From a virus: a stretch of 33,986 bases of DNA. The position numbers and the translations under genes are program-made. How positions within the stretch are numbered: position 1 is the first letter of the stretch; every line of letters begins with the position of its first letter. The DNA is taken from the UHGV virus genome UHGV-0175871; one strand, written 5' to 3'. Below the pieces are notes generated by a model. It was not told where the DNA came from. It did not search any database and worked only from the letters and a program-made list of their open reading frames with translations. Of this stretch, positions 1 through 33,986 are shown one piece after another.

Positions 1-228
1 ATGTGTTCCAACGAAAAGGTCCGTGATTGGCATCGTGCTGATGTGATTGCGGGACTTAAGAAAAGAAAGCTCTCTTTATCAGCTCTTTCTCGGCAGTTTG
101 GTTATGCGCCAACAACATTAGCTAATGCGCTAGAACGGCACTGGCCAAAGGGCGAACAGATTATTGCTAACGCCCTTGAAACTAAACCGGAAGTCATCTG
201 GCCTAGCCGATATCAAGCAGGTGAATAA
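1..228 (+). CDS. ner: Ner, DNA-binding negative regulator of early transcription
   Basis: 75-aa product [48 protein letters not shown]... matches my recollection of Mu Ner; lies immediately upstream of the transposase gene. Confidence 0.9.
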
Positions 229-229
229 T

Positions 230-2221
230 ATGGAACTTTGGGTGTCACCGAAAGAGTGTGCAAATCTTCCTGGCTTGCCGAAAACATCAGCTGGTGTGAT
301 TTATGTCGCTAAGAAGCAAGGATGGCAAAACCGCACTAGAGCAGGTGTCAAAGGAGGTAAAGCAATTGAATACAATGCTAACTCTTTACCTGTTGAAGCG
401 AAAGCGGCGTTATTGCTTAGACAAGGAGAGATTGAAACAAGCCAGGGCCGTTTTGAAATCGCCCGCCCCACGCTGGAAGCCCACGATTATGATCGTGAGG
501 TGCTGTGGAGCAAATGGGATAACGCCAGCGATTCCCAGCGCAGACTTGCTGAAAAATGGTTGCCTGCAGTTCAGGCCGCAGACGAAATGCTGAACCAGGG
601 GATTTCAACAAAAACGGCTTTTGCGACCGTTGCAGGGCATTACCAGGTCAGTGCATCCACTTTGCGTGACAAGTATTACCAGGTACAGAAGTTTGCGAAG
701 CCTGACTGGGCGGCTGCGCTTGTTGATGGACGTGGTGCATCCCGTCGCAACGTTCACAAAAGTGAATTTGACGAGGATGCCTGGCAGTTTCTGATTGCAG
801 ATTATCTGCGACCGGAAAAACCCGCCTTTCGCAAATGTTATGAGCGTCTGGAACTGGCAGCACGTGAGCATGGCTGGAATATTCCCTCCCGTGCCACGGC
901 CTTTCGCCGGATTCAGCAACTGGACGAGGCAATGGTTGTTGCCTGCCGTGAAGGTGAACATGCACTGATGCATCTGATACCGGCACAGCAGCGAACTGTG
1001 GAACACCTGGACGCCATGCAGTGGATCAACGGCGACGGTTATCTGCATAACGTCTTTGTACGCTGGTTTAACGGTGATGTGATCCGCCCGAAAACATGGT
1101 TCTGGCAGGATGTGAAAACCCGAAAAATTCTGGGCTGGCGCTGCGATGTGAGCGAGAACATTGATTCAATTCGCCTCTCGTTCATGGATGTGGTGACACG
1201 CTACGGCATCCCGGAAGATTTTCACATCACCATTGATAACACCCGTGGGGCAGCGAATAAATGGCTGACGGGGGGCGCGCCCAATCGTTACCGCTTTAAG
1301 GTGAAAGAGGACGACCCAAAGGGACTGTTTTTACTGATGGGCGCGAAAATGCACTGGACAAGCGTTGTTGCCGGTAAAGGCTGGGGCCAGGCAAAACCTG
1401 TTGAACGTGCTTTCGGTGTTGGTGGGCTTGAGGAATACGTTGATAAGCATCCGGCACTGGCTGGCGCATATACGGGGCCAAATCCGCAGGCAAAACCTGA
1501 TAACTATGGCGACCGTGCTGTTGATGCAGAGCTGTTTCTGAAAACCCTTGCTGAAGGTGTGGCGATGTTCAATGCCAGAACAGGCCGTGAAACAGAAATG
1601 TGCGGGGGCAAACTCTCGTTTGATGATGTTTTCGAGCGTGAATACGCCAGAACGATTGTGCGTAAGCCAACCGAAGAACAAAAACGGATGCTGTTACTGC
1701 CTGCCGAAGCGGTGAACGTTTCACGCAAAGGCGAGTTTACGCTTAAAGTTGGCGGCTCCCTTAAAGGCGCGAAAAACGTTTATTACAACATGGCGTTAAT
1801 GAATGCAGGCGTGAAAAAAGTTGTGGTCAGGTTTGATCCGCAGCAGCTACACAGCACAGTTTATTGCTACACCCTAGACGGTCGGTTTATCTGTGAAGCG
1901 GAATGTTTGGCACCTGTTGCATTTAATGATGCTGCGGCAGGCCGTGAATATCGCCGCCGCCAGAAACAACTGAAATCTGCAACTAAAGCAGCCATTAAGG
2001 CGCAGAAACAAATGGACGCGCTGGAAGTTGCTGAACTGCTGCCGCAGATAGCCGAACCAGCAGCACCAGAATCAAGGGTTGTTGGTATTTTCCGGCCTGT
2101 GGGTAACACAGTACGGGTTAAATATCGCACCCCCGATGATAAATACGAACCCGCTCGTGATGAATATCTGAATCAGTCACTGGATATTCTGGAACAGAAA
2201 AGACGTAAAAAAGCCATTTAA
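230..2221 (+). CDS. A: Mu transposase MuA (DDE transposase)
   Basis: 663 aa from ATG at 230 ([18 protein letters not shown]...), one base after the ner stop; the ORF-track start at 164 is an in-frame upstream extension overlapping ner. Length and sequence recall Mu A. Confidence 0.93.
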
Positions 2222-2259
2222 TTAACGTTTAAACAAAATTTAATTACGAGGTTATTCAG

Positions 2260-3219
2260 ATGAATATTTCCGATATTCGCGCAGGACTGCGCACGCTTGT
2301 AGAAAATGGAGAAACCACGCTGACACGCATCGCCAGTGAATCAGGCGTGGCCCTGAGCACAGTCAGTGGTTTTGTGAATGATAAATATAACGGCAACATG
2401 GAATCAGTCGGGCGCACACTGGAACGCTGGCTGGAAAACTATCATCGCGCAGAAGAACTGCCGGAACCCCCGCGTTTTGTGGAAACTGCAACAGCCCGTC
2501 AAATCTGGACAAGTATGCGTTTTGCTAATCTGACCGGAACCATTGCTGTTATCTGCGGTAATCCAGGAGTGGGTAAAAGCGAAGCAGCCCGTGAATTTTG
2601 TCGCACTAATAATAATGTCTGGATGATCACCATTGCGCCATCCCGTGCCAGTACGCTGGAATGTCTGACTGAACTTGCCGAAGAGTTGGGAATGAATAAT
2701 GCACCATGTCGCAAAGGGCCGCTTTCCCGTAACCTGCGTCGCCGCCTGAAAGGAACGCAGGGACTGGTCATTGTTGACGAAGCTGATCACCTTGACACCG
2801 AAGCGCTGGAAGAGCTCCGTCTGTTACAGGAGTCCGCCTGTATTGGCCTTGTTCTGATGGGGAATCACCGTGTTTATTCAAATATGACCGCTAATGGCGA
2901 CAGAACAATTGAGTTTGCCCGTCTGTTTTCCCGTATTGCAAAGCGCACAGCAATTAATAAAACCAAAGAAGACGATGTAAACGCAATTGCGGATGCCTGG
3001 CAGATTACCGGGAAAAATGAACGGGAATTATTACAGCAGATTGCACAAACGCCTGGTGCGCTCCGCATTATGAATCAAACGCTGCGCCTTGCTGTTATGA
3101 ATGCCTTCGGTAAAGGCGAACGTGTTAATGAGGATTATCTGCGTGAGGCTTACAAAGAGTTAGACCAGGACGTTGATGTTTCGATGCTGCTGGGTGTGCA
3201 AGGGGATGCTGAATCATGA
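2260..3219 (+). CDS. B: MuB, ATP-dependent target DNA activator
   Basis: 319 aa with Walker A motif GNPGVGKS and Walker B-like IVDEAD; positioned directly after A as in Mu. Confidence 0.9.
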
Positions 3220-3443
3220 TGTCACGGAATATCAAAATGGCAACGGAAGTAAAGACCTGGTTACAGGAGCGCGGCAGCCACGTCAACGAATCCTGGCTGG
3301 GCGTGGCCCGCCCGGTGCTTGAAATCACCTGCCCACCACCGGAGCTTGTCAGGAATGCTGTCAGGATTATGGAGCATAAATCCGGGGTTGCCCGTTCCGT
3401 ATGGACGGCCCGCCTTAATGGTTGCCAGATTATCTGGCGTTAA
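3216..3443 (+). CDS. kil: Small early protein at the Mu kil position (possible Kil)
   Basis: 75-aa ORF whose ATG overlaps the B stop (ATGATG); assignment is by position and size only. Confidence 0.45.
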
Positions 3444-3475
3444 TAACGGCTTATTTATTTGTGAGGAATAACAAA

Positions 3476-3745
3476 ATGGCAAAAGTAATCTTTGAATTTA
3501 ACCGCATGGAAGATGTTGAGTTTCAGAAAAAAGGAGGTTTCTTTGTAGGAATGAGTGTGCAACTGGGAGAACAGTCTCCTAAGGAGCAAATCGGACCGCA
3601 TGACGTGATGGCAGGCATTATCAAGAGCATGGCTCCTGAAATTATTGAAAAAGCAACCCAGGAGTTGTTGAAGTCAGCCAGAGAACTTGGGCTGGAAGCC
3701 GAAGGCGAGTTATTCCGGTATAACCCGGATGCAGCCAAACATTAA
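3476..3745 (+). CDS. Hypothetical early protein
   Basis: 89 aa from the internal ATG at 3476 (MAKVIFEFNRMEDV...), preceded by GAGGAA; the upstream part of the track ORF overlaps the previous gene. Confidence 0.5.
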   Translation: MAKVIFEFNRMEDVEFQKKGGFFVGMSVQLGEQSPKEQIGPHDVMAGIIKSMAPEIIEKATQELLKSARELGLEAEGELFRYNPDAAKH

Positions 3746-3761
3746 TTTCAGGAAAGGAGGC

Positions 3762-4052
3762 ATGATGATAATCCCTCGCAAAAGATGGTCACGCGAAGAC
3801 CGGGAATTTATCGAAACCAACGTCGGGAAGCTGACCGTTGAAGAAATGGCGAAAAAACTGAACGTTGCCCCAACCGCCCTACAGGCACATGCCAGAAGGC
3901 ACGGAATATCGTTGTGTGCATACCGGGTCAGTGAGCACGACAAATATTTGTGTCGTGAACTTTATAAAGAAGGCCTGGCTATTCATGTGATAGCCCAGAA
4001 GATGGAATTAAGCAATCGTGCTGTATCCGGCATTGTATACAGCGAATATTAA
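3762..4052 (+). CDS. Hypothetical early protein, possible HTH
   Basis: 96 aa from the ATGATG at 3762 with a strong AAGGAGG RBS at 3754-3760; segment LTVEEMAKKLNVAPTALQAHARRHG looks helix-turn-helix-like. Confidence 0.55.
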   Translation: MMIIPRKRWSREDREFIETNVGKLTVEEMAKKLNVAPTALQAHARRHGISLCAYRVSEHDKYLCRELYKEGLAIHVIAQKMELSNRAVSGIVYSEY

Positions 4053-4072
4053 TTAACAGGAGCTTTATTTAT

Positions 4073-4597
4073 ATGGCTAAACCAGCAAAACGAATCAAGA
4101 ACGCCGCAGCGGCTTATGTTCCGCAATCCCGCGATGCCGTGGTATGTGATATCCGCCGGATTGGTGACCTGCAACGCGAAGCGGCACGACTTGAAACGGA
4201 AATGAATGACGCTATCGCTGAGATTACGGAGAAATACGCCTCACAGATTGCACCCCTTAAAACCAGTATTGAAACCCTTTCAAAAGGCGTTCAGGGATGG
4301 TGTGAAGCGAACCGTGACGAACTGACGAACGGCGGCAAGGTGAAGACGGCGAACCTGGTAACCGGCGATGTGTCATGGCGTCAGCGCCCACCATCGGTAA
4401 GTATTCGCGGTGTGGATGCGGTGATGGAAACACTGGAGCGTCTTGGCCTGCAACGCTTTATTCGCACGAAACAGGAAATCAACAAGGAAGCGATTTTACT
4501 GGAACCGAAAGCGGTCGCAGGTGTTGCCGGAATTACAGTTAAATCGGGCATTGAAGATTTTTCTATTATTCCGTTTGAACAGGAAGCCGGTATTTAA
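4073..4597 (+). CDS. gam: Gam, host-nuclease inhibitor (Ku-like DNA-end-binding protein)
   Basis: 174 aa MAKPAKRIKNAAAAYVPQSRDAV...GIEDFSIIPFEQEAGI, matching the length and sequence I recall for Mu Gam. Confidence 0.9.
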   Translation: MAKPAKRIKNAAAAYVPQSRDAVVCDIRRIGDLQREAARLETEMNDAIAEITEKYASQIAPLKTSIETLSKGVQGWCEANRDELTNGGKVKTANLVTGDVSWRQRPPSVSIRGVDAVMETLERLGLQRFIRTKQEINKEAILLEPKAVAGVAGITVKSGIEDFSIIPFEQEAGI

Positions 4598-4695
4598 TAT
4601 CACCATTAATATTTAATTAGTTCACTTTCTTTTAATTATGGCGCGATGCGTCAGGGGATTGCTCGCGCCTGAAACAGATTACTGAGGAATAAAAA

Positions 4696-5235
4696 ATGGT
4701 TGATGCAAAAGTTCTGAACGGTGTCAGTACATTATTACGGGCTTACGGACGTCTGACCTGTGGCGTTCTGGCGGAAAAAATGAATATGCCACCTTCCTCA
4801 ATGGTGTATTTCCTGCGTGATGCGGTTGATGCCGGAGTTCTCACTGAATGCAACGGATTTTATGACGTTCCGCGCCCTCGTCCGACGCCGCCAGTAAGAC
4901 GAAACGCAACGGAGCCCCCCGCTGTTGATGATGCTCAATGGTGCGCTTTCCGCCGCTCTTTGCCCTGGCTGGAAGGCAATGCCATTCCGGCACTGGCAAA
5001 AGAATTTGCGACAGGCGTACTGACCTGCGAGTCGGTTTACATCGTTGCTGAAGTGGATGACGAGATGTGCAAACAGGGGATGCCCCGTTTTGTGATGGCG
5101 TATATCGATATCCGACTGGGACGTTTTATTTGTGGCTCCAGTGGCTGGAATATCACCGACCACGTCCTGCGCTATCTCATTCTTGATTATTCACCGGTTC
5201 CGGCGGAAACACAGGAAATCAGCGAGCATGATTAA
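4696..5235 (+). CDS. Hypothetical protein of the semi-essential early region
   Basis: 179-aa ORF with GAGGAA RBS, in the variable gam-gemA interval; no family recognised. Confidence 0.5.
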   Translation: MVDAKVLNGVSTLLRAYGRLTCGVLAEKMNMPPSSMVYFLRDAVDAGVLTECNGFYDVPRPRPTPPVRRNATEPPAVDDAQWCAFRRSLPWLEGNAIPALAKEFATGVLTCESVYIVAEVDDEMCKQGMPRFVMAYIDIRLGRFICGSSGWNITDHVLRYLILDYSPVPAETQEISEHD

Positions 5236-5410
5236 GTCAATTGGCTTTGTCCTGCTGGTTGGCACCTGTGGGAATGATGCCTGCGATGCCATTCCGGTAA
5301 CGGAAAAAATCTGGCCCGCGGAGCAGGCATGTATGCAGGTGATGGAGCGCATACAAAAACGTTATCCCAATGAAATCTTTTATTGCGAAGAGGTATTACG
5401 AAATGAGTAA
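5228..5410 (+). CDS. Small putative secreted protein or lipoprotein
   Basis: 60 aa MIKSIGFVLLVGTCGNDACDA...: hydrophobic signal-like N-terminus followed by Cys (non-canonical lipobox VGTC) and four more Cys; ATG overlaps the upstream stop. Confidence 0.4.
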   Translation: MIKSIGFVLLVGTCGNDACDAIPVTEKIWPAEQACMQVMERIQKRYPNEIFYCEEVLRNE

Positions 5411-5738
5411 GCATATTTATGACGACCCTAAATATCGGGCTGAAATGCGGGCGCAACTGGTTGTCAGTGGATATACACCGGAGCAGGCCGATACAACTCT
5501 GACAGAACTGATGGGACAGCTTCCATTTGATGAAGCTGAATATGAATACTGGCTGAAGCAGTACAAGCTGGAAATTATGGAAAACACCACACTTCCATCG
5601 CTGATCAGAATAATAAAAAGCGTTGTCGACAATGCTTGTTATAGCGGTGATTGTCTGGCCGCAGCAATTGCGGCCAGCGCTCTGGTGAATCTGCTGAATG
5701 CTACAGGTGCAGTTGCTCCTGAATCCAGTTGCTCATAA
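5403..5738 (+). CDS. Hypothetical protein
   Basis: 111 aa from ATG 5403 (MSKHIYDDPKYRAEM...); its 3' end overlaps the convergent minus-strand gene by 38 bp. Confidence 0.45.
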   Translation: MSKHIYDDPKYRAEMRAQLVVSGYTPEQADTTLTELMGQLPFDEAEYEYWLKQYKLEIMENTTLPSLIRIIKSVVDNACYSGDCLAAAIAASALVNLLNATGAVAPESSCS

Positions 5739-6096
5739 GGGATTTTCCTGTAGACACAAGAATGTCCATTGAAGCGTCCATGCAGATTTTTTTGAGCCTG
5801 GTCATTATTTTCGGCTGGTTCAGTGCGTTAGCAAAATCCAGACCGCGCTGTGACAAACGGATATACCGGCACCTGAAAGAAACCTTGTCTCGACCGGAAT
5901 GAACGCCTGTTGATTCTGGTGTGGATAACAGGTCTGTTCCGGTAATAAAACCATTATCCAGCATTAACAGAAAGTGAAAGTAAAGCGCGTTCTCGTCGGG
6001 TACAGCATCGGAGAGTTCTGTGTTTTTTATGAATACGTCAGGAGAATCAATTAAAACGTTAAAAATGGTTTTCATTATTTCCAGATCAATTTTCAT
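5701..6096 (-). CDS. Hypothetical protein, the only minus-strand gene; AT-rich moron-like accessory gene
   Basis: 131 aa MKIDLEIMKTIFNVLIDSPDVF...; RBS AAAGGA about 8 nt before the ATG; noticeably more AT-rich than flanking phage genes; convergent with the early operon. Confidence 0.6.
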   Translation of the reverse strand: MKIDLEIMKTIFNVLIDSPDVFIKNTELSDAVPDENALYFHFLLMLDNGFITGTDLLSTPESTGVHSGRDKVSFRCRYIRLSQRGLDFANALNQPKIMTRLKKICMDASMDILVSTGKSLMSNWIQEQLHL

Positions 6097-6159
6097 GAAT
6101 CAAATCCTTTAATACGTTCAGGGCGGTGCAGCAACACCGCCTTCATGGAGATACGCATC

Positions 6160-6708
6160 ATGCGCGCATCATTGATTAAATTAATTCATGTCGCCCGTCG
6201 CGATCTACAACTCGACGATGACACTTACCGCGCCTTTCTGGTGCAGTGCACGGGCAAAACCAGTTGCCGCGAGCTGTCCGTTGCACAACTGGAACGGGTG
6301 CTCGATGCCATGAAAGAGCGCGGTTTTAAGAAGCAGAAAAAACATCCCCGCCGTCGCTTTAAGGGGCATGTCACACCGCGCGAGAAGATTTACAAAATCT
6401 GGCAGCAGATGTTCCTTGATGGTTTCGTTTCCGATATCAGCGACGCTGCGCTGGACAAATACGTTGAGCGCCTGACAGCCAGACGTAATGGCGGTCAGGG
6501 TGTTTCCACGCTGGCATGGTGTCACGGGGAATCGTTGCAGGTTGTGCTTGAAACGCTCAAACAGTGGCATATGCGCTGCATCCGTGAAGCCTTTGCCCGA
6601 CATGGTGTGCCTTTACCTGTGAGCGAAACTGGGCGGGAGCTGCGCGGCTATGATGCACTGACCAGTGCGTATGCCCGTGCACGAAACAGCGGGAGAATTG
6701 CTGTATGA
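6160..6708 (+). CDS. gemA: GemA, gene expression modulator
   Basis: MRASLIKLIHVARRDLQLDDDTYRA... matches my recollection of Mu GemA; GGAGA RBS 7 nt before ATG 6160; an in-frame upstream ATG at 6145 is an alternative start. Confidence 0.8.
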   Translation: MRASLIKLIHVARRDLQLDDDTYRAFLVQCTGKTSCRELSVAQLERVLDAMKERGFKKQKKHPRRRFKGHVTPREKIYKIWQQMFLDGFVSDISDAALDKYVERLTARRNGGQGVSTLAWCHGESLQVVLETLKQWHMRCIREAFARHGVPLPVSETGRELRGYDALTSAYARARNSGRIAV

Positions 6709-7154
6709 AACAGATGAAAGAGCAGGATTTATTCGAAGACCTCCGGGACGACAGCGTTCTGGAATATCTTCATGATTACCAGGAAAACACCGCTTATCCG
6801 GCGTTACTTTCTGAACTGAACGCACTGCTGCGTAAAGAGCTGGCCCGGATTGGCGCAGACCCTGCCCATTCCCTTGAGCTGGTTGTGGCGATTTGTCGCC
6901 ATATCGGCGGGATGCAGGTTTATGTTCCGAGGGGGAATATTCTGGAGAATCTTGTCCGGGATATGCGTATCTGGCGTGATTTTAACGGCCATAATATTCC
7001 TGAACTGGTTCAGCGTTACGGGGTGACGTATAAAACCGTCTACAAGGCCATCAAACGGATGCGACGTCTGGAGCGCAATAAATACCAGCCGGATTTGTTT
7101 TACCCCTCCCCGAACCTGCCTCACCCCGTTCGTCGTCCGCCACGACGCCCTTAA
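6705..7154 (+). CDS. mor: Mor, middle-operon transcription activator (Mor/C family)
   Basis: 149 aa; the core LELVVAICRHIGGMQVYVPRG...IWRDFNGHNIPELVQRYGVTYKTVYKAIKRMRR matches Mor; extra proline/arginine-rich C-terminal tail; ATG overlaps the gemA stop (ATGA). Confidence 0.85.
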   Translation: MKQMKEQDLFEDLRDDSVLEYLHDYQENTAYPALLSELNALLRKELARIGADPAHSLELVVAICRHIGGMQVYVPRGNILENLVRDMRIWRDFNGHNIPELVQRYGVTYKTVYKAIKRMRRLERNKYQPDLFYPSPNLPHPVRRPPRRP

Positions 7155-7158
7155 TCAA

Positions 7159-7184
7159 TGAAGCCGGTAAATCCGGCTTTTTTT
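7159..7184 (+). terminator. Rho-independent terminator at the end of the early operon
   Basis: Stem AAGCCGG / loop TAAAT / CCGGCTT followed by seven T, 5 bp after the mor stop. Confidence 0.75.
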
Positions 7185-7199
7185 ATGCCTCCGGCACCA

Positions 7200-7228
7200 T
7201 GAAGCAGACCACGTTTAAATCTGCTTCA
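7200..7228 (+). promoter_or_regulatory. Inverted repeat upstream of the endolysin gene (candidate operator or 5' UTR hairpin)
   Basis: TGAAGCAG-13 nt-CTGCTTCA, ending 12 bp before the ATG at 7240. Confidence 0.35.
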
Positions 7229-7239
7229 CAGGTGCTTTT

Positions 7240-7836
7240 ATGGAAAATCAAAAATTCCCCCCGGCCTTTGAGCATGCGCTGAATTTCATTCTGCGTCCCG
7301 ATATCGAAGGCGTCTATGTCAATGACCCCACTGACCGTGGCGGCGAAACCAAATACGGCATTTCTGACCGCCGCGACGGTGTGATTGACGGCAAAACCGA
7401 TGTCAACGGCGACGGCAAACCGGATACCCGCATTAAGGATTTAACCCGCGAACAGGTCGCGCAGATTTACTGGCGCGATTACTGGCTGCCTGCCGGATGT
7501 GACCAGTGGCCTGATGGCGTGGCGATGTTTGTGTTCGATGCAGCGGTTCAGCATGGCGTTAAAAAAGCCATCAGAATTTTGCAGGAAGCCGCTGATGTGG
7601 ATGCTGACGGCATCATCGGCCCGCGTACCCGTAAGGCCGTGAGTCTGTCCACCCCGGACTGGTTGTTGGCCCGCTGCATTGTCCGTCGTTCCCGCTTTTA
7701 TGCCGACATCATCAAGTCAAAACCCGCCCAGGGTAAATACCTGAACGGCTGGTTTAACCGCATGGAAAAACTGACCGACGCCTGTCTGGAAATCATCGAT
7801 ACCCCTCTGGGCATCATGTCCGCCACGCGGGGGTGA
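7240..7836 (+). CDS. Endolysin, GH108 lysozyme domain plus peptidoglycan-binding domain
   Basis: N-terminal FPPAFEHALNFILRPDIEGVYVNDPTDRGGETKYGIS is the GH108 signature; C-terminal ADGIIGPRTRKAV...YLNGWFNRM resembles PG_binding_3. Confidence 0.85.
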   Translation: MENQKFPPAFEHALNFILRPDIEGVYVNDPTDRGGETKYGISDRRDGVIDGKTDVNGDGKPDTRIKDLTREQVAQIYWRDYWLPAGCDQWPDGVAMFVFDAAVQHGVKKAIRILQEAADVDADGIIGPRTRKAVSLSTPDWLLARCIVRRSRFYADIIKSKPAQGKYLNGWFNRMEKLTDACLEIIDTPLGIMSATRG

Positions 7837-7837
7837 T

Positions 7838-8065
7838 ATGGGCAAAGGCTGGGATGCCTCACTGAAAGCCGGGCGGCGTGACCGCCTGCGTCAGGAGGTT
7901 CTGCACCGCATGGCCGGAGGTTCGCCCCCGAAACCGCTGGACTATACCGGTCATGACGGCACACACGCCAGCTACTACATGCGTGGCTGGAACTCCGTGG
8001 ATACACGGGACATTTTCTGGCAGTGCCAGAAGTACAAGGAAAAACTCAATGCACAGAATGAATAG
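7838..8065 (+). CDS. Hypothetical small protein in the lysis cassette
   Basis: 75-aa ORF starting 2 bp after the endolysin stop; no recognisable family. Confidence 0.4.
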   Translation: MGKGWDASLKAGRRDRLRQEVLHRMAGGSPPKPLDYTGHDGTHASYYMRGWNSVDTRDIFWQCQKYKEKLNAQNE

Positions 8066-8459
8066 TCTTTTTGTTCGCGTTATTTACTCCCGCTTTATGT
8101 TGTGCCAGTGGTCGTTTCTGGGGCTGTCGGCAGTGCTTTTTCTGGCGAGCTGTTTTGCCGGATGGCGGGCGTTTGCGGTCATGGTGCTGGCATACGGCGC
8201 GACACTCTGCCTGATTCACAGTTTCCAGCTGGGTAACGTGCCTTATCGCCTGCAACCCAAAAGGCGCTTCCGGGCGGCCTCCCTTCGAATTGTCGTGTGG
8301 TCATGGGTGGTCTGGGCCGTTGGTTTTTTCATGCTGACATTCGGCATTCTTTATCTGAAGGAGCCTTATCAGCTGGCGTTCTGGCTGGGCGGTATCTTTT
8401 GCGCGGCACTTTATAAACATCAGCGCCGTTTTCATAAGGGGGATTCATGGATCCGTTAA
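8049..8459 (+). CDS. Multi-pass membrane protein (possible holin, antiholin or exclusion protein)
   Basis: About 136 aa from ATG 8049; three or four hydrophobic helices (LGLSAVLFLASCFAGW, VMVLAYGATLCLI, VVWSWVVWAVGFFMLTFGILYL, LAFWLGGIFCAALY). Confidence 0.5.
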   Translation: MHRMNSLFVRVIYSRFMLCQWSFLGLSAVLFLASCFAGWRAFAVMVLAYGATLCLIHSFQLGNVPYRLQPKRRFRAASLRIVVWSWVVWAVGFFMLTFGILYLKEPYQLAFWLGGIFCAALYKHQRRFHKGDSWIR

Positions 8460-9055
8460 CCCTTTCAGGCATCGCTTCTGTCCTGCTGAAAGCCGGGCCG
8501 GGGCTGATTCGTTCCGTCGGGCGCTGGTTTGGTGGCAGCACATCTGCCGCCGCTGACTCGGTGGCCGGTATGGTGGAAAGCGTCCGGGAAAGCCTGCCGG
8601 TGGCTGAACAGCAACGCATTCTGGAACAAAAACTGGTGATGCTGTCACCGGAGCAACTGATGCAGCTGGAAACCCTGAAAATTCAGCTGCAACAGCTGGA
8701 GGTGGAACGGCAGAAGCTGGTGCTGGCTGACCAGCAGGCCGCACACCACGAACAGCAGGAAACCATCCGCAATGGTGACAACGCCACGGACAGCTATGTG
8801 CGCCAGACGCGCCCGCTGCTGGCCCGCCTTTCCTGTTACAGCAGTCTGGCCTATGTGCTGTTGCTTTCCTGCGGCCAGATTGCCGGAGCCATTGCCGGTG
8901 CCAGAGGTATCACGCTGCATATGCCGTCACCGGACTGGGATATCACGCTGATGTTACTTACCCCGGCGCTGGGCTATCTCGGCGTGCGAACTCTTGACGG
9001 CTTTGCCCGTTACAGCAAGTCAAGCAAGGACAAAATTTCTGCGGGGCTGAAATGA
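8447..9055 (+). CDS. Holin-like membrane protein (possibly GTA-type 3TM holin family)
   Basis: 202 aa with central coiled-coil (LEQKLVMLSPEQLMQLETLKIQLQQLEVERQKL) and C-terminal hydrophobic helices; follows a GH108 endolysin, as in GTA lysis modules. Confidence 0.45.
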   Translation: MDPLTLSGIASVLLKAGPGLIRSVGRWFGGSTSAAADSVAGMVESVRESLPVAEQQRILEQKLVMLSPEQLMQLETLKIQLQQLEVERQKLVLADQQAAHHEQQETIRNGDNATDSYVRQTRPLLARLSCYSSLAYVLLLSCGQIAGAIAGARGITLHMPSPDWDITLMLLTPALGYLGVRTLDGFARYSKSSKDKISAGLK

Positions 9056-9279
9056 CCGACGAAATCGACCGCATCAGTGAAGTGGTTCTGAACGAACGTC
9101 AGAGCGTCGTTAAAGCCTGGCAGACGCGGACAAAAGAAGCGCCCCACAGCCGGGGCTTCTGCAATGACTGCGGGAACGTTATTCCGGCACAGCGCCTTGC
9201 GGCGCTGCCGGATGTGGTGACCTGTATTGACTGTCAGCAGATACGGGAACACAGGAGGAAATCGTGTCCTGGGAAATGA
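9052..9279 (+). CDS. TraR/DksA-family C4 zinc-finger protein
   Basis: 75 aa with CNDCGNVIPAQRLAALPDVVTCIDCQ (CxxC-17-CxxC) typical of phage TraR-like proteins. Confidence 0.7.
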   Translation: MTDEIDRISEVVLNERQSVVKAWQTRTKEAPHSRGFCNDCGNVIPAQRLAALPDVVTCIDCQQIREHRRKSCPGK

Positions 9280-9569
9280 TCAGAGCCAACTGGCCCATTC
9301 TGTGGGCATTGCTGATGACAGGAATAAACCTGCTTCAGCTGATTCTGGCGAAAACCTACGTCAAACGCGAAGAGTTTGATTCACTCCGTTCCCGCATGTC
9401 GGTGATGGAAAGCCAGGTACACCATTTACCCGACCGTGATGAGTTCCACCGCCTGCAACTGGATATCAGCAACCTGCGGGGAGAAATCAAAGAGCTGGGG
9501 CCATCCATCCGCCAGGTATCCCGCATCAGCGATTTGTTATTAGAGAACGAGTTAAAGGAAAAAAAATAA
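9264..9569 (+). CDS. Small membrane-anchored coiled-coil protein (DUF2730-like)
   Basis: GTG start with AGGAGG RBS; N-terminal TM helix WPILWALLMTGINLLQLIL followed by coiled coil. Confidence 0.5.
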   Translation: MSWEMIRANWPILWALLMTGINLLQLILAKTYVKREEFDSLRSRMSVMESQVHHLPDRDEFHRLQLDISNLRGEIKELGPSIRQVSRISDLLLENELKEKK

Positions 9570-9862
9570 TGGCGATGAAAGAGATCCTCACTGAAGACCG
9601 TCGTCTTGTGTTGCTGCGTTCCCTGCTGGACTGTGGCGACAGCGCGAATGAATCCGTGTTGCAGACCTGCCTTCAGGCCTACGGTCATAAGGTATCCCGT
9701 GATGTGGTGCGCACCCAGCTTGCATGGCTGCGCGAGCAGGGGCTGGTTCGTCTGTCTGATGTGGGCGGCTGTTACGTGGCTGAAATCACCGGCAGCGGTG
9801 AGGATGTGGCAAACGGCCTGTCCAGCGTTCCGGGCGTTAAAAAACCCCGTGCGAGGGACTGA
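9569..9862 (+). CDS. Hypothetical protein, possible winged-helix
   Basis: 97-aa ORF tightly packed with neighbours; no family recognised. Confidence 0.45.
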   Translation: MAMKEILTEDRRLVLLRSLLDCGDSANESVLQTCLQAYGHKVSRDVVRTQLAWLREQGLVRLSDVGGCYVAEITGSGEDVANGLSSVPGVKKPRARD

Positions 9863-9864
9863 GC

Positions 9865-10164
9865 ATGGCCCGAAAACTGAAGCCGTTAAGTCGCGGAGAA
9901 CGGGCCGTCGTGCGGCAGCTGGCGTACTGTCTTGTGCTCGCGGATATTGAGCAAAACGCCATTGTCCGTGCATACGAACAACAGACCGGAAAGCCCTGGA
10001 ACCCGGATGCACCGGATACCCCCATGAAACGTGCCCTGCGTTCATCACCGGCATGTGCGCGGCTGTGGAAGCTGCTGGGTAAGGATATCCGCTCCGTTCG
10101 CGAAGAAATATACGCCGGTCTGAAAACACCGGGAACTGAAGACGGGGGCCGTCGTGAACCGTAA
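9865..10164 (+). CDS. Hypothetical protein
   Basis: 99-aa ORF starting 3 bp after the previous stop. Confidence 0.4.
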   Translation: MARKLKPLSRGERAVVRQLAYCLVLADIEQNAIVRAYEQQTGKPWNPDAPDTPMKRALRSSPACARLWKLLGKDIRSVREEIYAGLKTPGTEDGGRREP

Positions 10165-10301
10165 AAAGAATCCGATAAGTAAAGCGTCCCGTGATGAACT
10201 CCGCCGTCTGGCGCACAACCTGACATGGCGGGAAATCCAGAGTGGCGCACTGAAATCTGCATACGAAAGTTTACAGCGTAGTGAGCAACAGGAGGGCACA
10301 C

Positions 10302-10883
10302 ATGGAAAATGAACAACGCCCCACCCGTGGCCGTCTTTCCAAAGTGGATTTACTCCCGGACAGCATCCGGGAGCAGTTGCATCAGATGCTGCGGGAAAAG
10401 CGGCACACGCAGGAGGAAATCCGCGAAGCCATCAACGCCCTGATTGACGAACACAACCTGCCGGAAGAGATGCAGTTAAGCCGGACGGGCTTAAACCGCT
10501 ATGCCATCCGCATGGAAAAAGTCGGGGCAAAAATCCGTGCCTCCCGCGAAATGGCCGAAGTCTGGGCGGCAAAGCTGGGTTCCGCGCCGACGTCAGACGT
10601 CGGCAAACTGCTGATGGAGTTTGTAAAAACGCTGGCTTTTGAAACGTCCATGTCGATGGCAGAAGACGACAAGCCTGTTGCACCGAAGGCGCTGGGGCAA
10701 CTGGCGCTGGTTGCCCAGCGTCTGGAAGCGGCAGCCATGACCAGCCATAAACGCGAGAAAGCGATCCGTGATGCGTTTGCGCAGGAGATGGCAGAGAAAA
10801 CCGAAGAACTGGTCAGAACGGGCGGTCTGTCAGGTGGTGCGGCTGACACCATCAAACGAGACATTCTGGGGATTAGCGTATGA
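10302..10883 (+). CDS. Terminase small subunit-like DNA-binding protein (DUF3486-like)
   Basis: 193 aa from ATG 10302 with GGAGGG RBS; N-terminus RGRLSKVDLLPDSIREQLHQMLRE; directly precedes and overlaps the large terminase gene. Confidence 0.65.
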   Translation: MENEQRPTRGRLSKVDLLPDSIREQLHQMLREKRHTQEEIREAINALIDEHNLPEEMQLSRTGLNRYAIRMEKVGAKIRASREMAEVWAAKLGSAPTSDVGKLLMEFVKTLAFETSMSMAEDDKPVAPKALGQLALVAQRLEAAAMTSHKREKAIRDAFAQEMAEKTEELVRTGGLSGGAADTIKRDILGISV

Positions 10884-12415
10884 CACAAATGGATACGTTC
10901 AGTGAATATGATGTTCTGCTGCCGTATCAGAAACGCTGGGTGGCGGATGATGCCGACCTGAAAATTGCCGAGAAATCCCGCCGTACCGGTTTAACCTGGG
11001 CGGAAGCGGCGGATGCAGCACTGACGGCATCACTGAAGAAGGAAGACGGCGGGCGCGATCACTTTTATATCGGTTCGAATAAGGAGATGGCCCGCGAATT
11101 TATCGACGCCGTGGCGATGTGGGCGAAGGCGTTTAATGCGGCAGCGGAAGAAATCTGCGAGGAAGTGATCACCGACGAAGACAAGGACATTCTGACGTTC
11201 GTCGTGTACTTCGCCAGCGGTTTTAAGGTCAAGGCACTGTCCAGCAACCCGAGCAACATTCGCGGGATGCAGGGGAATGTCACCATCGACGAGGCCGCGT
11301 TCCATGAAAAACTGGACGAGCTGCTGAAGGCGGTGCTGCCGCTGAAAACATGGGGCGGCAAAATTCGCCTTATTTCCACCCATGACGGCGTGGACAACCT
11401 GTTTAACCAGCTGATTCAGGAAAGCCGCGCGGGCAAAAAAGATTACAGCATTCACACCATCACGCTGGATGACGCCTGCAATGACGGGCTGTACCGGCGT
11501 ATCTGTCAGGTGCGCGGCATGGTGTGGTCACCGGAAGCCGAAGCGGAATGGAAAGAAGGTCTGCTGCGAAATACCGCCACCCGCGAAGACGCACTGGAAG
11601 AATATTACTGCGTCCCGAAAAACGGCGGCGGCACGTATATCCCCCGCTCACTGCGTGAACGTGCGGCCCGTGGCACCGGGAAAGTGTTGCGCTTTACCGG
11701 CACACCGGAATTTAACGCACTGACGGAAAGCCAGCGCCGGGCAGATATCCGGGAATGGCTGGAAACAGTGGTGCGCCCTGAACTGGAAAAACTCCCGAAG
11801 AACCTGCGCCACTGTCTGGGGGAAGACTTTGCGCGTTCGGGTGACCTGACCGTACTGGCCCCGGTGACGGTGAACGATGACACCACCCGCGAGGTGCCGT
11901 TCCTGGTTGAGCTTGGCAATGTGCCGTTTAAACAGCAGGAGCAGGTGCTGTTCTGGCTTTGCGATCGTCTGCCCCGTCGTGACGGCATCAAAATGGATGC
12001 GCGGGGGAATGGTCAGTATCTGGCAGAACAGGCGGCGGAGCGGTACGGCGACGAAGTGGAACAGGTGATGCTGTCCGTGGCGTTCTACCGCGAAAACATG
12101 CCCCGTTTCCGTGCGGCGTTTGAAGATGATGAGCTGATCCTTCCGAAGCATGAAGACGTGATCAATGACCTCGGGGCCATTCAGTTACTGCGTGGCGTTC
12201 CCGGCATTGATGATTCACGAACCAGAGGCAGCGACGGTCACAAACGTCACGGCGACGCCGCTGTGGCCATTTTCCTGGGCTTCCTTGCCAGTAAAGATGA
12301 CTGCCACCGTTACGAACTGCACCGCCTGAACCGCCCGGCGAAACCGGAAGAACGCAACGCGCGCCGCCAGATGAAGCTGACGCGCGGCCTGAAAAATGAG
12401 GGAGGTTTACTGTGA
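10880..12415 (+). CDS. Terminase large subunit
   Basis: 511 aa; Mu gp28-like; position upstream of portal; acidic nuclease-like motifs. Confidence 0.8.
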   Translation: MTQMDTFSEYDVLLPYQKRWVADDADLKIAEKSRRTGLTWAEAADAALTASLKKEDGGRDHFYIGSNKEMAREFIDAVAMWAKAFNAAAEEICEEVITDEDKDILTFVVYFASGFKVKALSSNPSNIRGMQGNVTIDEAAFHEKLDELLKAVLPLKTWGGKIRLISTHDGVDNLFNQLIQESRAGKKDYSIHTITLDDACNDGLYRRICQVRGMVWSPEAEAEWKEGLLRNTATREDALEEYYCVPKNGGGTYIPRSLRERAARGTGKVLRFTGTPEFNALTESQRRADIREWLETVVRPELEKLPKNLRHCLGEDFARSGDLTVLAPVTVNDDTTREVPFLVELGNVPFKQQEQVLFWLCDRLPRRDGIKMDARGNGQYLAEQAAERYGDEVEQVMLSVAFYRENMPRFRAAFEDDELILPKHEDVINDLGAIQLLRGVPGIDDSRTRGSDGHKRHGDAAVAIFLGFLASKDDCHRYELHRLNRPAKPEERNARRQMKLTRGLKNEGGLL

Positions 12416-13983
12416 ACCTGAAACAACTGGCCGGGGCCGTTCGCCGTCTGCTGAACCCGGCAACCGGTGAGGAAGACACGCTGAAAAAAGAGGCGCTCAA
12501 CGAAGCACAGGCCCGTCCGCGTCATGCCGGTGTGCGTTCGGCCTCGCCGGGTATCAGCGTCGCCTCCGGGCTGAACCCCGGCAGGCTGGCAGGCATTCTG
12601 CGCAATGCCGCCGACGGCATCACGCGTGATTTTTTTATCCTTGCTGAAGAGATGGAAGAGCGCGATTTGCATTACGCCTCGGTGCTGCGCACCCGCAAGC
12701 TGACGGTGGCGGGTATCGAACCGGTGGTGGTGGCCGCCAGTGATGACGATGCTGACGTGCAACTGGCGGACGCCATCCGTGCGCTGATGGAAGCCCCGCA
12801 AATCCCTGAGCTGATGTTTGATTTGCTCGACGGGCTGGGAAAAGGCGTGGCGGTCTGTGAAATCCTGTGGGACACCCGCAACAACCACTGGATGCCCCGT
12901 GATTATGAGTGGGTTGATCCCCGTTTTCTGAAAGCCGAAAAACCCACGCTGCGCCAGTTCCGCCTGCTGACTGACGATGAACCGGTGGATGGCGTATCGC
13001 TGACACCGGGAAAATTCATTGTTCACCAGCCGCGTCTGAAATCCGGTCTGCCGCTGCGTAACGGTCTGGCCCGTCTGGTAGCGGTGATGTACATGCTGAA
13101 ATCCTTTACCGTGCGTGACTGGTGGGCATTTGCGGAAAAGTTCGGCATTCCGGTCACGGTGGGGAAATACGGTCCCAACGCCACGGAGGAGCAAATCCGC
13201 GTACTGATTGATGCGATTGCGTCCATTGCCTCGGATGCCGGGTGTGCAATTCCGCAGTCCATGCAACTGGAGATGCAGGAAACCGCCAGCCGGAATAACG
13301 GCGGTGCACTGTTCTGTGAAATGGCGGAATGGTGCGATGCGCAAATCAGTAAGGCTGTGCTGGGGCAGACCATGACCACGGATAACGGCAGTTCGCGTTC
13401 ACAGGCGGACGTGCACAATCAGGTGCGTATGGACATTGTGCGCTGGGACGCGCGGCAGCTGGCTAACACGCTGAATGAATATCTGGTGCGTCCCTATATC
13501 GAGGCCAACTACGGGCCACAGGCGCAATACCCCCGTGTTGTTCTGCGTATCAGTGAAGCGGAAGATCTGAAGGCGCTGACAGATGCTCTGGTGCCACTGA
13601 TTGACCGGGGGATGCGGGTTCAGGAATCGGAGCTGCGGGACCGGTTCGGCCTGGCTGAACCGGACGACGGGGCTGATGTTCTGCATCCGGTGTCTGCCGG
13701 AATGTCAGGTGATGTGGCGATGAACCGCGAGCGCGTCGCCCTGAACCGGGAACACCCCGACGAACTGGCACAGATGGTGGATGATGCCCTGCGTGACTGG
13801 CAGAAAACCGGCGAAGCGTTCACGAACCCGGTGCTGACACTGGCGCAGGAATGCGACAGTTTTGATGACTTTCTGAAACGCCTGCCTGAGCTTCAGGAAA
13901 CGCTGAACGCGGACGACTTTGCCCTGCAACTGGCGGAGGTGTGCTTTAAGGCGCGTGCGCTGGGGGACACCGGTCATGCGTGA
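12412..13983 (+). CDS. Portal protein (Mu gp29/H-like, DUF935)
   Basis: 523 aa, start overlaps the terminase stop; conserved position between terminase and F. Confidence 0.8.
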   Translation: MNLKQLAGAVRRLLNPATGEEDTLKKEALNEAQARPRHAGVRSASPGISVASGLNPGRLAGILRNAADGITRDFFILAEEMEERDLHYASVLRTRKLTVAGIEPVVVAASDDDADVQLADAIRALMEAPQIPELMFDLLDGLGKGVAVCEILWDTRNNHWMPRDYEWVDPRFLKAEKPTLRQFRLLTDDEPVDGVSLTPGKFIVHQPRLKSGLPLRNGLARLVAVMYMLKSFTVRDWWAFAEKFGIPVTVGKYGPNATEEQIRVLIDAIASIASDAGCAIPQSMQLEMQETASRNNGGALFCEMAEWCDAQISKAVLGQTMTTDNGSSRSQADVHNQVRMDIVRWDARQLANTLNEYLVRPYIEANYGPQAQYPRVVLRISEAEDLKALTDALVPLIDRGMRVQESELRDRFGLAEPDDGADVLHPVSAGMSGDVAMNRERVALNREHPDELAQMVDDALRDWQKTGEAFTNPVLTLAQECDSFDDFLKRLPELQETLNADDFALQLAEVCFKARALGDTGHA

Positions 13984-14740
13984 AACTCTCATCCCGAAAG
14001 AGGCGCTGGCGTGGCTGAAGGCGAAGAAGCTGCGCCCCGGTTTTGATTACCGGGATGTATGGCGGGAAGAACACCGGAACAGCTTCACCGTGGCAAAAAT
14101 GCTGCAACTGGATTTGTTGTCGGATGTGAAAGTCCTTGTGGAAGACGCCCTGCAAAGCGGACAGACGTTCAGCGAGTTCCGGGAGGCGCTGCAACCGCTG
14201 CTGATAAAACGCGGATGGTGGGGTGTTCAGGAGATGGATGATCCGCTGACGGGCGAAACCCGAACCGTACAGCTGGGCAGCGACCGCCGCCTCCGCACGA
14301 TTTTTGACACCAACATGCGCACTGCCCGCGCGGCGGGCCAGTGGGAACGCATTCAGCGAACAAAGCGGGCCATGCCGTATCTGATTTACGAGCTGGGGCC
14401 ATCCCGCGAGCACCGGGCGGAGCATGTGAAATGGGCGCGTCTGTGTCTGCCGGTAGATCATCCGTTCTGGCAGACACATTTTGCCCCTAACGGCTGGGGC
14501 TGCAAATGCACCATCCGTCAGGTCAGCCGTGGTGAGTATGCGCAACTGGCGGCACAGGGCACCATTCACACCGAAGCGCCGGAAATCAGAACCGTCCGCT
14601 GGGTGAATAAACGCACGGGCGAAGAGGAAGACGTGCCGGAAGGGATTGATCCGGGCTGGAACTACAACCCCGGCATAAACCGTGAGCAGGAGCTGGCACG
14701 CCAGCTGGCAGCCAGACAGGCACGTTTTGACAGTGAATAA
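13976..14740 (+). CDS. F: Head morphogenesis protein, Mu F-like
   Basis: 254 aa from ATG 13976 (MRETLIPKEALAWLK...); contains a Mu-F/SPP1 gp7-type motif ...HFAPNGWGCKCTIRQV. Confidence 0.75.
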   Translation: MRETLIPKEALAWLKAKKLRPGFDYRDVWREEHRNSFTVAKMLQLDLLSDVKVLVEDALQSGQTFSEFREALQPLLIKRGWWGVQEMDDPLTGETRTVQLGSDRRLRTIFDTNMRTARAAGQWERIQRTKRAMPYLIYELGPSREHRAEHVKWARLCLPVDHPFWQTHFAPNGWGCKCTIRQVSRGEYAQLAAQGTIHTEAPEIRTVRWVNKRTGEEEDVPEGIDPGWNYNPGINREQELARQLAARQARFDSE

Positions 14741-14768
14741 CCCTCCCGCCGTAAATCCCCCTGAAACG

Positions 14769-14796
14769 CATCAGAAACGCGTTTTTTATTCTGATG
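14769..14796 (+). promoter_or_regulatory. Inverted repeat in the F-I non-coding region
   Basis: CATCAGAA-ACGCGTTTTTTA-TTCTGATG, 8-bp arms. Confidence 0.4.
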
Positions 14797-14818
14797 GCGT
14801 GAATGTGCATTCTGACTT

Positions 14819-14858
14819 TTTTGAAGGTGCTGTGGCGTTTTTGAAGGGGTTTTGAAGG
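14819..14858 (+). repeat. Three direct copies of TTTTGAAGG (candidate protein-binding array)
   Basis: Copies at 14819, 14839 and 14850; spacing 20 and 11 bp, roughly two and one helical turns. Confidence 0.5.
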
Positions 14859-14879
14859 GGGGGTTCTTCCCGTTTTCAG

Positions 14880-14905
14880 TGAAGCCGGTAAATCCGGCTT
14901 TTTTT
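14880..14905 (+). terminator. Rho-independent terminator, exact 26-nt copy of the one at 7159
   Basis: TGAAGCCGGTAAATCCGGCTTTTTTT identical to 7159-7184; lies between F and I. Confidence 0.7.
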
Positions 14906-14954
14906 CTGCCTTCCGCATACTGACCGTCGGTAACCCCAGACGACGGAGACTGAC

Positions 14955-15917
14955 ATGAAACCGGAACTGCTGGCGCTGTGTTTTTCCCTGCCAGAACCCA
15001 TCCCTGAGCTGACACCTGCTCAACTGCCGGAATGGCTTGAACTCGTTCCTGCGGGTGAGTTCACCGGGCGCGATGGCCGGACGTGGATTAACCGCAATCC
15101 GCATGAGGTGGTTGCCCGTTCGTCCGACATCAAAATTCCGGTGGACATTGAACACGCCACCGAAATTAAAGGGCAACGCGGTGATGAAGCCCCGGCGTAT
15201 GGCTGGGTGGAAGAACTGCGGGTGACAGACAGCGGCACCATTGAAGGCCGTGTTGTCTGGAGCGAATACGCCCGGTGGATGCTGAGCGAGCGCCGCTACC
15301 GCTATTACAGCCCGGCGTTTTTCCATGACGCGGAGGGTGTGGTGACGCGCCTGTCCAGCGTCGGGCTGACCAACAAACCTAATCTGGACTTTCCTGCACT
15401 GAATACGGAGAAAAACCCGATGACAGTACCTGTGCAAATCACCGGCCTGCTTGGGCTGGCTGAATCTGCCACGGTGGACGATACCGTGGCCGCCATTAAA
15501 CAACTTCAGGAGAACGAACAGGTGGCGCTGAACCGCGCACAGACACCTGACCTGACGAAGTTTGTACCGGTGGAAACCCACAATCTGGCACTGAACCGTG
15601 CCGAAACCGCAGAACAACGCCTTCAGCAACTGGAAGAGAAGGAAGCAGAAGCGCTTGTGGATGCGGCCATCGAAGCCGGAAAAGTGGCCCCGGCAAACCG
15701 TGACATGTTCCTTGCCACCTGCCGCACGGAAGAAGGCCGCAAACAGTTTGCGGAGTACACCAAAGGTGCACAGCCGCTGGTGAACAACGACAAGCCCAGC
15801 CAGGGCAAGGATAAACCCGCGCAGACACTGACCGACGCCGAACTGGCGATGTGCCGCAGCATGGGTATTACCGGGGAAGAGTTCCTCGCCGCTAAACCTA
15901 AACAGGAGAATAACTGA
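14955..15917 (+). CDS. I: Head maturation protease/scaffold, Mu I-like
   Basis: 320 aa; immediately upstream of the major capsid gene; coiled-coil scaffold-like C-terminal half. Confidence 0.7.
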   Translation: MKPELLALCFSLPEPIPELTPAQLPEWLELVPAGEFTGRDGRTWINRNPHEVVARSSDIKIPVDIEHATEIKGQRGDEAPAYGWVEELRVTDSGTIEGRVVWSEYARWMLSERRYRYYSPAFFHDAEGVVTRLSSVGLTNKPNLDFPALNTEKNPMTVPVQITGLLGLAESATVDDTVAAIKQLQENEQVALNRAQTPDLTKFVPVETHNLALNRAETAEQRLQQLEEKEAEALVDAAIEAGKVAPANRDMFLATCRTEEGRKQFAEYTKGAQPLVNNDKPSQGKDKPAQTLTDAELAMCRSMGITGEEFLAAKPKQENN

Positions 15918-16819
15918 TGGGAGCAGTCACTTCCGAAGTCCTTCACGCGCTGACCACCTGTCTGAGCGCCGCTTATACCCGTGGTCTGAGTGGTGTCACC
16001 CCACAGTGGCAGCGCATCGCCTCTGAAATCCCGAGTTCGTCCGCCTCCAATACCTACGGCTGGATGAAAGATTTACCGGAGATTAAGGAATGGGTCAGCG
16101 CCCGTCAGATGGCAACGCTGGACGGTTATGGTTACACCCTTGCGAACAAAACCTGGGAAAGTTCGATCCGCGTTAAACGCGAACACATTGAAGACGATCA
16201 GATTGGTCAGTACAGCATTATCGCTGAACGCTATGGCCGCCAGACGTCGGAGTTCCCGGACAAGCTGTGTTACCCCCTGCTGTGTGCCGGGTTTAACACC
16301 CTGTGTTTTGACGGTCAGAACTTCTTTGATGAAGACCACCCGCTGGGCGACGGCACCTGCAGCAACGTTGTCGGCACCCCGGCATCAGACCAGGGGGAAC
16401 CGTGGTTTCTGATTGATGATTCTCAGGTACTGAAACCCATCATCTGGCAGACGCGACGCGCCTTTAAGTTTGAAGCCCTGGATGATCTGAACAGCGAGCA
16501 TACCTTCAAGAATAACGAGTTCCTTTACGGGGTGGACGGTCGCTGCAATGCGGGCTTCGGCTTCTGGCAGACCGCCGTCGGTTCCCGTGCGGCACTGACA
16601 GCGGAGAACTACGAGAAGGCCAGCAATCTGCTGCTGGGTATGAAGACCACCAACGGTGAACCGCTGGGCATCCGCCCGACCACCCTTGTGGTGGGGCAGA
16701 AAAACCGTGCAGCCGCGAAGCGCATCATTGACGCCATGCTGGTTAACGGCGGCGATTCCAACATCTGGTACAAGGATGTGGACATCGTGGTCAGTCCGTT
16801 CATCACCACCCCGGCATAA
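15917..16819 (+). CDS. T: Major capsid protein, Mu T-like
   Basis: 300 aa; position after protease/scaffold; followed by a strong hairpin. Confidence 0.8.
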   Translation: MGAVTSEVLHALTTCLSAAYTRGLSGVTPQWQRIASEIPSSSASNTYGWMKDLPEIKEWVSARQMATLDGYGYTLANKTWESSIRVKREHIEDDQIGQYSIIAERYGRQTSEFPDKLCYPLLCAGFNTLCFDGQNFFDEDHPLGDGTCSNVVGTPASDQGEPWFLIDDSQVLKPIIWQTRRAFKFEALDDLNSEHTFKNNEFLYGVDGRCNAGFGFWQTAVGSRAALTAENYEKASNLLLGMKTTNGEPLGIRPTTLVVGQKNRAAAKRIIDAMLVNGGDSNIWYKDVDIVVSPFITTPA

Positions 16820-16843
16820 CCCGTCATCCGTAATCTGTAACCC

Positions 16844-16893
16844 GCAGTTAAAAGGCGCTGTGAATGCCCTTTTAACTGCCTTTTAAAAGGCAG
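16844..16893 (+). terminator. Stem-loop cluster after the major capsid gene (attenuator or mRNA-stabilising hairpin)
   Basis: GCAGTTAAAAGG-12 nt-CCTTTTAACTGC overlapping the perfect palindrome CTGCCTTTTAAAAGGCAG; T-rich. Confidence 0.45.
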
Positions 16894-16897
16894 AGTC

Positions 16898-17209
16898 ATG
16901 AGTGAAAAAGCAGGAACCAAAGGCGCGAAAGCCGCAAAGAACAGCGCAGCACAGGAAAACCCGGCACCGCTGGCAGACGTTATTGTGGCTGACGGTCAGG
17001 CGAATGAACCACGTCCGGCTGAAGACCCGGTTACTGTACAGGGTGACGCCCCTGTCCGGCTGAACGTCCGGGCCGTGTCTGAAAACGGATTCTGGCGCTG
17101 TGGCCGTTTCTGGTCACATGCCGGTGAGGATGTGGCGGTGACCGCTGCGGTTGCCACCCGCCTGATGGCAGAGCCGAATCTGATTGTCCGGGAAGCGGAG
17201 AAAGGCTGA
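16898..17209 (+). CDS. Mu gp35-like protein
   Basis: 103 aa; position after major capsid gene; motif FWRCGRFW. Confidence 0.55.
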   Translation: MSEKAGTKGAKAAKNSAAQENPAPLADVIVADGQANEPRPAEDPVTVQGDAPVRLNVRAVSENGFWRCGRFWSHAGEDVAVTAAVATRLMAEPNLIVREAEKG

Positions 17210-17646
17210 TGGGGTATATCACGCAGGAAGACCTGTTACGCGCGGACGGCAATCTTGTCTGGAACATGGCGATTAACCGGGAAACCAACGAACTGGATGA
17301 AGACAAAATCCGTCAGGCCATCAGTGATGCCGAAGCGGAAATTGATTCGTTTCTGTCCCGCCGCTACCAGCTGCCGCTGGGGGTGACGGAAATCCCGCGC
17401 CCGCTGCAACGCGTGGCGGTATCGCTGGCGTTTTACTGGTTGTCAGAGCGTGACAATCAAATCACGGAGCTGATCCAGAAACGCTACGATGACGCCATTA
17501 AAACCCTGCGTGAGATGGCGAACGGCACCCGTGACCTGGGTCTGCCGACGTATGCCACCCCGGCAGAAACCGACCACGGGAAGATCATTGTAGTGGGTGC
17601 CAATGCCCGGCTGTTCACCCGTAACAACCTGAAAGGGGTGCTGTGA
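17209..17646 (+). CDS. Mu gp36-like protein (DUF1320, putative head-tail connector)
   Basis: 145 aa; start overlaps the previous stop. Confidence 0.55.
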   Translation: MGYITQEDLLRADGNLVWNMAINRETNELDEDKIRQAISDAEAEIDSFLSRRYQLPLGVTEIPRPLQRVAVSLAFYWLSERDNQITELIQKRYDDAIKTLREMANGTRDLGLPTYATPAETDHGKIIVVGANARLFTRNNLKGVL

Positions 17647-28038: not shown

Positions 28039-28848
28039 ATGTTTCATGTGGATAATCCGACGGGTGTGCCGGTGATGCCACCTGTCGCGGCTGAATTAAG
28101 CAAAACAACGCTTTATTTTACCGAAGGCGGGAATGGTATTCCGCCCACCTATCCGGGGCCGGACTGGTTTAATATTATTCAGTCCGAACTGCTGGAAATT
28201 CTCCGGCAGGCAAATATCAAACCGGATAAAAACACCACCGACCAGATTATGACGGCGCTGAAAAAACTGTTTATTACGAACAGTGGTTCAGCCGGAGCTA
28301 TTGCCGGATTAACCGGTCAGAATAATACGTTCCCGTATTTTACGGGCGAAGACACAATGGCATTAACGCCGCTCAGTGCTTTTGTGCGCGGTATTCTCGG
28401 GAAAAACACAGCCAGTGAAATTATCGACGCACTTTCATTACGTGACACGGTAAATAAAGCTAATAGTGCTGTACCGAATACCCGCAGGGTCAACGGCATG
28501 GCCCTGTCTTCGGATATCACCATCAGCAACATCAGTGGCAATGCCGGAACGGCAACCCGGCTTCAGACGGCCCGCAGGATTAACAATGTGCTGTTTGATG
28601 GCACCAGCGATATCACCATCAGCAGCACCGATTCCGGCGCTGTGCGTGATTTCAGATACACCAGCGAAGTGTTTCACAATCCCGGTGGTAACGAAATTTC
28701 CTGGGTATTTCGCGCGCCTTCAGGTTGTATTTTGTCAGGTATTAACGTTCAGGATACTGGCAGGAGCTCTGCGGATAACATCGGCGGCGTGTATTACAAA
28801 CAAACTCAGATTTATATCAATGGCGGATGGCGCACGGTATCCGGCTAA
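28039..28848 (+). CDS. Tail fibre protein, first module (short S-like fibre)
   Basis: 269 aa; FPYFTGEDTMALTPLSAFVRGILGKNTASEIIDAL resembles the distal conserved segment of P2 H / lambda Stf-type fibres. Confidence 0.7.
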   Translation: MFHVDNPTGVPVMPPVAAELSKTTLYFTEGGNGIPPTYPGPDWFNIIQSELLEILRQANIKPDKNTTDQIMTALKKLFITNSGSAGAIAGLTGQNNTFPYFTGEDTMALTPLSAFVRGILGKNTASEIIDALSLRDTVNKANSAVPNTRRVNGMALSSDITISNISGNAGTATRLQTARRINNVLFDGTSDITISSTDSGAVRDFRYTSEVFHNPGGNEISWVFRAPSGCILSGINVQDTGRSSADNIGGVYYKQTQIYINGGWRTVSG

Positions 28849-28862
28849 TTAAGGAGAAAATA

Positions 28863-29393
28863 ATGGAACTCAGAAACGTCACGCGTTATTACCCGGAAGA
28901 GATGCCTTATGGTGAAAACATTCAGTATTTCCGCAGTGAAGACGGACAGGATTTTTATGAATCACTGGATAAATTCACGAAGAAATACAAATTGTGTATT
29001 CACCCGGAAACCGGCGTGATTTATTCAATGGCGGAAGACGTGTCCCGTCTTTATCCGGCTGGCTTCACCATTGTGGAAGTGGATGAACTGCCGGAAGGTT
29101 TTGGCATTGAAGCCTGCTGGTATTACAAAGACGGCGAAGTGCTGCCGGTTCCTGTTGATTATTCGCAACTGGCAGAAAAACAACGCCAGAGCCTGCTGAA
29201 TGAAGCGAAGGACATCACCTCCGACTGGAAAACCGAGCTGGAGCTGGGCACCATCAGCGACGATGATAAAGCGCGTCTTACGCAGTGGATGGCATATATC
29301 AAAGCGGTAAAGGCTCTGGATTTAAGCACCGTTACTGACGAAGCCTCCTTTTACTCCATCAACTGGCCGGAGCGTCCCGATGCCGCAGCTTAA
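28863..29393 (+). CDS. Tail fibre assembly chaperone (Mu U / lambda Tfa family)
   Basis: 176 aa from ATG 28863 with AAGGAG RBS; C-terminal ...DDDKARLTQWMAYIKAVKALDLS typical of Tfa proteins. Confidence 0.7.
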   Translation: MELRNVTRYYPEEMPYGENIQYFRSEDGQDFYESLDKFTKKYKLCIHPETGVIYSMAEDVSRLYPAGFTIVEVDELPEGFGIEACWYYKDGEVLPVPVDYSQLAEKQRQSLLNEAKDITSDWKTELELGTISDDDKARLTQWMAYIKAVKALDLSTVTDEASFYSINWPERPDAAA

Positions 29394-32300
29394 AGGTGTG
29401 ATTAAAACGCCCACGGGAGAACCGCTGGGTGGCGCAACCATTACACTGACCTCCCTGCACAACCGTGCAGGGATTCTGAAAAGTGTTTTCAGCCATGTCA
29501 CCACACAGAACGGGGAATATGACTTCACCGTTCTGCCGGGTGTGTACAGCGTTCGCCTGACACAAAGCACACAGCGCCTTTCAGAAATCGGTGTCATCCG
29601 CGTTTATGAAGATTCAGCGGACGGTTCGCTGAATGATTTTCTGGGCGCAACCGATATTGACCTGCGCCCGGAAGCCCTGAAGAAATTCGAAGAGCTGGCG
29701 CAACAGGCGCAGCAAAGCGCAGAAAAAGCAGGAGAGCACGCCACCGCTGCTGAACAGGCCCGCCAGGATACAGAAGCGCTCGCCGGGGAAATACAGCAGG
29801 ATGCAGAAGAAATCGCGGGTAATGTGCAGAAAGCTGAAGAGCTGGCCTCTGAGACCAACCAGAATGCCGCCCGGGCAGAACAGGCGGTCAAAGATGCCGA
29901 TAAGATAGTCCAGAAAGCGGTCGATAAACTTGCTGATGCCGCAACGCTGACCGGTGAGGCAAAAGCCAGCGCCGAAGCGGCAGCAAAAAGCGAGCAGAGC
30001 GCGAAACAGCACAGGGACGAGGCGCAACGGATAGTTGATGACCTGAAGGGAACCAACGCCAGCACGACGCAAAAAGGCCTGGTGCAACTCTGTAGTGATA
30101 CAGACAACGACAGCGAAGAACTGGCCGCCACACCAAAAGCCGTCAAAACCGTCATGGACGAGACGAAAACAAAAGCGCCACTGGACAGCCCGGCATTCAT
30201 CGGCACGCCCACCACACCAACCCCGCCGGACGATGCGACCGGGCTGGAGATGGCGAACGCGGCATTTGTTCGCAAACTGCTTGCTGCGCTGGTTGACTCG
30301 TCACCGGAAGCCCTGGACACACTGAACGAGCTGGCAGCGGCGCTGGGCAATGACCCGGAGTTTGCGACAACAATCTTGAACGCGCTGGCGGGTAAACAAC
30401 CACTCAGTGACGTGTTAACCGCAATCAGTAATCTGGAAGAACGGGCAGATAATCTTCTGTGCTTTAATCATGACGGAAATGCTTCATTGTCTCCGCTGTC
30501 AGAAAAAGCCCGGTCACTGCTGGCACAGGCCACAGCGGAAGCCATGCGCAATGAGCTTGAGCTGAAAAGCGCAGCGGTAAGGGATATTCAGATAGACCTT
30601 TACGACAGCATGGAAGGCCGTGTTGCGCTTCCCGGTGCGTATGGTTACGGAATGACGGACGCCGGAGCACGTTCAATTATTGCCAGCGATATGGCGACTG
30701 TAGCCAGAACCGCTCACAACCTGCACCCGGGACGGTATTACACCTTTTCCACACAAACGGAAAAAACAACCGGAATAACAGAAATTATCTGGCTGGATAA
30801 TGGCCGGGGCGACAAAACCAGTCAGACAGCAACAAAGCTGGTTCTGTTCTTTGGAAAAGACGGACGGATTCTTATGACCGTTCGTGGCGATAATATCTCC
30901 GCCCCGGTCACCTGGACGAATCTGACGCCACAACTGGGCAATGCAGCACAAAAGGATGCGCAGGAGAGTATTTACGACCGCACCGAAGGCCGTCTGGCGG
31001 TTCCTGGCATGTTCGGATTCGGGAAAATATTTTCCAGCGGCGACAGGACCGAGTTTAAAACAGAGGCCGATTTTCTCCGCTGGGTAAAAACGGCAAAACC
31101 CGGACGCTATGCCGTTTATGCAGATACAAATGCGGTAATACAGGGCGTGCTGTTCAAGGGTACCGTTGAAATTATCTGGCCGGAACCTCAAACCAACCCC
31201 AATCCGGCATGTGTGGCTAAAATCATTATTTTTTACGGTATTAACGGCCACATTTATTACAATCGCTACTGGACTACCGGAGATGGTTATCTGGTTGGCT
31301 GGGAAAACCTGAAAGTCAACGAGGTTTCACTCCGGGCACTGATTGAAACCCGTGCGCCACTGAACAGTCCGACACTGACCGGAACGCCGTCCACGCCAAC
31401 ACCACCAGATGATGCAGCAGGTAATGAAATAGCCAATGCGGCGTTTGTCCGCAAACTGCTTGCTGCACTGGTTGACTCGTCACCGGAAGCCCTGGACACG
31501 CTGAACGAGCTGGCAGCGGCGCTGGGTAATGACCCGAACTTTGCGACGACAATCATGAACGCGCTGGCCGGTAAACAACCGCTGAACGATGTGCTGACGG
31601 CTATCAGTGAACTGACGCAACGGGCAGATAATCTTCTGTGCTTTAATCAGGACGGGAATGCTTCACTGTCTCCACTGTCAGAAAAAGCCCGGCTGCTGCT
31701 TGCTCAGACTACAGCGGAAGACATGCTGTCTGTTCTTGAGTTGCAAAAGAATACGTACAGCGCCCAGAGTGATATTTATGACCGGGCGGAAGATAAACTG
31801 GCTCTTCCTGGTGCATTCGGATTTGGTTATCCGTTTGGAAAAGAAGACCAGCTCACCTTTAAAAACACATCGGAGCTGACCACGTGGGTAACAAACGCTT
31901 ATCCGGGACGTTATGCGGTAACCGTCCCTAATCAGGGAACAATCATACCTGGTGTTTATTTTACGGGTATTCTTGATGTTATCTGGCAGATGAACCAGTA
32001 CGAAACAAAGCCCCCGTCAGATGCTGCAAAATGCATAATGTTTTATGCAGGAAACGGTGATATCTGGTTTAACCGATATATTTACGGGCGTCTTGTTGGC
32101 TGGGAGCGAATAAAGATATCCACAGCCGATATTTATAATGTTATGGGGGGGACCATCAGCAATGAGTGGGGAGACCCTGATGTTGGTGGACTGATTATTG
32201 CTGCATACCAGGGAACGACTGACGGAGATACAAAAATCAAGCTTGTGAGAGGGCAATATTACGCAGGCTCACGGCTGGGGCCGGTGGGAATTTCAGCGCC

Positions 32301-32454
32301 CTACAATCCAGCCGGAACGTATTCATCAAGCCCGCAATTCTACGTTATGGGAAATGCAGGTCATTCATTACCGGGTACATATCGCGCCCTGTCCGGGGTA
32401 ACAAACACCTATGGTTCCGACGCGATGATTGGGCTTTTTATTCGCACAGCGTGA
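29380..32454 (+). CDS. Side tail fibre protein, lambda Stf-like, with internal tandem duplication
   Basis: 1024 aa; N-terminal ...IGVIRVYEDSADGSLNDFL; Ala/Glu/Gln-rich coiled shaft; conserved TQKGLVQLCS...LAATPKAVKTVMDETKTKAPLDSPA...LDTLNELAAALGNDPEFATT..NALAGKQP block occurring twice. Confidence 0.85.
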   Translation: MPQLKGVIKTPTGEPLGGATITLTSLHNRAGILKSVFSHVTTQNGEYDFTVLPGVYSVRLTQSTQRLSEIGVIRVYEDSADGSLNDFLGATDIDLRPEALKKFEELAQQAQQSAEKAGEHATAAEQARQDTEALAGEIQQDAEEIAGNVQKAEELASETNQNAARAEQAVKDADKIVQKAVDKLADAATLTGEAKASAEAAAKSEQSAKQHRDEAQRIVDDLKGTNASTTQKGLVQLCSDTDNDSEELAATPKAVKTVMDETKTKAPLDSPAFIGTPTTPTPPDDATGLEMANAAFVRKLLAALVDSSPEALDTLNELAAALGNDPEFATTILNALAGKQPLSDVLTAISNLEERADNLLCFNHDGNASLSPLSEKARSLLAQATAEAMRNELELKSAAVRDIQIDLYDSMEGRVALPGAYGYGMTDAGARSIIASDMATVARTAHNLHPGRYYTFSTQTEKTTGITEIIWLDNGRGDKTSQTATKLVLFFGKDGRILMTVRGDNISAPVTWTNLTPQLGNAAQKDAQESIYDRTEGRLAVPGMFGFGKIFSSGDRTEFKTEADFLRWVKTAKPGRYAVYADTNAVIQGVLFKGTVEIIWPEPQTNPNPACVAKIIIFYGINGHIYYNRYWTTGDGYLVGWENLKVNEVSLRALIETRAPLNSPTLTGTPSTPTPPDDAAGNEIANAAFVRKLLAALVDSSPEALDTLNELAAALGNDPNFATTIMNALAGKQPLNDVLTAISELTQRADNLLCFNQDGNASLSPLSEKARLLLAQTTAEDMLSVLELQKNTYSAQSDIYDRAEDKLALPGAFGFGYPFGKEDQLTFKNTSELTTWVTNAYPGRYAVTVPNQGTIIPGVYFTGILDVIWQMNQYETKPPSDAAKCIMFYAGNGDIWFNRYIYGRLVGWERIKISTADIYNVMGGTISNEWGDPDVGGLIIAAYQGTTDGDTKIKLVRGQYYAGSRLGPVGISAPYNPAGTYSSSPQFYVMGNAGHSLPGTYRALSGVTNTYGSDAMIGLFIRTA
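30175..30546 (+). repeat. Copy 1 of the ~372-bp direct repeat inside the tail fibre gene
   Basis: Aligns in frame with 31354..31725, about 80-90% identity by eye, with perfect blocks of 26-32 bp. Confidence 0.85.
31354..31725 (+). repeat. Copy 2 of the ~372-bp direct repeat inside the tail fibre gene
   Basis: See copy 1; offset 1179 bp (393 codons). Confidence 0.85.
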
Positions 32455-33031
32455 GGAATGCATCGTGGAAATCAAAGAAATCATTAATCCCCGCTATACA
32501 GAAAATAGCGCTGTAGACTGTGACGTTTGGTTTGACGGCCAGCCGCAGCCAGTCCCTTACACTGCCACTCCTGATGATACATCAACAATCGGTAAGCGCA
32601 TCTGGCAGGAACTGCAAAGCGGCAAATGGGGCGAAATCGCCCCGTTCACCATCACGCCGGAGCTTATCGCAGCGGCAAAAGATGCCAAAAAGATGGAAAT
32701 CGAGGCGTGGCGCACAGAACAGGAAGCGCAGCCGTTCACGTTCGAATGGAACGGTCGCACCTGGAACGCTGGCCCCGACTCACTGGCCCGTCTTTATCCT
32801 GTGGTAATGGCGGCGAAATCTGACACAGCGCGGGACGTGATGACGTGGGGTGACGCCGATAATCAACAGGTGAAACTGTCAATGCCGGAACTGGAAGAAC
32901 TGGCGACAGCAATGGCGCAGGCACAGGTCGATCGCAATGACGGGATTTATCAGCGCCAGCGTGAAATGAAGGAGCAGCTTTCCCGGCTGTCCATACTGGA
33001 CGAGGTGAGAGCGTTAACTGTCGGTGATTAA
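32429..33031 (+). CDS. Putative tail fibre assembly chaperone, second module
   Basis: About 190-200 aa; likely GTG start at 32465 after GAGGAA (the track start is a TTG overlapping the fibre gene); assignment by position after the fibre gene. Confidence 0.45.
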   Translation: MGFLFAQREECIVEIKEIINPRYTENSAVDCDVWFDGQPQPVPYTATPDDTSTIGKRIWQELQSGKWGEIAPFTITPELIAAAKDAKKMEIEAWRTEQEAQPFTFEWNGRTWNAGPDSLARLYPVVMAAKSDTARDVMTWGDADNQQVKLSMPELEELATAMAQAQVDRNDGIYQRQREMKEQLSRLSILDEVRALTVGD

Positions 33032-33053
33032 ATAATCAGTATGTATAGTTTAT

Positions 33054-33081
33054 GACGATCGATAACATCATATCGATCGTC
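33054..33081 (+). promoter_or_regulatory. GATC-containing inverted repeat upstream of com-mom (candidate Dam-methylation-sensitive operator)
   Basis: GACGATCGATA-ACATCA-TATCGATCGTC: 11-bp arms each with a GATC, about 75 bp upstream of com. Confidence 0.55.
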
Positions 33082-33154
33082 GGTTTGCATCAATTGTGAT
33101 TAAATACCCCCAGCCCTCCGGGCGCTCATGTCTGGTTATTACACAGGGGGAATC

Positions 33155-33340
33155 ATGGACTCTGTTCGCTGTAAAAACTGCAATAAATTACTGTTTAAAG
33201 GAGGTTTTAAGCATATAGAAATTAAATGCCCTCGCTGTAAACGTTACATTGTCATATCGAATGCCAAAGAGCATCCCACGGAGCTGTATTGTGGGAAAAG
33301 AGAAGAAATCACGCATTCTGACAAAACCCTGCGTTATTGA
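33155..33340 (+). CDS. com: Com, zinc-finger translational activator of mom
   Basis: 61 aa from ATG 33155 after AGGGGG; [10 protein letters not shown]...[13 protein letters not shown]...[22 protein letters not shown] matches Mu Com. Confidence 0.8.
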
Positions 33341-33986
33341 GTATGAAGGCCGGATTGTCGGCTATGGTTCAAAGGAGCTGCGCGTTGAAACCATATCCTG
33401 CTGGCTGGCCCGCACAATCATTCAGACAAAACACTATTCTCGCCGTTTTGTGAATAACTCCTACCTGCATCTTGGCGTATTCAGCGGACGTGATCTGGTT
33501 GGCGTTCTTCAGTGGGGATATGCCCTTAACCCCAACTCAGGGCGTCGGGTCGTGCTTGAAACGGATAACCGGGGCTATATGGAACTGAATCGCATGTGGC
33601 TACACGACGACATGCCCCGCAACTCTGAATCACGGGCCATCAGTTACGCGCTGAAAACCATCAGGTTACTGTATCCGTCAGTTGAGTGGGTTCAGTCTTT
33701 TGCAGACGAACGCTGCGGACGTGCTGGCGTGGTATATCAGGCGTCGAATTTTGATTTTATAGGCAGCCACGAAAGCACGTTCTACGAACTGGACGGCGAG
33801 TGGTATCACGAGATAGCGATGAACGCGATTAAGCGCGGAGGGCAACGAGGTGTGTATTTACGGGCTAATAAGGAGCGGGCCGTGGTACACAAATTTAATC
33901 AGTATCGCTACATCAGATTCCTGAATAAGCGCGCAAAAAAGCGCCTAAACACCAAGCTATTCAGGGTTCAGCCATACCCGAAGTGA
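33291..33986 (+). CDS. mom: Mom, DNA modification enzyme (adenine modification, anti-restriction)
   Basis: Sequence ...[15 protein letters not shown]...[23 protein letters not shown] matches Mu Mom; GTG at 33291 gives 231 aa; in-frame ATGs at 33249 and 33261 are alternative starts; overlaps the 3' end of com. Confidence 0.85.

Follow-up and report, generated by a model that had tools for sequence, protein, structure and literature searches.

A minus-strand open reading frame in the early region of a Mu-like prophage is, judging by its conservation and coding constraint, a genuine gene, and its product is a divergent member of the DUF2513/phrog_585 family. Comparison of related loci indicates that Mu-like phages have kept this arrangement of a reverse gene, with gp15 of phage Mu as its prototype. 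What seemed an oddity thus represents one of the states in which a conserved accessory slot, present even in phage Mu, can occur, and a frame without a family now falls in one that is named, yet uncharacterised. As the evidence stands, the gene is an ordinary, functionally uncharacterised accessory gene.

The reverse gene and its family

The window (the whole 33,986-nt stretch of DNA analysed, from UHGV virus genome UHGV-0175871) is a Mu-like (Muvirus-type) transposable prophage which begins inside the transposase gene. A prophage of E. coli STEC383 is near-identical to it, at 98-99% across the early region, and the PGAP annotation of that prophage gives a single orientation to all genes between the transposase and mom inclusive, with the exceptions of the minus-strand frame and the repressor gene, the latter lying to the left of the window and outside it. 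All other long minus-strand frames in the window are embedded in longer plus-strand ones. Both observations support the claim of the first-pass annotation that this is the sole credible minus-strand gene of the window. The frame had also been credited with its own ribosome-binding site, a higher AT content than its neighbours, a 38-bp convergent overlap with the plus-strand gene to its left and a start some 50-65 bp from gemA, and these descriptions hold (Table 1). It opens with ATG and encodes 131 aa; the AAAGGA preceding it has an equivalent AAGGA in the alleles at loci L026 and L044. Its GC content, 42.4% as against 54.7% for the window, is among the lowest 0.4% of 396-nt windows. PGAP calls the same overlapping gene pair in the STEC383 prophage, and the distance from the start codon to gemA is 63 nt if measured to the ATG at 6160, which aligns with other gemA starts, or 48 nt to an in-frame upstream ATG at 6145.

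Table 1. Positions of the reverse gene, its neighbours and associated signals in the window.
Feature	Position	Strand	Basis or remark
Early gene upstream, flanking the slot on its left; 111 aa, phrog_27371	5403..5738	+	
Divergent DUF2513/phrog_585 CDS, 131 aa, predicted winged helix (WP_095628579.1-like)	5701..6096	-	ORF, profile, alleles, AlphaFold2
Convergent 3'-end overlap of reverse gene and upstream early gene, 38 bp, no terminator between	5701..5738	both	
Cassette: segment that differs in E. coli 06-00048, a plus-only relative	5727..6162		BLASTN breakpoints; flanks 94-95% identical
Shine-Dalgarno sequence AAAGGA	6105..6110	-	Visible in sequence; AGGA core to ATG, 8 nt
Perfect GC-rich inverted repeat GGCGGTG-N6-CACCGCC between divergent starts, before gemA RBS	6122..6141		
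gemA; right neighbour of the slot	6160..6708	+	Pfam GemA E=9e-33; start by alignment
mor-family activator, last gene of early operon	6705..7154	+	Pfam Mor E=3.6e-30
Strong intrinsic terminator after mor, AGCCGG-TAAAT-CCGGCT + T7, end of early operon	7162..7184	+	Sequence

Further along the window, only one Mor/C-family activator gene occurs between gemA and the GH108 endolysin gene (6705..7836), where Mu carries, before lys, mor, gp18-20 and a separate C gene; the single gene suggests a regulatory cascade shortened relative to that of Mu. The tail-fibre gene (29380..32454) encodes 1024 aa and its STEC383 counterpart (L099 4093..6012) a 639-aa prophage tail-fibre protein, while inverted G-segment-type frames are not evident in the window.

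The identical protein was found on 19 assembled contigs, all of them mosaic Mu-like prophages in which it lies between the same 111-aa gene and gemA. Klebsiella phage Kp4866-3 carries a 45% identical homolog, placed and oriented alike, whose convergent overlap is 29 bp, and a gemA-anchored survey of IMG/VR added 11 Mu-like loci with a homolog of 134 or 138 aa, approximately 33% identical to the window protein and again in the same position and orientation. Five diverged allele types (33-45% identity) thus occupy one slot with a full-length frame. Comparisons among alleles gave dN/dS values of 0.09-0.3 with synonymous sites saturated, which shows that the minus-strand frame is under purifying selection.

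The first-pass annotation could not name a family for the product, and here it is superseded. PHROG 585, an uncharacterised family, was matched at E=1.5e-11, with residues 1-130 aligned to positions 1-126 of the 128 in the profile; sister alleles matched the same profile at E=2e-23 and 3e-31. An exhaustive phmmer search gathered 56 cluster representatives, all of 125-146 aa and aligned end to end, and a PF10711 (DUF2513) match is present in 46 of the 51 aligned homologs (best E=1.7e-13). A profile built for the family recovers 65 proteins, every one at full length, with those annotated as DUF2513 reaching E-values down to 3e-37; most of the 65 have a precomputed PF10711 domain and the rest have none on record. 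Compared directly with the PF10711 model, the window protein gave no match at E<=1, and the alleles of L026 and L044 scored only 16.7-18.9 bits, below the gathering score of 29.6 bits. Membership in a divergent branch of DUF2513/phrog_585 is accordingly a matter of transitive, profile-level homology. The conserved motif positions H41, R80, L81 and G85 are present, R80 and G85 being invariant across the family alignment (A2).

Other resources yielded little. The window protein had no direct match in Pfam, NCBIfam or PDB sequences, nor among the PADLOC-DB v2 component models, and searching the PDB sequences with the family profile returned chance-level matches only. When 61 family members were compared with PADLOC-DB v2, a single marginal match, to LmuC (E=0.0095), was obtained, and the database contains no model of the family. 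Literature searches on DUF2513, PF10711 and Mu gp15 found nothing relevant, and none turned up a study of the gp15 slot.

Occupants of the slot before gemA

The reverse gene had been presented as an oddity of one phage, which it is not, as Mu itself has gp15 in the same place and orientation. Mu gp15 (Mup15, NP_050619.1) is an 88-aa minus-strand product whose gene has a 62-bp convergent overlap with gp14 and lies 70 bp upstream of gemA; its relatives include forms of 80, 107 and 119 aa, linked via phrog_8747, 32893 and 38610. We surveyed the slot in 49 enterobacterial-type Mu-like loci. A DUF2513-like reverse gene was found in 11 and a gp15-like one in about 19, so that about 30 of the 49 carry one or the other. 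The slot lacks a reverse gene in about 14, in most of which the upstream plus-strand gene overlaps the gemA start; one locus holds a degenerate gene, and four were distant. Every DUF2513 allele overlaps the upstream gene convergently by 29-39 bp, and the gp15 types do so by 62 bp. A GemA scan of genome contigs yielded nine loci only, none of them informative.

A remote homology between the two kinds of occupant was considered, prompted by a common 'LL.LV..G.I' motif, and ruled out by family-family hhalign comparison (probability approximately 3%; 3.3%); the window protein and the gp15 homolog of L004 gave a BLASTP E-value of 23. The 111-aa gene to the left was likewise tried as a homolog of Mu gp14 and rejected.

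The cassette is present or absent between flanks that are otherwise 94-98% identical. The contrast between L027 and L026/L068 is a clean indel of approximately 395 nt which holds only the gene and its ribosome-binding site, while L024, whose GemA is 99% identical and whose leader is unchanged, has a gp15-like gene in the slot. GemA is 80-98% identical across loci whose adjacent DUF2513 alleles are approximately 33-34% identical. Such patterns indicate that the slot occupants are old, diverged alleles reshuffled by recombination, as opposed to a recently evolved frame. A further observation concerns the left-hand edge, where the DNA encoding a C-terminal motif of the upstream early gene, AAAIAASALVNL (window 5638..5693; L005 3910..3965), is 78% conserved between the window and Kp4866-3, and the sequence around the motif is otherwise unalignable between the two phages. 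The cassette may have its left recombination boundary in the DNA encoding AAAIAASALVNL.

Absence of the frame from close relatives with conserved flanks had been named in advance as an outcome that would speak against it. It is, in the literal sense, absent from some of them, but wherever it is present it is intact and under purifying selection. Absence in some relatives fits an accessory gene, because accessory genes look so.

DUF2513 genes occur in quite different surroundings elsewhere. In HK97- and lambda-like prophages of E. coli, Klebsiella and Edwardsiella, the gene lies between the lysis cassette and HNH/terminase, on the strand of its neighbours, and a Yersinia phage homolog is also co-oriented with the genes around it. 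Since the lambdoid genes are co-oriented with late genes, expression in the lysogen would not be a property of the family as a whole. In L087-L093, L096-L098 and L101, DUF2513 is the last gene before HNH-TerS-TerL or a lambda-type terminase, and this position is kept even where the upstream lysis cassette has been swapped. The lysis-terminase junction is itself an accessory position, with an Acb2/Tad1-like gene there in L098. In Thiothrix nivea (L094 5001..5408), DUF2513 directly follows a 1065-aa Type ISP/MmeI-like restriction-modification enzyme, and on a phage contig (L102 5001..5435) it adjoins a GmrSD_C protein near an AcrVA2-like gene. These restriction-modification, GmrSD_C and AcrVA2-like neighbours hint at a link to defence and anti-defence neighbourhoods. 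Taken over all contexts, a dispensable accessory function, possibly conflict-related, fits the family, which is not to say that the contexts prove one.

Predicted fold and transcription signals

A confident AlphaFold2 model computed from a 61-sequence alignment (pLDDT 84.5, pTM 0.78) shows a small single-domain protein with a predicted winged-helix fold, in which three helices are followed by a beta-wing, the only low-confidence part, and three C-terminal helices. The nearest folds by structure comparison were MarR, PadR, HxlR and TubR, with a Foldseek TM of only 0.4-0.47 to the MarR/PadR type, and Foldseek searches of the PDB and BFVD returned weak, generic winged-helix matches without a functional lead. 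The family is acidic, with a median pI of 5.4 and a value of 5.9 for the window protein. The candidate recognition helix, H3, carries a net charge of -2 (family mean -1.8) and includes D47, a position that is acidic in 98% of the family; R80, at the end of the wing, is the only nearly invariant basic residue. We take the winged helix as established by this model, but a role as an operator-binding repressor is doubtful, because the predicted electrostatics are unlike those of a classical regulator.

The implication of the first-pass annotation that a promoter fires leftward from the gemA side was not matched by a recognisable one. A scan for sigma-70 consensus sites upstream of the reverse gene found none, the sole site being inside the frame, and a PWM promoter scan of six alleles gave nothing above the shuffled-control median and no convincingly conserved site, which leaves room for non-consensus signals. 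A weak, positionally equivalent candidate has a -35 element, TTAAyT, in the LIKLIH codons of gemA and a -10 element over the gemA start. Since the protein is under selection and nothing else is read leftward for 28 kb to its right, a promoter of its own must presumably exist. Any such promoter would have to lie inside gemA in the L026 and L044 alleles, as only 32 nt separate the divergent start codons there. The first 70 nt or so of gemA (6160..6230) are near-invariant, synonymous positions included, even in Kp4866-3, which is approximately 70% identical around them; this stretch may contain a cis-acting signal, for example the leftward promoter that the scans did not reveal.

No terminator was found 3' of the reverse gene, whose 3' end overlaps the neighbouring gene. 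A terminator-like hairpin on the minus strand, GCCTGC-TCC-GCGGGC followed by CAGATTTTTT, occurs at 5314..5328, approximately 370 nt past the stop codon and inside a 60-aa plus-strand gene. About one such site would be expected by chance in the region scanned, and the hairpin could be the end of a leftward transcript.

The inverted repeat between the divergent starts has an invariant stem and a variable loop, and no other copy was found in the window. It is kept in Mu (NC_000929, approximately 8195..8214), Tongde, RIVM and Kp4866 (including L001, L004 and L005) and in 21 IMG/VR loci (among L024-L072), whichever cassette they carry; in L057 and L066 it also follows plus-strand frames. Neither the DUF2513 alleles of the L026/L044 type nor the plus-only variants abutting gemA have it. 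Being common to unrelated cassettes and missing from other DUF2513 alleles, the palindrome was ruled out as an allele-specific operator. Candidate roles are stabilisation of a leftward mRNA at its 5' end, attenuation or processing ahead of gemA, and a recombination boundary.

Proposed role, rival readings and known systems

The window carries an accessory gene of the gp15 slot, and we consider it probable, though well short of assured, that a small binding protein is made from it in the lysogen, driven by a non-consensus promoter at the gemA start. The slot, bounded by the last semi-essential early gene on one side and gemA on the other, holds a DUF2513-like gene, a gp15-like gene or nothing, with alleles exchanged by recombination at the two ends of the gene; in Mu and most of its enterobacterial relatives it contains one small gene directed against the early operon. 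Transcription would start inside, or overlapping, the first gemA codons, independently of the repressor-controlled early promoter. As the 3' ends overlap with no intervening terminator, it would probably continue into the early genes in antisense direction. Our best guess for the product is that it serves, dispensably, in conflict between phages or between phage and host, or in regulation. The predicted acidic winged-helix surface with its single invariant wing arginine points to a protein, or an unusual nucleic acid, as the partner in preference to a classical operator.

The slot may instead be a dedicated reverse conflict locus from which small exclusion or anti-defence factors of a hitherto unrecognised class are made in the lysogen, or may provide a second, immunity-like control of gemA-mor; this larger claim is a speculative one which we hold to be unlikely. 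If the conflict-locus version were true, DUF2513 would be a new phage-conflict family built on an acidic, non-DNA-binding winged helix. More generally, both the widespread DUF2513 family and Mu gp15 would gain a function if the slot occupants were exclusion, anti-defence or timing factors expressed by the prophage.

Several other explanations need to be weighed. That the frame arose by chance, as a shadow ORF of AT-rich spacer DNA, could be argued from the lack of a Pfam match for the window protein itself and from the absence of a recognisable promoter. It is nonetheless next to inconceivable, and we regard it as refuted by full-length conservation of five syntenic allele types with dN/dS of 0.09-0.3 at saturated synonymous sites, profile matches to a family of at least 56 clusters, a confident predicted fold and a good ribosome-binding site. 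A more substantial case can be made for a divergent regulator, in which a MarR/PadR-like repressor would bind the palindrome, autoregulate and gate the early-to-middle switch at gemA-mor. A divergent gene pair with an inverted repeat between its members is the classical layout for such regulators, and here gemA-mor and the reverse gene point away from each other across a perfect 7-bp inverted repeat, and the closest folds are MarR, PadR, HxlR and TubR. However, the palindrome also accompanies gp15-like cassettes and the plus-strand frames of L057 and L066, and is missing from the L026/L044-type DUF2513 alleles, with their 32 nt between starts. Together with the lack of a Pfam MarR/PadR match, a net acidic recognition helix in a family with one conserved basic residue, and plus-only relatives that manage without such a regulator, this makes the proposal an unlikely one.

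It is also conceivable that the transcript matters more than the protein, with antisense RNA or polymerase collision damping leaky early expression or timing Mor, and the protein being secondary. Orientation and convergent overlap (29-62 bp, no terminator) are kept whichever family fills the slot, and prophage antisense RNA with exclusion activity has been documented in BTP1 (PMC7067206), which offers a precedent. Yet coding constraint acts on both protein families (dN/dS 0.09-0.3), a reverse gene is lacking altogether in about 14 of the 49 relatives and the promoter was not identified. We hold this explanation to be unlikely, slightly more so than that of a divergent regulator. Slightly less probable again is a helper in the lytic cycle, for instance in DNA handling or packaging. 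In at least four types of mosaic prophage, canonical DUF2513 genes do lie directly upstream of HNH or terminase genes and share their strand, but in Mu-like phages the gene is far from the packaging genes, on the opposite strand and dispensable (absent in relatives), and the lysis-terminase junction, given the Acb2/Tad1-like gene in L098, is an accessory position in its own right.

The preferred reading, of a lysogen-expressed accessory gene in the gp15 slot, may finally be set beside known systems. With the MarR/PadR regulators the window protein shares a winged helix-turn-helix fold, predicted here; it differs from them in that neither it nor its homologs match Pfam MarR/PadR, in the acidity of its recognition helix and N-terminal half, and in that no allele-specific operator was found near the DUF2513 gene. 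Resemblance to DUF2513 is closer, and comprises a single domain of approximately 130 aa, a family found mostly in phages and prophages, and the motifs MKxDxxxxK (N-terminal), FH..LL...G[LF]I and R-L-[TS]-x-x-G-x-[DE]-F. The window protein is, however, too divergent for a direct Pfam match, and its gene is antisense in an early operon, whereas lambdoid members are co-oriented with late genes beside HNH-terminase.

Morons of temperate phages, such as lambda bor and HK97 gp15, were reportedly described by Hendrix and colleagues, and a classical moron has its own promoter and its own terminator. The reverse gene is like a moron in being added between two genes which relatives have side by side, in its deviant GC content and in lying antisense to lytic genes, and the last of these is considered characteristic of moron loci (PMC7067206). 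It is unlike one in that a promoter and terminator were not detectable, and in that neither would fit into the cassette of the sister alleles. The moron label proposed in the first-pass annotation may thus be kept in part: presence or absence among relatives, deviant GC, antisense placement and a slot with alternative genes support it, and the missing promoter and terminator do not. As a description drawn from these comparisons, a moron-type accessory cassette is largely right.

The nearest counterpart by location is Mu gp15. The two products differ in length (88 as against 131 aa) and have no sequence relationship, genomic position being what their genes have in common. Within that limit the correspondence is detailed: both genes are small, lie on the minus strand between the last early gene of the SEE region and gemA, overlap the upstream gene convergently at their 3' ends and have the same GC hairpin between them and gemA.

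Follow-up and report, generated by a model that had tools for sequence, protein, structure and literature searches.

A single mor homologue and Pm-type boxes ahead of both late operons in a Mu-like prophage of Escherichia coli

INTRODUCTION

Phage Mu reaches its late genes by a relay from Mor to a second activator of the same family, C. How are late operons turned on in a Mu-like phage that has a mor homologue and no recognisable C gene? This question is raised by a Mu-like transposable prophage of E. coli contained in a stretch of 33,986 nucleotides (UHGV-0175871; i.e. the window), which opens with a Ner-type gene (1..228, Pfam HTH_35) and closes at the stop codon of mom (33986). The original prediction for this locus, made from the sequence alone, offered two alternatives: either Mor drives late transcription itself in a two-tier cascade, or the C-like factor is too divergent to be recognised.

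RESULTS

The early operon ends in a mor orthologue

Of 5,426 complete E. coli genomes, about 44 carry a near-identical prophage. The copy in E. coli STEC383, inserted in potE, is annotated by PGAP with a single 'Mor transcription activator family protein'. The early genes of the window encode a transposase, a MuB-type ATPase, Gam, a gp11-like protein and GemA, followed by ORF 6705..7154. The gemA homologue (6145..6708, + strand; Pfam GemA, E 9e-33) is the penultimate gene of the early operon and its stop codon overlaps the start codon of this ORF (ATGA).

The product of ORF 6705..7154 (+ strand, 149 aa) matched the Pfam Mor family (PF08765) with 104.6 bits against a cut-off of 24.9 (E=3.6e-30), with residues 31-131 covering profile positions 3-107 of 107. 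Its identity is 63% to Mu Mor as compared to 32% to Mu C. These values, the presence of gemA directly upstream and the Pm-type box downstream (see below) assign the ORF as an orthologue of mor rather than of C. Weak matches to HTH_23 and HTH_28 cover residues 94-121, and an AlphaFold2 model placed helices at 98-105 and 109-126. The charge distribution visible in the sequence (i.e. an acidic N-terminal half and a basic C-terminal half) fits the pattern of this family of small proteins (about 100-150 aa). The core of the gene is under strong purifying selection with a pN/pS of about 0.1.

Members of the family are reported to carry motifs for binding the sliding clamp at the N-terminus (Qx[DE][LM]F or DLF) and C-terminus (QPDLF), and QPDLF of MuC is one of two such motifs required for late transcription (PMC12867686). 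A preprint describes an almost complete loss of activity on C-terminal truncation of MuC (H129term). Residues 128-132 of the window Mor (codons 7086..7100, + strand) read QPDLF, the C-terminal motif of the family, and match the C-terminal clamp-binding motif in MuC at every position. In the N-terminal EQDLF (residues 6-10), only DLF fits the consensus, as in Mu Mor. By this sequence match, Mor carries putative clamp-binding motifs at both ends.

The window holds one Mor/C-family gene

A single Mor/C activator and the lack of a separate C gene had been part of the original prediction, and both were corroborated by the agreement of tblastn, a six-frame HMM search and profile comparison. Searching the window with Mu Mor and Mu C by tblastn recovered only 6720..7106 (E 6e-55 and 4e-16, respectively), the next best match having an E value of > 0.4. 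A family HMM was assembled from 124 diverse members obtained in a representative search of 1.8 billion proteins, plus Mu Mor and Mu C, and was run with all filters off against 628 stop-to-stop ORFs of at least 30 aa in six frames. Such an HMM search of the ORFs had been proposed as a check; the sole match was mor itself, within 6654..7151 (E 1e-45), and the next ORF had an E value of 1.6. Two ORFs had been named as places where a second family member might be found. Both were rejected: 9569..9862 encodes a homologue of Mu gp26 (61% identity) and 9865..10164 gave a Mor-profile match probability of 0.2% (hhalign). Mu gp19, gp20 and C are without homologues in the window, and the gap between mor and the endolysin gene spans only 85 nt. 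The negative outcome for the two named ORFs counts in favour of Mor itself, over a C-like factor too divergent to be recognised.

The hairpin after mor is homologous to the middle promoter of Mu

The Mor site of the Mu middle promoter, Pm, is a 16-bp dyad at -51..-36, centred at -43.5, in which two 5-bp inverted repeats flank a G/C-rich hexamer; the promoter has a recognisable -10 element and no -35 element (PMC4390567, PMC4287176). Directly 3' of mor, the Mu sequence is AGTAAAGCCGGTTAATCCGGCTTTTTTTACGTCCTCAATATCCT (also given as AGTAAAGCCGGTTAATCCGGCTTTTTTT...TATCCT), in which AGTAA-AGCCGG-TTAAT and TATCCT fit this published description. At the corresponding place, the window has AATGAAGCCGGTAAATCCGGCTTTTTTT...CACCAT, i.e. 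AATGA-AGCCGG-TAAAT-CCGGCTTTTTTT...CACCAT. The homologue of the Pm dyad, termed Mor box 1 (AATGA-AGCCGG-TAAAT; 7157..7172, + strand), lies 2 nt past the mor stop codon (11 nt after the mor ORF) and was identified by alignment with Mu and by a weight-matrix score of 34.0 bits. A -10-like hexamer, CACCAT, occupies the register of the Mu Pm TATCCT (7195..7200, + strand) and matches just three of the six consensus positions; the predicted start is near 7208.

Overlapping both box 1 and the promoter spacer is an 8-bp hairpin with a T7 run (7160..7184, + strand), which a terminator scan and RNA folding (-12.6 kcal/mol, z = -3.4) identify as the putative intrinsic terminator of the early operon. The module shares with Mu Pm its position behind gemA and mor at the end of the early operon, the dyad box with its GCCGG core, the T7 tract, a -10 element 22 nt downstream and the overlapping hairpin. 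As the hairpin and U7 fold coincides with homology to Pm, the 'terminator' after mor is, on this alignment, at once an early-operon terminator and a homologue of the Mor-dependent middle promoter. The claim that a terminator and lysis genes follow mor immediately was therefore correct for the hairpin and T7 run at 7160..7184 and for a GH108 endolysin gene from 7240, and needed amending in that the terminator is also a Pm homologue. Similarly, a control region had been proposed at 7185..7240; promoter 1 starts at about 7157 and not at 7185.

The first gene behind promoter 1 encodes the GH108 endolysin (7240..7836, + strand; Pfam Glyco_hydro_108 and PG_binding_3). It is followed within the lysis operon by a homologue of Mu gp18 (7838..8065, + strand; 68% identity, E 3e-36), whose orthologues match PF26867; in Mu, gp18 opens the middle operon. 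Up to box 2 (see below), the unit comprises genes for the endolysin, the gp18 homologue, other lysis proteins, a TraR-like protein, DUF2730, gp26, gp27, terminase, portal and F. Because the gp18 homologue stands behind the endolysin gene, this unit can be viewed as a fusion of middle and lysis genes into one operon ('middle plus lys'). Expression from Pm in Mu is confined to gp18-gp19-gp20-C, whereas its counterpart in the window would lead straight into the endolysin and packaging genes.

A second copy of the module precedes the head-tail operon

The 26-mer TGAAGCCGGTAAATCCGGCTTTTTTT occurs exactly twice in the window (7159..7184 and 14880..14905), with zero occurrences expected by chance. 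At the second copy lie Mor box 2 (AGTGA-AGCCGG-TAAAT; 14878..14893, + strand; 33.5 bits), an overlapping hairpin and T7 run detected by terminator scan and folding as a putative terminator of late operon 1 (14881..14905, + strand), and a -10 hexamer, CATACT (14916..14921, + strand), which contains the invariant A and T described below and has a predicted start near 14929. Scores from a weight matrix based on 23 elements of this kind were 34.0 and 33.5 bits for the two boxes; the next site in the window scored 8.2 bits (at 25783), and shuffled sequences reached up to 18.2 bits. No weaker Mor box above shuffle level was detected elsewhere in the window with this matrix or with a 22-mer core scan allowing <=6 mismatches, and none was present in the gaps at 16820-16897, 18797-18961 and 21201-21286.

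The second module lies 50 nt upstream of a gene for a Mu I-type head protease/scaffold protein (14955..15917, + strand; Pfam Mu-like_Pro, E 1e-44), the first gene of late operon 2. Downstream of it, there is no later gap with a recognisable box before com-mom. The core of promoter 2, TCCGCATACTGAC, could be aligned by eye with CCCGCAAACTGAC from the upstream region of the Mu I gene, the site of PI. In Mu, PI carries a C box and is C-dependent, whereas its counterpart in the window carries a Mor box. On this by-eye alignment, the promoter 2 core is homologous to the C-dependent PI, with the activator box swapped. A further difference from Mu is that a second copy of the Pm module would drive the head-tail operon. 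In Mu, Mor is inactive at C-type promoters and C is inactive at Pm (PMC4287176), and this strict specificity gives meaning to the Pm type of the late promoters found here.

The two-box arrangement is conserved in enterobacterial relatives

A scan with one genome per species yielded 20 loci, 15 of which include 7-10 kb on either side of mor. All 15 contained exactly one Mor/C ORF, with gemA adjacent and lysis and morphogenesis genes after it; only Mu has two. At least 10 related enterobacterial prophages (11 are listed) combine one Mor/C ORF with both boxes. They include prophages of E. coli (L003 and L026), Klebsiella (including phage Kp4866-3), Pluralibacter, Raoultella, Serratia, Kluyvera and Brenneria, and in every case box 1 precedes a GH108-type endolysin gene and box 2 precedes the I protease gene. 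No recognisable repeated box was found in the more distant relatives from Enterovibrio (L019) and Psychromonas (L021), so the two-box pattern is demonstrated for the enterobacterial group only.

Alignment of 23 promoters showed the box core, GAA.CCGGT.AATCC, to be invariant or nearly so. A -10 hexamer follows at a fixed spacing of 22-23 nt downstream of the box, with an A at position 2 (-11) and a T at position 6 (-7) in all 23 promoters. In a sigma-70 -10 element, no other bases matter as much as these two. In several relatives, box 2 retains the 5' box although the T-run is gone and the 3' arm is partly lost, which argues that the box itself, and not the terminator alone, is under selection. 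Two variants of the right-hand repeat (i.e. TAAAT or TTAAT) occur among these elements, and the variant was identical in both boxes of a genome for all ten genomes tabulated (the window and nine relatives). No column of the Mor alignment separates the two groups of genomes; little weight is therefore placed on this concordance, which may reflect shared descent or gene conversion instead of co-adaptation.

The 26-mers could be seen as merely duplicated terminators, with transcription from the early promoter running on into the late genes (read-through or antitermination) and the Mor target lost. Both copies do fold into 8-bp hairpins with U7, and the arms of the box 2 hairpin show compensatory changes in relatives, a pattern that fits a terminator as well as a dyad binding site. 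Such a reading is nonetheless very unlikely: homology of the element to Mu Pm, a promoter that is Mor-dependent by experiment, runs base for base, the -10 element with its invariant A and T keeps a fixed distance in 23/23 promoters, box 2 copies without a T-run still keep the box, and mor is under strong purifying selection.

An alternative origin for this arrangement is a defective Mu-type derivative, in which C and the middle operon were deleted and the late genes are silent. The element was encountered only as a prophage in the collections searched and the box stands directly after mor, as in Mu, both of which would suit this origin. All structural and lysis ORFs of the prophage are intact, however, and the layout is kept across several enterobacterial genera as well as in the roughly 44 complete genomes of E. 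coli noted above. A single Mor/C gene is also found in phages that have been isolated, for example BcepMu, Vibrio phage martha and Kp4866-3. Furthermore, the gp18 homologue was kept, at another position, and box 2 is of the Pm type rather than a relic of a C box. A decayed derivative is accordingly regarded as highly improbable.

The com-mom region lacks a Mor box

The presence of a com-mom module, as originally predicted, was confirmed by Pfam matches for com (33155..33340, + strand; Zn_ribbon_Com) and mom (33249..33986, + strand; Mom). Alignment with Mu Pmom defined a control region (33032..33154, + strand) that is homologous to the C-dependent Pmom region of Mu and 90% conserved among four E. 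coli prophages. The conserved part includes the GATC-bearing block, a 28-bp palindrome (GACGATCGATA-N6-TATCGATCGTC). At the position of the Mu C box (TTATGCCCCAATAA in Mu) the window has TTGTGATTAAATAC, and 11 nt are absent further downstream. No Mor box was detected in this region, with a best matrix score of -30 bits. Among the intergenic regions of the window, the sole match to TTAT-N-ATAA has a spacer of N8 and lies within the mom palindrome. Inspection by eye in the Mor-box, C-box and extended -10 registers revealed no convincing -10 element at the right distance.

Mom and Com are 97% and 73% identical, respectively, to copies in a Mu-type prophage of E. coli ST18 (L031). Prophages of the same kind as that of the window match it from 33042 onwards, whereas the match to Mu-type prophages does not begin until about 33165, inside com. 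These junctions indicate that mom and the distal part of com are common to Mu-type phages and that the control region is group-specific. Transcription of mom could possibly come from read-through of the tail-fibre operon, from Mor acting at an unrelated site or from another factor. Thus, the two-tier model leaves at least one late function (i.e. com-mom) unexplained.

A second activator from outside the Mor/C family might replace C, for com-mom or possibly for all late genes. The strong conservation of a mom control region without a Mor box points in this direction, and domain matches provide two candidates, a TraR/DksA-type zinc-finger protein (9052..9279; zf-dskA_traR, E 1e-11) and an early HTH protein (3687..4052; phrog_323, 'transcriptional regulator'). 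Set against this are the perfect Pm-type boxes at both main late operons, which leave no need for a further factor there, and the location of the TraR-like gene inside late operon 1, an operon that its product cannot start. In addition, relatives without com-mom, such as Kp4866-3 and similar phages, show both boxes and nothing else. Replacement of C by such a factor is considered unlikely.

The C-terminal tail of Mor is poorly conserved

A Pro/Arg-rich C-terminal extension of about 20 residues had been noted for this Mor homologue. The extension is present and consists of 17 residues (YPSPNLPHPVRRPPRRP, Y133-P149; codons 7101..7151, + strand), rather than 20, since PDLF corresponds in the alignment to the C-terminal PSLL/PxLF seen in Mu Mor and in further members. 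In an alignment with 23 relatives, the family motif Q-x-x-L-F (QPDLF, 128-132) is followed by these 17 extra residues, whereas the Mu protein stops at QPSLL. Of 93 family representatives that carry the C-terminal motif, 85% have 0-6 residues after it. Tails of 14-26 residues with a similar low complexity were present in six of 93 other family representatives, indicating that long tails arose repeatedly. The tail of the window Mor is restricted to the nearest E. coli/Salmonella clade, in which its length is constant and P, S, H and R are freely exchanged. A blastn-short search of all fetched loci and the window for a source of the tail DNA returned only orthologous tails.

Conservation within the mor locus is lowest in the tail, with pN values of 0.19-0.33 (in the more divergent comparisons) as compared to 0.003-0.064 for the core (in all pairs). 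Between the window and one relative (L027), the closest pair that is informative, there were 9 differences in 51 nt of tail, about 5 in 387 nt of core and 1 in 94 nt of promoter. The tail difference in this pair exceeds the synonymous rate of the core (pS 0.034), contrary to what simple neutrality predicts, a comparison that rests on small numbers. AlphaFold2, run with an input alignment from which the Mu Mor row had been left out, assigned a pLDDT below 50 to residues 127-148. In the Mu Pm register, the tail codons fall at about -107 to -57 of promoter 1, i.e. at or beyond -57, which is the upstream limit of the region that matters in Mu Pm.

The tail is probably a weakly constrained, disordered extension that is neutral or at most modulatory. 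Being poorly conserved and predicted to be disordered, it is not evidence for a changed role of Mor. The gene ends in ...RRPPRRP-TAA just 5 nt ahead of the hairpin and Mor box, and slow termination at the C-terminal Pro-stop could hold a ribosome over the 5' arm of the hairpin and so tune late read-through or Mor access. The Arg/Pro tail could also modulate contacts with the clamp or RNA polymerase, with one protein doing the jobs of both Mor and C. We consider it decidedly unlikely, even so, that tail and stop-codon position are functional and not accidental. A related idea is that a further Mor site, unlike the two boxes, might lie in the com-mom control region.

DISCUSSION

The identical Pm-type boxes in the regions of both late operons, their placement in the register of Pm and the lack of a second Mor/C gene favour a circuit in which Mor very probably turns on the late genes directly, i.e. 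a two-tier cascade from early genes through Mor to late genes. The first of the two original alternatives is thereby supported by promoter sequences. Mor, the last product of the early operon, would act as the sole Mor/C-family activator of the phage. The hairpin and T-run behind mor would end the upstream transcript as RNA and, as DNA, serve as a Pm-type promoter in which a T-rich spacer separates the Mor dyad box, at about -51..-36, from the -10 hexamer. Promoter 1 would head a single merged middle-plus-late operon. The second copy of the module would end late operon 1 and start the head-tail operon at the I protease gene with a PI-like core. Binding of Mor at the boxes, the start sites and a dependence of late transcription on Mor are predicted from homology with Mu.

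Three of the features that define the cascade of Mu were looked for in the window, and none was present. No C paralogue lies between mor and the lysis genes, a separate gp18-gp19-gp20-C middle operon is absent, and the lys and I regions have Pm-type boxes in place of C boxes (TTAT-N5-6-ATAA). These differences place the circuit outside the three-tier cascade of the Mu type. The window Mor nevertheless resembles Mu C in its presumed position as an activator at the lysis and head-tail operons, at promoters without a -35 element, in the homology between the promoter 2 core and PI and in an identical C-terminal QPDLF. It differs from Mu C in that there is no C gene, identity is low and the boxes are of the Pm type; furthermore, two activator-dependent promoters are recognisable in the window as compared to four for Mu C.

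The circuit fits among transposable phages with a single Mor/C 'late regulator'. In BcepMu (gp01), B3, martha 12B12 and Kp4866-3, one such gene likewise stands beside gemA and is followed by lysis and structural genes, and Kp4866-3 and the other enterobacterial relatives share the two boxes with the window. Most relatives differ from the window in having an extra gene (moron) between mor and box 1 and no tail. Of 72 records in a phage collection that contain a Mor relative, 58 had a single copy, and two copies were confined to 14 records of the Mu, D108, SfMu and Yersinia types. A 'late regulator Mor/C' has been treated as one core gene of transposable phages (PMC8705779), and a single Mor/C gene is the norm in this group. 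For an explicit two-tier cascade in single-Mor phages, the literature searched offered indirect statements only (e.g. a single mor homologue in Fc02 and KS10).

Useful additions are the recognition of the hairpin after mor as a Pm-type promoter, of an exact second box before the head genes and of a PI core with a swapped box. At the promoter level, a Pm-type box on both late operons extends across a widespread enterobacterial group, with relatives in six or more genera besides Escherichia. Annotators should mark the hairpin behind mor as both promoter and terminator; the practical gain is modest because single-Mor/C phages are already in the literature. The findings also raise the question of how a phage without C expresses a com-mom cassette of the Mu type. 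Among the phages compared, the relay from Mor to C in Mu is a minority variant and not the general plan. The homologous PI core, with a Mor box in this prophage and a C box in Mu, offers a natural comparison for the origin of the activator relay.

Divergence and gene content around mor

The 17-residue Pro/Arg-rich C-terminal tail of Mor is encoded by nucleotides 7101..7151 of mor (6705..7154, + strand). In one close-relative pair (comparisons with the related prophage loci L027 and L026), 9 of the 51 nucleotides of this segment differed, a divergence exceeding that at synonymous sites of the adjoining mor core (pS 0.034), albeit on small numbers. Plain neutrality does not explain the tail divergence of this pair; the excess could reflect diversifying selection, or recombination confined to a short patch. 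Immediately downstream, an additional gene was found between mor and Mor box 1 (7157..7172 in the window) in related prophages L005-L015. Its product is a membrane protein of 104-110 aa in some cases and, in others, a protein of 162-172 aa whose N-terminus resembles a signal sequence. This gene is moron-like and would be transcribed along with the early operon. Mu and the window are alike in having no gene at this position.

The region 14741..14880, located 5' of Mor box 2 (14878..14893), shares its map position just upstream of I (14955..15917) with the strong gyrase site of Mu (Mu 17879/80), and contains an additional hairpin followed by a T-run, at about 14766..14790. TTTTGAAGG is directly repeated in the same region, with three copies within 14818..14862. 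A further site, AGGGAAAACGGTAAATCTC at 25783..25801 (+) within the baseplate gene 25415..25951, showed a weak resemblance to the Mor box (8.2 bits). As this score falls within the range obtained with shuffled sequences, the resemblance is probably due to chance.

Other putative regulators and internal duplications

Late operon 1 encodes a 75-aa TraR/DksA-type C4 zinc-finger protein (9052..9279), which was also present in the examined E. coli and Salmonella prophages of the group (STEC383 and L026-L029) and, from its family membership, may target RNA polymerase through the secondary channel. In the early region, a 121-aa ORF (3687..4052) shows HTH signatures and a match to phrog_323 ('transcriptional regulator, D5-like'); it shares about 60 nt with ORF 3422..3745.

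The 99-aa ORF 9865..10164 matched phrog_8988, and the next ORF, 10154..10312 (52 aa), matched the N-terminal 39 positions of this PHROG; the latter looks like a partial tandem duplication relative to the former. The tail-fibre ORF 29380..32454 (1024 aa) contains an internal direct repeat of 300 nt, whose copies (30175..30474 and 31354..31653) are 83% identical and spaced 1179 nt apart.

The com-mom control region

The com-mom control region (33032..33154) includes, at 33054..33081, a palindrome of 28 bp that contains two GATC sites and is homologous to the Dam/OxyR-controlled region of Mu. The position corresponding to the Mu C box has diverged. TGATTAAATA occurs twice, at 33025 and 33097 (spacing 72 nt). 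A promoter was sought within 33032..33154 and none was identified. Relative to L031, a Mu-type prophage of E. coli ST18, Mom was 97% identical but Com only 73%, and matches of Mu-type prophages to the window began only at about 33165 and ran onwards. These observations suggest a recombination junction inside com (33155..33340), with a control region specific to the C-less phage group.

Follow-up and report, generated by a model that had tools for sequence, protein, structure and literature searches.

The stretch of DNA analysed here (33,986 nucleotides, referred to throughout as the window) is a Mu-like prophage in which every gene lies on the + strand. Transposase A (164-2221), B (2260-3219) and GemA (6145-6708) precede a gene encoding a Mor-family transcription activator (6705-7154; Pfam Mor, E=3.6e-30; PHROG 'late transcriptional activator'). 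The next gene, lys (7240-7836), encodes a GH108 endolysin and is the first gene of the lysis/packaging operon; terminase (10880-12415), portal (12412-13983) and F (13919-14740) lie downstream. The head/tail operon begins with I (14955-15917; head protease/scaffold) and continues with T (15917-16819), after which come the tail and baseplate genes. Towards the end of the window, a 300-nt direct repeat with 83% identity (30175-30474 versus 31354-31653) is contained within a 1024-aa ORF (29380-32454) that is probably a tail fibre gene. The com and mom genes (33155-33340 and 33249 onward, respectively) form an operon in the region 33031-33340, with GATC sites upstream at 33057-33060 and 33075-33078.

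The window Mor protein shares 63% amino acid identity with Mu Mor and 32% with Mu C, and its helix-turn-helix is near-identical to that of Mu Mor (TVYKAI[R/K]RMRRL), including the recognition helix region. A tblastn search with Mu Mor and Mu C found no second Mor/C-family gene in the window. There is likewise one Mor/C-family gene per genome in the annotated E. coli relatives and in Klebsiella phage Kp4866-3, and there are two in Mu, D108, SfMu and some Yersinia phages. Both of the beta-clamp-binding motifs proposed for the Mor/C family (PMC12867686) are present in the window protein (N-terminal QDLF and C-terminal QPDLF), which also has a C-terminal extension (…QPDLFYPSPNLPHPVRRPPRRP; 7100-7158).

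An exact 26-nt repeat at two operon boundaries

An exact-match search of the window found two copies of the 26-mer TGAAGCCGGTAAATCCGGCTTTTTTT, both on the + strand, one at 7159-7184 (copy 1) and the other at 14880-14905 (copy 2). This bears out the first-pass annotation, which had reported an identical 26-nt terminator in the intervals between genes at two operon boundaries; copy 1 does lie between mor and lys, and copy 2 between F and I. No third copy was found in the window at up to 3 mismatches, and there were no matches in 100 dinucleotide-preserving shuffles (0/100). The repeat extends beyond the 26-mer, with 86% identity over 49 nt (7148-7196 versus 14869-14917). Copy 1 is separated by 4 nt from the stop of the Mor-family gene and by 55 nt from the lys ATG (7240); for copy 2, the distances are 139 nt from the F stop and 49 nt to the I ATG (14955). 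The distances to the downstream ATG are therefore alike and those to the upstream stop are not, indicating that spacing is constant relative to the downstream gene. The possibility that the repeat is a mobile or repeated element was considered and rejected: the exact 25-mer was found in IMG/VR on 96 stretches, nearly all of them contigs of ~20-40 kb, and many of these are relatives of this prophage that had already been retrieved.

Each copy has the shape of an intrinsic terminator, with an 8-pair stem (5 G-C), a 5-nt loop and a run of seven T residues (T7), and a hairpin energy of -12.6 kcal/mol. Homologous hairpins are annotated in Mu and D108, in both cases as predictions: the Mu record places a terminator at 9179-9200, within the annotated Pm promoter (9163-9233), and a second terminator, after C, that overlaps Plys, and the D108 record labels the equivalent post-mor hairpin as a rho-independent terminator. 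A terminator that overlaps an activator site is thus already a feature of Mu. Beyond this database annotation, the Mu early transcript presumably ends at the post-mor hairpin, a terminator that we take to be the one named t9.2.

Inverted repeats adjoin both copies, as the first-pass annotation had noted. Downstream of copy 1, a repeat with 9-bp arms (7200-7208 and 7220-7228) spans the predicted transcription start (see below) and ends beside the lys Shine-Dalgarno sequence. At copy 2, a repeat with 8-bp arms (14769-14776 and 14789-14796) is located upstream, directly after F, and a repeat with 6-bp arms (14924-14929 and 14941-14946) is located downstream, its right arm overlapping the I Shine-Dalgarno sequence (GGAG, 14945-14948). 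A second terminator-like hairpin (14857-14878; GGGGGGGTTCTTCCC then GTTTTCAG) is present directly upstream of copy 2, roughly where the Mu record has a predicted terminator before PI. The F-I intergenic region as a whole (14741-14879) aligns with the Mu G-I interval, which has an annotated strong gyrase cut site. It contains three direct repeats (14820-14827, 14840-14847 and 14851-14858) that read TTTGAAGG here; in Mu and in other genera the reading is TTTAAACG or TTTGAACG. The three copies have changed in concert.

Mor-type sites and predicted promoters

The 26-mer is identical to phage Mu Pm (TAAAGCCGGTTAATCCGGCTTTTTTT) at 24/26 positions, the two differences being with the Mu sequence 3′ of mor, cAGTAAAGCCGGTTAATCCGGCTTTTTTTacgtcctcaaTATCCTgtgatgaA. 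In Mu Pm, which has no -35 hexamer, the Mor dyad occupies positions -51 to -36 and is centred at -43.5 (PMC4287176, PMC4390567). Taking the +1 implied by the published Pm numbering, the Mu Mor site is AGTAAAGCCGGTTAAT; as a check on this numbering, position -57 is G, matching the published statement. The -10 hexamer of Mu Pm is TATCCT, 10 nt past the T7 tract. Counterparts of the Mu Mor site are found at both copies of the 26-mer, whose left half is GAAGCCGG. The 16-bp site of the lys promoter, AATGAAGCCGGTAAAT (7157-7172, + strand), matches AGTAAAGCCGGTTAAT at 13/16 positions, and that of the I promoter, AGTGAAGCCGGTAAAT (14878-14893, + strand), matches it at 14/16. With a position weight matrix (PWM) built from 16-mers, these sites score 26.8 and 26.6, respectively, relative to a maximum of 18.5 in 100 shuffles. 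Each 26-mer thus comprises the 3′ 14 nt of the Mor-type site, the right hairpin arm and the T7 tract.

A -10-like hexamer is present 10 nt past the T-run at both loci, as in Mu Pm: CACCAT at the lys promoter (7195-7200, + strand) and CATACT at the I promoter (14916-14921, + strand), the latter aligning with CAAACT of Mu PI. In each case there are 22 nt between the Mor-type site and the -10 hexamer, again as in Mu Pm, and by homology the transcription starts are predicted to lie near 7208 (lys) and near 14929 (I). CACCAT and CATACT are weak -10 hexamers. No -35 hexamer is present, the corresponding position reading CCGGCT, and neither locus gave a call for a sigma-70 two-hexamer site. In relatives the -10 hexamer reads CAnnnT or TAAATT; A in second place and T in sixth place are retained, and the distance is constant to within ~1 nt. 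The arms of the window Mor-type sites (AATGA or AGTGA versus TAAAT) are less symmetrical than those of the Mor dyad in the literature, AGTAA-N6-TTAAT. No Rfam family had a match in the window.

Over its downstream half, the -10 hexamer included, the I promoter aligns with the PI promoter annotated in Mu; in its upstream half, Mu PI has a C-type site in place of the Mor-type site. The C consensus is TTAT-N5-6-ATAA (PMC12867686), and no such sequence was found upstream of lys, I or com-mom. Neither a C site upstream of lys, I and mom nor a C homologue was found in the window, and in these respects it differs from Mu with its C-dependent late promoters. A Mor-type site upstream of com-mom was also not found at a PWM score above 8.

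A third Mor-type site, AGGGAAAACGGTAAAT (25783-25798, + strand; PWM 19.4, best of 100 shuffles 18.5), is located within the gp45 homologue, with gp46 beginning 165 nt further on, and is followed by a -10-like TATTAT (25822-25827, + strand). It has no hairpin, no T-run and no right arm. A site at the same position is present in Kp4866-3, in E. coli prophages and in ~40 distinct IMG/VR relatives. Across these the central amino acid differs, yet the degenerate codon positions of the site (GGG, GT[A/T], AAT) do not, which points to constraint on the DNA itself. By analogy with the Mu promoter PP inside N, the third site is probably an intragenic late promoter. The best-supported reading of the 16-mer, which is common to all three sites, is that it is a predicted Mor operator. 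In D108, which has C, there is one strong Mor-type site, at Pm (PWM 23.7; next best 12.5).

From this combination of homology to Mu Pm, promoter geometry and conservation, we consider it very probable that the two copies of the 26-mer are the upstream halves of Mor-dependent, Pm-type promoters fused to an intrinsic terminator. Of the interpretations offered by the first-pass annotation, that of a shared regulatory cassette was right, the common part most likely being a Mor activator site together with the upstream half of a Mor-dependent promoter. Its description of the repeat as a terminator stands as far as the shape and the annotation of the Mu and D108 hairpins go, and the hairpin and T7 run most likely do also terminate upstream transcription, but the element appears to be more than a reused terminator.

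Comparison across relatives and alternative explanations

Loci were compared from other Enterobacterales genomes (10), IMG/VR (60), E. coli prophages (3) and phage Kp4866-3. Of 5,426 complete E. coli genomes, 58 contain a near-identical prophage, those of E. coli STEC388 and KFu019 being ~99% identical over the mor-lys region, and the group is also present in Klebsiella, Raoultella, Serratia, Kluyvera, Brenneria and Pluralibacter. Megablast of both regions against phage records returned only a short lysozyme match, or none, and phage relatives were found by protein-level search. Most relatives, other E. coli prophages included, carry a variable cargo ORF between mor and lys, and the element keeps a distance of ~50-65 nt before lys despite it. 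The cargo ORF of the other E. coli prophages (159-165 aa; for example 4322-4801 in L016) is missing from the window, where homology to these prophages resumes at ~7151. The window looks like a deletion variant for this ORF, and it is because the ORF is absent that the element appears directly after mor.

The two loci differ in how the element is conserved. At lys, the hairpin and T7 run are invariant and the site is present in 72/72 loci, with only 4 variants of the 26-mer, in which nothing but position 1 and a single loop base varies. At I, 21 variants were found among 66 loci; the 16-mer is retained, the T7 run is present in 28/66, and degradation of the right arm is frequent (CCACTTTCTTCT and CTACTTTCTTCT being examples). 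In relatives without the T-run, residual pairing at I amounted to 85.7% of cells, compared with 81.1% in shuffles, and there were two compensatory pairs; this residual hairpin potential is not predicted by a pure model of a Mor site plus an optional terminator. Covariation of the loop base (TAAAT versus TTAAT) between lys and I, which would have hinted at co-evolution with Mor, was considered and rejected: the first 10 genomes agreed, but the larger set contained discordant loci (L043, L044, L054, L055, L057 and others).

Two classes of I-promoter allele were found. The first resembles the lys promoter of its own genome from the Mor site to the -10 hexamer (~45-50 nt) and has an 18-nt gap after CCGG; the second is unlike the lys promoter and has a 19-nt gap. 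In a neighbour-joining tree of the I gene, built on 700 nt, the classes are interleaved, with L008 carrying the lys-like allele and its close relatives L010 and L071 not, and the L064 allele is a chimera, its left arm being that of one class and its right arm that of the other. The interleaving speaks for repeated short-patch conversion, with lys as donor and I as recipient, and such conversion is the probable cause of the exact identity at I. The gene conversion raised by the first-pass annotation is accordingly plausible; alternatively, an ancestral terminator may have decayed repeatedly, or alleles may have been exchanged between phages. We put at slightly below even the chance that identity of the right half at I (hairpin arm, T7 and part of the spacer) is functionless and is simply the trace of a recent conversion or recombination from the lys promoter. 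The allele classes with their different gaps to the -10, their interleaving on the tree and the chimeric allele all fit this explanation, as does the agreement of every lys-like clade with its own lys loop variant (A or T), the discordance being in the other class. The lys-like allele could, however, be ancestral and selected for terminator function where the lys-F operon ends, and all sampled E. coli prophages of this type retain it exactly; moreover, phage genomes are mosaic, and exchange between phages could mimic conversion on a tree of this length. This explanation concerns only the cause of the identity and is compatible with the copies being parts of Mor-dependent promoters.

The remaining explanations bear on function. 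The hairpins agree with a canonical Rho-independent terminator in their G+C-rich stem of 7-8 bp, 5-nt loop and U7, in an orientation that agrees with all flanking genes and, at lys, in their place at the end of the early operon; the homologous hairpins of Mu and D108 are annotated as terminators. They differ from a canonical terminator in that the same DNA is predicted to serve also as an activator site in the -35 region of a promoter, and in that the terminator features at I are not conserved across relatives. The shape, the orientation and the Mu and D108 annotations speak for two plain terminators reused at two operon ends, with no part in initiation. That account is nonetheless improbable, since the position of each copy is constant with respect to the next gene and its -10 and not to the upstream stop, and since at I the left half is retained in relatives and the T-run lost in 38/66 loci. 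The left half alone is also conserved as a third copy inside a gene, and it is the counterpart of the experimentally defined Mu Mor site. Slightly better placed, yet still unlikely, is a role for the dyad itself, either as an RNA-level signal for 3′-end stabilisation or processing or as a DNA palindrome bound symmetrically, for example by a Mor tetramer. Part of the hairpin potential is retained at I without a U-tract, with compensatory pairs GAAGGCGG/CCGCCTTT and GAAACCGG/CCGGTTTT, and Mor and C have been reported from cryo-EM to bind as tetramers, spanning almost three turns of the helix. Of the 21 distinct I variants, however, 10 have lost pair 7-17, the intragenic site lacks any right arm, and quasi-palindrome-templated mutation could yield compensatory changes without selection. 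The anti-termination target proposed by the first-pass annotation, in which a nut-, qut- or put-like element would let late transcription read through, found no support and is the least credible of these explanations, with hardly any probability left to it. It draws only on the fact that two terminator-shaped sequences separate consecutive co-oriented operons; a promoter-like -10 at Pm spacing precedes each of the downstream operons, the homologous promoter of Mu is activated by polymerase recruitment (PMC4287176), general annotation of the window and of related E. coli prophages suggested no antiterminator, and the Rfam search gave no match in the window.

Predicted regulatory cascade and its relation to Mu

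In the proposed mechanism, Mor made from the early operon would bind the 16-bp sites, each formed by the left 14 nt of the 26-mer and the 2 nt upstream, and would recruit sigma-70 RNA polymerase. The remainder of the 26-mer would complete the G+C-rich hairpin and the T7 run, and would be followed by the G+C-rich 10-nt spacer and the weak -10 of a promoter with no -35. Mor-dependent transcription would start near 7208 for the lys operon and near 14929 for the I operon, promoter activity at both loci would depend on Mor and on GAAGCCGGTAAAT, and the third site inside gp45, with a start predicted at ~25835, would probably boost the baseplate and tail genes. As Mor would start the lys and I operons directly, this amounts to a two-step cascade (early, Mor, late) in place of the three steps of Mu (early, Mor, C, late). 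RNA arriving from upstream would fold into the hairpin with its U7 tract, ending transcription, and at the lys copy this would keep early transcription out of the lysis genes; the absolute conservation of the hairpin and T7 before lys fits a need for such shielding. Before I, the terminator role appears to be dispensable, the operon upstream of I being itself late. Identity of the two copies would come from short-patch gene conversion from the lys to the I promoter, on top of the common need for a Mor site.

The inverted repeats downstream of the two copies may add a translational layer. Both have a left arm that follows the -10 and precedes the predicted start, and a right arm that overlaps or adjoins the Shine-Dalgarno sequence. 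Repeats of this layout, differing in sequence, were found in 18/18 lys variants, in 12/12 I variants, and in Mu Pm and Mu PI. With the left arm upstream of the predicted start, only read-through RNA could form the hairpin. RNAalifold on a MAFFT alignment found no consensus structure for the lys leaders, because the stems differ in sequence and length, and leaders were folded one by one instead. The window lys read-through RNA (7185-7260) folded at -22.8 kcal/mol (z = -4.0) with the Shine-Dalgarno sequence paired, and RNA started at the predicted 7208 folded at -5.7 kcal/mol (z = -0.1). The Shine-Dalgarno sequence was more open in promoter-initiated RNA for 12/12 I leaders and 14/18 lys leaders. 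A comparable gate is known for the lysozyme gene e of T4, whose ribosome-binding site is masked in early read-through transcripts, while RNA from the late promoter begins within the stem (PMC3014915). The window repeats resemble it in reaching the Shine-Dalgarno sequence and in having the left arm upstream of the predicted start; unlike the T4 gate, that of the window is purely predicted, and the computed difference in unpaired Shine-Dalgarno between read-through and promoter-initiated RNA is clear for I (0.18 versus 0.68) and modest for lys (0.45 versus 0.56). From the folding and from this analogy, the downstream inverted repeats may mask the ribosome-binding site in read-through RNA only.

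By homology, the element belongs to the known Mu Pm promoter/terminator module, here predicted to be used three times in a Mor-only cascade. Mu Pm shares with it the T7 tract, the 10-nt G+C-rich spacer, the weak -10, the lack of a -35 and the hairpin at the end of the early operon, as well as an orthologous activator. The Mu late promoters occupy the same genomic positions at lys and I, and Mu Plys is likewise overlapped by a terminator that comes after the activator gene. Mu also has a late promoter inside a structural gene. The differences are that Mu and D108 have one such site, driving a middle operon that ends in C, whereas in the window three sites would drive lys, I and the baseplate block directly, with no C gene and no middle operon; that the activator sites of the window late promoters are of the Mor type and not the C type; and that the intragenic promoter lies in a different gene (gp45 here, N in Mu). 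The Mor site of this clade and the C site of Mu PI, at otherwise homologous promoters, suggest that activator sites have been swapped.

A broader proposal, which we regard as tentative and somewhat doubtful, is that Mu-like phages, Mu included, share a conserved three-layer insulation of the lysis and structural operons, made up of an intrinsic terminator, an activator-only promoter with its operator within the terminator DNA, and an RBS-hiding stem formed only on read-through RNA, with the promoter starting inside that stem; in this clade the upstream half would have been copied repeatedly from lys to I by short-patch conversion. None of these results overturns current understanding, and an eye-catching exact repeat is explained as ordinary phage regulatory logic. 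The analysis raises the idea that inverted repeats after Mor- and C-dependent promoters gate translation, and offers natural variants of the Mor site and its surroundings to Mu specialists. It also provides a usable annotation for Mu-like prophages of a widespread group, with three predicted Mor-dependent late promoters in a two-step cascade without C, and it describes a compact DNA segment predicted both to end early transcription and to start late transcription.

Follow-up and report, generated by a model that had tools for sequence, protein, structure and literature searches.

The window analysed here, the 33,986-nt virus genome UHGV-0175871, is a Mu-like (transposable) prophage of E. coli. 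The lysis end of its late operon is likely to work as a canonical holin-endolysin system and not by the holin-less route of Mu: a predicted soluble GH108 N-acetylmuramidase is encoded together with a 202-residue membrane protein that is probably a divergent relative of PF11351 (GTA_holin_3TM) and a putative holin. Mu itself uses the SAR endolysin gp22, the spanins gp23/gp23.1, and the releasin gp25, with no holin, and is the tailed phage for which a holin-less state was first reported, in 2022 (Chamblee et al. 2022, PMC9239132). The same source agrees with the original prediction that Mu Lys is a SAR endolysin of the T4-lysozyme fold, and describes a T4-type E-X8-D-X5-T triad in gp22 (PMC9239132).

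Gene content and layout of the lysis cassette

Searches with Mu proteins (tblastn) showed that the element spans ner to mom and has a full structural gene set. The original prediction had placed a four-gene lysis cassette at 7240-9055, and these four ORFs were found again and are also called by RefSeq PGAP in near-identical E. coli prophages (97.9% nucleotide identity). Each is preceded by a Shine-Dalgarno sequence, and neighbouring ORFs overlap or lie 1 nt apart. Because pN/pS is 0.08-0.44 per cassette gene against two E. coli alleles, with small substitution counts, the four ORFs are real coding genes under purifying selection. While the genes stood, the extent did not, since the functional lysis unit probably continues past 9055 to the DUF2730 gene (Table 1).

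Table 1 Features of the lysis region and its control sequences in the window
Feature	Position (nt)	Strand	Basis
Mor-family transcription activator	6705-7154	+	Pfam Mor, E 3.6e-30
Hairpin with T-run and dyad	7148-7196	+	Terminator-like match; sequence kept in Mu and relatives
Soluble endolysin, predicted, GH108 and PG_binding_3, 198 aa	7240-7836	+	Pfam, PHROG 315
Mu gp18 (E18) orthologue, 75 aa	7838-8065	+	68% identity, PHROG 2121
Four-helix inner-membrane protein, 136 aa, at the position of Mu gp19	8049-8459	+	Hydropathy
Probable holin of the PF11351 lineage, 202 aa	8447-9055	+	Profile, AlphaFold, gene context
TraR/DksA-type C4 zinc-finger protein, at the position of Mu gp24	9052-9279	+	Pfam zf-dskA_traR
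DUF2730 protein, Mu gp25 family	9264-9569	+	Pfam DUF2730
Second hairpin/dyad copy, 49 nt	14869-14917	+	86% identical to the first copy

A predicted soluble GH108 endolysin

The 198-residue protein has both domains originally assigned to it, each far above its Pfam cut-off: GH108 (PF05838, E 1e-23, 84.1 bits against a cut-off of 21.2) and PG_binding_3 (PF09374, E 3e-17, 63 bits against 24.6). It also matches the endolysin family PHROG 315 (E 3e-54), and the NCBIfam model "holin-associated N-acetylmuramidase" at E 1.5e-20 and 74 bits, for which the equivalog cut-off is 240. Glu23, within the sequence EGVY, aligns with the Glu of the EGGY motif in PDB 2IKB/2IS5. According to the Pfam family description, this N-terminal Glu is essential for catalysis. 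The second Gly of the motif is Val in the window endolysin, Ser in Klebsiella, and Gly in vB_YpM_5.

Neither a signal sequence nor a SAR sequence was detected in the endolysin. Its maximum 15-residue hydropathy within the first 40 residues is 0.75, versus 1.71 in Mu gp22, and an N-terminal hydrophobic segment is absent from this protein and eight related GH108 proteins, whereas the SAR segment of Mu Lys was detected as a control. The enzyme is thus predicted to be soluble and not a SAR endolysin. No other muralytic enzyme or endolysin was found in the window.

A 74%-identical GH108 gene occurs in Yersinia phage vB_YpM_5 together with gp18 and alongside the Lys of Mu, so GH108 at this position need not be the sole lysis enzyme.

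The 202-residue protein as a putative holin

The original prediction depended on profile homology to GH108 and to a holin family, and both were found: GH108 at 84 bits, and PF11351 at the family level. The 202-residue protein itself scored only E 7e-4 and 20.5 bits against PF11351, under the gathering cut-off of 24.8, whereas 32 of its 75 diverse relatives matched this family at E < 0.01 (best 8.4e-9). The link to PF11351 is transitive and not direct because the protein's own score is sub-threshold and the matches are at the family level. The AlphaFold model (pLDDT 91.8) has "Holin of 3TMs, for gene-transfer release" as its best viral Foldseek match (E 3e-7, probability 1.0, TM-score 0.46-0.50). 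The proposed likeness to GTA-type holins therefore holds for the family and the fold, but not by the protein's own Pfam score.

The architecture, in which an N-terminal helix leads into a long helical/coiled stretch and then into transmembrane helices at the C-terminus, fits that of PF11351. Two transmembrane helices are clear (about 124-152 and 165-185). The N-terminal helix (3-21) is weakly hydrophobic (hydropathy 1.33), with Lys15 and a conserved Gly-Pro, and for this reason the description "three transmembrane helices" is uncertain. The C-terminal tail is basic, with a net charge of about +3 to +4; the family medians are -1 for the inter-transmembrane loop and +2 for the tail. Charge-based topology gives about 12 periplasmic residues, and a function as a spanin substitute was rejected on this ground.

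The gene belongs to the same operon as GH108 and lies three genes after it, and the two are directly adjacent in many relatives. In unrelated phages, homologues directly follow GH108, amidase, or M15 endolysins. In minimal metagenomic Mu-like cassettes, the interval from the endolysin to the packaging genes has only two called membrane proteins, the homologue of the 202-residue protein and the DUF2730 protein, and the DUF2730 protein of Mu, gp25, showed no holin behaviour, being neither lethal nor triggerable (PMC9239132).

Janthinobacterium phage Donnerlittchen encodes a homologue alongside a bona fide, Pfam-recognised LydA-type holin, so a member of the family need not be the sole candidate for the holin, and a regulatory role is possible. 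An alternative that we consider unlikely is that the family is a lysis accessory (an antiholin or membrane regulator), with permeabilisation by an unrecognised factor, possibly DUF2730 acting in a non-Mu mode. Along with the Donnerlittchen case, the sub-threshold PF11351 score, the invariable position of the family after and never before the endolysin, and the constant proximity of DUF2730 to genes of this type in Mu-like elements are consistent with such a role. However, no other recognised holin is present in L013, where GH108, the homologue, and terminase genes follow one another and no DUF2730 is called, or in Vibrio phage D65, where an amidase is followed by the homologue and a 58-aa gene. 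The small periplasmic portion excludes a spanin-like role, the behaviour of Mu gp25 argues against permeabilisation by DUF2730, and the PF11351 member TeaA acts as a holin (10.1101/790493). The 202-residue protein is thus best regarded as a putative holin, and this annotation could be given to a family whose members are now labelled "hypothetical" or mislabelled "TatA/TatE".

The 75-residue and 136-residue proteins

The 75-residue protein was originally proposed as a swapped-in part and a candidate for lysis regulation, a view that comparison with Mu argues against. It is the orthologue of Mu gp18 (E18), with 68% identity over 69 of 72 residues (E 2e-30), and both proteins match PHROG 2121 (E 6e-39 for the 75-residue protein and 3e-36 for Mu gp18). 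Its homologues carry the precomputed family PF26867. The protein is small and soluble with three helices (AlphaFold pLDDT 85.6), and its model gave no significant fold match. In Klebsiella, Shewanella, and Vibrio Mu-like phages, its gene sits between GH108 and the holin-like gene. Mu keeps gp18 in its middle operon without GH108 or a holin, which argues against a lysis-specific role; the protein is probably not lysis-specific and can be annotated as "Mu gp18-like". A hint of a gp18-holin fusion came from the PHROG 2121 profile, which covers both the 75-residue and the 202-residue proteins, and from the shared frame of their ORFs. A fusion or split gene with the 136-aa gene inserted was rejected because none of the 137 representative clusters exceeds 230 aa, and P0267, the lone apparent fusion of gp18 and the 136-residue protein, looks frameshifted.

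The 136-residue protein is, as originally described, a multi-pass membrane protein: hydropathy indicates three to four strongly hydrophobic helices, with basic residues in the cytoplasmic loops and the C-terminal tail. Its gene is lineage-restricted and fast-evolving. The family comprises 13 clusters among 5.8 billion proteins and has one match in 50,697 phage records, and the protein is 31% identical to its Klebsiella positional homologue, versus 51-81% for the neighbouring genes. The gene is missing from the Vibrio and Shewanella phages and L011, which share the endolysin and holin-like genes. Position, size, and four-helix topology are common to this protein and Mu gp19, but the only common sequence was a short "F.GWRA" motif (BLASTP), and homology was not found (PHROG 12596 versus 4975, BLASTP E 0.18, hhalign probability 7%), leaving the assignment as a gp19 homologue unsupported. 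A reading as a lipoprotein or unimolecular spanin, based on the lipobox LASC, was also rejected, since the Cys is not conserved (LAGF in P0262 and LLFC in Klebsiella) and more membrane helices follow.

It is rather improbable, in our judgment, that the 136-residue protein is the real holin and the 202-residue protein an antiholin or other regulator. The protein does have a suggestive form, being small with four hydrophobic helices and basic loops and tail, in a cassette where its gene overlaps the next, and its N-terminus, Met-His-Arg-Met, is kept among E. coli alleles and resembles the dual-start motif of lambda S107/S105. Against this, the start is not kept in Klebsiella, the family is tiny, lineage-restricted, and strongly diverged between E. 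coli and Klebsiella, and it is absent from Vibrio and Shewanella phages and metagenomic elements that still need to release a soluble GH108 enzyme. Moreover, Mu gp19, which holds the corresponding position, did not behave as a holin and was dispensable for lysis (PMC9239132). With the 202-residue protein as the putative holin, the 136-residue protein may modulate that holin as an antiholin, or may be the product of an unrelated accessory gene.

Downstream genes and the search for spanins

The TraR/DksA-type protein (Pfam zf-dskA_traR E 1.2e-11; TIGR02419 62.8 bits against a cut-off of 59.7) is encoded between the holin-like gene and DUF2730 in relatives as well, and is probably a conserved neighbour and not a lysis protein. 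The DUF2730 protein matches PF10805 (E 1e-30, 106 bits against a cut-off of 24.9) and is 27% identical to Mu gp25 (E 5e-12). It has one transmembrane helix at 11-29, followed by basic residues, and a cytoplasmic coiled coil. Its gene is the fifth after GH108, and the protein has the characteristics of the gp25 type, namely an N-out/C-in helix encoded within five genes downstream of the endolysin. The window contains no cognate SAR endolysin for it, the sole endolysin being soluble, and the releasin model was stated not to apply to pairs of a soluble endolysin and DUF2730 (PMC9239132).

A lipobox scan from every start codon on both strands, which recovers Mu gp23.1 and its vB_YpM_5 copy, detected no spanin or lipoprotein in the window. 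A Pro-/Cys-rich ORF embedded in the 202-aa gene (8772-8951) was considered as an o-spanin and rejected because it lacks both a lipobox and a signal peptide and is not kept in Klebsiella.

Transcriptional control and proposed lysis pathway

The Mor homologue is 63% identical to Mu Mor and 32% identical to Mu C, and no second Mor/C homologue was found in the window; it is the probable activator of a promoter before the cassette. The hairpin with a T-run at 7160-7186 contains the dyad AGCCGGTAAATCCGGCT at 7162-7178. Mu, Yersinia phage vB_YpM_5, and Klebsiella phage Kp4866-3 share this sequence, which corresponds to the stretch immediately after Mu mor that holds the Mor-dependent promoter Pm. The Pm site bound by Mor is a 16-bp dyad with its centre at -43.5 (PMC4390567, PMC4287176). 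We infer that the dyad is this published Mor site, and that the hairpin/dyad may act both as an early terminator and as the activator site of the lysis operon. A sigma-70 consensus scan found no promoter before the cassette, as expected if the promoter is activator-dependent, and a search of the whole window against Rfam recognised no RNA family. At 14883-14899, the dyad is repeated exactly. Since this second hairpin/dyad lies upstream of a head-protease-like gene (14955-15917) that matches Mu gene I, the same activator is suggested to drive both the lysis/packaging operon and the head operon.

We propose a lysis pathway based on this gene order. The single Mor-type activator would turn on a Pm-like promoter after the early-operon hairpin, producing one translationally coupled transcript for GH108, gp18, the 136-residue and 202-residue proteins, TraR, DUF2730, and the packaging genes. 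The GH108/PG_binding_3 muramidase, which has no export signal, would for that reason build up in the cytoplasm. The 202-residue protein, to which homology, gene context, and elimination assign the holin role, would insert in the inner membrane, probably with its N-terminal helix outside or peripheral and its helical region cytoplasmic, followed by two transmembrane helices and a basic tail on the inside. At a critical level it would form holes and collapse the membrane potential, and the muramidase would reach the wall. The 136-residue protein, the DUF2730 protein, or both may, speculatively, tune the timing. Because no spanin is encoded, the outer-membrane step would be unassisted or carried out by an unrecognised factor.

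Distribution and significance

The gene order Mor, GH108, holin-like gene, TraR, and DUF2730 is found in Vibrio, Shewanella, and Klebsiella phages and metagenomic Mu-like elements. Plaque-forming Mu-like Vibrio phages such as 1.028.O._10N.286.45.B6, Shewanella phage vB_SspM_MuM16-2, and Klebsiella phage Kp4866-3 have the same order of Mor, GH108/PG_binding_3, gp18-like, 202-aa-type, TraR, DUF2730, gp26, gp27, and terminase genes, with 39-70% identity to the window in the holin-like protein and 44-67% in GH108. The extra four-helix gene between gp18 and the holin-like gene occurs in the E. coli and Klebsiella elements only. This cassette type is present in 58 of 5426 complete E. coli genomes, compared with 41 of 5426 for Mu's own module; in E. 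coli genomes it is no rarer than the module of Mu, and it is widespread and largely ordinary. The suggestion of a mosaic module swap is correct insofar as the cassette has no nucleotide similarity to Mu outside the 75-aa gene, but gp18 is shared with Mu, and the arrangement is a common one and not a one-off.

Plaque-forming Vibrio Mu-like phages have this cassette as their sole lysis module. This bears on whether the cassette is a working lysis system at all, as the prophage could be cryptic, or GH108 could be an accessory "middle" gene. In vB_YpM_5, GH108 and gp18 lie between mor and C and are followed by a Mu-type SAR lysozyme, spanins, and gp25, and the window has no spanin. Nevertheless, the window encodes no other endolysin, the cassette genes are all intact with signs of purifying selection, and the element is complete from ner to mom in its structural genes; together with the Vibrio phages, this makes it very improbable that the cassette is not the working lysis system.

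The cassette type is already known in Mu-like phages. The GH108-DUF2730 pairs of Vibrio phages were listed by Chamblee et al. in 2022 (Table S1), who raised the question of the DUF2730 role in Mu-like phages with soluble endolysins, and no holin is named for these Vibrio, Shewanella, and Klebsiella phages in the parts of that paper drawn on here (PMC9239132). The present finding is therefore real but modest. Its value is that an E. coli prophage brings a soluble GH108 enzyme, a probable PF11351-type holin, and DUF2730, with no spanin, into the standard laboratory host. As the cassette adjoins an early region 88-90% identical to that of Mu, three questions become open to ordinary E. coli genetics: whether the holin-less state is peculiar to Mu, what the ancestral role of DUF2730 was, and how spanin-less Mu-like phages pass the outer membrane.

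Comparison with known lysis systems

Besides phage type and host, the window and Mu share an early region (88-90% nucleotide identity), Mor, gp18, gp26, gp27, the hairpin/dyad after mor, and a DUF2730 gene no more than five genes from the endolysin. Where Mu has a SAR T4-type lysozyme, the window has a soluble GH108 endolysin, and it also has a probable holin; it lacks C, the spanin pair, and gp20, and the place of gp19 is taken by a four-helix protein that is either unrelated or too diverged to recognise. Mu Lys, gp23, gp19, gp20, and C had no counterpart in the window by tblastn. A tentative scenario, to which we give a small chance, is that the holin-based GH108 cassette is ancestral in Mu-like phages and the holin-less pathway of Mu derived. 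Genes gp18-gp20 would be a remnant left after a block of C, SAR lysozyme, and spanins was gained, and DUF2730 would originally have acted on the SAR-like N-terminal helix of a PF11351-type holin for timing control and later have been re-used as a releasin. If this is true, the prophage would be a tractable system for DUF2730 function beside a soluble endolysin.

The RcGTA of Rhodobacter capsulatus resembles the window in pairing a muramidase, the lysozyme rcc00555, with a PF11351-type membrane protein, the holin rcc00556 (PMC3423380). PF11351 takes its name from this lysis pair. We take rcc00555 to be a GH108 enzyme. The window differs from RcGTA in that its endolysin reaches 74 bits against the 240-bit equivalog cut-off, and its holin-like protein falls under the PF11351 cut-off.

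PF11351 also includes, by remote homology, TeaA of Vibrio phage ICP1, a holin that collapses the membrane potential and can be triggered with DNP (10.1101/790493). We take ICP1 ORF137 as TeaA and ORF138 as ArrA, following the gene numbering of that paper. The sequence relationship of ORF137 to the 202-aa family is weak (BLASTP E 0.004; hhalign probability 73%, covering only the N-terminal ~60 residues), and ORF137 had no PF11351 match in the Pfam copy searched. ORF138 has no similarity to the 136-residue protein, so that homology of the latter to ArrA is unsupported, and the ICP1 endolysin and phage type differ. The two systems nevertheless share a multi-helix membrane gene directly upstream of the holin, that of ICP1 encoding the antiholin ArrA, and ORF137 is organised like the 202-residue protein, with WFGG at the end of the N-terminal helix, followed by a helical region, a pair of transmembrane helices, and a basic tail.

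The lysis gene block and its endolysin

The four ORFs were found exactly where the original prediction had placed them, and RefSeq calls the same genes. Because a Shine-Dalgarno sequence precedes each gene and neighbors overlap by 4–17 nt or sit 1 nt apart, the block from GH108 through TraR and DUF2730 into a gp26-like gene reads, at the sequence level, as one translationally coupled unit. The pN/pS values against two E. coli alleles, which rest on small counts, were 0.08–0.44 for every gene.

Coordinates of the features discussed. Positions refer to the window unless another genome is named.
Feature	Position	Remark
Mor/C-family gene	6705–7154	the only one in the window
49-nt direct repeat, copies 1 and 2	7148–7196; 14869–14917	86% identical; dyad of copy 2 at 14883
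GH108 endolysin	7240–7836	198 aa
GH108 insertion	7390–7425	residues about 51–62
gp18 ortholog	7838–8065	75 aa
Multi-pass membrane protein	8049–8459	136 aa; Met-His-Arg-Met at 8049–8060
Putative holin	8447–9055	202 aa
TraR	9052–9279
DUF2730	9264–9569	E 1e-30
Adjacent small genes	9865–10164; 10154–10312	99 and 52 aa
Tail-fiber gene	29380–32454	1024 aa
Tail-fiber repeats	30175–30474; 31354–31653	300 nt, 1179 nt apart, 83% identical
Yersinia phage vB_YpM_5 (MT374853)	2948–4876	GH108 and gp18, middle operon
vB_YpM_5 gp20 homolog	3712–3828	95% identical, unannotated
E. coli RIVM_C019217	3708–4316	allele of the 202-aa protein

The predicted GH108 and peptidoglycan-binding domains of the 198-aa enzyme were both matched far above the Pfam cut-offs (GH108, E 1e-23; PG_binding_3, E 3e-17). 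The enzyme also matches PHROG 315 'endolysin' (E 3e-54), and its Glu23 aligns with the E of the EGGY motif in the solved homologs 2IKB and 2IS5. It lacks an N-terminal hydrophobic segment, its hydropathy there peaking at 0.75, whereas the SAR domain of Mu gp22 reaches 1.71. Eight related GH108 proteins lack such a segment too, and no second muralytic enzyme was found within the window. The original description of Mu Lys as a T4-type SAR endolysin was right: according to PMC9239132, Mu lyses its host without a holin, by means of the SAR endolysin gp22, which has a T4-type E-X8-D-X5-T triad, the spanins gp23/23.1, and the releasin gp25. Relative to 2IKB, the GH108 domain carries a 12-residue insertion, DGKTDVNGDGKPD, which resembles a calcium-binding loop of the dockerin or EF-hand-like kind and matches Dockerin_1 weakly (E 0.088). 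Klebsiella phage Kp4866-3 keeps the insertion, and in vB_YpM_5 the N-terminal portion can be made out.

The 202-aa protein as a putative holin

The likeness of the 202-aa protein to GTA-type holins holds at the family level, although the protein alone scores under the gathering threshold of PF11351 (GTA_holin_3TM; E 7e-4). When 1.84 billion cluster representatives were searched exhaustively with phmmer, a family of 137 clusters emerged, mostly 165–215 aa, and PF11351 matches 32 of the 75 that were aligned (best E 8.4e-9). R122, P123, and R181 are invariant in this alignment, and a D-x-Y-V-[RK]-x-T-R-P motif lies ahead of the first strong transmembrane helix. The AlphaFold model built with the 75-member alignment is all-helical (pLDDT 91.8), and the viral model closest to its fold, with E 3e-7 and probability 1.0, carries the annotation 'Holin of 3TMs, for gene-transfer release'. 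The median net charge in the family is −1 in the loop that joins the C-terminal pair of helices and +2 in the tail, and the cytoplasmic helix ends are flanked by basic residues, which argues for a cytoplasmic long helical region with only about 12 residues in the periplasm. Because the N-terminal helix has only weak hydrophobicity (1.33; Gly/Ala/Ser/Thr 40–43%), a count of three transmembrane helices is uncertain.

Homologs directly follow endolysins of three enzyme types: GH108 in Shewanella phage MuM16-2, Vibrio phages LP.1 and 1.028.O, and three metagenomic Mu-like elements (L011, L013, and L014), an amidase in Vibrio phage D65, and an M15 peptidase in Janthinobacterium phage Donnerlittchen. 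In L011, whose homolog is 30% (phmmer) or 28% (tblastn) identical, the order is GemA-Mor-GH108-[202-aa homolog]-TraR-DUF2730-gp26-gp27 with no gene in between. The endolysin of such minimal cassettes is soluble, and their only membrane proteins are the 202-aa homolog and DUF2730, whose Mu member gp25 is not a holin according to PMC9239132; by elimination, the 202-aa family is therefore the probable hole-former. The main caveat is that Donnerlittchen also has a LydA-type holin (Phage_holin_3_3, E 6e-13). TeaA of Vibrio phage ICP1, a PF11351 member, causes loss of the membrane potential and can be triggered by DNP (10.1101/790493). ICP1 ORF137, taken to be TeaA, shares the architecture of the 202-aa family and aligns with its N-terminal 60 residues (hhalign probability 73%). 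The allele in E. coli RIVM_C019217 is named 'twin-arginine translocase TatA/TatE family subunit' in RefSeq; no Tat model in NCBIfam or Pfam matches it, and the name looks like a mis-annotation of a putative holin.

The 75-aa and 136-aa proteins, spanins, and DUF2730

Among the plausible genes of the window, only those for the 136-aa, 202-aa, and DUF2730 proteins encode membrane proteins. The 136-aa protein is multi-pass as predicted, with four helices and, judging by charge, both termini inside. Its family is tiny: the single phage match is in Kp4866-3 (31% identity), where the flanking genes are 51–81% identical to those of the window, and the gene is missing in most relatives. Mu gp19 corresponds in position, size, and topology; homology to it is not demonstrable. 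The protein begins Met-His-Arg-Met, a start reminiscent of the dual-start (holin/antiholin) motif in lambda S; E. coli alleles keep it, whereas Klebsiella does not. ICP1 likewise has a multi-helix membrane gene directly upstream of its TeaA-like gene, the antiholin ArrA by the paper's gene numbering. The two proteins have no sequence similarity, and an antiholin role for the 136-aa protein is plausible by analogy only.

The 75-aa protein, also proposed as an uncharacterized candidate for lysis regulation, is the ortholog of Mu gp18 (68% identity). A lysis-specific role is rather unlikely because Mu keeps gp18 without a GH108 or holin-like partner. In Klebsiella, Shewanella, and Vibrio Mu-like phages, a gp18-like gene sits between these two partners. 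AlphaFold models the protein as three helices (pLDDT 85.6), for which a structure search gave no significant neighbor. The Muvirus vB_YpM_5 has the order mor-GH108-gp18-gp20-C-Lys-gp23-gp24-gp25, lacks gp19, and encodes a GH108 74% identical to the window enzyme. C, the SAR lysozyme, the spanins, and gp25 are present as well, all of the Mu type, which gives this phage two distinct muralytic enzymes.

A lipobox scan from every start codon on both strands, which recovered Mu gp23.1 as a control, gave no spanin lipoprotein anywhere in the window. The DUF2730 protein, encoded by the fifth gene after the endolysin, is 27% identical to Mu gp25. Chamblee et al. (PMC9239132) list GH108–DUF2730 pairs of Vibrio phages and state that the role of DUF2730 there is unknown. 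The original observation was confirmed, and its interpretation was partly supported. The cassette is a canonical-looking holin–endolysin module that many Mu-like phages share and that has in part been catalogued before; it is useful as a test bed, based in E. coli, for the DUF2730 question and spanin-less lysis.

Relation of the element to Mu

Searches by tblastn with all Mu proteins show the window to be a Mu-like element that spans ner (98.7% identical) to mom (96.7%). Early proteins are 77–98% identical, late and structural ones merely 25–60%, and nucleotide identity across positions 1–5204 is 88–90%. Near position 7000, GC content steps from about 0.48–0.51 (Mu-like early region) to about 0.55–0.61 (late region), coinciding with the drop in Mu similarity and the onset of ~70% nucleotide similarity to Kp4866-3; this step places a recombination junction close to gemA and mor. 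Among 5426 complete E. coli genomes, 58 contain the stretch 7240–9055 at 60–98% nucleotide identity (closest, STEC383, 97.9%), and the Mu C-lys-spanin block is present in 41.

Mu has nothing between gp26 and gp27, where the window has the 99-aa and 52-aa genes, whose products are paralogous across the N-terminal 38 residues (39% identity, E 4e-8). The tail-fiber gene contains internal direct repeats, and tblastn with Mu proteins detected no counterpart of the gin invertase or invertible G segment in the window.

Transcriptional control

The Mu hairpin AAGCCGG-N5-CCGGCTTTTTTT is kept in the 85 bp that separate mor from the GH108 gene. In Mu, the Mor-dependent promoter Pm lies within the mor-downstream interval, with a 16-bp dyad centered at −43.5 (PMC4390567, PMC4287176). 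A 49-nt direct repeat, with one copy before the lysis operon and the other upstream of a head-protease-like gene, resembles what immediately follows mor in Mu, the site of Pm. The copies share, without a mismatch, the 17-nt dyad AGCCGGTAAATCCGGCT, and a T-run comes after it in each; this suggests that a single Mor-type activator drives both lysis and head operons. The Mor/C-family protein is 63% identical to Mor and 32% to C; its C-terminal tail, YQPDLFYPSP, looks closer to that of C (HQPDLFSPETP) than to that of Mor.

The tblastn searches with Mu proteins turned up no C gene in the window. The com/mom genes are ~89% identical to Mu at the nucleotide level, but right-end similarity starts only inside com, so conservation does not extend to the C-dependent Pmom region. 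Together, the missing C gene and this late start of similarity point to a cascade in which early genes would lead to Mor and Mor to all late genes, seemingly two steps compared with three in Mu.

Follow-up and report, generated by a model that had tools for sequence, protein, structure and literature searches.

The DNA analysed here, a stretch of 33,986 nucleotides referred to as the window, represents a Mu-like prophage of E. coli, from the start codon of ner to the stop codon of mom. Prophages of this family are present in 46 of 5,426 complete E. coli genomes (~1%), and their F-I region is about 68% identical to that of the nearest sequenced phage. A 214-bp gap separates the head genes F and I (Table 1), and the original prediction described it as a control region without a gene at the place where Mu has gene G. 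This description agrees with the annotation of three RefSeq relatives, in which the equivalent gap is also left unannotated, and the only open reading frames there are overlapping or antisense ones. The account of Mu given with the prediction was likewise accurate, with G located between F and I, an annotated gyrase cut at 17879/80 and the start of I at 18056. In the window G is absent from this position, and its homologue is found at 17643-18188.

The gap is 97% conserved among the E. coli copies, which are 95-97% identical over a 1.1-kb F-I query that includes it. Its first feature is a decayed dyad, the counterpart of which in Klebsiella-type relatives is an intact hairpin, GAGGCGGTAATCCGCCTC, placed right after the F stop codon. 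The gap had also been described as near the middle of the element, and this holds, since its three repeated boxes lie at 45.2% of the colinear prophage length, approximately 1.7 kb to the left of the centre. This value was obtained from the ETEC1732 prophage (colinear, 35,259 bp, 5-bp target duplication); in the RM11911 prophage the boxes are found at 44% of the length.

Table 1. Features of the F-I gap, its flanking genes and the related region near mor (window coordinates).
Feature	Position	Strand	Basis
F gene (minor head / Mu F-like), left boundary of the gap	13976-14740 (stop codon 14738-14740)	+	Pfam Phage_Mu_F; start from RefSeq annotation of relatives
Decayed dyad CGCCGTAAATCCCCCT, containing the GTAAATCC repeat	14747-14762	+	alignment of relatives
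Inverted repeat (11-pair hairpin when extended), within what is predicted to be the left part of the gyrase G-segment	14766-14800	+	folding, alignments
Predicted 4-bp gyrase stagger GAAT (GGCGT/GAAT/GTGCA)	14801-14804		alignment extended without gaps to Mu 17876-17879 (AATC)
[quoted passage not shown]
Box 1 TTTTTTGAAGG	14817-14827	+	
Box 2 TTTTTGAAGGGG	14838-14849	+	
Box 3 TTTTGAAGGGGGGG	14850-14863	+	
Mor box AGTGAAGCCGGTAAAT, -51 to -36 from the predicted start	14878-14893	+	comparison with Mu Pm
Hairpin GAAGCCGG-TAAAT-CCGGCTTT and T7, intrinsic terminator for the lys-to-F operon, overlapping the Mor box and -35 region	14881-14905	+	folding
-10 hexamer CATACT, no -35 hexamer	14916-14921	+	alignment to Mu Pm
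Leader hairpin CCGTCG...CGACGG, -9.7 kcal/mol	14924-14946	+	folding
I operon, predicted start of transcription 8 nt past the hexamer as in Mu Pm	14929	+	Mu sequence numbered by the KMnO4 positions (PMC4287176)
Ribosome-binding site (GGAG) and ATG of I	14944-14957	+	sequence check
I, head protease/scaffold gene	14955-15917	+	Pfam Mu-like_Pro
mor orthologue, presumed activator of both modules	6705-7154	+	Pfam Mor 3.6e-30
Module repeated between mor and lys, with the same Mor box	7155-7208	+	sequence comparison
lys copy: hairpin and T7; -10 CACCAT; hairpin arm	7160-7185; 7195-7200; 7201-7208	+	

Relationship of the gap to phage Mu

Alignment to the strong gyrase site (SGS) and PI of Mu, which had been proposed as a check on the original prediction, was positive, and the matches fell in Pm and in the G-I gap that carries the SGS right arm and PI. 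When the gap alone was compared with all of Mu by single-sequence nhmmer, it matched Pm at 9165-9217 (E = 2.6e-4) and the G-I gap at 17887-18045, from the right arm of the gyrase site to PI (E = 8.7e-3); this search gave no further Mu match with E < 0.6. A profile built from nine enterobacterial F-I gaps other than that of the window had a single Mu match under the inclusion threshold, the SGS right arm at 17888-17937 (E = 4.3e-6), and its best match in the window was 14815-14860 (E = 0.03). With the window gap added, the profile matched Mu at 17883-17937 (E = 8.5e-7).

These matches suggest that the gap contains two modules that probably share their ancestry with elements of Mu. The distance between the boxes and the promoter is variable, with a 21-bp indel in the Klebsiella types and a separation of about 250 bp in Aeromonas, and the modules are therefore independent units.

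A three-box array corresponding to the right arm of the gyrase site

The three direct repeats noted in the gap are copies of TTTTGAAGG that start at 14819, 14839 and 14850, and their spacing of 20 and 11 bp amounts to two helical turns and one turn. Exactly three copies occur in the whole window, all of them inside the gap, while a given 9-mer is expected by chance in about 0.26 exact copies in 68 kb (both strands). [quoted passage not shown] The 20 + 11 spacing is common to Mu, Klebsiella phage Kp4866-3 and the window, and in Rheinheimera and Vibrio it is 21 + 11.

Of 80 Mu-like loci, roughly two dozen have boxes of this kind ahead of I, among them loci of Vibrio, Aeromonas, Idiomarina, Burkholderiaceae and Devosia, and these boxes are the best-conserved non-coding element of the F-I gap across bacterial classes. 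Boxes 2 and 3 are invariant in seven E. coli sequences. The window boxes are a diverged variant, with TTTGAAG in place of TTTAAAC, and they were not found by a profile made from distant relatives and Mu with the enterobacterial gaps excluded. The best match of that profile in the window, a box-like pair in a baseplate gene (27535-27556, E = 0.009), is probably due to chance.

In Mu, the right arm is essential for the gyrase site, and its AT repeats face the GyrA CTD while the GC repeats face outward (PMC11626157; PMC13284261; PMC10052514). The arm has been located on the GyrA CTD by cryo-EM and footprinting (PMC11626157). The AT and GC signals of a Mu-type strong site would follow the gyrase motif with a phase of about 10.75 bp. 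Measured from the cut, the AT centres of the Mu boxes are at +19.5, +40 and +52, the AT peaks of the Topo-Seq consensus are at +20.5, +40 and +51, and the AT centres of the window boxes fit a register of +20, +40 and +52 if position 0 is set at 14801. The array had been regarded as a cluster of protein-binding sites. The array itself is real, but it most likely represents AT/GC signals, phased so as to bend the DNA for the gyrase wrap, and not a set of classical operators.

General measures of gyrase-site character were also applied. In strong/weak matching to the consensus right arm the window scored 33/50 and Mu 34/50, about 2 sd above the mean, and the measure does not discriminate because neither site ranks first in its own genome. 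Identity to the 133-bp Topo-Seq consensus, calculated for Mu, the window and Kp4866-3, placed the true Mu SGS outside the top sites, and this method was discarded. The Fourier power of AT content at 10-11 bp was higher than at the SGS in 12-32 independent Mu peaks, depending on window size; the gap behaved similarly, with a different sub-segment giving the signal. Since the real Mu site is not ranked first in Mu, the consensus identity, strong/weak and periodicity scores are silent either way.

The inverted repeat and the predicted cleavage point

To the left of the boxes is the predicted inverted repeat with 8-bp arms, CATCAGAA (14769-14776) and TTCTGATG (14789-14796), which are complementary at 8/8 positions across a 12-nt gap. 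The extended hairpin has a folding energy of -10.7 kcal/mol (z = -2.9), and none of 200 shuffled sequences folded as well. This repeat is invariant in the E. coli relatives, and the other genera do not have it. The register of the predicted cleavage point was set with the centre of the Mu SGS fragment given in the supplement of PMC6379681. A TGTGRTACGATG block at this point is kept in other genera and absent from the E. coli lineage, and in some lineages a TACGATG core sits exactly at the position of the Mu cut.

The gap was also considered as the remnant of a deleted G gene, given the resemblance of CATCAGAAACGCGT at 14769 to CATCAGAAAACGCGT, the 3' end of Mu G. This idea was not adopted because, measured against the boxes, the two strings are about 19 bp out of register, and the string is not common to other genera.

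A terminator combined with a probable Mor-type promoter

The hairpin and T run lie where an intrinsic terminator had been predicted. Rather than standing as a separate element, however, they overlap the Mor box, as in Mu Pm. The hairpin has an 8-bp stem with five GC pairs and a 5-nt loop, is followed by seven T, and with a folding energy of -12.6 kcal/mol (z = -3.7) qualifies as a terminator. The generic terminator scan counted three candidates, with 2.0 +/- 1.4 expected in shuffles, and thus gave no excess. The U-tract is kept in the I modules of only 3 of 10 relatives; termination is therefore probably a secondary, lineage-specific use of this element. In Mu, the Pm hairpin also serves as the early terminator. 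A literature search for this Mu terminator under the name 't9.2' returned no match.

The Mor box, AGTGAAGCCGGTAAAT, shares 14 of 16 bases with the Mor-binding dyad of Mu Pm, AGTAAAGCCGGTTAAT, and is kept in all ten enterobacterial relatives, even in those without the U-tract. In Mu Pm the dyad occupies -51 to -36, and the Pm numbering is fixed by the dyad and the KMnO4 positions (PMC4287176). The symmetry of the hairpin itself was also considered as the activator site and would be centred at about -37 or -38; this reading was dropped because the Pm literature places the Mor dyad 5.5 bp further upstream (centre -43.5), on the left arm and loop. The hexamer CATACT lies 10 nt past the T7 run, as does TATCCT in Mu Pm. 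A Mor dyad and a -10 hexamer without a -35 hexamer are thus combined as in a Pm-type promoter, with the positions relative to the start assigned by analogy. A sigma-70 scan of 14000-15600 found no complete promoter, the outcome to be expected of a promoter that needs an activator.

These features bear out the suggestion of an activator-dependent late promoter with a Mor-like activator, although the site is of the Pm (Mor) type and not of the PI (C) type. By analogy with Pm, transcription of I would begin at the predicted start and would depend on Mor.

In the leader hairpin, the last base of the 5' arm is the predicted +1, and the ribosome-binding site of I overlaps with the 3' arm, so the hairpin would form only in read-through RNA. 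Of 12 Mor/C-type promoters, 11 have a hairpin that begins directly behind the -10 hexamer.

A second cassette and the proposed regulatory cascade

The hairpin and T7 run recur upstream of lys, where 26 nt are identical between 14880-14905 and 7160-7185; chance would give no such match. The promoter copy at lys has no boxes, and the -10 hexamers of both copies, CACCAT for lys and CATACT for I, are weak. The same cassette precedes both lys and I in Klebsiella phage Kp4866-3.

The mor gene is the sole member of the Mor/C family in the window. Its product is 63% identical to Mu Mor (E = 9e-63) and 32% identical to Mu C, and a tblastn search of the window with Mu C matched only the mor locus, at 32% identity. 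The cassette directly after mor would drive lys. Because Mor is present and C absent, the cascade appears to have two steps instead of the three of Mu, with the early genes leading to Mor and Mor to all of the morphogenesis genes.

Functional interpretation and alternative explanations

As judged by its sequence, the gap is indeed a control region, though largely of a familiar kind, made up of versions of two known Mu elements. The explanation that we consider probable is that a candidate near-central gyrase site is followed by a terminator and a Mor-dependent promoter for the I operon, with cleavage by gyrase and dependence on Mor predicted from the likeness to Mu. The original proposal that the gap holds an equivalent of the central site of Mu is thus supported by homology to the SGS right arm. 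The first module (~14780-14870) would be the counterpart of the Mu site. Its AT repeats would face the GyrA C-terminal domain via the minor groove, so that gyrase would wrap this arm and present it as the T-segment, as in Mu. Gyrase bound there would cut near 14801-14804 and supercoil processively, which would extrude the 35-kb prophage as a loop until both ends meet for synapsis by the transposase. Bringing the prophage ends together by loop extrusion is the established role of the Mu SGS. Homology does not guarantee a strong site, however, because positionally equivalent sites from Haemophilus and Salmonella prophages reportedly failed to support Mu replication in the work of Oram and Pato from 2004. 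The second module (14878-14929) would be a cassette in which a terminator is joined to a promoter of the Pm type. The lys-to-F transcript would stop at the hairpin and seven T, and Mor, bound to the box that overlaps the left arm and loop of the hairpin, would recruit RNA polymerase to the CATACT hexamer without a -35 element. I, T and the downstream genes would then be transcribed from about 14929.

A simpler account, which we regard as unlikely, is that the gap is a terminator and promoter region only, without a strong gyrase site, and that the repeats are kept by descent or as aids to the promoter, such as curved DNA or contacts for the alpha-CTD. The divergence of the boxes from the deep TTTAAAC consensus, the missing core block of other genera, a position at 45% and not 50% of the length, and the unexceptional phase and periodicity scores are all consistent with it. 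Against it, the lys copy of the promoter lacks the boxes, and among relatives the distance from boxes to promoter ranges from about 20 to about 250 bp with no fixed helical phase. The conservation of the boxes across bacterial classes, and their alignment to the Mu arm shown to be essential for gyrase action, also argue against this account. Another alternative, a small non-coding RNA or attenuator encoded in the gap and finishing at the 14881-14905 terminator, is extremely improbable. A strong terminator only 50 nt before the I start codon, with a hairpin upstream, would suit such an RNA, but neither a sigma-70-like promoter in 14000-15600 nor, at the gathering threshold, any Rfam family in the whole window was found. 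The terminator, moreover, is explained as part of a Pm-type cassette that also occurs after mor, and its U-tract is lost in 7 of 10 relatives.

The boxes could instead be bound by a sequence-specific protein that is not gyrase, whether encoded by the phage or belonging to the host nucleoid, in an iteron- or enhancer-like arrangement at the centre of the element. TTTAAAC and the GG that follows it are nearly unchanged between prophages whose major head proteins are only 40-60% identical, which is tighter than a readout of bendability seems to need. We nevertheless consider such a binder very unlikely. No protein of this kind is known from Mu, where cryo-EM and footprinting put the arm on the GyrA CTD, and the E. 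coli lineage tolerates TTTGAAG. The IHF consensus, WATCAANNNNTTR, is absent from both strands of the gap, and the prophage ends, where the transposase sites lie, gave no match to the box motif.

A bolder proposal, and quite a doubtful one, is that the box array, which occurs in Mu-like prophages of alpha-, beta- and gammaproteobacteria and is joined by the TACGATG core in some lineages, is a sequence-specific signature of the central site and more than bendable DNA, and that the near-invariant TTTAAAC-NN-GG units are read by a conserved protein surface belonging to the GyrA CTD or to a phage or host factor. In that case the E. coli lineage, in which TTTGAAG is present, the core is replaced and an inverted repeat has been added, would have retuned the signature. 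Linked to this is the suggestion that the hairpins after the -10 hexamers silence read-through RNA, such that each operon would be expressed only from its own Mor-activated start.

Returning to the explanation by a gyrase site and a Mor-dependent promoter, the results extend the current understanding without overturning it, in that Mu biology reaches a prophage lineage found in about 1% of complete E. coli genomes. Three AT boxes spaced at 20/21 + 11 bp just upstream of I may serve as a signature for central gyrase sites in uncharacterised Mu-like prophages. Since the Mu SGS is the reference substrate for studies of gyrase mechanism and structure, the natural variants offer ready-made tests of the features that determine site strength. 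The layout is also simpler than in Mu, as one Mor activator and two terminator-promoter cassettes would serve the lysis, head and tail genes without C.

Comparison with known systems

The I promoter resembles Mu PI in its location upstream of I and in its -10 region and leader, CCTTCCGCATACTGAC in the window and CCTCCCGCAAACTGAC in Mu, which lie 42 and 41 nt before the ATG and are both followed by a hairpin. PI, however, depends on C and its C box, TTAT-N6-ATAA. The window has no C gene, and in place of the C box dyad at -43.5 the gap has a Pm/Mor-type box, so that only the -10 region and leader are PI-like. The likeness to Mu Pm is closer. The hairpin stem is identical, the T7 run and the 10-nt spacing to the -10 hexamer are the same, there is no -35 hexamer, and Mor is encoded upstream. 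The Mu Pm dyad likewise overlaps the hairpin and T-run after mor, and the loop reads TAAAT in the window and TTAAT in Mu. In contrast to Pm, which drives a middle operon encoding C, the window cassette occurs twice, before lys and before I, and would drive the morphogenesis genes directly.

SGS-like sites of Mu-like prophages, among them Sp18 of E. coli O157 Sakai, were reportedly described by Oram and Pato in 2004, and the idea of a gyrase site in a central gap is the same. To our knowledge, the family of the window was apparently not among the sites tested in that work, and it represents a different lineage from Sakai Sp18. In an Sp18-like O157 prophage, three boxes with 11-bp spacing follow G. 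A passage in PMC10052514 gives the Sakai site as able to replace the Mu SGS.

The Mu SGS itself differs from the site in the window in several respects. The gene upstream of the gap is G in Mu and F in the window, the boxes are TTTAAAC in Mu and TTTGAAG in the window, and there is no sequence relationship in the core or the left arm. Cuts in the Mu G-I gap are at 17875/76 and 17879/80, whereas here the cut is predicted from sequence alone, and the Mu site lies at 48.7% of the Mu length, compared with 45% in the window. Both sites, however, belong to transposable prophages, in which they occupy a near-central gap directly upstream of I, and both have a right arm in which three AT boxes are spaced at 20 + 11 bp with GC-rich stretches between them.

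Prophage context and content of the F-I gap

The window is an E. coli Mu-like prophage of 33,986 bp in which every gene lies on the + strand. Besides the genes in the table, transposase A, B, Gam, GemA, terminase and a Mu-type portal were identified, and T is followed by tail genes and then com/mom. Copies with 95-99.8% identity across the F-I region were present in 46 of 5,426 complete E. coli genomes. One such copy, from strain ETEC1732, is colinear with the window and shows that the window starts at the ner start codon and ends with the stop codon of mom. This copy is 35,259 bp long, begins with TGTATTGATTCAC, ends with GCCGCTTCA, and has a 5-bp target duplication on its flanks. It is inserted in flhA (L092 1656-36914, duplication GCTAT), and the prophage of strain RM11911 is inserted in gspE (L001 5055-40208, duplication TCCCG), each gene being disrupted. 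Related copies are mosaic relative to one another in their early and tail-fibre regions. Among sequenced phages the nearest is Klebsiella phage Kp4866-3, whose F-I region shows only 68% identity to that of the window.

Features of the window in and around the F-I gap
Feature	Position	Strand	Remark
Mor-family activator gene (mor)	6705-7154	+	
Second cassette (terminator, Mor box, -10)	7155-7208	+	Between mor and lys; nearly identical to the I copy
Endolysin (lys)	7240-7836	+	
F	13976-14740	+	
Inverted repeat, 8-bp arms	14769-14776 and 14789-14796		
Three direct repeats, TTTTGAAGG	Starts 14819, 14839, 14850		Spacing 20 and 11 bp
Mor box of the I module, AGTGAAGCCGGTAAAT	14878-14893		
Terminator	14881-14905		Canonical hairpin with seven T, -12.6 kcal/mol
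I protease	14955-15917	+	
Major head protein T	15917-16819	+	
G homologue	17643-18188	+	Pfam PF05069; 24% identity to Mu G, full length

Every feature described earlier in the gap was found at its coordinates, and the absence of a gene agrees with RefSeq, which annotates none at the equivalent position in three relatives. As the original prediction correctly stated, gene G separates F from I in Mu; in the Mu annotation the gyrase cut is at 17879/80, and I starts at 18056. The G-family virion morphogenesis gene of the window follows a gp36 homologue and is not located between F and I. The order portal-F-gap-I without G is common to Klebsiella, Serratia, Raoultella, Aeromonas, Corallincola and Rheinheimera prophages. 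RefSeq places a minus-strand 'tRNA-OTHER' in the F-G interval of an O157:H7 Sp18-like prophage (L085 2157-2237).

The inverted repeat, which extends into a hairpin of -10.7 kcal/mol, is invariant among E. coli copies and absent from other genera in the enterobacterial gap alignment. It is in the left half of the predicted gyrase site. At 14747-14762 the window has a decayed dyad, CGCCGTAAATCCCCCT, whose counterpart in Klebsiella-type relatives is an intact hairpin, GAGGCGGTAATCCGCCTC, directly 3' of the F stop codon. Its core resembles the Mor-box hairpin. In addition, CATCAGAAACGCGT (14769-14782) matches, with one indel, CATCAGAAAACGCGT at the 3' end of G in Mu (Mu 17825-17839, coding sequence). 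This match, whose register relative to the boxes is off by about 19 bp, could be coincidental or could be what is left of a former G gene.

Similarity to the Mu gyrase site and promoters

The gap was used as a single query against the entire Mu genome on both strands, and two matches had E < 0.01. The match to Mu 9165-9217 (E = 2.6e-4) is Pm, the Mor-activated middle promoter directly 3' of mor. The match to Mu 17887-18045 (E = 8.7e-3) is the Mu G-I gap; it begins immediately to the right of the gyrase cut, takes in the C-dependent late promoter PI and reaches the I leader. With these two matches, similarity to the central strong gyrase site (SGS) and PI, whose absence had been named beforehand as grounds for rejection, is present. 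The proposed equivalence to the central gyrase site and late promoter holds at the level of sequence homology.

The three direct repeats correspond to the AT-rich boxes of the SGS right arm. TTTTGAAGG occurs exactly three times in the whole window, each time within the gap. Regions around T homologues were gathered from 80 bacterial genomes and the gaps upstream of I extracted. Ten enterobacterial gaps align over their full extent, with the three boxes as the best-conserved block. A profile of this block built without the window had only one Mu match under the inclusion threshold, 17888-17937 (E = 4.3e-6), and its top window match was 14815-14860 (E = 0.03); including the window gave Mu 17883-17937 (E = 8.5e-7). 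The Mu boxes are TTTTTTAAAAC, 20 bp on TTTTTAAAC, and 11 bp on TATTTAAC. This spacing is the same in Mu, Kp4866-3 and the window, while it is 21 + 11 bp in Rheinheimera and Vibrio prophages. Of the 80 loci, roughly two dozen have such box pairs upstream of I, among them Vibrio, Aeromonas, Idiomarina, Ectothiorhodospiraceae, Burkholderiaceae and Devosia. The window boxes were not found by a profile made from distant relatives and Mu; they are a diverged variant. A baseplate gene (27535-27587) contains the box-like pair GATTTAAACCGTTTTTTAAGGG and, on its other strand, a second pair; with a profile E of 0.009, this is probably chance.

Gyrase loses its preference for the SGS when the right arm is removed, whereas the left arm is not needed (PMC13284261; PMC10052514). 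By cryo-EM, the right arm wraps one GyrA C-terminal domain and presents the T-segment, with AT repeats facing the protein via the minor groove and GC repeats facing outward (PMC11626157). The Topo-Seq supplement gives a 133-bp Mu fragment and a consensus motif with AT peaks at +20.5, +40 and +51 (PMC6379681). The centre of that fragment places the 4-bp overhang at Mu 17876-17879, and on this numbering the AT centres of the Mu boxes are at +19.5, +40 and +52. With position 0 set at 14801, the window boxes are in the same register. Where the Mu top-strand cut aligns, other enterobacterial genera conserve a block, TGTGRTACGATG, which in the reading GGTAC|GATG|ATTCT resembles the consensus GGTAT|GNNC|ATACC. 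The window and its E. coli relatives lack this block and have GGCGT|GAAT|GTGCA at the predicted cut. Among related loci the block occurs at L003 3936-3947, in L005-L012 and L081, and in L025, L038 and L039; its counterpart in distant phages is TACGATG.

Measured along the prophage, the boxes are 45% of the way in, roughly 1.7 kb to the left of its centre, compared with 48.7% for the Mu SGS, for which the centre is the best position (PMC10052514). Three substitute gyrase-site scores failed their positive control, none ranking the real SGS first in the Mu genome, and carry no weight here. Homology to the Mu SGS is well supported by sequence comparison, whereas we only infer the strength of the window site as a gyrase site.

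A Pm-type terminator-promoter cassette

The 26 bases TGAAGCCGGTAAATCCGGCTTTTTTT (14880-14905) recur with 26/26 identity in the interval from the mor stop codon to lys (7160-7185), where no chance match is expected. The likeness extends at equal distance to a -10-like hexamer, CACCAT at 7195 and CATACT at 14916. In Mu, cagtAAAGCCGGTTAATCCGGCTTTTTTTacgtcctcaaTATCCTgtgatgA lies directly 3' of mor. On Pm, bottom-strand T is permanganate-sensitive at -12, -4, -1, +1, +3 and +4, and the Mor dyad spans -51 to -36 (PMC4287176). On the Mu sequence these positions make the hexamer TATCCT (-13 to -8), +1 the A eight nucleotides past it, and the dyad AGTAAAGC|CGGTTAAT. The Mor box of the I module is identical to this dyad at 14 of 16 positions and is followed, as in Pm, by T7, 10 nt and the hexamer. 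The I transcription start is predicted near 14929.

The window activator has 63% identity to Mu Mor and only 32% to Mu C, and tblastn found no second Mor/C-family member in the window. A homologue of Mu E18, the first gene of the Pm operon, lies just 3' of lys (7838-8044, 68% identity), so synteny agrees with the Pm-type assignment. The stretch that in Mu runs from the remainder of the middle operon, by way of C, up to Plys is missing from the window. Kp4866-3 has the same cassette before both lys and I. The -10 region and leader, CCTTCCGCATACTGAC, resemble those of Mu PI, CCTCCCGCAAACTGAC, at 42 and 41 nt from the ATG; the putative promoter therefore occupies the PI position, with a Mor-type box replacing the C-type box. 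Mor-type and C-type dyads are related according to the literature. Upstream of com/mom (33031-33155), an inverted repeat holds a cluster of GATC sites, and there is a sequence, GATTAAATACCCCCAG, similar to C-type boxes of Mu such as ATAACCCCAG of PI, in a phage without a C gene.

A Mor box is present in all ten enterobacterial I modules, but a good U-tract in only three. Of the two functions, activator binding thus appears to be the conserved one, with termination as an additional, lineage-specific use of the hairpin.

Of the 12 Mor/C-type promoters examined, 11 have a stable hairpin (-8 to -14 kcal/mol) that starts directly past the -10 hexamer, which puts the end of its 5' arm at about +1. 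Only read-through RNA could form this hairpin, and it may insulate each operon from read-through. Such hairpins are at window 14922-14946 and 7201-7227, Mu 18024-18050 and 9217-9250, and related loci L008, L010, L011, L012, L081 and L086. Stem sequences vary while complementarity is kept. The 3' arm of the I hairpin overlaps the ribosome-binding site.

Proposed mechanism

The boxes could instead be an upstream element of the promoter. Their distance from it varies, however, with a 21-bp indel among enterobacterial relatives and about 250 bp in Aeromonas and Rheinheimera prophages, and the lys copy of the cassette is without boxes, both of which argue against such a role. The putative gyrase-box module and the promoter cassette are independent.

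In conclusion, the F-I gap finding is real, and a gyrase site combined with a Mor-driven start is the most likely mechanism. The gyrase G-segment would lie around 14785-14820, with the box array wrapped on one GyrA C-terminal domain. Processive supercoiling would then help to pair the prophage ends for transposition, as at the Mu SGS. The lys-to-F operon transcript would terminate at the hairpin and T7. Mor from the early operon would bind the box overlapping this hairpin and activate transcription of I, T and the genes beyond them from a start at about 14929. Having a single Mor and lacking C, this phage would run a two-step cascade. SGS-type sites of Mu-like prophages were reportedly already studied in 2004, and the elements of the gap are of kinds already known from Mu, namely its SGS and its Pm promoter.

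Follow-up and report, generated by a model that had tools for sequence, protein, structure and literature searches.

A probably non-invertible two-fibre receptor-binding operon at the G-segment position of a mosaic transposable prophage lineage

Introduction

Bacteriophage Mu gains more than one receptor specificity through its G segment, an arrangement of S-U, the inverted pair U'-S', gix sites and the invertase Gin that lies between gp48 and the mom regulatory region. In the in situ structure of Mu, the N-terminus of gp49 docks on loop 133–155 of gp48 (PMC11915804). Mu-like phages that dispense with the invertible segment have already been published: BcepMu and KS10 are transposable Mu-like myophages whose right ends lack an invertible G region, and the right end of KS10 also has two putative fibre genes (PMC2628397).

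A cassette of a different kind is found in two phage elements of integrase type and lambdoid organisation. In the Stx2e phage phiP27 (NC_003356), genes L54–L57 run in one direction, with no invertase among them, directly behind Mu-type gp46, gp47 and gp48; their products are, in order, a first fibre, a Caudo_TAP Tfa, a second fibre with PF08400 at its N-terminus and a DUF4376 protein. In Rac-SA53 (KU052037), tail1–tail4 follow the baseplate genes in the same order, also co-oriented and without an invertase.

PF08400 fibres have structurally described relatives. Stf of lambda (Ur-lambda) is an accessory long fibre beside another receptor-binding protein, in which a PF08400 collar and a linker precede a coiled-coil shaft and a Phage_fiber_2 repeat, with receptor binding at the distal end. 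In lambda, a siphophage, 12 copies of the Stf collar surround the exposed gpV/gpM junction of the tail tip, a type of surface that is covered by sheath and baseplate in a myophage. In the Vibrio myophage XM1, whose contractile tail has a simple wedge resembling that of Mu, (gp16)2-gp17, the trimeric fibre gp40 (PDB 7KJK) is additional to the baseplate spikes: six trimers (18 copies) sit on the connector and terminator at the neck, where its authors proposed that it reinforces the head-tail joint. The chaperone of lambda Stf is a Caudo_TAP Tfa; DUF4376 proteins, of the V22 gp27 type, are experimentally proven fibre chaperones in the Alteromonas phages V22 and A5 only.

Here, we analyse a 33,986-nt stretch of a Mu-like virus genome, UHGV-0175871 (the window), in which two fibre-plus-chaperone modules lie between gp48 and com. 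We consider it likely that this region is a fixed, non-invertible two-fibre receptor-binding operon of a mosaic transposable prophage lineage.

Results and discussion

The window carries the genes of a Mu-like transposable phage: MuA/MuB, Gam, Mor, Mu-type late genes and com/mom are all present, and the Pfam families Gam, Gp11, GemA, Mor, Gp27, F and Gp36 are found. Over positions 1–5201, DNA identity to Mu A, B and gam is about 90%, and the early genes and mom together are about 89% DNA-identical to Mu. Close relatives adjoin differing host genes (ddp, pduF, yehQ, mdtO), consistent with varied insertion by transposition rather than site-specific integration; the ends of the window's own phage lie outside the stretch. 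All features described below are on the plus strand. The mom regulatory region (33046–33154) aligns to the Mu stretch from the 3' end of gin to com, and retains two of Mu's three GATC sites (33057–33060 and 33075–33078). It is followed by com (33155–33340, 61 aa, PF10122), which is 73% identical to Mu Com from 33155 on and most likely starts at ATG 33155, as chosen by PGAP in the relative L002, rather than at the upstream ATG 33128, and by mom (33249–33986; PF25680, E 4e-75), whose product is 96.7% identical to Mu Mom.

Mu-likeness at the DNA level is confined to the early region and com/mom. Specifically, gp47 is only 38% identical to its Mu counterpart and the whole virion module is non-Mu, so that the phage is a mosaic: its early genes and com/mom are Mu-like, but its contractile-tail module is not. 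The idea that Mu has exchanged its G segment for something special is rejected, because the entire virion module is non-Mu and the cassette also occurs in phiP27 and Rac-SA53.

Four tightly coupled genes connect the baseplate genes to com/mom. Upstream of them lies a gene for a gp48/YmfQ-type baseplate wedge protein (27451–28035; PF10076 Phage_Mu_Gp48, E 4e-32; 31% identity to Mu gp48), the expected docking partner of fibre 1. It is followed by genes for an S-type fibre, a U-type Tfa, a PF08400 fibre and a DUF4376 protein. The baseplate genes have a GC content of 0.60, against about 0.5 in the cassette, module 1 included. The original prediction described two co-oriented fibre-plus-chaperone modules where Mu has its G segment and gin, with com directly behind the second chaperone. 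This description holds: the four open reading frames are where it placed them, their families can be assigned, the modules fill the Mu slot from S to gin exactly, with Mu homology returning about 15 nt past the second chaperone stop, and com, then mom, comes next. Both fibre genes are intact: their reading frames are uninterrupted, and the alignments with homologues extend to the C-terminal ends of these.

Fibre 1 (28039–28848, 269 aa) is an S-type short tail fibre that starts 3 nt past the gp48 stop. It aligns with Mu S residues 1–200 (E 9e-21), with residues 1–81 of the solved Mu S structure (PDB 5YVQ/9KI1, E 1.4e-21) and with the tail fibre family phrog_1833 (E 7e-108). Its N-terminus, which corresponds to Mu S residues 1–81, the part that docks on gp48 in Mu, is conserved across the lineage. 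The C-terminal tip (residues ~197–269) is exchangeable, being 77% identical to that of Rac-SA53 tail1 and also matching the C-terminus of the 'short tail fiber' 9CUY.

Immediately downstream is the gene for a U-type Tfa, a tail fibre assembly chaperone for fibre 1. The mechanical reading frame spans 28827–29393 (188 aa); the start is most likely ATG 28863, which gives 176 aa (28863–29393), lies 14 nt past the fibre 1 stop, has an AAGGAG Shine-Dalgarno motif and is equivalent to the start that PGAP picks in L002. The protein matches PF02413 Caudo_TAP (E 9e-22, 78.1 bits, cut-off 22.1), Mu U' (E 1.5e-26), PDB 5YVQ_B (E 2e-16) and phrog_136.

Fibre 2 (29380–32454, 1024 aa) is an Stf-like fibre, identified by PF08400 at its N-terminus (93.4 bits, cut-off 26.6), by Phage_fiber_2 and by phrog_2636 (E 4e-247); residues 4–1024 align to Rac-SA53 tail3 at 65.5% identity. 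Its gene, stf, shares its first 14 nt with the end of the Tfa frame and is preceded by a Shine-Dalgarno motif of its own. The N-terminal collar/adaptor domain (residues 1–100; 29380–29679) has two homologues of solved structure, residues 1–94 of lambda Stf (9E7M, E 1.5e-9) and the collar spike gp40 of XM1 (7KJK, E 1.2e-10). The homology to gp40 (its residues 4–188) covers the Ig-like N-terminal domain and the coiled coil over residues 3–187 of fibre 2, and similarity beyond residue ~187 is undetectable. A coiled-coil shaft (residues 101–225) and a Phage_fiber_2 repeat (226–270) follow at 29680–30189 (PF03406, E 1e-15), a segment that also matches Mu S residues 99–154.

The remainder of fibre 2 is built from duplicated units. 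Repeat R1 (residues 265–400, 30172–30579) is 83% identical in amino acids to repeat R2 (657–793, 31348–31758) and 96% identical to Rac tail3, while R2 matches 'tail collar fibers gp4' of PDB 9D93 (E 1.2e-10). Between them lie the paralogous globular domains D1 (400–530) and D2 (530–657) at 30577–31350, and beyond R2 the distal domain D3 (793–925) and the C-terminal tip (925–1024) at 31756–32454, which together form the putative receptor-binding end. D1, D2 and D3 are mutually 30–44% identical and have the common motif IYDR.EG.LA.PG.FGFG. In overall order, from collar to distal end, fibre 2 is laid out like lambda Stf, except that the R and D repeats are not lambda's.

The last gene of the cassette encodes a DUF4376 protein (PF14301, E 3.5e-17, 63.3 bits, cut-off 25, the domain being C-terminal). 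The mechanical reading frame begins at TTG 32429 (32429–33031, 200 aa); the start is most likely GTG 32465, preceded by a GAGGAA Shine-Dalgarno motif and giving 188 aa (32465–33031), in keeping with homologues of 187–191 aa. This start lies 10 nt past the stf stop, an adjacency that is the same in phiP27, Rac-SA53 and the lineage loci. The protein is 82% identical to phiP27 L57 (77–82% across Rac and phiP27), and its AF2 model has a pLDDT of 88; a search of the PDB with the model returned no significant solved structural neighbour. By analogy with V22 and A5, and by gene adjacency, it is plausibly the chaperone of fibre 2, and to that extent the role that the original prediction gave the second small protein can be kept.

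The cassette is shared by a lineage present in 54 of 5,426 complete E. coli genomes (about 1%), compared with 46 that have Mu-type baseplate genes, and every lineage locus that reaches far enough has the same four-gene order. Within the lineage, both fibres have conserved N-terminal adaptors, but their distal parts and the chaperones are mosaics that are shared with unrelated prophages. In particular, fibre 2 residues 1–100 are 89–99% identical in 20 of the 21 loci having them (80% in the remaining locus, L015), compared with 41–98% for the coiled coil, 32–98% for Tfa and 70–84% for the DUF4376 protein. The arrangement is common and already annotated, a known variant rather than a new mechanism.

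Although phiP27 and Rac-SA53 have the same cassette, in phiP27 at the same baseplate-adjacent position, they differ from the window in having neither transposase nor mom, and their virions are distant: the tail proteins of phiP27 are 27–37% identical to those of the window, and those of Rac-SA53 have no detectable similarity. The cassettes themselves are closer. Rac-SA53 Tfa is 69% identical to that of the window and tail3 is up to 98% identical to the stf body, with 90–98% identity over fibre 2 residues 226–540. However, the Mu S-type N-terminus of fibre 1 is absent from phiP27 L54 and Rac tail1, and phiP27 L56, at 490 aa, lacks the R/D duplication of fibre 2. BcepMu and KS10 have other hosts and other fibre families (P2-like in BcepMu), and lack a PF08400 fibre, a DUF4376 protein and a Mu-type com/mom at about 89% DNA identity. 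Compared with Mu, in which S (over its N-terminal 200 residues) and U/U' are homologous to fibre 1 and Tfa, the window lacks gin, gix, an inverted gene pair and the constant/variable split of S; its second specificity resides in a fibre of different structure, which has a separate adaptor and is paired with a putative chaperone of another family. The purpose, recognition of more than one type of receptor, is that of the Mu system, but the two specificities are presumably simultaneous, not alternative as in Mu.

According to the original prediction, host range would be hard-wired, either by simultaneous fibres or through a direct repeat. The first option is the one that we retain: the tight coupling of the genes and the differing virion-docking N-termini make it most likely that both fibres are present at the same time. 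Expressed from one late operon, both would be produced together and mounted on every virion. As in Mu, six trimers of fibre 1 would dock on the gp48 loop, and fibre 1 is probably what triggers the baseplate. The adaptor of fibre 2 is of a distinct type, one that rings tube-like hexamers in lambda (gpV/gpM) and the neck in the myophage XM1, and because this adaptor differs from that of fibre 1, fibre 2 would dock at a separate site and may act as a long primary-adsorption fibre.

The neck is the sole precedent for such docking in a sheathed tail. We tentatively propose, as a possible arrangement that falls short of a probable one, that fibre 2 is neck-mounted through its PF08400 collar as in XM1, while fibre 1 takes the gp48 sites. 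The neck proteins of the window have no sequence match to those of XM1, and the gp40 gene, unlike stf, lies far from the tail genes. If correct, adsorption would be two-tiered, with long neck fibres binding first and short baseplate fibres triggering, and PF08400 would be a portable 'ring-clamp' adaptor that moves side-fibre bodies between siphophages (at the lambda tail tip) and contractile-tailed phages (at the neck), which would explain the 90–98% identity of stf bodies between otherwise unrelated virions.

It is somewhat unlikely, yet compatible with part of the evidence, that both fibres are on the virion with fibre 2 at the baseplate periphery, on a second gp48 site, on gp47 or as a branch on fibre 1. 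XM1 gp17, the gp48 equivalent, bears six spikes at each of two distinct sites; stf lies within the baseplate/fibre gene block; and Klebsiella/Raoultella relatives with a similar tail module have two S-type fibres behind one gp48 and no PF08400 fibre, an arrangement that also counts against the two-fibre operon that we favour. Furthermore, in a co-variation test, the identity of the Stf N-domain correlated best with that of gp48 (Spearman r 0.64, p 0.002, n=21), but this correlation is confounded by linkage, which together with shared ancestry predicts it alone, and it singles out no partner. Against a peripheral site, the only assemblies in which the PF08400 domain has been seen, at the XM1 neck and at lambda gpV/gpM, are rings that close around tube-like hexamers, and the domain is dissimilar to the S-type baseplate-docking N-terminus.

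A further reading, which we regard as improbable, is that the virion has only the 269-aa fibre and that stf and the DUF4376 gene are passengers, acquired by recombination from a co-resident prophage of lambdoid or phiP27-like type. Such an origin would fit the 90–98% identity of the distal two-thirds of stf to Rac-SA53 tail3, the closeness of the DUF4376 protein to its Rac and phiP27 homologues and the lower GC content of the cassette. It would also fit the state of module 2 in relatives: this module is reduced to an N-terminal remnant before com in L041, L021 and L015, and PGAP annotates stf as a pseudogene in L003 and L043. Module 2 is thus dispensable or decaying in some relatives, which counts against a working two-fibre operon. 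However, the fibre 2 adaptor is lineage-specific, as conserved as the core tail proteins and merely 37–38% identical to those of Rac tail3 and phiP27 L56, which argues against recent capture, as capture would have brought the donor's adaptor. In addition, stf is translationally placed within the operon by its overlap and ribosome-binding motif and is unbroken over 1024 codons, the truncated relatives still hold an adaptor-coding stub at the same position, and the GC drop is shared by module 1.

The second option of the original prediction, a host-range switch operating through a direct repeat, is unsupported. Fibre 2 does contain an in-frame direct repeat, with a left arm at 30160–30560 and a right arm at 31339–31739, spaced by 1179 nt; recombination between the arms would delete D1–D2 in frame and give a shorter alternative fibre. 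The longest exact runs (32, 31 and 26 nt) and the occurrence of one or two R units among relatives, as in the 777-aa fibre of L002, are what such a programmed switch might leave, and still we judge it very unlikely. The ~400-nt arms are only ~80% identical (83% over a 300-nt core), and 46 of the 77 mismatches fall at codon position 3, indicating that both arms are kept by purifying selection. A deletion would be irreversible, and simple R1/R2 deletion would not yield the L002 fibre, whose C-terminus is only 28% identical. A diversity-generating retroelement acting on the fibre gene is likewise rejected: the mismatches have no adenine bias, and Pfam searches of the window, including alternative-frame and 20 other ORFs, found neither a reverse transcriptase nor a site-specific recombinase. 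Rather than a switch, the repeat is an ordinary duplication whose copies have diverged.

A Mu-type invertible G segment is rejected as well, because invertase gene, gix sites and inverted gene set are all missing. The absence of a serine-recombinase ORF and of gix-like inverted repeats, both part of the original prediction, withstood directed searches. In six frames of the whole window, tblastn with Mu Gin gave a best E of 1.0, and the same search recovered Gin at 75% identity (E 9e-89) in the Mu-like insert of LC727895 (L005); the 10 largest alternative-frame ORFs of the interval have no Pfam hits, and none of the lineage loci has a Gin hit. Searches for gixL, allowing up to 3 mismatches, and for a degenerate gix pattern gave 0 hits, and every 26-mer of the window agrees with gixL at fewer than 17 of 26 positions, the best being no better than in shuffled sequence. 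Inverted repeats in the region are all ≤20 nt and 75–88% complementary; with the same tool, the gix repeats of Mu were recovered as 41 nt at 93%, and L005 gave an inverted repeat of 181 nt. An oppositely oriented second set of fibre C-terminus and chaperone, of which L005 exemplifies the positive case, is absent from the region, as is any match to the Mu S' C-terminus.

Genes for pin are frequent in E. coli on e14, Rac or Qin-type elements, and fibre 1 has LSLRDTV as a recognisable conserved peptide where gixL sits in Mu S, so a host Pin/Gin/Hin-type invertase might be imagined to act in trans on diverged sites; this hidden inversion is effectively refuted by the sequence, in which all four genes are co-directional with no inverted alternative set to switch in, the inverted repeats are short and the best gixL match is at chance level.

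Under the preferred reading of a fixed two-fibre operon, host range would shift over evolutionary time, by horizontal swapping of distal modules together with their cognate chaperones, rather than by Gin-type switching within a lysate. In one relative, an SGNH/GDSL hydrolase replaces the distal part behind the conserved adaptor, as expected of a swappable receptor-binding slot.

A fixed four-gene fibre cassette occupies the S-to-gin slot of a Mu-like prophage

The window is a Mu-like transposable prophage. Positions 1–5201, comprising A, B, gam and their neighbours, share ~90% DNA identity with Mu, and com/mom share ~89%, with Mom 96.7% identical at the protein level. Pfam matches in the window include Gam, Gp11, GemA, Mor, Gp27, F and Gp36. 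Relatives adjoin varied chromosomal genes (ddp, pduF, yehQ and mdtO), as transposition would predict. The morphogenesis genes are of non-Mu type: gp47 and gp48 are 38% and 31% identical to their Mu counterparts, and the sequenced phages nearest to the tail module are Klebsiella phage Kp4866-3 (56%) and Vibrio and Shewanella Mu-like phages (~50%).

Directly downstream of gp48/YmfQ (27451–28035, plus strand), four plus-strand genes form the two co-oriented fibre-plus-chaperone modules that the original prediction placed at 28039–33031. Specifically, module 1 comprises an S-type fibre of 269 aa with a Mu S N-terminus (fibre 1, 28039–28848) and a Tfa of 176 aa (28863–29393; Caudo_TAP, Mu U type), while module 2 comprises an Stf-like fibre of 1024 aa with a PF08400 N-terminus and Phage_fiber_2 (fibre 2, stf, 29380–32454) and a DUF4376 protein of 188 aa belonging to a fibre chaperone family (32465–33031). 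The junctions are tight, measuring 3 nt, 14 nt, a 14-nt overlap and 10 nt in gene order, and a Shine-Dalgarno motif precedes every cassette start. Three starts were revised relative to the mechanical ORFs (Tfa, 28863; the DUF4376 gene, 32465; com, 33155) guided by the lengths of homologues, by how PGAP annotates relatives and by ribosome-binding sites.

Mu homology resumes ~15 nt past the DUF4376 stop, in the mom regulatory region (33046–33154), indicating that the cassette occupies exactly the S-to-gin slot of Mu. Two of Mu's three Dam/OxyR GATC sites are retained in this region (33057–33060 and 33075–33078), and the third position reads ATCAATTG. In Mu, the first GATC site falls within the final 15 nt of gin; the conserved block thus starts where gin would end. 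A promoter and terminator scan of 27.4–33.4 kb gave counts not above those of shuffled sequence, with no convincing internal terminator on the plus strand. GC content, 0.59–0.60 for gp47 and gp48, drops to 0.49 for the S-like and Tfa genes precisely at the 3-nt gp48/S junction (window 27451–29393), consistent with a recombination boundary where the cassette begins.

The cassette lacks an invertase, gix sites and flanking inverted repeats

No serine recombinase is encoded in or near the cassette, as had been predicted. The best match of Mu Gin to the six frames of the whole window has an E-value of 1.0; in a control, the same query picks up an invertase of 75% identity (E 9e-89) in the Mu-like phage inserted in Stx phage LC727895, and that Mu-like phage carries Tfa and the S′ C-terminus in inverted orientation as well. 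Alternative-frame ORFs of the cassette interval gave zero Pfam matches, and neither a recombinase nor a reverse transcriptase was found elsewhere in the window. Searches for gixL at up to 3 mismatches and for a degenerate gix pattern gave 0 matches, and no 26-mer of the window reaches 17/26 positions against gixL, a comparison in which shuffled sequence attains 16–19. Furthermore, inverted repeats in the region do not exceed 20 nt, and the same tool recovers the 41-nt, 93% gix repeats of Mu and a 181-nt repeat in LC727895. The two fibre genes are both intact, their products aligning right up to the C-terminal ends of homologues. A search for a degenerate gix remnant where fibre 1 has the conserved LSLRDTV peptide found none.

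The original observation is therefore correct and carefully described, and its interpretation is partly right. The cassette is fixed and non-invertible; of the two routes to host-range diversification that the note proposed, simultaneous fibres are probable and the direct-repeat mechanism is rejected. The stf gene does contain an in-frame direct repeat with ~400-nt arms and exact runs of up to 32 nt, but a programmed direct-repeat switch or a DGR is rejected because the arms are only ~80% identical and their differences are concentrated at third codon positions, without adenine bias; the repeat reads as a diverged duplication.

The Mu-like insert in LC727895.1 has a variant arrangement of its own (4157–6689). 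Its G-like invertible segment, bounded by the 181-nt arms and followed downstream by Gin, has apparently one Tfa gene only, on the minus strand between the Sv and S′v C-termini. As the segment is oriented in this record, no Tfa would lie downstream of the S gene that is expressed.

The cassette recurs in a common mosaic prophage lineage

The same arrangement is present in known phages. The isolated Stx2e phage phiP27 has a Mu-type sheath, tube, tape measure, N-like protein, hub, V, gp46, gp47 and gp48, followed by the L54 fibre, L55 Tfa, L56 fibre with a PF08400 N-terminus and L57 DUF4376 protein, the last 82% identical to that of the window. Rac-SA53 carries the same gene set, tail1 to tail4, behind its baseplate genes. 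G-less Mu-like phages, BcepMu and KS10, have already been published (PMC2628397); our literature search found no account of phiP27-type virion morphology or of a Mu/phiP27-type hybrid lineage.

To define the lineage, we used gp48 identity of ≥89%. Because a gp48 search of genome contigs gave only 2 loci, both in Raoultella, the census was instead built from 32 IMG/VR loci and annotated E. coli loci. Every lineage locus that is long enough contains gp48, an S-like gene, Tfa, the Stf N-terminus, a variable body, DUF4376, com and mom, and none of the lineage loci in the census has a Gin match. The lineage is present in 54 of 5,426 complete E. coli genomes, 49 of them with a near-full match, and the exact DUF4376-to-com junction is present in at least 18 genomes at megablast stringency. 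Mu-type gp47-to-S DNA is present in 46 of the 5,426 complete genomes, so that the gin-less dual-fibre lineage is about as common in E. coli as prophages with a Mu-type baseplate. The cassette is thus recurrent, already annotated and part of a common mosaic lineage, and as a feature it is of modest interest. For annotation, it means that a Mu-like prophage without gin and the G segment is not degenerate.

The tape measure gene (window 21287–23080) encodes a protein 48–97% identical to those of loci L009–L040, whose other tail proteins are 92–100% identical, and is a strong mosaic hot spot in a tail module that is clonal elsewhere.

The two fibres are probably displayed together

Residues 1–81 of fibre 1 match the solved N-terminus of Mu S (E 1.4e-21), which in the in-situ Mu structure anchors six trimeric fibres on the gp48 docking loop (PMC11915804). 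Its last ~70 residues form a tip common to Rac-SA53 tail1 (77%) and the 'short tail fiber' of PDB 9CUY. Fibre 2 lacks an S-type N-terminus. Instead, its residues 3–187 are homologous to the collar spike gp40 of the Vibrio myophage XM1 (E 1.2e-10), and residues 3–90 to residues 1–94 of lambda Stf (E 1.5e-9). In XM1, six gp40 trimers are attached through an Ig-like domain to the neck, formed by connector gp4 and terminator gp5; in Ur-lambda, twelve Stf copies (four trimers) form a collar round the gpV/gpM junction. Both fibres would thus be made together and mounted at different virion sites, fibre 1 seated on gp48 and fibre 2 as a collar, the neck being the sole structural precedent in a sheathed tail.

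The rival reading is that fibre 2 docks at the baseplate rather than the neck. XM1 gp17, a gp48-like protein able to carry two spike sets, and the Klebsiella and Raoultella relatives, which use two S-type fibres, both point this way. In a PDB sequence search for a link to XM1 gp4/gp5 or Mu gp37, the neck proteins encoded at 17643–18188 (gp37-like) and 18185–18796 matched nothing below E 0.3; a gp36-like protein is encoded at 17209–17646. When the Stf N-domain was compared for co-variation against every upstream virion protein of the lineage loci, variation was too low, and the sole signal, for gp48, is confounded by linkage. A search for virion proteins common to the cassette-bearing phages found none shared between Rac-SA53 and the window, and only distant tail homologues shared with phiP27. 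The docking site of a lambda-Stf-type collar adaptor on a contractile tail is the one point of real interest here, and the lineage would be a convenient system for studying it because its prophages are common in sequenced strains.

The 203-aa ORF at 18185–18796, at the Mu gp38 position between the tail-completion and sheath genes, has no match in Pfam or by PDB sequence search and is a candidate extra neck or tail component.

Tfa and the DUF4376 protein share no similarity by BLASTP; their sole link is phrog_11571, which one protein matches with its N-terminal part and the other with its C-terminal part. In Alteromonas phages V22 and A5, members of the DUF4376 family have been shown by experiment to act as intermolecular chaperones of fibres. 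The model of the window's DUF4376 protein is confident (pLDDT 88), and a Foldseek search of the PDB gave no significant solved neighbour.

Fibre adaptors follow the virion, while distal modules are exchanged

The first 100 residues of Stf are 89–99% conserved in 20 of the 21 lineage loci having them (80% in L015), resembling core tail proteins, while the Stf coiled coil (41–98%), Tfa (32–98%) and DUF4376 (70–84%) are mosaic. Conversely, the adaptor is only 37–38% identical to those of Rac-SA53 and phiP27, and Stf residues 226–540 are 90–98% identical to Rac tail3. This pattern indicates that the adaptor follows the virion and that distal modules are exchanged horizontally, and it gives the strongest reason to regard fibre 2 as a real virion part. 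Host range would then evolve through module swapping, without Gin-type switching. As a natural case, the cassette illustrates clearly how receptor-binding proteins are put together, with two virion-fixed adaptors each bearing freely exchanged distal modules and a cognate chaperone; this is of use in predicting host range and in the engineering of Mu-type or phiP27-type particles.

The distal end of the window's stf (D3 and tip, 31756–32454) has only 33 homologues among 5.8 billion clustered proteins, the closest being two partial-protein clusters at 100% identity and the next at 54%; this allele is rare.

In some relatives module 2 is reduced to an adaptor stub and in others it is called a pseudogene, indicating that it is dispensable for prophage persistence; module 2 may be accessory. 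In the sub-lineage of L041 (NZ_CM135150.1, 1552–5330) and the similar genomes H48–H54, gp48/YmfQ is lengthened to 324 aa, an additional 352-aa ORF lies upstream of the S-like gene, and stf is a 113-codon adaptor stub nearly abutting com. In L042 (NZ_CP041411.1, 3481–6207) the conserved Stf adaptor (301 aa) is retained, but a 100-aa ORF, a gene for a 456-aa SGNH/GDSL hydrolase and a small ORF take the place of the distal fibre and the DUF4376 gene. The arrangement points to a receptor-binding module that is enzymatic, possibly an O-antigen esterase.

In Klebsiella phage Kp4866-3 (L006, 3406–6803) and loci L029–L033 and L037, gp48 is ~60% identical, and neither a PF08400 fibre nor com/mom is present. 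In these relatives a Tfa-like gene separates a tandem pair of genes whose products have S-type N-termini (in Kp4866-3, 251 aa and 585 aa), which is a different route to two fibres on a similar baseplate.

What the first reader, a model, noticed from the sequence alone, without database searches (positions are those of the whole stretch)
29380..32454. 1024-aa side tail fibre built from a duplicated constant block and two tandem tip modules
The ORF contains two in-frame copies of the conserved Stf/P2-H adaptor block (KAPLDSPA..GTPTTPTPPDD...LDTLNELAAALGNDP.FATT..NALAGKQP...LLCFN.DGNASLSPLSEKAR.LLAQ), at 30175..30546 and 31354..31725. Each copy is followed by a different distal region sharing only a short motif (IYDR.E..LA.PG.FGFG...PGRYAV...II.W...FY..NG.I..NRY...G.LVGWE). 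The gene therefore encodes two alternative receptor-binding tips in series. Homologous recombination between the repeats would delete about 1.18 kb in frame and leave a fibre with only the second tip, a possible direct-repeat host-range switch in place of Mu's inversion switch. The second tip region is also more AT-rich than the first.
Basis: partly seen in the sequence, partly recalled or inferred. Interest (0 to 1): 0.7.

Follow-up and report, generated by a model that had tools for sequence, protein, structure and literature searches.

The report
Long mosaic phage tail fibre
This is an ordinary but long tail-fibre gene of a Mu-like E. coli phage that contains the widely shared fibre "joint" block twice and three bead-like knob domains; relatives show that recombination at these repeats adds or removes modules over evolutionary time, but nothing indicates a programmed host-range switch.

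Summary
ORF 29380..32454 encodes 1024 aa and carries two in-frame 372-nt blocks (30175-30546, 31354-31725) that are 82% (nt) and 85% (aa) identical, 1179 nt apart.

The anatomy needs correcting. Three homologous ~125-aa knob domains are present, not one shared motif: D1 and D2 follow block A, D3 follows block B. There is only one terminal domain (CT, aa 919-1024). D1-D2 is therefore not a complete second tip.

At least 113 protein clusters from E. coli, Salmonella and E. marmotae share the collinear N-F2-block-D-D-block-D-CT layout. Everything up to D2 is conserved (91-96% median identity). Block B is 76% and D3-CT only 38%. The exchangeable host-range cassette therefore starts at block B.

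The predicted in-frame deletion product exists in nature. Proteins of 641 aa carry the same D3-CT (98-100%), exactly 393 aa shorter than the matching 1034-aa long forms. Some have block A/B chimeras. One long form shows a 120-nt gene-conversion tract between its own two blocks.

Recombination at the repeat is thus real over evolutionary time. A programmed switch is unsupported: no recombinase, identity runs of at most 32 nt, a one-way deletion, and a stable architecture. This is an ordinary mosaic fibre of modest interest.

The parts
29380..32454 (+). Long Stf-type tail-fibre gene, 1024 aa plus stop
   Evidence: Intact ORF. PF08400, PF03406 and phrog_2636 'tail fiber protein'. An identical protein is found on 4 metagenome contigs.
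29380..30060 (+). N module (aa 1-227): tail-attachment domain plus Ala/Glu/Gln-rich shaft, presumably coiled-coil
   Evidence: PF08400 phage_tail_N covers aa 4-130, E = 1.5e-26. aa 3-187 match PDB 7kjk collar spike and 9e7m tail fibre. Two N types (about 55% identical) carry the same distal modules.
30061..30174 (+). F2 (aa 228-265): phage tail-fibre repeat preceding block A
   Evidence: PF03406, E = 1.2e-15. aa 215-269 align with Mu S residues 99-154 (PDB 5yvq).
30175..30546 (+). Block A (aa 266-389): first copy of the conserved Stf/P1 S/P2 H joint block
   Evidence: Median identity to relatives is 95%.
30568..30942 (+). D1 knob domain (aa 397-521)
   Evidence: Homologous to D2 and D3. No Pfam family matches it.
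30943..31335 (+). D2 knob domain (aa 522-652)
   Evidence: 44% identical to D3, E = 7e-31. Its conserved IYDR..PG.FGFG start is the 52-nt repeat family D2.
31354..31725 (+). Block B (aa 659-782): second copy of the joint block, and the 5' boundary of the exchangeable tip cassette
   Evidence: Median identity to relatives falls to 76% here. The 99.3%-identity tract shared by the short-form locus L009 and the long-form locus L002 begins at its first nucleotide.
31750..32133 (+). D3 knob domain (aa 791-918), part of the variable tip cassette
32134..32451 (+). CT domain (aa 919-1024): single terminal domain, the likely receptor-binding tip
   Evidence: It is always C-terminal and single in related architectures. 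It co-varies with the N-terminal half of the downstream chaperone.
32465..33031 (+). DUF4376 tail-fibre assembly protein (188 aa from GTG at 32465; the mechanical ORF starts at TTG 32429)
   Evidence: PF14301, E = 3.5e-17, and phrog_1141. Homologues are annotated as 187-190 aa. Covariation with CT is shown.
28039..28848 (+). Context: 269-aa Mu S homologue (short fibre)
   Evidence: aa 1-81 match Mu tail fibre S residues 1-81, E = 1.4e-21. phrog_1833 tail fibre.
28827..29393 (+). Context: Caudo_TAP tail-fibre assembly protein for the short fibre
   Evidence: PF02413, E = 8.8e-22.
33128..33986 (+). Context: com (33128-33340) and mom (33249-33986, running to the end of the window). They follow the chaperone directly, with no gin gene between.
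   Evidence: PF10122 and PF25680. ORF map.

Best explanation
The gene encodes one contiguous, presumably trimeric, lambda-Stf-type tail fibre of a Mu-like E. coli phage. It is assembled from reusable modules in this order:
- an N-terminal tail-attachment domain with a presumably coiled-coil shaft;
- the F2 repeat;
- joint block A;
- knobs D1 and D2;
- joint block B;
- knob D3;
- the terminal CT domain.
The DUF4376 protein encoded immediately downstream probably helps the tip fold.

The fibre belongs to a widespread, stably inherited 'two-block' family. In that family N through D2 is the conserved proximal fibre. Block B, D3, CT and the N-terminal half of the chaperone form the exchangeable host-specificity cassette.

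The joint block is the same conserved sequence that lambda Stf, P1 S and P2 H share. It acts as a patch of homology at which ordinary homologous recombination swaps tips between prophages. Because the block occurs twice in this gene, recombination there can also occasionally remove or add the D1-D2 segment (1179 nt) or convert one copy with the other. The conserved start of the D domains allows a second in-register event of 804 nt. These are rare evolutionary events, not a programmed switch.

Status of each step. Shown: the anatomy, the family membership, the conservation gradient, the natural long, short and intermediate forms, and the conversion and crossover tracts. Inferred: the trimeric beads-on-a-shaft structure, CT as the receptor-binding tip, D1-D2 as shaft or accessory knobs, and the recombination pathway.
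For: - Anatomy.
- Stf-type domains and chaperone. The block is homologous to lambda, P1 and P2 fibres.
- Family: all 113 complete proteins among the best 120 hits have N-F2-BLK-D-D-BLK-D-CT.
- Conservation gradient over 109 complete relatives, median identity to the window: N 96, block A 95, D1-D2 91, block B 76, D3-CT 38%.
- The same Mu-like prophage backbone carries 639-aa and 777-aa versions with other tips.
- The same D3-CT (98-100% identical) occurs in 641-aa one-block, 766-aa, 734-aa and 746-aa proteins.
- 1034 minus 641 is 393 aa, which equals 1179 nt. 1034 minus 766 is 268 aa, which equals 804 nt, the spacing of the D2/D3 motif repeat. The 766-aa junction lies inside PG.FGFG.
- Short form L009 and long form L002 sit in the same prophage type at the same chromosomal site. 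They are 99.3% identical from the first base of block B onward, but 92.9% identical upstream.
- In L006, block A nt 1-120 are 120/120 identical to the gene's own block B, against 92/120 in the window. This is a gene-conversion tract.
- The single block of L008 switches from A-type to B-type between nt 303 and 313.
- The N-terminal half of the chaperone tracks CT; its C-terminal half tracks the phage backbone.
- D and CT are modelled as two beta-rich domains. Their best structural neighbours are phage fibre and RBP knob domains.
- D-containing proteins show combinatorial layouts with one to three D domains, up to two blocks and at most one CT, which is terminal wherever present.
- Recombination between 88%-identical stf regions of lambda and Rac has been shown experimentally (PMC3945230, read).
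Against: - No experimental data exist for this fibre, so receptor, stoichiometry and knob function are inferred.
- The direction of the events cannot be decided. Deletion from a long form, and tip exchange between long and short genes at the block, give the same products.
- D1-D2 varies somewhat between relatives (73-100% identity), so a binding role is not excluded.
- The frequency of the deletion within a phage population was not measured.
Confidence: 0.8

Rival explanations
1. First reader's model. The fibre carries two alternative, complete receptor-binding tips in series. Recombination between the two blocks acts as a direct-repeat host-range switch that replaces Mu's Gin inversion.
For: - The repeat is real and in frame.
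- D1 and D2 are homologous to the tip knob D3.
- Natural 641-aa forms equal to the predicted deletion product exist, some with chimeric A/B blocks.
- The phage lacks gin.
Against: - D1-D2 has no CT domain, and CT is single and terminal in all layouts seen.
- D1-D2 is conserved like the constant region, whereas D3-CT is hypervariable.
- The repeats are only 82% identical, with identity runs of at most 32 nt.
- A deletion cannot be reversed within one genome.
- The two-block form is maintained in at least 113 clusters over three species.
- There is no recombinase and there are no specific sites.
- The Mu S slot is filled by another gene.
Confidence: 0.1
2. D1-D2 are functional accessory adhesin knobs that bind a conserved primary receptor such as a common LPS or OMP feature. 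The long form would then be a bivalent fibre, and the long and short forms would be alternative adaptive states kept by selection, although produced by ordinary recombination.
For: - D domains resemble RBP knob domains.
- D1-D2 is conserved yet not invariant, at 73-100% identity.
- Long, intermediate and short forms with the same tip coexist in databases.
Against: - No functional data exist.
- Conservation is equally compatible with a purely structural spacer.
- Internal knobs of T4 gp34 and R-pyocin fibres are generally considered structural (own knowledge).
Confidence: 0.2
3. The duplication is an assembly artefact, that is, a metagenomic mis-join of two fibre alleles.
For: The window appears to be a metagenome-assembled contig. 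Repeats of this kind can mislead assemblers.
Against: - An identical protein lies on 4 independent contigs.
- The same architecture is found in assembled E. coli chromosomes, in isolated phage Rac-SA53, and in more than 100 clusters.
Confidence: 0.01

Closest known systems
Lambda side tail fibre Stf and the prophage Stf homologues ('prophage tail fiber N-terminal domain-containing protein')
   Same: PF08400 N domain, PF03406 repeat, the conserved block shared with P1 S and P2 H, and a downstream assembly chaperone. Recombination in stf-tfa between lambda and Rac or Qin prophages has been shown experimentally (PMC3945230).
   Different: The block occurs twice. The distal part consists of D knobs plus CT, which have no Pfam family, rather than the gp37-like tip of lambda Stf. 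The chaperone is DUF4376 rather than Caudo_TAP. The host phage is a Mu-like myovirus.
The two-block fibre family of E. coli, Salmonella and E. marmotae prophages (about 1024-1047 aa; also in phage Rac-SA53 'tail3')
   Same: A collinear N-F2-BLK-D-D-BLK-D-CT layout at 68-100% identity.
   Different: Only the tip cassette differs. The window's D3-CT is a rare allele: it occurs in 1 of 5426 complete E. coli genomes and in about 30 protein clusters.
T-even gp37/gp38 plasticity: recombination between conserved motifs that swaps adhesin specificity, and small-domain duplications that expand host range (Tetart 1996, 1998, as cited in PMC3157838)
   Same: Conserved motifs inside fibre genes act as recombination joints. 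In-register duplications and deletions of fibre modules change the fibre.
   Different: A different protein family and different motifs. For the present fibre no host-range effect has been tested.
Mu G segment with Gin (also P1 Cin and e14 Pin) invertible tail-fibre switches
   Same: Both vary the distal fibre part downstream of a constant region that ends near the same conserved block.
   Different: The window has no invertase, no inverted repeats and no opposite-strand alternative genes. Any change here would be a rare one-way deletion by general recombination.
Tandem knob domains of R-type pyocin fibres, Mu S, T4 gp34 and phage K gp144
   Different: The similarity is weak. No sequence homology was detected. 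The model is a monomer of moderate confidence.

Membership tests
Lambda-Stf-type prophage side tail fibre | N-terminal PF08400 (phage_tail_N) domain | tested here: met
   aa 4-130, E = 1.5e-26, 93.4 bits against a cutoff of 26.6.
Lambda-Stf-type prophage side tail fibre | Conserved block shared with lambda Stf, P1 S and P2 H | tested here: met
   tblastn of block A: lambda 52% over 95% of the block, P1 52% over 100%, P2 62% over 69%.
Lambda-Stf-type prophage side tail fibre | Cognate tail-fibre assembly gene immediately downstream | tested here: met
   A DUF4376 / phrog_1141 protein starts 11 nt after the stop codon. Its N-terminal half co-varies with CT. It is a different chaperone family from lambda Tfa.
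Lambda-Stf-type prophage side tail fibre | Trimeric fibre present in virions and mediating adsorption | not testable with these tools
   Requires virion imaging, proteomics and adsorption assays.
Two-block long fibre family (N-F2-BLK-D-D-BLK-D-CT) | Full-length collinear module order | tested here: met
   113 of 113 complete proteins among the top 120 hits share the order.
Programmed invertible fibre switch (Mu G/Gin, P1 C/Cin, e14 P/Pin) | Adjacent serine invertase gene | tested here: not met
   The chaperone is followed after about 100 nt by com and mom. No further ORF lies between them.
Programmed invertible fibre switch (Mu G/Gin, P1 C/Cin, e14 P/Pin) | Inverted repeats flanking alternative fibre and chaperone genes on the opposite strand | tested here: not met
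   Only four weak 15-20-nt inverted pairs were found, none flanking the distal region. Minus-strand ORFs of 62-248 aa overlap the gene in the mechanical list, but none was examined as an alternative fibre gene.
High-frequency direct-repeat (recombinational) switch | Long, near-identical repeats that allow frequent recombination | tested here: not met
   82% identity over 394 nt. The longest perfect runs are 32, 31 and 26 nt.
High-frequency direct-repeat (recombinational) switch | Both states detectable within one population | not testable with these tools
   Only between-genome variants could be examined. Read-level data are needed.
Phage fibre knob-domain fold (R-pyocin, Mu S, T4 gp34 type) | Structural superposition of D and CT on solved knob domains | tested here: inconclusive

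The most novel reading that the evidence does not exclude
The long form is a truly bivalent adhesin. On this reading the internal D1-D2 knobs bind a second, more conserved surface receptor, and the terminal D3-CT provides strain specificity. The reiterated joint block would then keep a standing long/short polymorphism in prophage populations, which selection uses as a slow, one-way modulator of fibre length and host range. That would be a recombinational 'accordion' complementing invertase switches.
Probability: 0.15. Interest if true: 0.55.

Novelty: new member of a known kind. Interest (0 to 1): 0.3.

Why it matters
The locus is a clean, data-rich example of how conserved joint blocks in tail-fibre genes let prophages exchange, add or drop modules in register. 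The natural series is useful in two ways.

First, it defines tolerated fusion points for anyone engineering chimeric fibres: the start of the block, the last third of the block, and the PG.FGFG motif of the knob.

Second, it gives a testable question: do internal knobs contribute to binding, or only to fibre length?

It does not reveal a new type of host-range switch.

Tried and rejected
- A blastp self-comparison of the whole protein returned only the identity hit. Segment-wise comparison was needed.
- The first homology search, with D3-CT alone, returned only proteins of 424 aa or less and missed the full-length relatives. It could not be used to look for deletion products. A synthetic 631-aa 'deletion product' query did work.
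- Scans of viral contigs and metagenome contigs for D3-CT gave nothing useful. The single hit was a 2.4-kb contig that starts just upstream of D3.
- Megablast of D3-CT against 5426 complete E. coli genomes found one strain only, so there is little power there.
- Pfam has no family for D or CT. The PDB sequence search found no relative for those domains.
- The Nature 2024 STF-engineering paper and the PhiNP RBP paper held nothing specific to this block or family.
- Assembly artefact was rejected.
- An invertible-segment switch was rejected.
- K-12 Rac StfR was considered as a two-block example from memory and set aside as not matching. This was not tested here.
Full report
**1. Observation**

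The window is a nearly complete Mu-like phage. It encodes MuA transposase, MuB, a Mu portal, gpT, a sheath protein, gp47 and gp48, and ends with com and mom. ORF 29380..32454 (+) is intact and encodes 1024 aa.

The two claimed copies are real. The repeat finder reports 30175-30474 and 31354-31653 at 83% identity, 1179 nt apart. blastn extends the match to 394 nt at 82.2%, E = 5e-113. The protein blocks aa 266-389 and aa 659-782 are 85.5% identical, E = 9e-65. Homology starts exactly at the Ala-Pro-Leu codons and ends near 30546 / 31725.

**2. Corrected anatomy**

The regions after the blocks share a whole domain, not a short motif. This ~125-aa domain (D) begins with IYDR..LA.PG.FGFG and ends with GWE. 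It occurs three times: D1 (aa 397-521), D2 (aa 522-652) and D3 (aa 791-918). D2 and D3 are 44% identical, and D1 is about 30% identical to either. After D3 comes a 106-aa terminal domain, CT (aa 919-1024).

The module order is N (PF08400 plus a presumably coiled-coil shaft), F2 (PF03406), block A, D1, D2, block B, D3, CT.

The first 'tip' therefore lacks CT.

**3. Context**

The Mu S homologue is the preceding 269-aa ORF at 28039-28848. Its residues 1-81 match Mu S residues 1-81. It has its own Caudo_TAP chaperone.

The 1024-aa gene is a second fibre, of the lambda-Stf type. It is followed 11 nt later by a DUF4376 assembly protein and then directly by com and mom. There is no gin gene and no invertible segment. 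The same arrangement of two fibre-plus-chaperone pairs occurs in non-Mu prophages that have a baseplate-J gene.

**4. A common, stable architecture**

The exact protein lies on four metagenome contigs. Among the best 120 database hits, all 113 complete proteins have the same N-F2-BLK-D-D-BLK-D-CT order. They are 1023-1047 aa long, 68-100% identical to the window, and come from E. coli, Salmonella enterica and E. marmotae. Phage Rac-SA53 'tail3' and two prophages of E. coli 401651 have the same order.

Median identity to the window over 109 complete relatives falls along the gene:

| Module | Median identity |
|---|---|
| N | 96% |
| Block A | 95% |
| D1-D2 | 91% |
| Block B | 76% |
| D3-CT | 38% |

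The constant/variable boundary is therefore at block B. D1-D2 belongs to the conserved proximal fibre.

The N-terminal half of the chaperone follows CT: it is 86-99% identical when CT is 99-100% identical, and 61-72% identical when CT is 37-46% identical. Its C-terminal half follows the phage backbone. This defines the exchanged cassette as block B (or part of it), D3, CT and the 5' half of the chaperone gene.

**5. Natural products of recombination at the repeats**

I searched with a synthetic 631-aa 'deletion product'. This recovered nine clusters of 641-aa proteins (P0172-P0180). Their layout is N'-F2-one block-D3-CT, with D3 and CT 98-100% identical to the window. Long forms with the same N' type are 1034 aa. 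The difference is 393 aa, or 1179 nt, exactly as predicted.

Three clusters of 766-aa proteins have N'-F2-A-D1-D3-CT. Their junction lies inside the conserved PG.FGFG motif. That corresponds to the 804-nt spacing of the D2/D3 motif repeat. Forms of 734 and 746 aa also exist.

Short-form locus L009 and long-form locus L002 lie in the same prophage type at the same chromosomal site (pphA-yebW-rsmF). They are 99.3% identical from the first base of block B for 7 kb downstream, but only 92.9% identical upstream.

Diagnostic sites (18 aa, 62 nt) show mosaic blocks:
- The single block of L008, in a Mu-like com/mom context, is A-type up to nt 303 and B-type from nt 313.
- P0172 is entirely B-type.
- P0175 reads b-a-b.
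- In long-form L006, nt 1-120 of block A are 120/120 identical to its own block B, against 92/120 in the window. The rest of that block stays A-type. This is a clear intragenic gene-conversion tract.

Recombination at the block, including between the two copies in one gene, has therefore happened repeatedly. Its direction cannot be determined. Deletion from a long form, or tip exchange between long and short genes, would give the same products.

**6. Why it is not a switch**

- The repeats are 18% diverged, and the longest perfect runs are 32, 31 and 26 nt.
- Published work on lambda and Rac stf regions shows that such recombination is possible but rare. It depends strongly on Rad52-like phage recombinases. 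On E. coli plasmids, 4% divergence lowers recombination 10,000-fold. In the lambda lytic cycle, 12% divergence lowers it about 100-fold (PMC3945230).
- A deletion is one-way.
- There are no site-specific recombinase genes or sites.
- The long layout is kept across many lineages.

**7. What the modules probably are**

An AlphaFold model of D3-CT has mean pLDDT 70.5. Residues 1-38 and 135-148 are below 50, and the two domains reach about 77-89. It shows two beta-rich globular domains.

A profile of D1, D2 and D3 finds only 88 representatives among 1.84 billion proteins clustered at 50% identity. Their layouts are combinatorial: N-D-CT, N-BLK-D-CT, D-D-CT, N-D-BLK-D-CT, N-D-BLK-D-BLK-D and others. 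They have one to three D domains, up to two blocks, and at most one CT, which is terminal wherever present.

This fits a beads-on-a-shaft fibre in which CT, possibly with the last D, is the specificity tip. Internal D knobs would be shaft or accessory modules. That last step is inference.

**8. Comparison with known systems, and verdict**

The gene meets the tested criteria for a lambda-Stf-type prophage fibre and for the two-block family. It fails the criteria for an invertible or high-frequency switch.

The phenomenon is module shuffling, duplication and deletion through recombination at conserved fibre motifs. This is established for T-even gp37/gp38 (Tetart 1996 and 1998, cited in PMC3157838) and for stf mosaics (PMC3945230). 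From my own knowledge it is also established for the P2, P1, Mu and lambda fibre genes.

The finding is a correct observation with an over-interpreted mechanism. It is a new, well-documented member of a known kind and of modest interest. The residual novel possibility is that D1-D2 is a second functional adhesin and that the long/short polymorphism is adaptive. I rate this at about 15%.

Noticed in passing
window 28039-29393 and 32465-33986: This Mu-like phage has no gin gene or invertible G segment. The Mu S homologue is only 269 aa and has a Caudo_TAP chaperone. It is followed by a second, lambda-Stf-type fibre with a DUF4376 chaperone, and then directly by com and mom. The same tandem 'two fibre plus chaperone pairs' layout occurs in non-Mu prophages (L002, L009).
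   Followed up: partly
database homologues P0059, P0062, P0065 and others: Many homologues of this tail fibre are named 'shikimate transporter' in NCBI and nr. This looks like a propagated mis-annotation.
   Followed up: no
window 30568-31335 and 31750-32451: The D knob domain and the CT domain match no Pfam family and no PDB sequence. The D family is small: 88 representatives at 50% identity among 1.84 billion proteins.
   Followed up: partly
L002 5491-8592 and L006 5611-8715 (E. coli 401651): One E. coli strain carries two prophages at different chromosomal sites whose long fibres have the same D3-CT tip (99-100% identical). In one of them, the first 120 nt of block A have been converted to the gene's own block B sequence.
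   Followed up: yes
L003 6001-7935 (E. coli STEC1575): The orthologous gene in this Mu-like prophage is a pseudogene that is cut off right after D2. Block B, D3 and CT are missing, while the DUF4376 gene is still present about 300 nt downstream.
   Followed up: no
window 32465-33031 compared with L001-L009: The DUF4376 chaperone is itself a mosaic. Its N-terminal ~80 aa co-vary with the fibre's CT domain, and its C-terminal part co-varies with the phage backbone. This suggests a second recombination joint inside the chaperone gene.
   Followed up: partly
window 32429-32465: The mechanical ORF for the chaperone starts at TTG 32429 and overlaps the end of the fibre gene. Homologues are annotated from the position equivalent to GTG 32465 (188 aa), so the true start is probably 32465.
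   Followed up: partly

Follow-up and report, generated by a model that had tools for sequence, protein, structure and literature searches.

A com-mom operon at the right end of a Mu-like prophage genome

We analysed a stretch of 33,986 nucleotides of the virus genome UHGV-0175871, referred to as a whole as the window. It begins with the ATG of a ner homologue at position 1 and ends with the stop codon of mom at position 33986. In tblastn searches the window was collinear with phage Mu, with ner, A, B, gam, gemA, mor, the head and tail genes, com and mom all recognised, and likeness to Mu at the DNA level was restricted to the window ends. The com-mom cassette lies at the right end of this Mu-like prophage genome.

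The com gene occupies positions 33155..33340 on the plus strand (ATG 33155 to TGA 33340) and encodes a protein of 61 amino acids, one codon shorter than Mu Com (62 aa). The product matched the Pfam family Zn_ribbon_Com (PF10122) with 30.5 bits, the cut-off being 22.9, and was 74% identical to the Com proteins of Mu and SfMu. It has an N-terminal zinc finger of the CCCC type, whose zinc-binding residues C6, C9, C25 and C28 are unchanged from Mu and SfMu. A Shine-Dalgarno sequence GGGGG (33146..33150, plus strand) ends 4 nt before the ATG at 33155 and is kept in relatives. Translation from an in-frame upstream ATG at 33128, which would give a 70-aa Com, was rejected as this codon is missing in relatives. 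Masking of the com Shine-Dalgarno sequence by CCCCC/GGGGG pairing was rejected as well, the pairing being no better than that of shuffled sequences (z = -0.58).

The mom gene extends from the GTG at 33291 to the TGA at 33986 (33291..33986, plus strand) and encodes a protein of 231 amino acids belonging to Pfam PF25680, with a GNAT fold. Recent papers use a form of 241 aa, which would here start from an alternative in-frame ATG at 33261. The match to PF25680 had an E value of 3e-75 and covered profile positions 1-202 of 202. The protein was identical to Mu Mom at 226 of 231 positions (98%) and matched the solved chain of Mu Mom (PDB 8bv8) with an E value of 9e-156. Nine residues are important or essential for Mom activity (PMC13219725), and all of them are kept: W48, H58, Y59, R111, S124, D149, R151, Y159 and W181 in the 241-aa numbering. 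Codon differences from Mu mom comprised 48 synonymous and 5 non-synonymous changes, and mom is therefore under strong purifying selection.

The original prediction had placed both genes here, with mom overlapping the 3' end of com. The Pfam matches and the identities to the Mu proteins bear out both genes, and the overlap measures 50 nt. Judged from the protein sequences, the assignment of com and mom is practically certain. A search of NCBIfam gave no match for Com, Mom or the product of the upstream DUF4376 gene, and nothing was found in an Rfam search of positions 32800-33986.

In phage Mu, Mom transfers glycine from Gly-tRNA(Gly) to the N6 of adenines in double-stranded DNA. After the transfer, rearrangement of the glycyl group gives carbamoylmethyl-adenine, which blocks many restriction enzymes. 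With 98% identity to Mu Mom and intact catalytic residues, the protein of the window would carry out the same chemistry. The locus holds a complete and functional-looking com-mom operon of the phage Mu type.

Tail-fibre genes in place of gin and the G segment

Upstream of the cassette, two tail-fibre/chaperone pairs arranged in tandem on the plus strand replace gin and the invertible G segment. The first pair consists of an S-like gene (28039-28848) and a U-like gene (28827-29393). The second consists of a gene (29380-32454) whose product, a fibre of 1024 aa, has an N-terminal domain of lambdoid type, and a gene for a DUF4376 protein (32429..33031; Pfam DUF4376, E=3.5e-17), which is likely a tail-fibre accessory gene. 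The fibre genes are all on the plus strand, without the oppositely oriented S'/U' arrangement found in the Mu G segment. No tblastn match to Gin was found anywhere in the window, and no inverted repeats of at least 20 nt were found in 27400-33986. These results agree with the earlier claim that com-mom is retained here while the neighbouring G/gin module is absent. The DUF4376 gene takes the position that gin has in Mu, and its stop codon forms the left edge of the cassette. In relatives with other upstream genes, homology is lost to the left of about 33030-33040.

A predicted Com-dependent RNA switch at the mom start

The mRNA at positions 33261..33274 (plus strand) is predicted to form a Com target hairpin with a 4-bp stem, AUGC/GCAU, and the loop CAAAGA. 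The motif CC-N3-GAG, here CC-AAA-GAG, lies at 33264-33271 and spans the loop and the closing base pair. The loop fits the Com motif defined by SELEX, 5'-CC(N)2-3GAG-3' in a 6-nt hairpin loop adjoining the translation-inhibition structure (PMC6483171). The sequence (A/G)UGCC-NNN-GAGCAUCCCAC, with NNN variable, was kept in all enterobacterial cassettes compared.

A translation-inhibition hairpin, CCCACGG/UUGUGGG, follows at 33275..33295 (plus strand; -9.3 kcal/mol, z = -2.65). It covers the GUG start of mom (33291-33293) and part of the Shine-Dalgarno sequence GGAG. The fold predicted for the mRNA around the mom start was identical to that of Mu, both hairpins included. According to these predicted structures, it is very probable that the Com/translation-inhibition switch is present. 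In such a switch, translation of mom would be blocked by the hairpin that buries the GUG start, and binding of Com to the adjacent CC-N3-GAG hairpin would release this start.

An inverted repeat with two GATC sites upstream of com

A perfect inverted repeat, GACGATCGATA-N6-TATCGATCGTC, was found upstream of com, with arms at 33054-33064 and 33071-33081. The arms are 11 nt long and 100% complementary, the spacer is 6 nt, and 74 nt separate the end of the right arm from the com ATG. Each arm contains a GATC inside the motif CGATCG, at 33057-33060 in the left arm (site 1) and at 33075-33078 in the right arm (site 2). The original prediction, which described a repeat with 11-bp arms about 75 bp upstream of com carrying two GATCs embedded in CGATCG, was exact on these points. 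As a caveat, two adjacent CGATCG motifs by themselves create part of the palindrome.

GATC was the most depleted 4-nt palindrome of the window, with 41 copies observed versus 119.5 +/- 9.6 in shuffled sequences. The ratio of observed to expected copies was 0.28 for the window and 0.44 for Mu. No GATC is present in 23753-32929, that is, in the 9.2 kb before position 32930. At the density of the window, the probability of finding at least two GATCs in a given 28-nt span is about 6e-4. The GATC pair is more than a chance occurrence.

Comparison with the Dam/OxyR region of Mu Pmom

In BLASTN comparisons, matches to Mu, D108 and SfMu started only at 33165, inside com. A direct alignment with Mu revealed a shorter conserved block upstream, which reads ATATAGAAAACGACGATCGAATCAATTAAATCGATCGG in Mu and GTATAGTTTATGACGATCGATAACATCATATCGATCGT in the window, and in which GACGATCGA...ATCGATCG is in register with Mu. 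The two GATCs of the window therefore correspond in register to Mu Dam sites 1 and 2. Their start-to-start spacing of 18 bp is common to the window, Mu and most divergent cassettes. In Mu, the conserved block overlaps the last codons of gin, the 3' end of this gene lying over Dam site 1; the window keeps the block although gin is absent.

The Mu operator contains three GATCs with spacings of 18 and 13 nt, and only two were found here. The third Mu site, CAGATCGATTATG, corresponds in the window to GCATCAATTGTG, without GATC. A CATC at 33088-33091, 13 nt after site 2, takes its position and is invariant throughout the lineage. In the gtr operator, a pair of GATCs 13 nt apart lies inside one half-site of the OxyR dimer, and a change to CATC removes methylation while leaving the OxyR consensus intact (PMC2909390). 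The natural CATC at the position of Mu site 3 is a change of the same kind as the gtr mutation.

Candidate OxyR sites were scored against the dimer consensus ATAGnTnnnAnCTAT, as quoted in PMC2909390, with 10 specified positions per half-site. The limits of the OxyR footprint at Pmom were taken in part from the Mu annotation and from secondary citations. An OxyR-like half-site, ATAGTTTATGACGAT (half-site A, 33045..33059), matched the consensus at 8 of 10 positions, and its right element overlaps GATC site 1. Only three positions of the window, this one included, scored at least 8/10. Half-site A (ATAG-N7-CGAT) aligns with Mu ATAGAAAACGACGAT. On the other side of the palindrome, the half-site ATCGTCGGTTTGCAT (half-site B, 33076..33090) is degenerate, with 5/10, its Mu equivalent scoring 7/10.

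The best OxyR composite of Mu Pmom, ATAG...CGAT plus ATCG...AGAT at an offset of 31 nt, scored 7+7 = 14/20 and spans the three GATCs. The best composite of the window, at 33045, has the same 31-nt offset and scored 8+5 = 13/20. Since eight other positions of the window reach 13/20, the score alone is no proof. The centre of the A+B composite, 33067.5, coincides exactly with the centre of the inverted repeat. An N7 spacing for oxidised OxyR and an extended spacing for the reduced form were reportedly described by Toledano et al. in 1994.

The region had been predicted to be consistent with the Dam/OxyR control known from Mu Pmom. This holds for the two GATCs, which are in register and have the same geometry. 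It does not hold for site 3, which is a CATC, for half-site B, which is weaker, or for the rest of the promoter, which is replaced in a phage without a C gene. Alignment with the Mu Pmom region, proposed together with this prediction as a check, gave the same division: the upstream block aligned and the promoter-proximal ~70 nt were not homologous. The methylation-sensing part of the control region thus seems to be conserved in a reduced form, and the activation part is not that of Mu.

The palindrome probably supplies the inner two of the elements that a two-fold symmetric OxyR dimer of dimers would recognise in an operator, and each of these two overlaps a Dam site. On unmethylated DNA, OxyR would be bound and mom would be silent. 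Methylation of both GATCs by Dam would lift this silencing. We infer this mechanism from the in-register homology to the mapped region of Mu and from sequence conservation, and we consider it reasonably probable that the putative operator is still functional.

Conservation of the upstream region in related cassettes

Related cassettes were collected with a scan based on a single Mom query, which gave 46 IMG/VR loci and 4 genome loci, and further copies were taken from E. coli RefSeq. Mu-type cassettes encode a Com of 62 aa and carry GATCs at -109, -91 and -78 relative to the com ATG; their upstream neighbour is gin, which is present in most of them and truncated or absent in a few. Window-type cassettes encode a Com of 61 aa and carry two GATCs, which in most loci lie at -98 and -80 and in a few are displaced by one. 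Their upstream neighbour is a DUF4376 gene, another tail-fibre gene or an IS element. The window-type cassette was found in about 25 of the IMG/VR loci fetched, and gin was never present. The window-type upstream region occurred in 49 of 5,426 complete E. coli genomes and was absent from the phage-genome collection. It therefore belongs to a recurrent prophage lineage and is not an isolated oddity.

In an alignment of 17 distinct window-type sequences, TATAG, ACGATCGATA, TATCGATCGTC, CATC and both GATCs were invariant. Within the arms of the repeat, the only difference was a single base in one locus (L041, G to A), at the outer end of the left arm. Variation was found in the first two bases of the spacer, in the three bases after CATC and in about 8 nt after GGGC. 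Irrespective of the gene on the left, these sequences become conserved from about 33040 onwards. Across three left-hand contexts (gin, DUF4376 and others), the conserved part starts with the (A/G)TATAG of half-site A. The invariance of both GATCs in a genome that purges this tetranucleotide argues for continued selection on them.

More distant cassettes (L008, L009, L049-L051 and L054), whose Mom proteins were 81-89% identical, contain three GATCs each. The last two are 13 nt apart and the first two 18-19 nt apart, except in L049 (31 nt). The GATC spacing recurs in these cassettes despite flanks that are otherwise unalignable. Two further loci (L007 and L052) have two GATCs plus a TATC.

The promoter-proximal region and the late activator

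The promoter-proximal ~70 nt could not be aligned to Mu Pmom beyond short motifs, with a gap of 11 nt, and com starts 11 nt nearer to the conserved block than in Mu. The C site of Mu (TTAT-N6-ATAA), the T6 spacer and the -10 sequence TAAGAT are all missing; the window has TTGT-N6-ATAC and no T-run. A lineage-specific block, AATTGT-GATTAA-ATACCCCC-A-GCCCTCCGGGC, lies at 33092..33123 (plus strand) and is largely invariant in the 17 relatives. Its AATTGT-N6-ATACCCCC part loosely resembles the GATTAT-N6-ATAACC of the Mu C site. A scan of 32800-33400 detected neither a sigma-70-like promoter nor a plus-strand terminator. Tentative candidates for a -10 sequence, placed by their spacing from the ATACCCCC box, were TGTCTG in the window and TATCTG or TATCCT in relatives.

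The promoter-proximal block includes the 14-mer AATACCCCCAGCCC (33103-33116, plus strand). Exactly one other exact copy of the 14-mer AATACCCCCRGCCC was found, at 23317, inside an N-like tail gene, and this copy resembles the PP box of Mu, CCATAACCCCGG. We take this match as a hint only, since the chance of finding a second copy is roughly estimated at 0.05-0.1 when all 14-mers of the region are allowed for.

The only Mor-family gene of the window, at 6705-7154, is directly followed by the lysis genes. Its product was 63% identical to Mu Mor and 32% identical to C. A tblastn search with Mu C found only this Mor orthologue (32%), and no second Mor-family domain turned up in the ORFs between 7240 and 10883. 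A Pm-like Mor-box/terminator element of 22 nt occurs in two perfect copies, at 7161 and 14882. No copy of this 22-mer was found near com, and a Pm-type promoter for com was therefore rejected.

A lineage-specific core promoter appears to have taken the place of the activator-dependent one in this phage, which has one Mor-type activator and no C. A tentative extension, which we regard as possible and no stronger, is that transcription of mom has been rewired, the two-GATC palindromic Dam/OxyR operator being combined with a new activator-dependent promoter that includes the AATACCCCCRGCCC box. If so, the single Mor-type protein, or an unrecognised factor, would have taken over the role of C at late promoters. 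Since no promoter was located and no plus-strand terminator separates the two operons, com and mom might also be transcribed by read-through from the upstream tail-fibre operon.

Alternative explanations for the palindrome

We weighed Dam/OxyR control against three other explanations. The inverted repeat might act as an RNA stem-loop that ends or protects the tail-fibre transcript, or attenuates read-through into com-mom, the GATCs being incidental. The transcript is indeed predicted to fold there into a 12-bp hairpin (-17.9 kcal/mol, z = -5.15) that none of 200 shuffled sequences matched, located 23 nt after the stop codon of the DUF4376 gene, with no other terminator between the operons. The palindrome is also longer than in Mu, where the region forms no such strong hairpin. 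However, the tail that follows, GGUUUGCAUC, is not U-rich, and the terminator scan made no call. The single arm substitution, that of L041, is uncompensated, and no compensatory change was seen among the relatives. Furthermore, conservation reaches the ATAG outside the stem, and the GATC positions are kept in Mu-type and divergent cassettes that lack such a hairpin. We consider an RNA function for the repeat quite improbable.

Alternatively, Dam/OxyR control could be vestigial or lost in this lineage, leaving mom under the late activator and Com only. The third site, CATC in all 17 distinct sequences, the score of 5/10 for half-site B and the replacement of part of the promoter are in line with such a loss. 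Decaying sites would be expected to drift, yet both GATCs, their flanks and the ATAG are invariant amid varying neighbours, in a genome that purges GATC; a loss of control is thus unlikely. The palindrome could also be the operator of another dimeric regulator, encoded by the phage or the host, instead of OxyR. The perfect dyad runs 2 nt further inward and outward than the OxyR consensus specifies, and GATCGATA-N6-TATCGATC recurs in a distant cassette (L052). Against this, the cassette has no linked gene that is a candidate for such a regulator, and the geometry is exactly that of the OxyR region of Mu, which makes a different regulator very improbable. We favour, with a probability of roughly 0.65, the reading of the locus as a Mu-type com-mom operon with its RNA switch, a reduced Dam/OxyR operator and a lineage-specific core promoter.

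Relation to known systems

The closest known system is the com-mom operon of Mu, also present in D108 and SfMu, in which Pmom is under the control of Dam, OxyR, C and Com. The cassette shares with it the gene order and the 50-nt overlap, the CC-N3-GAG hairpin targeted by Com and the hairpin that covers the GUG and inhibits translation. Both also have the ATAG, followed by Dam sites 1 and 2 at a spacing of 18 bp, and the position at the right end of the genome. Unlike Mu, it has a CATC for the third GATC and a weaker promoter-side OxyR half-site. The C-binding site, the T6 spacer and the -10 sequence are replaced, no C gene is present, and there is no gin or G segment upstream. The cassette is the known anti-restriction system of Mu with a modest regulatory variation, namely two of the three GATCs and a different promoter-proximal part.

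The Dam/OxyR operators of agn43 in E. coli and of gtr in Salmonella and P22 likewise have GATCs embedded in OxyR half-sites, and methylation and OxyR binding are mutually exclusive in both. The gtr pair, 13 nt apart within one half-site, is comparable to sites 2 and 3 of Mu, whereas the window has one GATC left per half-site. Moreover, agn43 and gtr phase-vary a surface trait from the chromosome or a prophage, whereas the operator of the window would gate a lytic-phase, potentially toxic DNA-modifying enzyme.

The cassette itself is not new, as work on Mu has described the chemistry of Mom, the Com RNA switch and the Dam/OxyR control well, and in many E. coli genomes the genes already carry the labels Com and Mom in RefSeq. 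Its modest value lies in comparison: natural cassettes differ in their number of GATCs (two or three) and in whether they have a C-type promoter, and so allow the parts of the notoriously over-regulated mom control region to be sorted. The ATAG, both inner elements with their GATCs, and the two RNA hairpins (the Com target and the one inhibiting translation) would be indispensable; the third Dam site and the core promoter, together with the overlap with gin, would be exchangeable. These natural variants lend themselves to the question of the number of methyl groups required to keep OxyR off.

No account of the gin-less E. coli lineage came up in the literature searched, which does not disprove that one exists elsewhere. 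Gin-less Mu-like prophages in E. coli RefSeq (for example in STEC388, SA53-3 and Z0117EC0133) carry the same cassette with 94-98% nucleotide identity, and E. coli RM11911 and XJ34 are further examples of lysogens of the lineage. They share with the window the two-GATC upstream region, the absence of gin and the tandem tail-fibre genes upstream, and they differ in the immediate upstream neighbour, which is DUF4376, a tail fibre or an IS element. Some of them have suffered deletions and are reduced to the tail end and com-mom.

Mor-type activator and candidate late promoters

Within the regions 6705-7154 and 7240-10300 of the window we found a single activator gene of the Mor/C family, at 6705-7154, and no C orthologue. 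This Mor gene is directly followed by a GH108 endolysin gene, and an ORF of the DksA/TraR C4 zinc-finger type is present at 9052-9279. The 22-nt element AAGCCGGTAAATCCGGCTTTTT, closely similar to the Mor-box/terminator AAGCCGGTTAATCCGGCTTTTT of the Mu Pm promoter, occurs in two perfect copies (7161-7182 and 14882-14903) which are followed by similar downstream sequences. The first copy is located in front of the lysis genes and the second in front of the protease/capsid genes, an arrangement which suggests that the late operons are driven directly by Mor-dependent promoters. The 14-mer AATACCCCCRGCCC of the com upstream region has only one further exact copy in the window, at 23317-23330 within an N-like tail gene, and this copy is similar to the PP late-promoter box of Mu.

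Tail-fibre genes and loss of gin

Whereas Mu carries an invertible S/U-S'/U' arrangement, the window contains at this place two tandem tail-fibre/chaperone pairs on one strand (28039-33031), an S-like and a U-like gene being followed by a lambdoid-type fibre gene and a DUF4376 gene. The lambdoid-type fibre gene (29380-32454, 1024 aa) contains an internal direct duplication, with 300-nt copies at 30175 and 31354 (83% identity, period of 1179 nt), so that a single protein carries two similar C-terminal modules. Among the related loci with Mu-type com-mom cassettes, four from IMG/VR (L038, L039, L040 and L042) retain only a 55-aa remnant of the invertase gene gin upstream, while three others (L026, L029 and L033) lack gin entirely, indicating that gin was lost in more than one event. 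A prophage remnant with a deletion was also observed in E. coli Z0117EC0133 (L057, NZ_CP098183.1, 2302680-2313810). Its baseplate genes are joined to a truncated transposase, and its window-type com-mom cassette is still intact.

GATC content and window ends

Over the whole window, no 4-nt palindrome is more strongly under-represented than GATC, with 41 occurrences for about 120-149 expected. The observed/expected ratio is 0.28, as compared to 0.44 in Mu. When GATC positions were listed across the whole window, none fell between 23753 and 32929. The window begins exactly at the ner ATG (position 1) and stops exactly at the end of the mom stop codon (position 33986), so that it includes neither the repressor gene nor either of the transposon ends (attL/attR). 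The same cut points were observed in many IMG/VR proviruses of this lineage (locus length 3696).
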